Positions 1 to 19,619 of a stretch of DNA of 19,619 nt are shown here, piece by piece. The notes beneath the pieces were generated by a model. It was not told the DNA's origin. It was given only the letters and a program-made list of their open reading frames with translations, and searched no databases. The stretch is from Planctomycetales bacterium (lineage in GTDB: Bacteria > 4484-113). The translations under genes were made by a program, and so were the position numbers. Each line of letters opens with the position of its first letter. The first letter of the stretch is position 1. The DNA lies in NCBI GenBank assembly GCA_037445915.1, contig JBBIJQ010000035.1, positions 1 to 19,619 on the forward strand. Reading direction: 5' to 3'.

Positions 1-174
1 CCTGCCCGGGGCTGCAAACCTGCACAATGCGCGCGGCTGAACTCAACAGGGCGCCTCCCCCAAAGCGATGACGACCGATAGCTATCGGTGAAGAGCATGA
101 ATGAAGTTTGTGCCTGAGATTCGGTTGCTTCTATCATCTTCCCCTCAACTGTAATTACATCGCAACTTCATCAT

Positions 175-306
175 GGCGTGACTGGCAGCCCCGCCTTCCT
201 CTCTGGGTTGTTGTGAATGGGAATCCCTAACACAGCCTGTCAGCAGTAAGTGCGGCTTTCCAGCCTCAATACTTGAAGGAAGCGAGGCAGGAATGCCCCG
301 CCTCCT
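175..306. repeat. Degenerate REP-like palindromes
   Basis: ggcgtgactggcagccccgccttcct (175-200), gtaagtgcggctttccagcctca (246-268) and gcgaggcaggaatgccccgcctcct (282-306). These are imperfect hairpins with G(T/G)AG-like feet, and the last two face each other. Confidence 0.5.
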
Positions 307-366
307 TTTCAATTAGCTCTTATCTTTCCCAAGCTTTACCACCAACAGCAGCCGCGCGGCCGAGGC

Positions 367-375
367 TGCTACAAT
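367..375 (+). promoter_or_regulatory. Extended -10 promoter for amrS
   Basis: TGcTACAAT, 9 nt upstream of ATG 385; no SD. Confidence 0.55.
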
Positions 376-384
376 GCTAGAGCG

Positions 385-1449
385 ATGGCGCGTGAGCAGT
401 TAGAACGCATTAGGGGCTTTGCATTTCCGGCGAAGTACTGGGAACCGCTGGCCGAACAAGGCGGGCGAGTGCGCGTCCAGTGCCTCCTTTGCCCAAGGGA
501 ATGCGTTATCTCTGAAGGCGCGCTGGGCTTTTGCGGGGTGCGCGGGGCGCTGGACGGGAAGCTGCGCAGCTTCATCTACGGCCGCCCCAGCTCCATTGCG
601 GTTGACCCGGTGGAGAAGAAGCCGCTTTACCACTTCCACCCCGGAAGCCTTTGCCTTTCGCTGGGGACAATAGGCTGCAACTTCCACTGCGAACACTGCC
701 AGAACTGCGGCATCTCCATTGCGCGCGCAGACGATGCGGGCGTGGCGATGCTATCGCGCAAGGCTGTTACGCCTGAAAACCTGGCGAAGATGTGCAAAGA
801 GCAAGGCGCTGGCGGCATCGCCTTCACATACAACGAGCCGGGCATTTGGGTTGAGTTTATCCTGGATGTGTTTTCCTACTTTAAGGAACACACCGGCTTT
901 TACACTGCGCTGGTTACCAACGGCTTCATCAACGCCGCGCCGCTGGAAGGCCTGCTCGCGCTGACGGGCGCATACCGCGTTGACTTGAAGTCGGTCGTGC
1001 CGCAGCGCCTTATGCGGATGGCAGCGTGGGACAAGCCGGAAAAGGTGCTGGAGAGCATTGCGCTGGCGGTGAAGCGCGGCGCGCATGTTGAGGTCGTGAC
1101 CAATGTCGTCACCGGCTGGAACGACTCGGAAGAAGAGCTTACGGAAATGGCGCGGCTGCTAGCGGATATCGCGCCGCCGGACACCCCGTGGCACTTCACG
1201 CGCTACTTTCCGCGCCACCATTACGCCCAGCCTCCTACGGCGATGGCGAAGCTTGATGAGGCTGCAGCCATCGCGCGCGCGCAGGGCTTCCAGTTCGTTT
1301 ACCTTGGCAATGTTGAGGGCGGCTGCGACACCACTTGCCCAAGCTGCGGGAACGTGCTCATCAGGCGCAGTGGTTATGAAGCTCAGGCGCTTATTAAAGA
1401 ACCGCGCTGCCCAAAGTGCGGCAGCGCGGTAAAGTCGCTAGTTTTATAA
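385..1449 (+). CDS. amrS: AmmeMemoRadiSam-system radical SAM enzyme (PFL-activase-like)
   Basis: N-terminal CLLCPREC...GFCGVR, the VDPVEKKPLYHFHPG signature, radical SAM CxxxCxxC (GCNFHCEHCQN), AFTYNEP, and C-terminal YLGNV...TTCPSCG...CPKCG are all typical of AmrS. Confidence 0.92.
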   Translation: MAREQLERIRGFAFPAKYWEPLAEQGGRVRVQCLLCPRECVISEGALGFCGVRGALDGKLRSFIYGRPSSIAVDPVEKKPLYHFHPGSLCLSLGTIGCNFHCEHCQNCGISIARADDAGVAMLSRKAVTPENLAKMCKEQGAGGIAFTYNEPGIWVEFILDVFSYFKEHTGFYTALVTNGFINAAPLEGLLALTGAYRVDLKSVVPQRLMRMAAWDKPEKVLESIALAVKRGAHVEVVTNVVTGWNDSEEELTEMARLLADIAPPDTPWHFTRYFPRHHYAQPPTAMAKLDEAAAIARAQGFQFVYLGNVEGGCDTTCPSCGNVLIRRSGYEAQALIKEPRCPKCGSAVKSLVL

Positions 1450-1459
1450 AGCTCGCAGC

Positions 1460-2545
1460 TTAGATGTAGAATTCCAGAGTCTCCTCTGGATGGTGGCCGA
1501 TGCGAACCTCAAGTTCCATGAAGCGGTCACGGCGAATCAGGCCGAAGACCATAATCTGGTCTTTCTTGGCGCCATAGACGATTTTCTCAAGCTGGCCGAT
1601 GCTTTTGAGGAGTGCGCCGTCAACCTTTACAACGAAGTCCTGGTAGCGCAAGCCGGCCTCATACGCGGGGCTTCCTTCCCAAACATCGTAGATGAGCATT
1701 CCCACGTCCCAATACTCGTCCGGAAGGTTCATGTACATCTTAAGGTCGTCTGTAACCTCACGGATGCCGCCCTGGGCGCTGAAGGAGCCTGAATAGGGCA
1801 TAACACCAAGCCAGGGGCGGAATGCCGGCTCGCGGGTAGATATTATCTGGTCACTAATGCGCTTCACAAGCGACGCCGGCATGAAGAAGTTTGTGTTCTG
1901 CATCCCCAGCGCGCGGCCGCCGCCAAACACGGCTTGGATGCCGATGACTTCGGAGTTGGCATTAAAGAGCGGGCTTCCCTCGTTGCCGGAGTTGATGACT
2001 ACGTCACTCTGTATCATATCGGGGACGAGCTGGCCGGAGCGAAGGCGCACGGTGCGGAGGGCGGAGACAATTCCGTATGAAACGGTATGGCCGTAGCCGC
2101 CTGCGGTGCCTACAACGACGACGGAGTCGCCCTGGCGGACCGGAGCTTTGGTAGCAAGCTTGGCGGGAGTCAGGTCTTTTGGCGGCTTCTTGAGTTTGAT
2201 AACGCCCAGCCCGTAGCCTTCGTCCTCCACTACGATTTCCGCAGGGAACTTCCGGCCGTCGGCAAGAGTGACTTCTAATTCCTGCGCATCAGTAAGCGCG
2301 CTGATATCGGTGAGGATATAGCCGCTCTTGTTGAGGATAAGGCCGGTTTTGTAACTCTGGACGATGCGCTGCTGGCGCGAGGTCAGCGAAACCGCGGCGA
2401 GCGAGAGGCTCACCGCCTCAATGGTCACCACGCTTTGCTTCGCCTGTTCCGCGACCTTAACGGCCACGAATTCGGCGCGCGCAGGCAAACAGACAGCCAA
2501 GGCTGCAAGCGCTAACACTGTGATAGAAGTCCACTTCAAGCGCAT
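1460..2545 (-). CDS. Exported HtrA/DegQ-fold trypsin-like domain plus PDZ protein, catalytically dead (pseudo-protease 2)
   Basis: Start placed at ATG 2545 (AGGAGA at 2551-2556) rather than GTG 2563. Signal peptide ends ...LPARA. HtrA scaffold present (GYILT, VTLADGRKF, TVSYGIVSA, IQSDVVIN, PWLG, GSPAYEAGL). Triad replaced: TNxH to TDIS, DLA to GLG, GNSGG to GNEGS. Confidence 0.88.
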   Translation of the reverse strand: MRLKWTSITVLALAALAVCLPARAEFVAVKVAEQAKQSVVTIEAVSLSLAAVSLTSRQQRIVQSYKTGLILNKSGYILTDISALTDAQELEVTLADGRKFPAEIVVEDEGYGLGVIKLKKPPKDLTPAKLATKAPVRQGDSVVVVGTAGGYGHTVSYGIVSALRTVRLRSGQLVPDMIQSDVVINSGNEGSPLFNANSEVIGIQAVFGGGRALGMQNTNFFMPASLVKRISDQIISTREPAFRPWLGVMPYSGSFSAQGGIREVTDDLKMYMNLPDEYWDVGMLIYDVWEGSPAYEAGLRYQDFVVKVDGALLKSIGQLEKIVYGAKKDQIMVFGLIRRDRFMELEVRIGHHPEETLEFYI

Positions 2546-2609
2546 AGCGTTCTCCTGTTTCACTCCGCCAGCCCGCGCGGGCTTAGCGGAGATTCTAACG
2601 TCCGAAGCC

Positions 2610-2804
2610 TTAAACCGAGAAGTTGATTACGTATCTCGGTTTCGGAACTGAATAAACCTTGACGGTAAAGATGCGGTTGCCGGGGCGCTTCACGTCAAAT
2701 ACGTATTCCTGGCCGATTTCGCCAAGAAGAACGTCGGAGCGGAAGTCTTCCGGGCGCGGGGGCGCCATCTCGTTGACGGTCAACAGCCGGTCGCCCTTGC
2801 GCAA
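2610..2804 (-). pseudogene. Out-of-frame C-terminal half of the PDZ domain of the active HtrA (continuation of 2780..3784)
   Basis: LRKGDRLLTVNEM...EIGQEYVFDVKRPGNRIFTVKV is the part of a PDZ domain that normally follows SPAxxAG. The upstream ORF breaks exactly at DSPAA (junction 2804/2805). Confidence 0.85.
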
Positions 2805-3784
2805 GCAGCAGGGGAATCGGGCTCTACATCAAAAACCCACAAGCCTTCCGGCCGCAAGCGCTCGCGAAACTCAACATAGCTTTCCCCGTTGCGGATGTTG
2901 GGCGGGAATATGCAATGCATACCGAGCCAAGGGATGTCCTGGCGCTTGTGCTCAAGCACTTCCACGACGAAGTTCTTGGGGAAGTTAATGGGAACAGCGG
3001 CGTTGCTTTGCTGCGAAAGTATCCAAGCGCCGCCCCAAGTGTTTATGCCGATGACTTCGCCGTGACGGTTGAAAAGCGGGCCGCCGGAGTTACCGCCGTT
3101 AATGGGGGTTTGAATGTTGAAGATATAGGGGAGGTTCATAGCGTAGCTAAGGCCGAACTGCCCGCTTTCGCTGTAGCGGTTGCGGTAGTTCCATGCAACC
3201 TGAAAGGATAAGTCGGTGTCGCGGCCCATGACGACGCGCATAGTCGCGGTTTGGCGCAGGCCCCAGAACTCCATCGGGTCGCTGCGGTCAATGTTCACGC
3301 CTTCGTCCGCGCCGGGCGAACCCATGGCCAACGCCAGGTCGCCGGGCTGGACCAAGTTGGAGTCGCCAAGTGTTACCGGAAACAGCTTGGCCGGGTCGGG
3401 ATCGTCAAGCACGAGCAGGGCGCAGTCGTAGTAAGGCGCAGCTGCGACCAGAGAAGCGCGCGCGCTGCTGCCGTCCCAGAAAATAATCTGGCAGACCGAC
3501 GCCTTGCCGGCGACGTGGGTGTTGGTGAGGATATGCCCCTGCTTGTCAATGACAAAGCCTGAGCCCAGCGACTGCAACTCTGCGGCAAACAGCGAAGTCA
3601 CGTCAATAGGGTGGACAACGACAACCCCACGGTGGACTTTCTCCACGAGGTCGGGCACGTTGATGGGGTTCTCGCGCAGGATGCGCTGGGTATCCCTGGG
3701 GGTAATCTCCGGCGCAGCGAACGCGCCGGTGAGTGCGGCGGATAGCGCCGCCAAAACGACAATCATAAACACCGTTGCTCTCAT
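2780..3784 (-). CDS. htrA: HtrA/DegQ-family serine protease with intact triad; frameshifted in the PDZ domain (full gene 2610..3784)
   Basis: ATG 3784 with GGAGGT about 10 nt upstream; signal peptide MRATVFMIVVLAALSAALTGAFA. Motifs LGSGFVID, ILTNTHV (His), YDCALL (Asp), INGGNSGGPL (Ser) and PDZ start PWLG...DSPAA. Confidence 0.9.
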   Translation of the reverse strand: MRATVFMIVVLAALSAALTGAFAAPEITPRDTQRILRENPINVPDLVEKVHRGVVVVHPIDVTSLFAAELQSLGSGFVIDKQGHILTNTHVAGKASVCQIIFWDGSSARASLVAAAPYYDCALLVLDDPDPAKLFPVTLGDSNLVQPGDLALAMGSPGADEGVNIDRSDPMEFWGLRQTATMRVVMGRDTDLSFQVAWNYRNRYSESGQFGLSYAMNLPYIFNIQTPINGGNSGGPLFNRHGEVIGINTWGGAWILSQQSNAAVPINFPKNFVVEVLEHKRQDIPWLGMHCIFPPNIRNGESYVEFRERLRPEGLWVFDVEPDSPAACARATGC

Positions 3785-3847
3785 TTTGTTACATACCTCC
3801 ACACTGCGCCACAGGGCTTGCCTGCGGCCCGAAACGGTTAGCGGCAC

Positions 3848-4963
3848 TTATTCGTCGTCTTCCTCTGGATACTCCAGTATTTGGACGACGGTCTCGTAAA
3901 TGTCGCCCCCCGTTGCCTTCGGGTCGGTGCTAATGCCCGGCGTAAACCGCCAGTAGCTGATAGTTACCAGATCGTTTATTTCAATGCGCCGGAAAAATGC
4001 GCTGTAATCAAACTGATACTTAATCTTGTTGCCGTCAAGCGAGACTATAAGGTCTCCCGCTTTCATGCCTGCGAGGTCGGCCGGGCTTCCCGGGTCAACA
4101 TAGGTAATGAACATTCCCGTCTCAATGCGGGCGGGTATTTCATTGAGCAGCCGGATCTGGTCGGTAAGGAGGATTGTTTCCGCGCCAAACCAGGGGCGCT
4201 TGGCCTTGCCCGCGATGATGCGGTCGGCAACCCTGACTACGTCGTTTATGGGCACCGCCAGGTTAATGTTGCTTTGGTTAAAGTCCAACACGGTGTCATA
4301 GACGATACCGACGACTTCCCCGTTCACGTTGGAGAGCGGGCCGCCCATCATCGCAAGCTGGTATGCCGCGTCAAACTGGATGTACTGCTCTGTCGGCTCT
4401 TCAACGCCCGGCAGCTCCTTGCGGATTGCGGAAATAACGCCCACGGTGCTGCTGTAGTCCTGGCCGCGTTCGCCGAAGCCTGTGATGCAGATTGGCTCGC
4501 CAAGCTTCAGGTGATCCGAGTTTGCCAGCGGGGCAGGAACCGGCTCGTACCTGTAGCCCCAGTTGACCTCAAGCACCGCCGTCTTGAAGACATCGTCGGT
4601 TCCGACTTTCTTAGCGGAAAACGACCTTCCGTCGGCGGTGATTACCCGGATATACTCCGCATGGGAGAGGATGAATGGGGTGGTAATCACGTATTTTGGA
4701 TCCTTGTAGATGAACCCGCAACCGTACAGGCCGTAGAGCGGCCGCGCACCGCGCATGTAGCTCCAGATTGCGTATTCAGTGTCGTTGCGCGGCTTGTCAA
4801 ACCGCGTCTCAATGAATACGACCGACGGCTTAAGCGACATTGCTGCTTGGTCGGAAGCGTAGTTAAGCTCCCAGCCCGGAGCAACCTGCGCGTTGGCGGT
4901 GTAGGCTATCGCCAGCGCAAACAGAAGCGAGCAAAGCCACGCCGCTTTGGAAAGTGGCCTCAT
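3848..4963 (-). CDS. Exported HtrA/DegQ-fold trypsin-like domain plus PDZ protein, catalytically dead (pseudo-protease 1)
   Basis: SD GAGGTGA; start is 18 nt after the proS stop. Signal peptide ends ...TANA. Scaffold GCGFI, TADGRSF, GVISA, YIQFDAA, GGPL, GEVVGI, PWFG, GSPADLAGMKAGD. Triad replaced: TNxH to TTPF, DLA to KTA, GNSGG to AMMGG. Confidence 0.88.
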   Translation of the reverse strand: MRPLSKAAWLCSLLFALAIAYTANAQVAPGWELNYASDQAAMSLKPSVVFIETRFDKPRNDTEYAIWSYMRGARPLYGLYGCGFIYKDPKYVITTPFILSHAEYIRVITADGRSFSAKKVGTDDVFKTAVLEVNWGYRYEPVPAPLANSDHLKLGEPICITGFGERGQDYSSTVGVISAIRKELPGVEEPTEQYIQFDAAYQLAMMGGPLSNVNGEVVGIVYDTVLDFNQSNINLAVPINDVVRVADRIIAGKAKRPWFGAETILLTDQIRLLNEIPARIETGMFITYVDPGSPADLAGMKAGDLIVSLDGNKIKYQFDYSAFFRRIEINDLVTISYWRFTPGISTDPKATGGDIYETVVQILEYPEEDDE

Positions 4964-4981
4964 AATTTCACCTCAAATCCC

Positions 4982-6451
4982 CTAGTATGACTGGCCCCAA
5001 TAAGCAAGGTACCGGGCGGGCCGGCCAGAAAGGATACAGAATACCTTATCAGATACAGCTTCGTTTTTCAACACGCGGACAGTCGCCGCGGTCGCTTCCT
5101 TGATTGCAGCCTCGGTTTCACGGGTGCCGTCCCAGGGCGCGACGGCGAATCCCTTGCCGGAAACAGCCTCTTTGAACTCGTCAAAGGTGTGCGCTTCAAT
5201 GAGCCGCGACGCCTGCGCCTGCTGCGTTTTCACGCGCAGCCGCATCTGGATATCCTCCATCATCGCGGCAAGCCCATTCATGTCAAATGTTCCGGCCGCC
5301 AAGTCAAACGCCAGCGGCTTCTTGCTGCGGTCGTCACGGGCCACTGCCGTCGCCTGGGAATTGGCGAGATCTTTAGGCCCTACTTCTAGACGCACGGGGA
5401 CACCCTTTAGTTCCCATTTAGAGAACTTGAATCCTGGGGTCGTCGTATCGTCGGCGTCCAGCTTCACGCGCATCGGCTCGCCGAAAGCCGAACCCGCCTT
5501 GATTATCTCCTCAAGCTTCGCAGCCGCCTCAAGCACCTGCGCCTTGGTTTCGTTCTGGAATATCGGCGTGATGACGGCCTGCACAGGCGCGAGCTTCGGC
5601 GGGAGAATGATGCCGTTGTCGTCGCCGTGTTGCATTATCAGGCCGCCGATGATGCGGTGGCTCACGCCCCAGCTCGTCGTCCAGACGTATTTCTCAATGT
5701 TGTCTTCGTCAAGGAACTTGATATCAAACGCCTTGGCGAAATTCTGGCCGAGGAAATGGCTGGTGCCTGATTGCAGCGCTTTGCCGTCGGGCATCATCGC
5801 CTCAATCGCGTAGGTTGAGACCGCGCCGGCGAACTTCTCCGAGTCGCTCTTCATCCCCGCGAGCACTGCCATAGAAAGGTCGTCGGTCGCAAACTCGCGG
5901 TAAACGTCAAGGATGCGCAGCGTTTCCTCCTGTGCCTCTTTCTCGTATCGGTGCGCGGTGTGCCCCTCCTGCCACAGGAACTCCAGCGTGCGCAGGAACG
6001 GGCGCGTCGCCTTCTCCCAGCGCACGACGTTCGCCCACTGGTTTTGCAGGATAGGCAGGTCGCGGTAGGAGTTGATCCACTTCGCCCACATAGTCCCGAT
6101 GATGACCTCGCTCGTGGGGCGCACTGCCAGCGGCTCGGCAAGCTTCTCGCCGCCGCCGATGGTGACCCATGCGACTTCGGGCGAGAAGCCCTCCACGTGC
6201 TGCGCCTCTTTCGTGAGCAGGCTCTTGGGGATGAACAGGGGGTAGTAAACGTTTTGCGCGCCGGTCTCGGCTATGCGGCGGTCAAGCAAAAACTTGATGC
6301 GCTCCCAAATCGCGTATCCGTATTCGCGGTAAACCATGCACCCGCGCACGGGCGCATAGTCCGCGAGTTCGCCTTTGAGAATCACGTCGGTGTACCAGTC
6401 CGACAGGTTCTCGCTGCGCTTGGCGATTTGTTTTGATTCAATCTTAGCCAT
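4982..6451 (-). CDS. proS: Proline--tRNA ligase, archaeal/eukaryotic (Thermus) type
   Basis: WYTDVI...DYAPVRG, HVEGFSPEV, RPTSE, YRDLP, VRWE..TRPFLRTLEFLWQEGHT, LQSGTSHFLGQNF, TSWGVS, WELKGVP and terminal Tyr; no INS editing domain. Start placed at ATG 6451. Confidence 0.97.
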   Translation of the reverse strand: MAKIESKQIAKRSENLSDWYTDVILKGELADYAPVRGCMVYREYGYAIWERIKFLLDRRIAETGAQNVYYPLFIPKSLLTKEAQHVEGFSPEVAWVTIGGGEKLAEPLAVRPTSEVIIGTMWAKWINSYRDLPILQNQWANVVRWEKATRPFLRTLEFLWQEGHTAHRYEKEAQEETLRILDVYREFATDDLSMAVLAGMKSDSEKFAGAVSTYAIEAMMPDGKALQSGTSHFLGQNFAKAFDIKFLDEDNIEKYVWTTSWGVSHRIIGGLIMQHGDDNGIILPPKLAPVQAVITPIFQNETKAQVLEAAAKLEEIIKAGSAFGEPMRVKLDADDTTTPGFKFSKWELKGVPVRLEVGPKDLANSQATAVARDDRSKKPLAFDLAAGTFDMNGLAAMMEDIQMRLRVKTQQAQASRLIEAHTFDEFKEAVSGKGFAVAPWDGTRETEAAIKEATAATVRVLKNEAVSDKVFCILSGRPARYLAYWGQSY

Positions 6452-6471
6452 AGCCGCCACCGGAAACAAAA

Positions 6472-6480
6472 ATTATAGCA
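6472..6480 (-). promoter_or_regulatory. Extended -10 promoter for the proS-htrA operon
   Basis: TGcTATAAT on the minus strand, 20 nt upstream of ATG 6451. Confidence 0.6.
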
Positions 6481-6520
6481 GAGGATAGCTGTAAAGCGCG
6501 CGCCTTCTCTCCTGATAAAC

Positions 6521-6638
6521 CGTAGGATGAACCGAGTGTGGACTCTTGCCCGCCGTAGCCTTTGCGTAGGAGGGTTAGTCCATACTACTACGCTGCGGCA
6601 GATGTGGGGACTGAAGTCACAACTCTGACCGTTCTACG
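6521..6638. repeat. REPIN-like inverted pair with an internal 30-nt mini-insertion
   Basis: cgtag... at 6521 and ...ctacg at 6638. Inner arms are gagtgtggact[insert 6545-6574]ttagtccatac and gtggggactgaagtcacaactc. Confidence 0.6.
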
Positions 6639-6672
6639 TTCTTTTTAATCTACCATCTACGGTTCCCCCCTC

Positions 6673-6681
6673 TGATATAAT
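6673..6681 (+). promoter_or_regulatory. Extended -10 promoter for the LptD-like gene
   Basis: TGaTATAAT, 5 nt before GTG 6687 and 11 nt before ATG 6693. Confidence 0.6.
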
Positions 6682-6692
6682 TCCCGGTGCGA

Positions 6693-8264
6693 ATGCGGGC
6701 ATACCTTCTTTGCGTGGTTCTCATCTTCACGGCGCTTATCGCCACGCCGCCCGCATACGCCGACGACGCCGCGCCGCCCGCCTCCCCGCCCATTGAAACC
6801 GCCGCTGCCCCCGCGCAGGAGCAGCCCGCAGACGATGCGGTCACGGTGCAGACCGGCGAAGCCAATGACTACATTGAAGCCGACAGCGGCACGTATCTTA
6901 CCGGCGATAAGCTGGAGCTTAAAGGTAACGTACTCCTGCACACCGAGAGCGCCTTCCCCGGCGCGGTCGTGGAGATACGCGCGGACGAGGCGGTGTGGGA
7001 CGAAAAGCTTGACGTGTTCACAGTCCCCGGCGCGACAAGGATAAGCGTCCCCTCATACAAGCTTGACATCATCGGCCAAAACCTGCGCGCCGACCTGGCC
7101 GCGCATACCGGCTCCATTGAAAGCGTCAGCGGCACGATGCGCGTTAACCCGAAGATGTTTGCGGACGCCAACGGGATGGTAAACCGCCGCTACGTGCGCT
7201 TCACGACTGCCGACCCGATGGTGAGCTTCATAAGCGAGGGCATGTCGTTTGTGCAAGGCGAAAACGGCGCATTCGTGGCGACCTTCAAGCAGGCGCGCAT
7301 AGCCCCCGCCGATGCTGCCAGCGCAGATTTCCGGTTTACAGTGCAGGAGATGGTTTATATCCCCGGCGAGCAAGTCATCGTCCGCAATGCGCGGCTGCAG
7401 GCGAGCGGCGTGACCATCGGCTACGTCCCGCGCTACCGTTATAGGCTGAAGAGCAGCGACCGCATCCTGCGCGGCACATTTCCCACGCCGGGATACGACG
7501 AGGACGACGGCTTCTTTCTCCAGCAGTCTGAATACCTGCGCTACGGCGACTTGTCCGTTGACCTGAACAGCGAGTATTTCGTCCAGGACCAGCGTTACCT
7601 GCCAGACCTCCAGATATTCACTGAGCCTACTGAGAACTCCAAGCTCGGCGTGCAGTTAGGGCGAGACCGCACGCGCGACCTCTACCGCCGCCGCATAAGC
7701 CGTAAGACTTCGTATAACTTCTACTACACGCAAGACATGGACTTTCACGCCGATTTCCTGCGCAGCGCGTCCTTCGGCGTTAGCTACGCCAAGCGCGGCC
7801 AGGACCTGCCTAAGGTGACTTCGCGCAGCTTCTCAACCTTCGCCAAGGCAGATACGCCCGCCTACGACCTTGGCGGTGGCGTGAAAGCGCTGGGCGGCAT
7901 AGGCGCGTATTACTGGAAGTATGAATATGGCGATGCGGATTTTCTCGCGCTGCACTCTTTCGTGCGCCTGGCGCGCGAATCACCGTGGGGCATTGACTAT
8001 GTGCAGTTTGAGCATGCCGACAAGTTCGGCGGCAGCCCCTTCCGCTTTGACGACCAGTTCACGGAAAACAAGCTCATCGCCAACAAGAACTTCCAGCTAT
8101 TCCCGCATTACACGGGCCGAGTGACCGCCGCCTACAACTACGACCTGAATAACTTTGACGAGCTGACGGTTGGCTTGAGCCGCGAGCTGCGGGCATATTA
8201 CATCGGCATGAACTACAACTTCGCGCGCGCGGCAGCGGGCGTGGAGTTTGCTCTGAAGTTCTAA
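6693..8264 (+). CDS. LptD/OstA-like outer-membrane beta-barrel protein (short LPS-assembly-type)
   Basis: Signal peptide ending AYA; OstA-like N-terminus (IEAD, LKGNV, IRADEAVW); LptD-like core (YIPGEQVIVRNARL...IGYVP, PTPGYDEDDGFF); aromatic-rich amphipathic strands; C-terminal Phe (GVEFALKF). lptB and an MsbA-like gene are nearby. Start could be GTG 6687. Confidence 0.7.
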   Translation: MRAYLLCVVLIFTALIATPPAYADDAAPPASPPIETAAAPAQEQPADDAVTVQTGEANDYIEADSGTYLTGDKLELKGNVLLHTESAFPGAVVEIRADEAVWDEKLDVFTVPGATRISVPSYKLDIIGQNLRADLAAHTGSIESVSGTMRVNPKMFADANGMVNRRYVRFTTADPMVSFISEGMSFVQGENGAFVATFKQARIAPADAASADFRFTVQEMVYIPGEQVIVRNARLQASGVTIGYVPRYRYRLKSSDRILRGTFPTPGYDEDDGFFLQQSEYLRYGDLSVDLNSEYFVQDQRYLPDLQIFTEPTENSKLGVQLGRDRTRDLYRRRISRKTSYNFYYTQDMDFHADFLRSASFGVSYAKRGQDLPKVTSRSFSTFAKADTPAYDLGGGVKALGGIGAYYWKYEYGDADFLALHSFVRLARESPWGIDYVQFEHADKFGGSPFRFDDQFTENKLIANKNFQLFPHYTGRVTAAYNYDLNNFDELTVGLSRELRAYYIGMNYNFARAAAGVEFALKF

Positions 8265-8285
8265 GGCATGCGGGATGCTCCGCTG

Positions 8286-10295
<2,010 letters not shown>

Positions 10296-10450
10296 GTTAA
10301 AACCGCTATACGCATGTAAATACCGAACCCATCTCCCAACCCCATTAAATCATATCATTTAACGCCTCCCCTGAGAACCCTTTTCTCCTTATTTCATGCC
10401 GATTCTTGGGGATATTTCAGGTCATGATTCTAGGCGCAGTTTCGCACATC

Positions 10451-10542
10451 GGGTAGGCGTGGCCCACCAGCCCCGCACAAGCAGTTTCCCCATTCGAAAG
10501 CGGCTTAAAGCGTAAAGCCGGGCTAATCAGCCCGGCCTACCC
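10451..10542. repeat. REPIN-like doublet of GTAG REPs
   Basis: gggtaggcgtggcccaccagccccgc (10451-10476) and the inverted gccgggctaatcagcccggcctaccc (10517-10542). Confidence 0.7.
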
Positions 10543-10588
10543 ATTTAAGGGATGGAGACATTCTAAAGTGACACGGAATACCGCGGCC

Positions 10589-11368
10589 CTAATACTGGAA
10601 TCTTTCCCCAAGGAAATACTTGCGGGCCATTTCGTCGCGGGAGACTTCGGCGGGGGTGCCCTGCACGAGGACTTTGCCGTCAACCATGATATACGCGCGG
10701 TCGCAGATGCTCAGCGTCTCGCGGACATTGTGGTCGGTGATGAGAACGCCCAGGCCCTTGTCGCGCAGCGAGGAGACAATCGCCTGCAGGCTTTCAATCG
10801 TGATGGGGTCAATGCCCGTGTAGGGCTCGTCAAGCAAGATGAAGTCGGGCTTCCCCGCCAGCGCGCGCGCCACTTCCACGCGCCGCTTCTCGCCGCCGGA
10901 GAGCACGTAGGCTTTCTGGTTGCGCAGGTGCTTGATGTTGAATTCCTCAAGCAGCTCTTCCATGCGCGCCTTCTGCTCCGCCTCGGGCAGGCCGATGACT
11001 TCCCAGACGAGGCGGATGTTTTCCTCAACCGTGAGCTTGCGAAACACGCTGCTTTCCTGCGACAGGTAGCCGATGCCCAGCCGCGCGCGCTTGAAGATGG
11101 GCAGCTTCGTGATTTCCTCGCCCTTGAGGTAAACATGCCCGGCGTCGGGGCTCACCAGGCCGATGACCATGTAGAAAGTCGTAGTCTTTCCCGCGCCGTT
11201 GGGGCCGAGTAGGCCCACGACTTCGCCCTTGCGCAGGTGGACGCTGACATCGTTGACCACGCGGCGGCCGCGGTAGATCTTGATGACGTTGCGCACCTCA
11301 AGCACCGCGCCGTCATTGGCGGCAGGCGCCTGCTTAGGGGCTTCAATTGTCGCTTGCGGCGTATCCAC
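10589..11368 (-). CDS. lptB: LPS export ABC transporter ATP-binding subunit
   Basis: GEVVGLLGPNGAGKTTTFYM, RARLGIGYL.QE.SVFRKLTVEEN, LSGGEKRRVEVARAL, LLDEP.TGIDP, LITDHNVRETL, YFLGERF. Confidence 0.95.
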   Translation of the reverse strand: MDTPQATIEAPKQAPAANDGAVLEVRNVIKIYRGRRVVNDVSVHLRKGEVVGLLGPNGAGKTTTFYMVIGLVSPDAGHVYLKGEEITKLPIFKRARLGIGYLSQESSVFRKLTVEENIRLVWEVIGLPEAEQKARMEELLEEFNIKHLRNQKAYVLSGGEKRRVEVARALAGKPDFILLDEPYTGIDPITIESLQAIVSSLRDKGLGVLITDHNVRETLSICDRAYIMVDGKVLVQGTPAEVSRDEMARKYFLGERFQY

Positions 11369-11379
11369 GGTTCATCTTC

Positions 11380-11388
11380 ATTCTAGCA
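11380..11388 (-). promoter_or_regulatory. Extended -10 promoter for lptB
   Basis: TGcTAGAAT on the minus strand, 11 nt upstream of GTG 11368. Confidence 0.5.
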
Positions 11389-11411
11389 CAGGCAAAGCCG
11401 CCCGCCCGCGC

Positions 11412-13181
11412 TCACGCGAGTCCCTGCAGCTTCACGAGGCTGTAGTAATAGCCCTGGCGCTCCACGAGTTCGCGGTGGCTTCCCGCCTCGCGGATGCGCC
11501 CGCCGTCTAAGACGATGATTCGGTTGGCATTCTTCACGGTGGACAGCCGGTGCGCCACCATGAGCGTCGTGCGCCCATACATAAGCTTGTTGAGCGCGTC
11601 CTGCACAATCGCTTCGGAAATGGAATCAAGCGCGCTCGTCGCCTCGTCAAGCAGCAAGATGCGCGGGTCCTTGAGCAGCGCTCGCGCAATGCTGATGCGC
11701 TGGCGCTCGCCGCCCGAAAGCGTCACGCCGCGCTCGCCGACGATGGTGTCGTAGCCGCGAGGCAGCTTCATTATGAACTCGTGCGCATTGGCGCTCTTCG
11801 CGGCCTCAATAATGTCAAGCTCATCTTTGACGCGCGTGCCGAAGCTGATGTTGTCGCGCAGCGTGCCGTGGATGAGGATGGTCTCCTGGCTCACCAGCCC
11901 GATGTGCCGCCTAAGCGACGCCAGCGTTACGCGCGAAACGTCCTGGCCGTCAATGGTGATGCTGCCCTTGCGCGGCTCGTAGAAGCGCGGGATGAGTTGG
12001 AGCACTGTCGTCTTACCGCTGCCGCTGTCGCCCACTAGCGCGATGGCCTCGCCCGGCTTAACGTCCAGGCTGAAGTCTTGCAGCACGTCCGAGCCGCTGG
12101 AGTAGCCGAAGTCAACGTTGGTGAAGGTTATCCGCCCGTCGGTGATTTCCAGCGCCTTCGCGCCGGGGAGGTCGCGAATCTCGCGCGGGGTGTCAAGTAT
12201 TTCGTAGATGCGGCCGATAGCGGCGGAGGCGGACTGCAGGTGCGCCACGACGCGCGACAGCTTGTTGAGAGGGTTGGCGACCATCGCCGCGAGCCCGACG
12301 ATTAGGAACACATCGCCGACGGTGGACTGGTCCTGGATGATGAGGAACGCAAGGAACGCGAAGAATACGAGCGGCGCCATCATCCCGATGAACTCCCCGC
12401 ACGCGAGGAGCACCGCGAGCCACTTCGCCGCGCGCAGGTTTTCCTTGAGCGTGCGACGGTTCACGTCGTAAAACTGGCCGCTGACCTCCGCTTCCATGTT
12501 AAACGACTGGATGAGGCGGATGACGTTCAAGCCCTCTGAAAGCACGCCGGTAAGCTCGCCGGTAAATTCCTGGATTCGCTGGTTGATGCGCCGCAGGCGC
12601 GCCCCGACAATGCGCAGCCCGATGGCGACGATGAGCGACACCACAAGGATGAATACGCCGAGCTGCCAGCTCCGCACAAAGAGTATTGCGAGCGCGCCCA
12701 CGAGCATGAGCGGCGAAACGATAAGCTCCTCAAGCGAGGCGGTGATGAAGTTTTGCAGCGTAACGACGTCGTTGGTGAGGCGCGACATCAAGTCGCCGAC
12801 GCGGCTCTTGTCAAAGAACGAATACGAAAGCTGCTGCAGGTGGTCAAACAGCCGCTGGCGGAGGGTTGCCGTAATGTTGTGCGCGATGGAGTTGCCCGCG
12901 TAGATGCGAAGAGACAGCGCGACCGAGCGGATGATTAGGAGCAAGACGAGCGCTCCCAGCGTAAGCCAGAGCAGCGTGATGTCGCGGCGCGTGAAGATTA
13001 CTTCGTCAAAAAGGTATTTGGTGATGACGGGCAGCGAAAGCTGGGAAATGGAGAAGACGGCGGCAGACCCGAGCGCGATGTAGAGCCACTTGCGCTGCTC
13101 CATGACGAGCGGGCGGATGCGGCGGAACTCCCACCACCTTCTGCGCGCGCGTATGTGCGGTGTGCTTGATGCGGCCATCAT
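11412..13181 (-). CDS. MsbA/Sav1866-type ABC exporter (fused TMD+NBD); candidate lipid A flippase
   Basis: Multiple N-terminal TM helices, GDLMSRLTND, Walker A GDSGSGKT, LPRGYDTIVGERG, LSGGERQR, LLLDEATSALD, VAHRLST. The MsbA role is inferred only from adjacency to lptB. Confidence 0.9.
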   Translation of the reverse strand: MMAASSTPHIRARRRWWEFRRIRPLVMEQRKWLYIALGSAAVFSISQLSLPVITKYLFDEVIFTRRDITLLWLTLGALVLLLIIRSVALSLRIYAGNSIAHNITATLRQRLFDHLQQLSYSFFDKSRVGDLMSRLTNDVVTLQNFITASLEELIVSPLMLVGALAILFVRSWQLGVFILVVSLIVAIGLRIVGARLRRINQRIQEFTGELTGVLSEGLNVIRLIQSFNMEAEVSGQFYDVNRRTLKENLRAAKWLAVLLACGEFIGMMAPLVFFAFLAFLIIQDQSTVGDVFLIVGLAAMVANPLNKLSRVVAHLQSASAAIGRIYEILDTPREIRDLPGAKALEITDGRITFTNVDFGYSSGSDVLQDFSLDVKPGEAIALVGDSGSGKTTVLQLIPRFYEPRKGSITIDGQDVSRVTLASLRRHIGLVSQETILIHGTLRDNISFGTRVKDELDIIEAAKSANAHEFIMKLPRGYDTIVGERGVTLSGGERQRISIARALLKDPRILLLDEATSALDSISEAIVQDALNKLMYGRTTLMVAHRLSTVKNANRIIVLDGGRIREAGSHRELVERQGYYYSLVKLQGLA

Positions 13182-13199
13182 TACCAGATGCGAAAGGAT

Positions 13200-13208
13200 A
13201 TTCTAGCA
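13200..13208 (-). promoter_or_regulatory. Extended -10 promoter for the MsbA-like gene
   Basis: TGcTAGAAT on the minus strand, 18 nt upstream of ATG 13181. Confidence 0.5.
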
Positions 13209-13250
13209 TCCGCAGGGGAATAATGGGTTTCCGGCTGAATTAGCTTATTG

Positions 13251-13483
13251 GTAGGCGGGACTTTAGTCCAGCTCCGAAATCTCCTACTCTCCGTAGGCCG
13301 CACTTTAGTGTGGCTCTGGAATCTGAGCTATGGACTCTGCCCTCCGGTTGAAGGGCCGGGGCTTTACGCCCCGCCGTCTGGGTCCTAATGGGTGGCACAG
13401 CCGACTCGGCTGTGCGCCTAATGCACAAGCGGGACGCATGTGCCACCTTCCAGACGCCGGAGCCAGGCTAAAGCCTGGCCTAC
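13251..13483. repeat. Nested REP/REPIN cluster
   Basis: GTAG REPs at 13251-13274 and 13293-13316; GAAG REP at 13349-13378; GGTGG inverted pair at 13391-13447; inverted GTAG REP at 13460-13483. Confidence 0.8.
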
Positions 13484-13662
13484 GGGGAATGTTCCAAGCA
13501 CTCCAACAACGCCTGCACTTCATCCCGAAGCTTGCGCATCTTCTCCGCAACCTCCGGCGGAAGCTCAGGGGGAAGCTCGCCTTCCCACGCGCCGTGCAGT
13601 TCCTTCAGCGCGCTGACAATCTCTTCGCGGCTGAAATCTTTTGGCTGTTCAGGTTCGCTCAT
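13480..13662 (-). CDS. Small acidic helical protein (60 aa), unknown function
   Basis: ATG 13662 overlaps the asnS TGA (ATGA coupling). Sequence MSEPEQPKDFSREEIVSALKELHGAWEGELPPELPPEVAEKMRKLRDEVQALLECLEHSP looks like a helix-Pro linker-helix protein. Confidence 0.6.
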   Translation of the reverse strand: MSEPEQPKDFSREEIVSALKELHGAWEGELPPELPPEVAEKMRKLRDEVQALLECLEHSP

Positions 13663-14984
13663 GGCGAGAGGCGGTGCAGCATCCTCGGGAACGCGATGGT
13701 CTCGCGGATGTGCTGCACGCCGCAAAGCCATCCTAGCGTGCGCTCAAGGCCGATGCCGAAGCCCGAATGCGGCACGCTGCCGTATTTGCGCAGATCAAAA
13801 TACCAGCTAAACGCCTCCTCGGGCAGCCCGTGTTCCTGCACGCGCAGGCGCAGCGTCTCCAGGTCGTCCTCGCGCTGGCTGCCGCCGATGATTTCGCCGA
13901 CTCCCTCAGGCGCAAGCAGGTCCGAGCCGAGCACCGTCTCAGGGTCTTTCGGGTCGCGCTTCATGTAAAACGCCTTTATCTGCGCCGGAAAGTTGGTGAT
14001 GAACACCGGCAAGTCCGACTGCCCCGCAAGGAATGTTTCCTCCGGCGCGCCGAAGTCTTCACCGAAATCAAAGCGCGCCTCGCGCCCGGGCATATTTTCG
14101 TTGATGATTTTCACGGCGTCGCGGTAGTGGATGCGCGGGAAGCACCCGCCCTTGGCGCACGCCTCCACGATGTTCGCAAGCGGCGTTGTGTCGCGCTCAA
14201 GCGTGACAAGCTCGCCGGCGCAGTTCGCGAGCACGCGCCTAATCGTGTCAAGTATCATGTGCTCTTGCAGGCGCATGTTGTCTTCGTGCGTGAAATACGC
14301 GGCCTCGGCTTCCAGCATCCAGAACTCCAGCAAATGCCGCCGCGTCTTGCTCTTTTCTGCGCGGAAGGTTGGGCCGAAGCAATACACGCGCCCCAGCGCC
14401 ATCGCGTTCGCCTCGTTGTAGAGCTGGCCGCTTTGCGAGAGGTATGCCTTGTCGCCGTGGTAGTCAACTTCAAAAAGCGTGGTCGTGCCTTCAACCGCGT
14501 TGGGCGTGAAGATGGGCGTGTCCACGCGGATGAACCCGCGCTCGTAGAAGAAGTCAGCCCACGCCTTCTCAACCTCGTTGCGCACGCGCATTATCGCCGC
14601 CTGCTTGCGCGAGCGAAGCCAAAGGTGGCGGTTGTCCATCAGGAACTCTACGCCGTGGTCTTTCTTGGCGATTGGGTAGTCTTCAACAATTTGCAGCGCG
14701 TTCACGGCGCTGACCTGCATCTCCACGCCGCCTGGCGCGCGCGGCTCAAGGCGAAGTTCGCCCGTGATTTCAAGCGACGATTCTATGCCGAGCTTCGCGC
14801 ACTGCTCCATCGCCTCGGGCTGAAGGCTGCCGCCGAAGGCGACGCACTGCATTTCGCCGCTGCCGTCGCGCACGATGAGGAAGAAGATGTTCTTCCCGCT
14901 GCGTATGTTGCGCAGCCAGCCGCGCAGCCTCACGGTTTCGCCGGCGTGCTCCTTCGCGTCACATATTCGTATCGTCTCAATCAT
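13659..14984 (-). CDS. asnS: Asparagine--tRNA ligase
   Basis: OB fold (LRGW, RDGSG), YPIAKKDHG.EFLMDNRHLWLR, EGTTTLF, YLSQSGQLY, FGPTFRAEKSKTRRHL.EFWMLE, GEIIGGSQRE, WYFDLRKYGSVPHSGFGIGLER. Confidence 0.97.
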   Translation of the reverse strand: MIETIRICDAKEHAGETVRLRGWLRNIRSGKNIFFLIVRDGSGEMQCVAFGGSLQPEAMEQCAKLGIESSLEITGELRLEPRAPGGVEMQVSAVNALQIVEDYPIAKKDHGVEFLMDNRHLWLRSRKQAAIMRVRNEVEKAWADFFYERGFIRVDTPIFTPNAVEGTTTLFEVDYHGDKAYLSQSGQLYNEANAMALGRVYCFGPTFRAEKSKTRRHLLEFWMLEAEAAYFTHEDNMRLQEHMILDTIRRVLANCAGELVTLERDTTPLANIVEACAKGGCFPRIHYRDAVKIINENMPGREARFDFGEDFGAPEETFLAGQSDLPVFITNFPAQIKAFYMKRDPKDPETVLGSDLLAPEGVGEIIGGSQREDDLETLRLRVQEHGLPEEAFSWYFDLRKYGSVPHSGFGIGLERTLGWLCGVQHIRETIAFPRMLHRLSP

Positions 14985-15043
14985 ATTGCGCCCCTTGGCA
15001 CGCCTATTCTAACCCCTATCAGCGCGCGTGTGAAATCGCGCTT

Positions 15044-15189
15044 TGGAGTCTGGGCTCTGCTGAAGGGCGGGGACCTGTGCCCCGCCGCTCTTCTCCGAAA
15101 ACAAGACGGCGGCCCACGGGTGGCCGCCCTACAACCAGAATCCCATAGCCGGGCGAAAGTTCACCCGCCTTTGGAGGGACACGGCCTAC
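15044..15189. repeat. Nested REP/REPIN cluster (left-truncated) with a 20-nt mini-insertion
   Basis: tggagtctgggctctg linker; tgaagggcggggacctgtgccccgcc from 15061; inverted gacggcggcccacgggtggccgccctaca (15105-15133); inverted GTAG REP 15147-15189, interrupted at 15160-15179. Confidence 0.75.
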
Positions 15190-15289
15190 AGCTTTGGATT
15201 GTCTTGTTATATTTCCCCCTACACATCGCTAGAATCTATATGGGCGAGAGCTAACCCTCCGCCTACTTCGCGCCGGAGCACCCGCATAT

Positions 15290-16792
15290 ATGCCCGATTC
15301 CCCGCAAGCCGCAAGCGCCGGACTGCACGCGCCCGAGCTGCAAAAACTCTGGAACGGCAGCGTCGCAGCAAGCCTCACCAAGCCTGAATACTTCGCGCTG
15401 CTTGGCTACCGCCCACACGCAGGCCAGCGCCGCATCCACAACTCCAGCCGACGCTTCACCATCGCCGTGTGCGGCCGCCGCTGGGGCAAGACGCTCGCAG
15501 CCGCGCGCGAGGCAGGCTTTGCGGCGCTGAAGCCAGGCGCGCGCATCTTCGTCGTCGCGCCGTACCACGCCCTGTGCAGCCGCGTGTTTGAGCAGGTGTG
15601 GAACGACCTTGTCGTGGCGTTGCGCATGCCCGTCGCCGCAAAGAGCCGCAGTGACATGATGATTGAGCTGGCATGGGGCGCGCGCATTGAGGGCAAGACT
15701 GCCGAGCGCCCGGACGGCCTGGTCGGCGAAGGGCTTGACCTCGTGGTCTTTGACGAAGCAGCGAAGGCAAGGGCGGGCGTGTGGGAGCGCTACCTTGCGC
15801 CGTCGCTCATGGACAAGCGCGGCCGCGCGCTGTTCATAACCACGCCCGAGGGCATGAATTGGCTATACTCGCTGTTTATGCAGGGCAAGGACAGCGGCGA
15901 AAGCAACTGGCTTTGCTTCAACGCGCCGTCGCAGTCAAACCCGCACCTTCCCCGCGCCGAACTTAAGCTCATTACGCGCAATATGTCGCGCTTTCATAAG
16001 GCGCAGGAAATCGGCGCGGAGTTCACTCGCTGCGCCAACCTGGTCTATCCCGCGTTTTCCCACGCCGCGCACGTGCGCCCGCAAAGCTACGACCCGCGCC
16101 TGCCGCTTTACCGCGCCATTGACTTCGGCTACACAAACCCGTTTGCTTGCCTCACGCTGCAAGTTGCGCCGGGCGACGAGGTGCGCGTGCTTGACGAGAT
16201 ATACCAGCGCGGCGAGACGGTTCACGAAAATGCCCAGCGCATGCAGCAGTCGCTTGAGCCATACTTCGCGCGCTTCCGCGACTACTGGCTTCACGGCGGC
16301 CACATGCGCCAGCCTGTCTCTCCATCAACCAATAGCCAGTCACTTGCAACCATCCTCACCCATCCCCTCACCGGCGCTCCGCGCTTCCCGCAAAGCGTGG
16401 ATGAATTCGCGCAGTGCGTAATGCATTTTTGCGACCCCGCAGGCGCGGGCGAGCGTGCGCACCTGCGTAGCCTGGGGCTCATCGTGCAGGCGCGCCCTTC
16501 GCCGTTGTCCTACGGCATTGAGCTTGTCCGCAGCGCGCTGGAGGGAGACGGCGACGCCCCCAAGCTTTTCGTTGACCCACGCTGCGTGAACCTCATCCGC
16601 GAATTCGGAAGCTACCGCTACGCCGATTCAGGAGACTCATCCTTTTCCTCCTCCGCTTACCCCTTATCCGCCTGCGCCGAAGCTTCGGCGGACAAGTCCC
16701 TTACCTCTTACCCCTCTCTGGCTGAAGCTCCCCTCAAGGAGAACGACCACGCCCTTGACGCGCTGCGCTACTTCATGGGGAATATGTTTTGA
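15290..16792 (+). CDS. Phage terminase large subunit (Terminase_6-like ATPase plus RNase H-like nuclease), solitary
   Basis: Q motif YRPHAGQ, Walker A GRRWGKT, VVAP, Walker B LVVFDEAA, motif III FITTPEG, NPHL, nuclease acidic motifs AIDFG, DPAG and DHALDALRY. Confidence 0.9.
   Translation: MPDSPQAASAGLHAPELQKLWNGSVAASLTKPEYFALLGYRPHAGQRRIHNSSRRFTIAVCGRRWGKTLAAAREAGFAALKPGARIFVVAPYHALCSRVFEQVWNDLVVALRMPVAAKSRSDMMIELAWGARIEGKTAERPDGLVGEGLDLVVFDEAAKARAGVWERYLAPSLMDKRGRALFITTPEGMNWLYSLFMQGKDSGESNWLCFNAPSQSNPHLPRAELKLITRNMSRFHKAQEIGAEFTRCANLVYPAFSHAAHVRPQSYDPRLPLYRAIDFGYTNPFACLTLQVAPGDEVRVLDEIYQRGETVHENAQRMQQSLEPYFARFRDYWLHGGHMRQPVSPSTNSQSLATILTHPLTGAPRFPQSVDEFAQCVMHFCDPAGAGERAHLRSLGLIVQARPSPLSYGIELVRSALEGDGDAPKLFVDPRCVNLIREFGSYRYADSGDSSFSSSAYPLSACAEASADKSLTSYPSLAEAPLKENDHALDALRYFMGNMF
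16656..16713 (+). repeat. Heptamer array CTTA(C/T)C(C/T) x4 interrupted by a 30-nt palindromic mini-element, inside the terminase ORF
   Basis: cttaccc ctta[tccgcctgcgccgaagcttcggcggacaag]tcc cttacct cttaccc. Confidence 0.75.
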
Positions 16793-16820
16793 GTTCGCAG
16801 TTAAGCAATTAGCCAATAGG

Positions 16821-16992
16821 GTAGGCCGCACTTTAGTGCGGCTCCGGAGTCTGGAGTCTGGGCTCTGAACTGAAGGGCGGGGCTTTACGCCCCGCCGTCT
16901 GGAATTAACTGCAAGGCTAGCCACGGCGGGGGATAAACCCCCGCCCTTCAACCAGATTCCGGATACCAGAGCCGGGCTTAAGCCCGGCGTAC
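16821..16992. repeat. Complete nested REP/REPIN cluster
   Basis: gtaggccgcactttagtgcggctc (16821-16844), tgaagggcggggctttacgccccgccgtc (16871-16899), inverted acggcgggggataaacccccgcccttca (16923-16950) and inverted gagccgggcttaagcccggcgtac (16969-16992). Confidence 0.85.
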
Positions 16993-17082
16993 GGAACAAT
17001 AGGATTCCAGCTGAGCATTTTTCCATTCGCCTATAATTACACCTATCCCTGCGCGCATCATGCGCGGGGGAAGGAGAAGGAT

Positions 17083-18381
17083 ATGGGGCGGAGAGTAATT
17101 ATTGCGCTGGCAGTCCTCACAATCGCAACGGCGGGATTCGCTGCGCTTGCGCTCATAAATGGAGCGACGGCTGAATACTACGGCGGCGGCGCGCCGGCGT
17201 CACCTGCGCAGCCCTCGGCGCCGGTGGCGTTGGACATGGAAGAAGCAGGCAGCGCGTTCGCTGCGGCGTCCAATGCGCTGGGGCTTGGCCTCCTGCGCGA
17301 GATGCGCAAGGGCGAAAAGGGCAACCTCGTGTTTTCGCCGCTGTCGGTGCAGCTTGCGCTTGGCATGACGCTAAACGGCGCGGATGGCGTGACGGCAGCA
17401 CAGATGCACGATGCGATGGCGCTTGGCGCGATGGACCTTGGCGATGCGAACATGTCTGCGCGCTGGCTCATAAACTCGCTGGCGGGCGCGGATGAAAGCG
17501 TGGAGATGTCGCTTGCCGACTCGCTTTGGCTTGAGCGCGGGCTTGCGCTAAATCCCGATTTCGTTGCTACATGCCGCGACTTCTACAGCGCGGAGGTTAC
17601 CGAGACCAACCTCACGAGCCGCTATGCGCTCAAGCAAATGGACGACTGGGTCAAGGCGAAGACCAACGGCCGCATAAAGTCCATCATTGACCCGCCGGTT
17701 GACGATGCGACCGCGCTCATCCTCCTCAACGCAGTGTATTTCAAAGCCGCATGGGACAAGCCATTTGACAAGGAAGACACGCGCGATGACGACTTCACGC
17801 TAGCAAGCGGCGAAACGATGCCAGTGAAGATGATGCGCCAACACGCAGGCTGGGAGTATCAGGAAAACGAGGCCTTCCAAGCGGCGCGGTTGAAATACGG
17901 CGATGAGGACAGGTTTGGAATGTGCGTGTTCCTGCCGCGTGAAGGCGTGGGGCTTGACACGATGCTTGATGCGCTCGCGAAGCGGGATTGGCAGGAGTGG
18001 ATAGAAGAGTTCTACTGGATGGAAGGCACAGTCGGCCTGCCTCGCTTCAAGGTGGAATTCGGCGCGAAGCTAAACGACCCGCTTAAGGCGCTGGGGATGC
18101 GCGATGCGTTCATGCCCGACAAGGCGCGGTTCACGAAAATGGTTAACGCACTTGAGCCGCTTTGCATAGGGCTTGTGATGCACAAGGCGTTCATTGAAGT
18201 GAACGAGGCGGGGACGGAAGCAGCCGCTGCAACAGCGGTACACGGCTGGGCGACAGCGGCGCCGGGCGAGGAGCCTAAGACCTTCTCGCTTATTGCGCGC
18301 CGCCCGTTCATGTATGCCATCACCGAAGCCGATACCGGCGCAATCATATTCCTCGGTGTCGTTGGGCGGCCGGAGGAATAA
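17083..18381 (+). CDS. Secreted serpin (serine protease inhibitor, MEROPS I4)
   Basis: SD AAGGAG; N-terminal signal/TM segment; NLVFSPLS, WVKAKTNGRI, LLNAVYFKAAW, LPRFK, hinge EVNEAGTEAAAAT, RPFMYAI and FLG. Confidence 0.95.
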   Translation: MGRRVIIALAVLTIATAGFAALALINGATAEYYGGGAPASPAQPSAPVALDMEEAGSAFAAASNALGLGLLREMRKGEKGNLVFSPLSVQLALGMTLNGADGVTAAQMHDAMALGAMDLGDANMSARWLINSLAGADESVEMSLADSLWLERGLALNPDFVATCRDFYSAEVTETNLTSRYALKQMDDWVKAKTNGRIKSIIDPPVDDATALILLNAVYFKAAWDKPFDKEDTRDDDFTLASGETMPVKMMRQHAGWEYQENEAFQAARLKYGDEDRFGMCVFLPREGVGLDTMLDALAKRDWQEWIEEFYWMEGTVGLPRFKVEFGAKLNDPLKALGMRDAFMPDKARFTKMVNALEPLCIGLVMHKAFIEVNEAGTEAAAATAVHGWATAAPGEEPKTFSLIARRPFMYAITEADTGAIIFLGVVGRPEE

Positions 18382-18393
18382 GCGCGGCGCGTC

Positions 18394-19536
18394 TTAATCT
18401 GAAATCGCAACGGTTTCCTGGAAGGTGGCCCCGTCAGAGCGGTGGAAGGTTATTACCCAGTCGCCGGGGGACGGGAAAACAAGGCGCGTGCTGCTTTGCG
18501 CGCTTACCACATCCTCGGAATCAGGATCCAGCCAGTGCCAGTTGGTGTATATGAACGCCGATATAGTGTGCCCAGCCTCGTCAAAGTAGTAGTCCGCGCC
18601 ATAGCTTTGGAGATTGCTCCCATCTGGAATCGGGGCGCTGAAGGGGCATTCAAGCGGCGTGTTTGCGCGAGCTTCAGAAGGAACGGCGAAAGAGGTTGGT
18701 AAGCCCGCTGTGCGCGGGCATTCATCCTTAGGCGTTGGCCCTTGCGTTAAAAAACTCAGCGACAGACTTTCTGGGTTGTGACCTGAGATACCAACGTTTC
18801 GCTGCGCGGACATACCACCGCCGAAAACAAGAAGCCAGCTTCCTTCGCTGGGGAATACGATAGTCGTTATCGTGTTCTCGTTCCAAGCCCCTCGCTGTTC
18901 GCCAGTGTCCGCACGCCTTTCAAAGGCGTGCAGCCTTAGAATCTTGTTTTCCGTGTCAGTGTCCACGGCGAAACGGGTGAAGACGAGCTCCCCATCTTCA
19001 TGCGTGATGGTCACGCGCAATGATGTATGCTCGTTTGAAGCGACATGGACTGGAAGCAGGAAGTCGGTGACTTCTGCCTCACTTTCGTCGCCCTGCCAAT
19101 CACCGTAGGCGAGGATCGCGTGGCTTTGATTCCCGCACGTGATTGTCCATTCCCCTATTGCATCCAGTTTCACAGGGAAGCTGACTATCTCAGGCGGCGG
19201 AACCACCATAGGGAAAATCCCGCTTTGTTCTCGCGCAATTATCGTGATATCTATAATCCTGCCAGCCTGGTTTACCGCCAAATTCTTGCTCGTAATAACA
19301 TGCGCAGGCGAGCCAAATCCCACGGATACATTGATTGAAAACGCCTTGCCGGAGGCGATTGAATCCGGGGCGAATATAACGCAGTTGGCCTCGTATGGCG
19401 CGCCTGCCCATCTGTCAAATGCGGGCGGAAGTATGCCCCTTGCGACGCTACAGGAGGATGACGCTAAGGCTGTAAGACAGCATATGAAGGTTACCCAAAT
19501 CACTGTCAAAACGACATCCCGTTTAGAGCGGTTCAT
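18394..19536 (-). CDS. Putative lipoprotein with three tandem ~105-aa beta-rich repeats, unknown function
   Basis: SD GGGAG; basic N-region, hydrophobic stretch and lipobox-like LASSSC. Repeats end in VKLDAIGEWTI, IVFPSEGSWLL and LVFPSPGDWVI. Confidence 0.7.
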   Translation of the reverse strand: MNRSKRDVVLTVIWVTFICCLTALASSSCSVARGILPPAFDRWAGAPYEANCVIFAPDSIASGKAFSINVSVGFGSPAHVITSKNLAVNQAGRIIDITIIAREQSGIFPMVVPPPEIVSFPVKLDAIGEWTITCGNQSHAILAYGDWQGDESEAEVTDFLLPVHVASNEHTSLRVTITHEDGELVFTRFAVDTDTENKILRLHAFERRADTGEQRGAWNENTITTIVFPSEGSWLLVFGGGMSAQRNVGISGHNPESLSLSFLTQGPTPKDECPRTAGLPTSFAVPSEARANTPLECPFSAPIPDGSNLQSYGADYYFDEAGHTISAFIYTNWHWLDPDSEDVVSAQSSTRLVFPSPGDWVITFHRSDGATFQETVAISD

Positions 19537-19619
19537 AGTCCATCTCCCGCGCGAGTAAAGAAAATTACCCCAAGACGGCTTATTCTTCCCTCCAATGTTA
19601 GCGATGAAACACCGATGGT

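Follow-up and report, generated by a model that had tools for sequence, protein, structure and literature searches.

The window, that is, the whole stretch of 19,619 nucleotides that was analysed, carries on its minus strand three adjacent genes for HtrA-like proteins, which we call A, B and C from upstream to downstream (Table 1). An initial annotation of the same DNA had described them as adjacent, co-oriented paralogs, with strong Shine-Dalgarno sites for the two inactive ones, and both points are borne out by the open reading frames and by GAGG/GGAGG/AGGAG sequences located 6–11 nt upstream of ATGs 4963, 3784 and 2545. The last two of these codons are the likely starts of B and C, respectively. 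Read by eye, the N-terminus of each protein comprises a basic stretch, a hydrophobic stretch and A-x-A, i.e., a putative signal peptide. The gene for prolyl-tRNA synthetase, proS, lies directly upstream of A, with 18 nt between its stop and the ATG of A, and it holds the same place in all 20 related loci with DNA upstream of A (L033–L052; locus L053 begins inside A and was left out of this count). The intergenic gaps within proS-A-B-C are short, and a scan of the minus strand found no terminator-like site between the four genes. proS-A-B-C is a vertically inherited and probably co-transcribed module.

Table 1. Positions of the genes and other features at the locus
Feature	Position	Strand	Remarks
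proS (prolyl-tRNA synthetase)	4982-6469	(-)	Pfam tRNA-synt_2b, ProRS-C_1, HGTP_anticodon
Gene A	3848-4963	(-)	371 aa, from ATG 4963; secreted HtrA-like pseudo-protease (Pfam, HMMER alignment); trypsin-like domain, one PDZ domain, acidic tail
A, residues at His/Asp/Ser positions	4673-4675, 4583-4585, 4346-4348	(-)	Phe97/Lys127/Met206
A, Met codon at catalytic Ser position	4346-4348	(-)	context QLAMMGGPL
Gene B as assembled	2780-3847	(-)	catalytic HtrA paralogue, numbered from GTG 3847
B, catalytic triad	3515-3517, 3425-3427, 3086-3088	(-)	His111/Asp141/Ser254
B, catalytic Ser codon	3086-3088	(-)	context NGGNSGGPL
B, 10-bp deletion site	2804-2805	(-)	relative to G001 and public-run contigs
B, out-of-frame 3' remnant	2610-2801	(-)	rest of PDZ and conserved C-terminus ...NFSV, then stop
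Gene C	1460-2563	(-)	367 aa from GTG 2563; secreted HtrA-like pseudo-protease; trypsin-like domain, one PDZ domain; C-terminus ...EFYI
C, residues at His/Asp/Ser positions	2300-2302, 2210-2212, 1979-1981	(-)	Ser88/Gly118/Glu195
C, Glu codon at catalytic Ser position	1979-1981	(-)	context NSGNEGSPL
C, last four codons (E-F-Y-I)	1463-1474	(-)	orthologue alignment
Terminator-like hairpin	1401-1430	(-)	downstream of C; 11 pairs, 9 G-C; consensus match only

Fold, domains and catalytic positions

The three proteins match Pfam Trypsin_2 (PF13365) with E = 1.1e-15 (A), 7.7e-24 (B) and 1.3e-23 (C), and phmmer relates them to DegP, DegQ and HhoA chains with E = 1e-24 to 1e-33. Foldseek comparisons of the AF2 models of B and C, the latter an HtrA fold with a pLDDT of 82, gave DegQ, Deg1, DegP, DegS and AlgW as top matches (E = 1e-24 to 1e-27). 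None of the DegP, DegQ, DegS, HhoA or HtrA equivalog models of NCBIfam reaches its cut-off for A, B or C. With TIGR02037 (degP_htrA_DO) the scores are 140.7, 120.8 and 193.8 bits, respectively, all below the cut-off of 416.2, and the DegS models give 82–124 bits versus cut-offs of 408–423.

The initial annotation assigned one PDZ domain to each gene. This stands for A and C, which match the Pfam families PDZ_6, PDZ_2 and PDZ, but not for B as assembled here, whose PDZ domain is broken. Ten bases are absent between 2805 and 2804 in the alignment with the same-genus genome G001, so the frame shifts after ...PDSPAA, a stop follows at 2780 and B is truncated inside the PDZ domain; because of this frameshift, the assembled B frame gives no Pfam match to PDZ. 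The out-of-frame remnant is identical to G001 in 56/63 residues with a dN/dS of 0.108, and the deletion therefore either arose during assembly or is a variant of very recent origin. Near-identical contigs from two of four public runs (X1 and X4) have a 10-base insertion behind 2804 that restores the frame, whereas the contigs of runs X2 and X3 do not span the site; thus, B is probably intact in nature. The interrupted gene in the window is the active B alone and not the dead A or C, which had passed unnoticed. In G001, where B is intact, the protein can be aligned with PDZ1 of DegP. Its residues 178–237, 60 in number and located between Asp and Ser, stay unaligned to DegP-like chains; we take them to be the LD/L3 region of the HtrA loop nomenclature, which carries inter-subunit signals. 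The AF2 model of B has a pLDDT <50 at residues 177–197. Judging the PDZ domain of B from the intact G001 protein and the remnant, all three proteins have the trypsin-like domain and at least one C-terminal PDZ domain that characterize the HtrA/DegP family.

HMMER alignments to the solved HhoA, DegQ and DegP place the residues of Table 1 on the catalytic His, Asp and Ser. The triad is found solely in the middle gene, as had been annotated with exact codon positions. Since the triad of the HtrA/DegP family is present in B and absent from A and C, the latter are members by descent and fold, not as peptidases. The pattern extends to the orthologues: full H-D-S occurs in 26/26 rows of B, while His is retained in none of the 21 rows of A and none of the 21 of C, and Ser in 1/21 and 0/21, respectively. 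At the former His position, A has F, D, I or R and C has any of nine residues (S/A/E/G/N/D/Y/T/R), so that neither family holds a conserved substitute catalyst. The former Ser of C is Glu or Gln in 18/21 rows and Thr or Val in the other three, its former Asp is Gly in 17/21, and all three positions are variable in the 21 rows of A. A and C are genuine pseudo-proteases, which have lost the catalytic His and Ser and have no conserved replacement chemistry. C retains a near-canonical L1 loop sequence, GNEGSPL, and for this reason its peptide-binding cleft may survive.

Conservation, selection and age of the trio

In the survey of relatives that had been proposed as a check, A, B and C are all present in 20/20 related loci fetched, they are ordered A-B-C on one strand in 19/20, and the triad loss is fixed. 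Five of the 20 loci contain four genes, A-B-B'-C, with two copies of B. A C-type orthologue was found in 22/23 relatives of the same class, the sole miss being G003, a genome that is 77% complete. The reading frames of A and C are uninterrupted in 21/21 genomes, apart from one C cut by a contig end, and 53 columns of A and 32 of C are invariant across the class.

The dN/dS ratios, a second check that had been put forward, are about 0.02–0.3 over 11 within-genus pairs with dS of 0.12–1.43 (0.03–0.23 for A, 0.03–0.30 for B and 0.02–0.27 for C), and for the window versus G001 the omega values are 0.081, 0.073 and 0.088, respectively. A and C thus show the same dN/dS as B and are subject to equally strong purifying selection. 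In the phylogenetic tree, each family lies on one side of a branch (SH-aLRT of 99, 99 and 95 for A, B and C), and the subclade structure is parallel among the three. A distant metagenome contig (L122) encodes a dead (R/D/N), an active (H/D/S) and a dead (N/R/L) member in the same order, which are sisters to the A, B and C clades. In other phyla, 28 loci (L054–L081) were examined and no trio was found; 27 of them contain 28 HtrA frames, all active, and L079 contains none. Presence, synteny, the fixed triad pattern, low dN/dS and supported clades lead us to conclude that A and C are maintained pseudo-proteases rather than decaying ones, in agreement with the initial annotation.

The C-termini of B and C are conserved too. 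B ends in [N/D/E]-F-S-[V/I] in 25/25 intact orthologues, although the B of L122 ends in ...RETY. In 20/20 complete orthologues of C there is a penultimate aromatic residue followed by a terminal Phe or Ile (EYF, YYF, EFF and FYI were seen), also in those with an inserted, variable linker of some 20 to 30 residues. The P-W-x-G loop that opens the PDZ domain is the same in every B and C sequence and varies among those of A. The C-termini of B and C and these loops could be contact elements. Conserved hydrophobic C-termini are not confined to the trio, since the canonical HtrA paralogue encoded in these genomes has two aliphatic residues at its end in 21/21 rows; in the 19 rows of a second canonical paralogue, the end is not conserved. 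The AF2 monomer model of B has a pLDDT of ~90 in the tail, and this predicted placement is equally compatible with a tail docked onto the same chain and with one presented to a neighbour.

Evolutionary rates were compared among 13 genomes after removing species divergence via ProRS distances. The residual rates of A and C covary with r = 0.79, a value reached by 0/5000 permutations in a test that overstates because the 13 genomes are related. No residual covariation was seen between A and B (r = 0.13; 807/5000 permutations) or between B and C (r = -0.04; 3068/5000).

Possible roles of the inactive copies

Triad loss, its fixation, synteny, purifying selection and the trio's age are established here. 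As the dead copies are kept intact across a whole uncultured lineage, they are probably non-cutting partners of the live B. The reading that we favour, with a probability of roughly 0.55, is a single hetero-oligomeric HtrA system of the cell envelope in which A, B and C work together. B would be its cutting subunit, and A and C would supply non-catalytic surfaces, i.e., dead substrate clefts and PDZ domains, and also the long invariant LA-loop region of A and the OMP-like aromatic C-terminus of C. These surfaces might bind substrates or gate the activity of B. Contact among the three proteins and their stoichiometry are what we infer, and both a mixed trimer and stacked homotrimers, as in Deg5/Deg8, are possible. 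Several observations count against the hetero-oligomer: B is duplicated in 5/20 loci, its rate covaries with neither A nor C, and it is frameshifted here. The hydrophobic end of the canonical paralogue, the modelled tail of B and the ...RETY end of L122 count against it too. The strict 1:1:1 A:B:C heterotrimer of the initial annotation is a special case of this system that we consider rather unlikely. In it, the dead subunits would signal to the active site of B via the loop L3–loop LD contacts that are known in homotrimers. The number of paralogue families, three, matches a fold that is built on trimers; this match, the gene order fixed in 19/20 loci and the unaligned 60-residue stretch of B (178–237) speak for it, as does the use of engineered HtrA2 heterotrimers for inter-subunit crosstalk described in bioRxiv 10.1101/2021.10.04.462974. 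However, the four-gene A-B-B'-C loci are at odds with a simple scheme of three genes for three subunits, B shows no covariation with its supposed partners, and the sole natural HtrA hetero-oligomer named in the consulted part of a review is said to be built of homotrimers (PMC4877387).

Instead of assembling with B, A and C might have jobs of their own as non-catalytic envelope proteins, e.g., holdase chaperones or peptide-binding sensors, sharing an operon with B but not a particle, and forming their own homo-oligomers or an A–C complex. We regard this as a tenable possibility, if a doubtful one. Loss of proteolysis does not abolish chaperone activity in HtrA variants such as DegP S210A, the rates of A and C covary with each other and not with B, and the near-canonical GNEGSPL loop of C would be compatible with a working peptide-binding cleft. 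In addition, MamO acquired a new metal-binding function (PMC4794232), and neo-functionalization has been suggested for inactive cyanobacterial Deg proteins (PMC4877387). On the other hand, the genes have been adjacent since before the lineage diversified, their order is the same in 19/20 loci and in L122, which exceeds the usual need for co-regulation, and none of the three is absent from any of the 20 fetched loci. It is very improbable that A and C are still enzymes with non-canonical residues: the Glu at the nucleophile position of C could be thought of in this way, as Glu or Gln occupies it in 18/21 rows, but Thr or Val replaces it in the rest, nine residues alternate at the former His, the former Asp is Gly in 17/21, A varies at all three positions, and neither family keeps a constant set of residues that could catalyse. 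Decaying pseudogenes or a chance pattern are hardly credible at all. No point in support was found, B alone is interrupted in the window, and each family of dead copies is one ancient clade with uninterrupted frames in 21/21 genomes (one C at a contig end), dN/dS of 0.02–0.27 and 53 (A) or 32 (C) invariant columns; locus conservation, fixed triad loss and dN/dS contradict a pseudogene reading.

Comparison with known systems

The initial annotation knew of no bacterial HtrA with such an arrangement, and none was found in the literature searched. Precedents do exist, namely the HtrA pseudo-proteases MamO, the degenerate domain of DEG7 and inactive cyanobacterial Deg proteins, and the Deg5/Deg8 hetero-oligomer; the pseudo-proteases had not been named before for this locus. 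A likeness from magnetotactic bacteria is the pairing of an active HtrA with an HtrA-derived pseudo-protease in MamE/MamO and LimE/LimO; MamO is required for MamE-dependent proteolysis while its own triad is not, and pseudo-proteases arose after duplication and were then retained, as described in PMC4794232. MamO has a TauE transporter domain, a di-histidine metal site and a role in biomineralisation. In A and C, Pfam shows only Trypsin_2 and PDZ families and nothing that matches TauE, and they form two distinct dead paralogues around a live gene in a lineage without a magnetosome link. The MamO model NF040961 gives 25.4 (A) and 43.5 (C) bits versus a cut-off of 800, and a MamO identity was rejected.

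Plant DEG7 also combines one active and one degenerated HtrA protease domain, the latter kept for protein–protein interaction and used for trimerisation (PMC3194040), but there one polypeptide carries both the dead and the live domain and forms homotrimers, whereas the trio consists of three genes, each with its own putative signal peptide and PDZ. Arabidopsis Deg5/Deg8 unites two HtrA paralogues in one complex at 1:1 stoichiometry, described as built of homotrimers; the consulted part of the review treats both as proteases and does not say that either lacks its triad (PMC4877387). Among the structures and sequences that C matches are Deg8 and Deg5 chains. Their complex is, however, eukaryotic (thylakoid lumen) and not encoded in an operon. 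For a complex of the trio, the evidence is indirect, consisting of synteny, shared history and rate covariation of A with C only. Dead paralogous subunits are built into the protease particle in ClpP/ClpR and in the proteasome with its inactive beta subunits, two precedents given by the initial annotation, which differ from the trio in their unrelated folds, ring architectures and ATP-dependent chambered mode of proteolysis.

The HtrA proteins DegS and AlgW have one PDZ domain each, which binds peptides with an aromatic-x-Phe end; according to PDB titles, the activating peptides of DegS terminate in YQF or YRF (YQF, YRF and DNRLGLVYQF), and those of AlgW are tri- and decapeptides. The tail of C ends in a motif of this kind, that of the activating OMP C-termini, in 20/20 complete orthologues. 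The source of the DegS peptide, by contrast, is misfolded substrates and not a partner subunit, and DegS itself forms a homotrimer that is anchored in the membrane and in which all three sites are live. A bolder version of the favoured hetero-oligomer, which we consider improbable as a whole, is an obligate three-gene HtrA machine, either a heterotrimer or an ordered hetero-oligomer, with substrate-type DegS regulation built into its subunits: the tail of C would dock in the PDZ of B, the FSV end of B in the PDZ of C, and the LA-loop of A would gate B. If true, dead subunits that are dedicated to regulation and encoded by separate genes would be a first for a bacterial HtrA.

Gene organization and the break in gene B

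The initial annotation described three adjacent, co-oriented HtrA-type genes, here named A, B and C, of which A and C are dead and B is catalytic. The open reading frames, head to tail on one strand, and the matches of all three products to Pfam Trypsin_2 agree with this description, and the codon coordinates that it gave for the triads were all exact on re-reading. The residues listed in the table align onto the catalytic His, Asp and Ser of solved HhoA, DegQ and DegP chains (HMMER). The top NCBIfam models for the three products are DegP, HhoA, HtrA, DegS and DegQ, with scores of 121-194 bits that are far under the curated cut-offs (416 for TIGR02037), and membership of the MamO or MamE families was ruled out by model scores. 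By eye, the N-termini are signal-peptide-like, being formed by a basic stretch, a hydrophobic stretch and A-x-A. A lipoprotein reading of C (...LAVC... in the window) was dropped because the Cys is not conserved among the aligned orthologues. Shine-Dalgarno-like sites are found 5' of the ATGs at 4963, 3784 and 2545, the first and the last of which bear out the sites proposed for dead genes A and C. The single PDZ domain assigned to each gene is found in A and C, which match PDZ families in Pfam, and not in the B ORF as assembled, owing to a frameshift.

Positions of the trio, its flanking genes and the residues at the triad positions
Feature	Position	Strand	Detail
Gene A	3848-4963	minus	ORF, 371 aa
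Gene B as assembled	2780-3847	minus	ORF
Gene C	1460-2563	minus	ORF, 367 aa
proS (prolyl-tRNA synthetase)	4982-6469	minus	18 nt upstream of A; Pfam
Radical-SAM gene	385-1449		downstream of C, convergent; Pfam
A, at His / Asp / Ser	4673-4675 / 4583-4585 / 4346-4348		Phe97 / Lys127 / Met206
B, His / Asp / Ser	Ser codon 3086-3088		His111 / Asp141 / Ser254
C, at His / Asp / Ser	at Ser, 1979-1981		Ser88 / Gly118 / Glu195

The triad pattern thus stands as first described, but it had been missed that the gene broken here is the live one, B, and not the dead copies. When aligned with G001, a genome of the same genus, the window is without 10 bases between 2805 and 2804. The B frame shifts past ...PDSPAA and ends at 2780, and the remainder of the PDZ domain and the C-terminus lie in another frame (2610-2801), forming a 72-aa out-of-frame remnant to which Pfam gave no match. 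This remnant is identical to G001 in 56 of 63 residues, with a dN/dS of 0.108, and the deletion is therefore either an artefact of assembly or a variant of very recent origin. Four public runs with contigs holding this stretch (X1-X4) were compared: the contigs of X1 and X4 have a 10-base insertion exactly at the break point, which restores the G001-like reading, and those of X2 and X3 end before it. The deletion is reproduced by no contig of the four runs, only those of X1 and X4 covering the site. B should be regarded as intact at the population level.

Several other features of the window were recorded. A 432-aa bacterial serpin (17083-18381, plus strand; Pfam Serpin, E = 8e-101) lies about 12 kb from the trio; this serine-protease inhibitor may or may not be related to it. 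A 500-aa ORF (15290-16792, plus) matches weakly the N-terminal domain of the terminase large subunit (PF03237, E = 3e-6), with no further phage-like gene recognised near it. The 495-aa plus-strand ORF at 13767-15254 is probably spurious; it has no Pfam match and overlaps nearly fully with a class II aminoacyl-tRNA synthetase gene (13659-14984, minus; tRNA-synt_2, E = 3e-70). A 525-aa ORF (6687-8264, plus), also without Pfam match, has a G001 counterpart that matches in two pieces, with 80% and 67% identity, pointing to a break or a rearrangement in either the window genome or G001. No RNA genes were found in the window by Rfam (gathering threshold) or ARAGORN.

Conservation, triad loss and rarity of the trio

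The window genome (1.79 Mb, 120 contigs, 90% complete) also has two canonical HtrA genes with full triads, on its contigs C66 and C8. With C as query, orthologue-level matches were obtained in 22 of 23 same-class relatives, the only exception being G003, which is 77% complete. These relatives are labelled 'UBP7', 'Planctomycetales bacterium' or 'bacterium' in public records, and one of them is a complete 4.1-Mb chromosome (CP060262.1). The initial annotation had pointed to the trio, its order and its triad loss in related genomes as one check on its proposal. Twenty related loci were fetched, leaving out G003, for its missing C-type match, and G016 and G020, whose matches lie on short contigs only. 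A-, B- and C-type genes are present in all 20, and in 19 they stand in the order A-B-C on one strand; the sole non-collinear trio is that of G004, in which B-C is inverted relative to a still joined proS-A. proS is directly upstream of A in 20/20 loci with DNA upstream of A, one further locus, which begins inside A, being outside this count. Five loci (G010, G011, G014, G017 and G021) hold two B genes in the order A-B-B'-C; A and C are never duplicated. The tree suggests two separate origins for this tandem duplication of B, one in G021 and the other in genus g7.

The pattern of triad loss is likewise fixed. In the joint alignment, the triad H, D and S is complete in all 26 rows of B. In A, His is present in 0/21 rows (F 16, D 3, I 1, R 1), Asp in four and Ser in one, and the row with Ser has Asp at the His position. 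In C, His is also present in 0/21 rows, with nine different residues in its place; Asp is found in four rows, with Gly in 17, and Ser in none (E 15, Q 3, T 2, V 1). Since different residues occupy the former His positions, neither A nor C retains a conserved replacement for the catalytic chemistry; both are pseudo-enzymes. The dead copies had been read as maintained rather than decaying, which is well supported by dN/dS values (Nei-Gojobori, 14 genome pairs, with dS saturated for at least one gene in two of them). In 11 within-genus pairs (dS 0.12-1.43), the omega ranges were 0.03-0.23 (A), 0.03-0.30 (B) and 0.02-0.27 (C); in one cross-genus pair omega was 0.15-0.17, and between the window and G001 it was 0.081, 0.073 and 0.088, respectively. 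The dead genes are thus constrained as much as the live one. Across the class, 53 columns of A and 32 of C are invariant.

In a tree of 105 rows (IQ-TREE, quick search), each family falls on one side of a branch: A (22 rows, SH-aLRT 99), B (26, 99), C (22, 95) and the canonical C66-type HtrA (22, 99). Subclades are parallel across A, B and C. The A family is rare: its profile, run against 1.84 billion representative proteins, retrieved six full-length proteins at 354-606 bits and two N-terminal fragments, below which scores fall to 189 bits and belong mostly to ordinary two-PDZ HtrAs. One of the 189-bit proteins, P0012, is A-like, and on its distant metagenome contig (L122, 4669 bp) genes of the A-like (R/D/N), B-like (H/D/S) and C-like (N/R/L) kinds follow one another in the order of the trio, the last cut by the contig end; these rows form long branches in the tree. 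Upstream of them, the translation of gene 66-1172 (plus) resembles by eye the C-terminal portion of a histidine kinase of the CheA type and not proS. To judge from this contig, the trio moves as a unit independent of proS. Among the 28 loci of other phyla reached by the A query, 27 hold an HtrA-like ORF, all 28 such ORFs have complete triads, and none of the loci holds a trio.

Candidate partnership features and possible assembly

Four kinds of features could mediate a partnership: an unaligned stretch in B, a segment in A, the tails of B and C, and a PDZ loop. Between Asp and Ser, the 60 residues 178-237 of G001 B are unaligned to DegP-like chains, in which this stretch spans about 21 residues. 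Under the usual nomenclature of HtrA loops, we take this to be the LD/L3 region, which carries inter-subunit activation. In the AF2 model of B, pLDDT drops below 50 at residues 177-197, and residues 212-223 form a helix. In A, the first two strands are separated by a long and nearly invariant segment (ETRF..P..RGxRP..GL). The P-W-x-G loop that opens the PDZ domain, aligned with E-L-G-I of DegP, is invariant in B and C and variable in A.

With respect to the tails, B ends in [N/D/E]-F-S-[V/I] in 25/25 intact orthologues, the window remnant ending in NFSV, and in 20/20 complete orthologues of C the last two residues are an aromatic one and Phe or Ile, also in those with an inserted variable linker of about 20 to 30 residues. 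The tail of A is acidic and unconserved. PDB titles among the structural matches include DegS with activating YQF, YRF and DNRLGLVYQF peptides, and therefore the C end resembles a known HtrA PDZ ligand. The idea that conserved hydrophobic C-termini are special to B and C was rejected, because the C66-type HtrA also has a conserved, aliphatic end (...AP-x-x-G-[A/V/I]-[I/V], 21/21 rows). In the C8-type paralogue, a conserved end is absent in 19 rows. These controls cut both ways, and conserved tails may be general to some HtrAs of this lineage. Moreover, the B tail has a pLDDT of about 90 in the monomer model and may thus be docked to the B chain itself.

We favour, with a probability of roughly 0.55, the reading that A, B and C work as one hetero-oligomeric system; a strict 1:1:1 trimer within this system we consider unlikely. 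The signs of an operon are short intergenic gaps, a minus strand free of terminator-like sites from proS through A and B to C, and a strong hairpin (1430-1401) 3' of C. The competing explanation, that A and C have separate non-catalytic roles, is in our opinion possible, if somewhat doubtful. Rate covariation was computed from residual distances after regressing out those of ProRS, in the 13 of 21 genomes with all six proteins available, and it is exploratory because the genomes are related. The A-C residual correlation was 0.79, reached by 0/5000 label permutations, and coupling of B found no support in these 13 genomes (A-B 0.13, B-C -0.04); covariation links the two dead proteins with one another and not with B. 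For G001 B (298-413) and C (245-367), each cut to its PDZ domain plus tail, a complex prediction gave an ipSAE of 0.01 in both runs, which speaks neither for nor against contact.

Relation to known systems

Public records name the A orthologue of a complete genome 'serine protease' or 'trypsin-like peptidase domain-containing protein', although it cannot be a serine protease. The trio is thus of consequence for annotation as well. The initial annotation knew of no such bacterial arrangement, and full-text literature searches outside subscription journals gave no description of a dead-active-dead HtrA operon.

HtrA proteases are the textbook example of a quality-control homotrimer with an allosteric switch. 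In the present case, an entire uncultured lineage has retained, next to one another and under strong selection, one live paralogue and two dead ones that differ from each other. The trio is thus a natural system for asking what a dead subunit does in the HtrA fold, be it sensor, adaptor, holdase or gate, and we think that it merits biochemical study. This question has so far been approached via engineered mixed trimers and the special case of MamO. MamE-dependent proteolysis needs the presence of MamO and not its triad, and dead HtrA copies have independent origins in three magnetotactic taxa (PMC4794232). In DEG7, trimerisation runs through the degenerated protease domain (PMC3194040). Inactive Deg proteins are on record in Nostoc and Anabaena. 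Like A and C, MamO is an HtrA-derived pseudo-protease, and pseudo-proteases of this origin are thus already known.

Follow-up and report, generated by a model that had tools for sequence, protein, structure and literature searches.

An unlinked large terminase gene as the putative packaging enzyme of a gene transfer agent-like system in an uncultivated bacterial lineage

Known gene transfer agents (GTAs) are few, almost all of them described from Alphaproteobacteria, and new ones are hard to find because they resemble prophage debris (PMC12946183). The criteria given in PMC9662315 are caudovirus-like particle proteins, genes that are endogenised, often at several loci, and mostly inherited vertically, and particles that hold mostly random host DNA, have a head too small for their own genes and deliver the DNA to cells. 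RcGTA of Rhodobacter capsulatus (Rhodogtaviriformidae) is a domesticated head-tail system of several loci, and BhGTA, or VSH-1, of Brachyspira (Brachygtaviriformidae) has a putative large terminase (TerL) that is treated as part of a likely dispersed GTA 'genome'; GTA TerLs are described there as a host-specific, slowly evolving clade (PMC9662315). PBSX of Bacillus subtilis and FpGTA of Faecalibacterium are phage-derived clusters of ~10 kb that package host DNA (PMC12946183).

The gene studied here is a terL in a stretch of 19,619 nt (the window, in genome G000), and the best reading of its sequence is that it encodes the unlinked packaging enzyme of a putative GTA-like system in an uncultivated lineage. 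The system resembles RcGTA, as described in PMC9662315, in being multi-locus, vertically inherited, slow-evolving and devoid of replication and integration genes. However, terL of RcGTA (g2) sits inside the main head-tail cluster of an alphaproteobacterium, whereas the terL studied here belongs to an uncultivated group and stands apart from the portal gene in 12/12 genomes. With BhGTA/VSH-1, an independent lineage whose TerL assignment is putative and with which we compare by published description, it has in common a terL within a dispersed system; in contrast to that case, the window terL is tied to a structural cluster on another contig (C10) by co-distribution and a common promoter. PBSX and FpGTA are, like the C10 cluster, compact and outside Alphaproteobacteria, but FpGTA I is described as one 10.5-kb operon with terS and terL beside the portal gene (PMC12946183), while here the terminase has a separate locus.

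The open reading frame at 15290-16792 runs uninterrupted for 500 aa and is a real gene for an intact TerL. Its product matches Pfam Terminase_6N (PF03237) with 27.4 bits against a cut-off of 22, PHROG family phrog_2 (terminase large subunit) at 4e-35 over residues 40-496, and the ATPase domain of P74-26 TerL at 6e-26 over residues 30-218; NCBIfam had no match for it and none for the C10 portal protein. The AlphaFold model (mean pLDDT 86.8) found as its best Foldseek matches the full-length TerLs of D6E (1.6e-20), T4 (gp17), Sf6 (gp2) and HK97, with TM 0.75-0.77 on the ATPase domain, and the nuclease part also matched the nuclease domains of P22 and SPP1. The features of the gene are as follows, with invariance judged in a 49-sequence alignment.

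15290 to 16792, plus strand: terL, large terminase homologue of 500 aa (HMM, sequence and fold matches)
15377 to 16039, plus strand: ATPase domain, about residues 30-250 (P74-26 alignment, Foldseek)
15473 to 15493, plus strand: Walker A, G62-T68 (G62, R64, G66 and K67 invariant)
15752 to 15757, plus strand: Walker B acidic pair D155-E156 (E156 invariant)
15839 to 15853, plus strand: coupling motif C, T184-G188 (P186 invariant, T185 and G188 nearly so)
16055 to 16789, plus strand: RNase H-like nuclease domain, about residues 256-500 (acidic D278, D382 and D490 invariant)
16253 to 16417, plus strand: insertion 1 in the nuclease domain, about residues 322-376 (alignment against phage homologues)
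16625 to 16729, plus strand: insertion 2, a low-complexity loop, about residues 446-480 (alignment, pLDDT)

The N-terminus is an ASCE ATPase with Walker A, Walker B and coupling motif, and the C-terminus an RNase H-like nuclease with three acidic residues; with matches spanning both domains and the catalytic residues conserved, the large terminase is intact, as the initial annotation had proposed from the sequence alone. The fold and catalytic residues are those of the TerLs of P74-26, D6E, T4 (gp17), Sf6 (gp2) and HK97, but identity to these is ~30% at best, none of them has the two nuclease-domain insertions, and the window terL has no adjoining portal gene. The possibility, raised in the initial annotation, that the closest matches lie in intact prophages was not borne out: the nearest phage or viral-contig relatives are only 31-34% identical. 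The gene is single copy in its genome. Five genomes were searched, and in each phrog_2 had one strong match, this TerL; TerL_ATPase (PF03354) and Terminase_3 (PF04466) detected no terminase in any of them (0/5 for each).

Both in-frame insertions are real relative to phage homologues. Insertion 1, whose residue numbers were counted by hand backwards from D382, occurs in the window's family (f1) and, with a different sequence, in family f3; neither phage homologues nor the nearest metagenomic sister group have it. It is partly of low pLDDT (349-356) and holds a 12-residue motif, T357-Q368 (nt 16358-16393), common to the four f1 sequences displayed. Insertion 2 has pLDDT <50 at 449-473 and varies in length: one public run has a 30-nt in-frame deletion at 16667, and a protein 97% identical to TerL is 10 aa shorter. 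Loss of the arginine finger was considered as a sign of domestication and rejected: the position aligned to R139 of P74-26 is V145, which is no mark of domestication because a true phage relative (L073) has V or L there.

The surroundings of terL are those of a host chromosome.

13659 to 14984, minus strand: asnS, divergent housekeeping neighbour outside the system (Pfam tRNA-synt_2, 2.9e-70)
15040 to 15160, no strand assigned: REP-like hairpin repeats upstream of terL, of a dispersed hairpin family
15275 to 15278, plus strand: Shine-Dalgarno-like tetramer 11 nt before the ATG of terL (read from the sequence)
16848 to 16990, no strand assigned: REP-like hairpin repeats downstream of terL, of a dispersed hairpin family, where public-run contigs break
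17083 to 18381, plus strand: serpin, downstream neighbour outside the system (Pfam Serpin, 8e-101)

These neighbours and repeats had been named correctly in the initial annotation, as had the position of the Shine-Dalgarno-like tetramer. Its statement that the window holds no other phage gene agrees with a Pfam scan of 16 window ORFs, which gave no phage-related match besides terL, and there is indeed no room for a small terminase upstream, the only plus-strand ORF wholly within 14985-15289 being one of 23 aa. Composition is host-like, with a terL GC1/2/3 of 0.65/0.49/0.77 resembling that of adjacent genes, and TCGA, reported to be missing from terL, is absent from the ORF, occurs once in the window and is avoided genome-wide (observed/expected 0.12); the avoidance and the host-like composition hold at both the terL and C10 loci, which points to amelioration. 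The flanking repeats belong to the hairpin family with matches on >20 contigs and were therefore rejected as att sites; one 16-mer was found solely at the two terL flanks. A chimeric assembly at these repeats had been raised as a concern. Public-run contigs stop there and neither bridge nor contradict the junctions, and the asnS-terL-serpin neighbourhood recurs on an independent 76-kb contig from a congener. All Rfam matches were below the gathering score. PKD-domain proteins near terL in relatives were considered and rejected, having dozens of paralogues per genome.

The description of terL as an orphan holds among the genes of the window but not for the genome, where a search for portal, capsid and tail genes found them clustered on contig C10, away from terL. 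At about 13.1-22.9 kb, C10 carries a 9.8-kb phage-gene cluster, on one strand throughout, bordered by host genes and without a terminase. It encodes an SPP1-type portal (PF05133, 54 bits against a cut-off of 25.5; phrog_64), a major capsid protein (phrog_212, 6e-80; NCBIfam MCP, 245 bits against a cut-off of 75), a tail tube (phrog_807), proteins of 637 and 265 aa without known family, small ORFs and an Amidase_2 protein; NCBIfam placed capsid and tail tube in generic phage families only. The tail-tube match suggests a siphovirus-like particle. No prohead protease or scaffold was recognised in the cluster, which has an unannotated ORF of 94 aa between portal and capsid. Together the two unlinked loci sum to at least 11 kb, and the likeness to caudovirus particle proteins is one of homology (portal, capsid, tail tube, amidase and TerL). 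A tblastn search of the genome with 30 phage-module proteins recovered the 637-aa protein of the tail region and a weak HTH match, and nothing else. Other portal and capsid families were searched for with PF04860 (2/41 genomes), PF05065 (2/41), phrog_113 (12/41) and phrog_1005 (2/41), none of which matched in f1, and with phrog_12 (0/5 genomes) and PF06074 (0/5, its control likewise without any match).

Integrase, lysogeny and replication genes were found neither in the window (Pfam) nor around the C10 cluster, and the contiguous terS-terL-portal-head order that would go with such genes in an intact or recent prophage is not present. The positive controls, a prophage of a relative (L029) and a viral contig (L073), do have terL adjoining the portal gene. 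A set of portal, capsid, tail and amidase genes without replication or integration genes fits a PBSX-like element as well as a GTA, and PBSX itself, which packages chromosomal fragments of 13.4 kb, is classed as GTA-like (PMC12946183). A real particle system that uses TerL might, without being a GTA, serve as a PBSX-like killer particle of the defective-phage type, or as a device for lysis and DNA release in competition or in a biofilm matrix. We regard this as unlikely, yet nothing specific speaks against it: receptor-binding or immunity genes of the bacteriocin type were not recognised, though most tail genes have no family match, and from sequence alone the two readings are indistinguishable.

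The same families carry TerL and the portal and capsid genes. TerL orthologues were found in 6/8 genomes of f1, 4/4 of f3, 1/1 of f4 and 0/10 of the sister family f2, which rules out presence in a single strain, and portal and capsid were each found in 14/41 genomes (8/8, 4/4, 1/1 and 0/10 in f1, f3, f4 and f2, and 0/17 in other families). TerL was not found in two cluster-bearing f1 genomes, G002 (93% complete) and G003 (77%), and in G006 it was seen only as a C-terminal fragment at a contig end. Wherever both were located, TerL and portal lie on different contigs (12/12 genomes); all genomes except one are drafts, and physical distances are therefore lower bounds. The terL locus is syntenic within the genus, the C10 cluster with its host flanks is syntenic in five other f1 genomes (G001, G005, G008, G002 and G004), and the core gene order of the cluster is kept in f3 and f4. 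The genes are thus endogenised at more than one locus, and the cluster has a fixed host position in the f1 genomes compared. In f1 a gene for an ECF sigma factor is conserved next to the cluster and is a candidate regulator.

A rare composite promoter-like element is common to terL and the portal cluster.

15204 to 15246, plus strand: composite promoter-like element before terL, with the same boxes and spacing at C10
15204 to 15213, plus strand: its 10-nt upstream box
15228 to 15235, plus strand: its 8-nt -10-like box, which includes the -10-like hexamer at 15230-15235
15240 to 15246, plus strand: its 7-nt downstream box

The hexamer was correctly placed in the initial annotation. The same three boxes precede the portal cluster at C10:13031-13072 with the same spacing. 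Patterns built on these two loci were counted genome-wide: two strict patterns matched only these two sites in the 1.79 Mb of the window's genome, and a relaxed pattern matched five sites there, against none for the reversed pattern and none in each of five simulated genomes. Since the patterns were derived first and counted after, the genome-wide rarity is a fair test, the choice of pattern being post hoc. In G001 there were two matches, both at the terL and portal loci, and controls gave none. Other lineages have other elements: G005 has a different 20-nt box, which lies ahead of the terL operon and the portal cluster and also of two paralogous genes from a single family, and in f3 a third motif matches only the portal and terS-terL loci (2/2 in G023 and 2/2 in G019), while the search with this motif in G022 matched neither locus, and the portal-side box of G008 has >1 mismatch. 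A sigma-70 scan, by its own criteria, gave no plus-strand promoter ahead of terL and one promoter-like site on the minus strand on the asnS side (15034-15006).

These results bear on whether TerL acts without capsids, as a defence nuclease-ATPase, a decoy against phage packaging or an enzyme of host DNA metabolism, with the insertion marking its new role. Such repurposing would fit a terL that lies away from structural genes in all genomes, an insertion 1 limited to the domesticated clades and a dN/dS above that of the structural genes. On the other hand, the distribution of TerL tracks the portal-capsid cluster by family, the promoter is common with a cluster that has no other terminase, PADLOC-DB gave no defence family for TerL and three neighbours, and no conserved defence genes lie beside terL across genera; we consider repurposing quite improbable. 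Of the three options in the initial annotation, nothing specific supports the decoy and the repurposed enzyme, whereas the dispersed GTA-like packaging system gains support because of the terminase-less C10 cluster, the family-matched distribution and the common promoter.

TerL and the cluster are vertically inherited and under purifying selection. In the TerL tree the 14 f1 sequences form one clade (support 99), sister (96) to six sequences, three f3 TerLs and three unnamed metagenomic proteins, and this f1/f3 clade stands apart from 12 viral-contig TerLs. TerL clades match genus and family, and the TerL and GyrB trees have their main splits in common, with differences only at weakly supported nodes. 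TerL dS (0.394) is close to that of asnS (0.392), as expected with mostly vertical inheritance and host co-diversification. TerL dN/dS ranges from 0.09 to 0.27 overall and from 0.09 to 0.12 within genus g5; between G000 and G001 it is 0.27 for TerL, 0.10 for portal, 0.04 for capsid, 0.11 for tail tube and 0.14 for the 637-aa protein, so that constraint is weaker on TerL than on the structural genes (0.04-0.14). The capsid of Paenibacillus phages is ~51% identical to that of C10, and since this family evolves slowly in phages too, high capsid identity alone is weak evidence; one close capsid homologue bears the NCBI label 'Riflebacteria'. Orthologues, synteny, a clade of its own, the GyrB-like topology and low dN/dS together bear out the earlier proposal of a long-resident domesticated gene.

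Old prophage leftovers in slow, functionless decay would also be scattered, as terL and the C10 cluster are, and would lack an integrase, replication genes and, in f1, a recognisable protease and terS; that TerL was not found in 2/8 f1 genomes would fit as well. Yet every reading frame stays open across genomes that share only 60-78% GyrB identity, dN/dS is 0.04-0.27 with invariant catalytic residues, and lineage-specific promoters are matched between the loci in g1, in f3 and in g5 (on G005). Decay is thus very improbable and, of the readings weighed here, the least probable.

We therefore favour, with a probability of roughly 0.7, a TerL that is predicted to drive packaging and cut DNA for a GTA-type particle system, one that is domesticated, fixed in the chromosome and split over several loci. 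On induction, the terL and C10 loci would be transcribed together and the portal and capsid proteins would build procapsids. TerL would dock on the portal, its nuclease domain cutting DNA and its ATPase domain pumping DNA in; the DNA would probably be that of the host, packaged in a headful mode. Tails would then attach, and the amidase would lyse the cell and release the particles. A wider and more tentative reading, to which we give slightly less than an even chance as a whole, is an independently domesticated GTA (viriform) lineage across a class of uncultivated bacteria. Its 'genome' may have been split before the families diverged, into terL (with terS in f3) and portal-to-lysis loci, and the pieces may be tied only by a dedicated promoter that varies between lineages yet is matched between loci. 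The terminase may have gained its clade-specific nuclease-domain insertion in this lineage, and f2 may have a different head module, contiguous and no less conserved, in which case two domesticated particle systems would have replaced one another within the order.

If so, a terL that resembles debris would belong to a system maintained throughout a class. A full-text literature search found no publications joining 'Riflebacteria' and 'gene transfer agent'. The route taken here, from a solitary hallmark gene to a genome search for partners, their distributions in relatives and promoters, is reusable, and the matched lineage-specific promoters offer a testable regulon, with terL, the C10 cluster, a multi-copy family gene and a DUF6642 gene as candidate members, and a handle on its regulator. 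An always-unlinked terminase with a clade-specific nuclease insertion is well suited to studying how domestication abolishes packaging specificity. If functional, the system would be a gene-exchange route in a poorly known subsurface or wastewater lineage (habitat from run labels only).

For the small terminase, the HTH protein found upstream of terL in f3 has matches in 0/8 f1 genomes. A second candidate belongs to a multi-copy family without Pfam match (G000:C71:4092-4847). Its hhalign probability against the f3 upstream proteins is 0.2%, its AlphaFold model is poor (pLDDT 53, pTM 0.24) and all-helical, and a protein atlas gave scores of 0.80-0.85 only, among them a Terminase_5 cluster at 0.80. 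In genus g5, a member of this family overlaps the start of terL and has the same promoter.

The open frame at window positions 15290-16792 (+), terL, encodes a large terminase of 500 residues that is intact, as the initial annotation had claimed. The protein scores 27.4 bits with Pfam Terminase_6N (cut-off 22) and also matches PHROG family phrog_2 ('terminase large subunit'; 4e-35, residues 40-496) and the structurally solved ATPase domain of the terminase from Thermus phage P74-26 (6e-26), and the top Foldseek matches of its AlphaFold model (mean pLDDT 86.8, from an input alignment of 49 sequences) are the full-length large terminases D6E (1.6e-20), T4 gp17, Sf6 gp2 and HK97. The catalytic columns are invariant, and both proposed frame-keeping insertions are present.

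Motifs and insertions of TerL (some residue ranges counted by hand)
Walker A: invariant columns include G62, R64, G66 and K67
Walker B: E156 invariant
Motif C: P186 invariant
Nuclease acidic residues: D278, D382 and D490 invariant
Insertion 1: about residues 322-376, in-frame relative to phage homologues
Insertion 2: about residues 446-480, in-frame relative to phage homologues

Insertion 1 is confined to the clades of the window's family (f1) and of family f3, and 12 residues of its f1 version form a conserved motif. The low-complexity loop of insertion 2 differs in length even among strains and tolerates such change. One public run and a 97%-identical database protein have a 30-nt in-frame deletion within it, at window position 16667. 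The valine (V145) aligned to R139 of the P74-26 enzyme is uninformative, since a true phage relative likewise has V there.

The neighbors of terL are ordinary genes: the window otherwise holds asnS, an ABC transporter pair, gyrB, proS, three HtrA-like proteases, a radical-SAM protein and a serpin, and no open reading frame for a small terminase fits upstream of terL. The hairpin repeats on both sides belong to a genome-wide family, and the codon-position GC of terL is host-like. TCGA is indeed lacking in the open reading frame, and it is avoided across the whole genome (observed/expected 0.12). Other palindromic tetramers are likewise strongly avoided (observed/expected 0.25 for GTAC, 0.26 for GATC and 0.38 for CTAG), and this avoidance suggests restriction-modification pressure. 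The three trypsin-like/HtrA-type protease genes are consecutive (1460-4963 (-)), two of them with PDZ domains, and share the window with a full-length bacterial serpin (17083-18381 (+)).

The window is the entire contig C35 of a 1.79-Mb draft genome (G000, 90% complete), in which terL is single-copy. We searched 40 genomes of relatives for TerL.

TerL matches by family
f1 (the window's family): 6/8 genomes
f3: 4/4 genomes
f4: 1/1 genome
f2 (sister family): 0/10 genomes
f15 and f16: weak matches, about 30% identity

TerL was not found in two genomes, G002 (93% complete) and G003 (77%), and in G006 we found a C-terminal piece alone, at a contig end. Identity to the window protein declines with host distance, from 83% in the same genus to 60 to 67% in other f1 genera and 40 to 46% in f3 and f4, and GyrB declines in the same order (95%, 73 to 78% and 60 to 63%). 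A tree of 78 rows places the 14 f1 sequences in a single clade (support 99), whose sister (support 96) is a six-row clade of the three f3 proteins plus three unnamed metagenomic ones. The 12 terminases from viral contigs all fall elsewhere, the f4 sequence is an unplaced long branch, and the f15 and f16 matches, the latter adjoining a phrog_113 portal, are long branches outside the clade. For the same genomes, the TerL and GyrB trees have their main splits in common and disagree only at weakly supported nodes. A gene restricted to this strain, with its closest hits in prophages, is not what we find: the nearest phage records are 31% identical (1,227 records, each <60%) and the nearest viral contig is 34% identical. 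A 76-kb contig of a congener, G001, has the same asnS-terL-serpin order, and non-phage genes surround terL in the other relatives as well. These comparisons argue that terL is old and vertically inherited, in line with the long-resident domesticated gene first proposed.

The particle genes that a solitary terminase might serve were found in the same genome. In f1, neither the portal and capsid families of HK97 type nor those adjoining TerL in its nearest viral relative had a match. The SPP1-type portal family matched 4 of 5 f1 genomes, each above the curated cut-off; in G000 the match lies on contig C10, as the first gene of a compact cluster that spans about 9.8 kb, with all genes on one strand.

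Genes of the C10 cluster, in order
Portal, 455 aa
Unannotated open reading frame, 94 aa
Major capsid protein, 303 aa (phrog_212, 6e-80; NCBIfam, 245 bits against a cut-off of 75)
Small open reading frames, between capsid and tail tube
Tail tube (phrog_807)
Proteins of 150, 637 and 265 aa without a known family
Two small open reading frames, before the endolysin
Amidase_2 endolysin, the last listed gene

Upstream lie an ECF sigma factor with its anti-sigma factor, a Ser/Thr kinase and a response regulator, and downstream a PHP protein and the CCA-adding enzyme. This head-tail-lysis cluster contains no terminase, integrase or replication gene, and terL is the sole strong terminase match in G000, with likewise one in each of four other genomes searched.

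The cluster and terL have a matched distribution. Matches to the portal and to the capsid are each present in 14 of 41 genomes (f1, 8/8; f3, 4/4; f4, 1/1), with none in f2 (0/10) or the remaining families (0/17), and these are the same families as for TerL. The two loci are on separate contigs in all 12 genomes in which both were located, all but one of the genomes compared being drafts, and positions within long contigs of G005, G023 and G001 place them at least tens of kilobases apart. For a less likely rival explanation, a repurposed enzyme that acts independently of any capsid, the separation speaks in favor and the co-occurrence against. The chromosomal position is fixed: the whole cluster with its host flanks is syntenic in five further f1 genomes, and f3 and f4 keep the core order (portal, capsid, 194-aa protein, tube, 150-aa and 637-aa proteins) with different flanks. 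Composition is host-like in GC, with a single TCGA in 9.8 kb. Capsid identity (98% in the congener, 79 to 84% in f1, 67 to 70% in f3, 62% in f4, and 75% over half the length in G004) is supportive only, because phage members of this capsid family already show about 51% identity.

Against the rival view that these genes are functionless remnants, the substitution rates show purifying selection at both loci. Between G000 and G001, dN/dS is 0.27 for TerL, 0.10 for the portal, 0.04 for the capsid, 0.11 for the tube and 0.14 for the 637-aa protein, and within genus g5 of f1 it is 0.09 to 0.12 for TerL; the dS of TerL (0.394) is close to that of asnS (0.392).

Matched promoters link the two loci further. 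In G000, terL and the portal share a three-box element that lies about 80 to 86 nt ahead of their start codons, and its middle box contains the -10-like hexamer noted in the initial annotation.

Promoter-like element before terL (window positions)
15204-15213: upstream box, 10 nt
15228-15235: -10-like box, 8 nt, 13-14 nt downstream of the 10-nt box
15240-15246: downstream box, 7 nt, 4 nt beyond the -10-like box

The patterns were drawn from both loci and then counted genome-wide, so that their choice was post hoc; each of two strict patterns matches exactly the terL and portal sites in the 1.79 Mb. A relaxed pattern finds five sites, before terL, the portal, a DUF6642 gene (C37), a multi-copy family gene (C71) and a near-identical copy (end of C96), and had no match when reversed or in five Markov-simulated genomes. 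In G001 the pattern matches twice, at terL and the portal. In g5 the upstream box differs: G005 has a 20-nt box four times (before the operon ending in terL, the portal and two further multi-copy family paralogues), G008 has it before the terL operon and, with more than one mismatch, before the portal, and G007 has no match of the g5 box. A third motif in f3 occurs twice each in G023 and G019, before the portal and before a small-gene-plus-terL operon, and four times in G021, both loci included; in G022 it is at neither locus, both being close to contig ends. Given how rare the patterns are, the outcome of the controls and the recurrence in separate lineages, chance is an unlikely cause of the match, and the shared element appears to tie the terL and portal loci together. 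The DUF6642 gene behind a relaxed copy (G000:C37:1871-2629, L206:1501-2259; 200 aa, Pfam 1e-17) may be a further regulon member.

A small subunit is suggested in f3: in G021, G019 and G022 the gene immediately before terL encodes a protein of about 200 aa that matches HTH_23, and in G023 that position is taken by a weakly similar protein of 131 aa; the HTH protein and terL look like a terS-terL pair. We found no homologue of the HTH protein in f1 (0/8). In g5 a member of the multi-copy family overlaps the start of terL; members of this family carry the lineage-specific promoter common to terL and the portal cluster. The family evolves fast and matches no Pfam entry; its proteins combine two conserved blocks of helices with linkers of low complexity. 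G000 carries one full copy (G000:C71:4092-4847, L162), G001 three copies, G005 five and G008 three (paralogues L164, L169, L171, L173, L174 and L201). Its members are at most candidates for a small terminase. Two small genes downstream of terL in g5 (L022:7426-7938 and L023:9441-9761) are HicB-antitoxin-like by eye; their proteins match no family and are only 29% identical across 70 residues.

In a dispersed packaging system, the likeliest of the readings, the terL locus and the C10 cluster would be co-expressed, procapsids would assemble, TerL would dock on the portal, cut DNA and package it by the headful, tails would attach, and the amidase would drive lysis. PMC9662315 gives six criteria for gene transfer agents (GTAs), and three describe what we find: phage-like particle genes, endogenization in several loci and vertical co-diversification. 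The others are experimental (random host DNA in particles, a head below element size and recipient delivery), and a PBSX-like particle without transfer is a rival explanation. According to that source, RcGTA has five loci but keeps terL in its main cluster, and a putative TerL and a dispersed 'genome' have been proposed for BhGTA; here terL is apart from the portal. Very few GTA-like elements are known outside Alphaproteobacteria, according to PMC12946183. We found no GTA literature on this lineage and none joining 'Riflebacteria' with 'gene transfer agent', the lineage name being uncertain since NCBI homologue labels disagree.

Other terminases occur among the relatives. The f2 genomes, which are without this TerL, portal and capsid, have a phrog_113 portal in 10 of 10 (L159 at G011:C1:1358000-1377999, also L160 and L161). 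The contiguous module of G011 comprises an HTH protein, a 204-aa protein, a phrog_38 TerL of another type, portal, protease, phrog_371 major head protein and adaptor; its gene-length order is repeated in two other genera, and the 663-aa product of its last gene shares 29% identity with the 637-aa protein encoded in the G000 cluster. The module may represent a further, distinct domesticated particle system. A 32%-identical TerL in a genome labelled Planctomycetota (L039:7869-9209), with no adjoining portal and an EF-G-like gene among its neighbors, may be another detached terminase. G021 has, besides its TerL of the clade, a second one (35% identical) that belongs to the head module of an ordinary prophage, together with a portal, protease, capsid and adaptor (L029, G021:C48:1-17000), and domesticated and phage-borne terminases therefore coexist in one genome.
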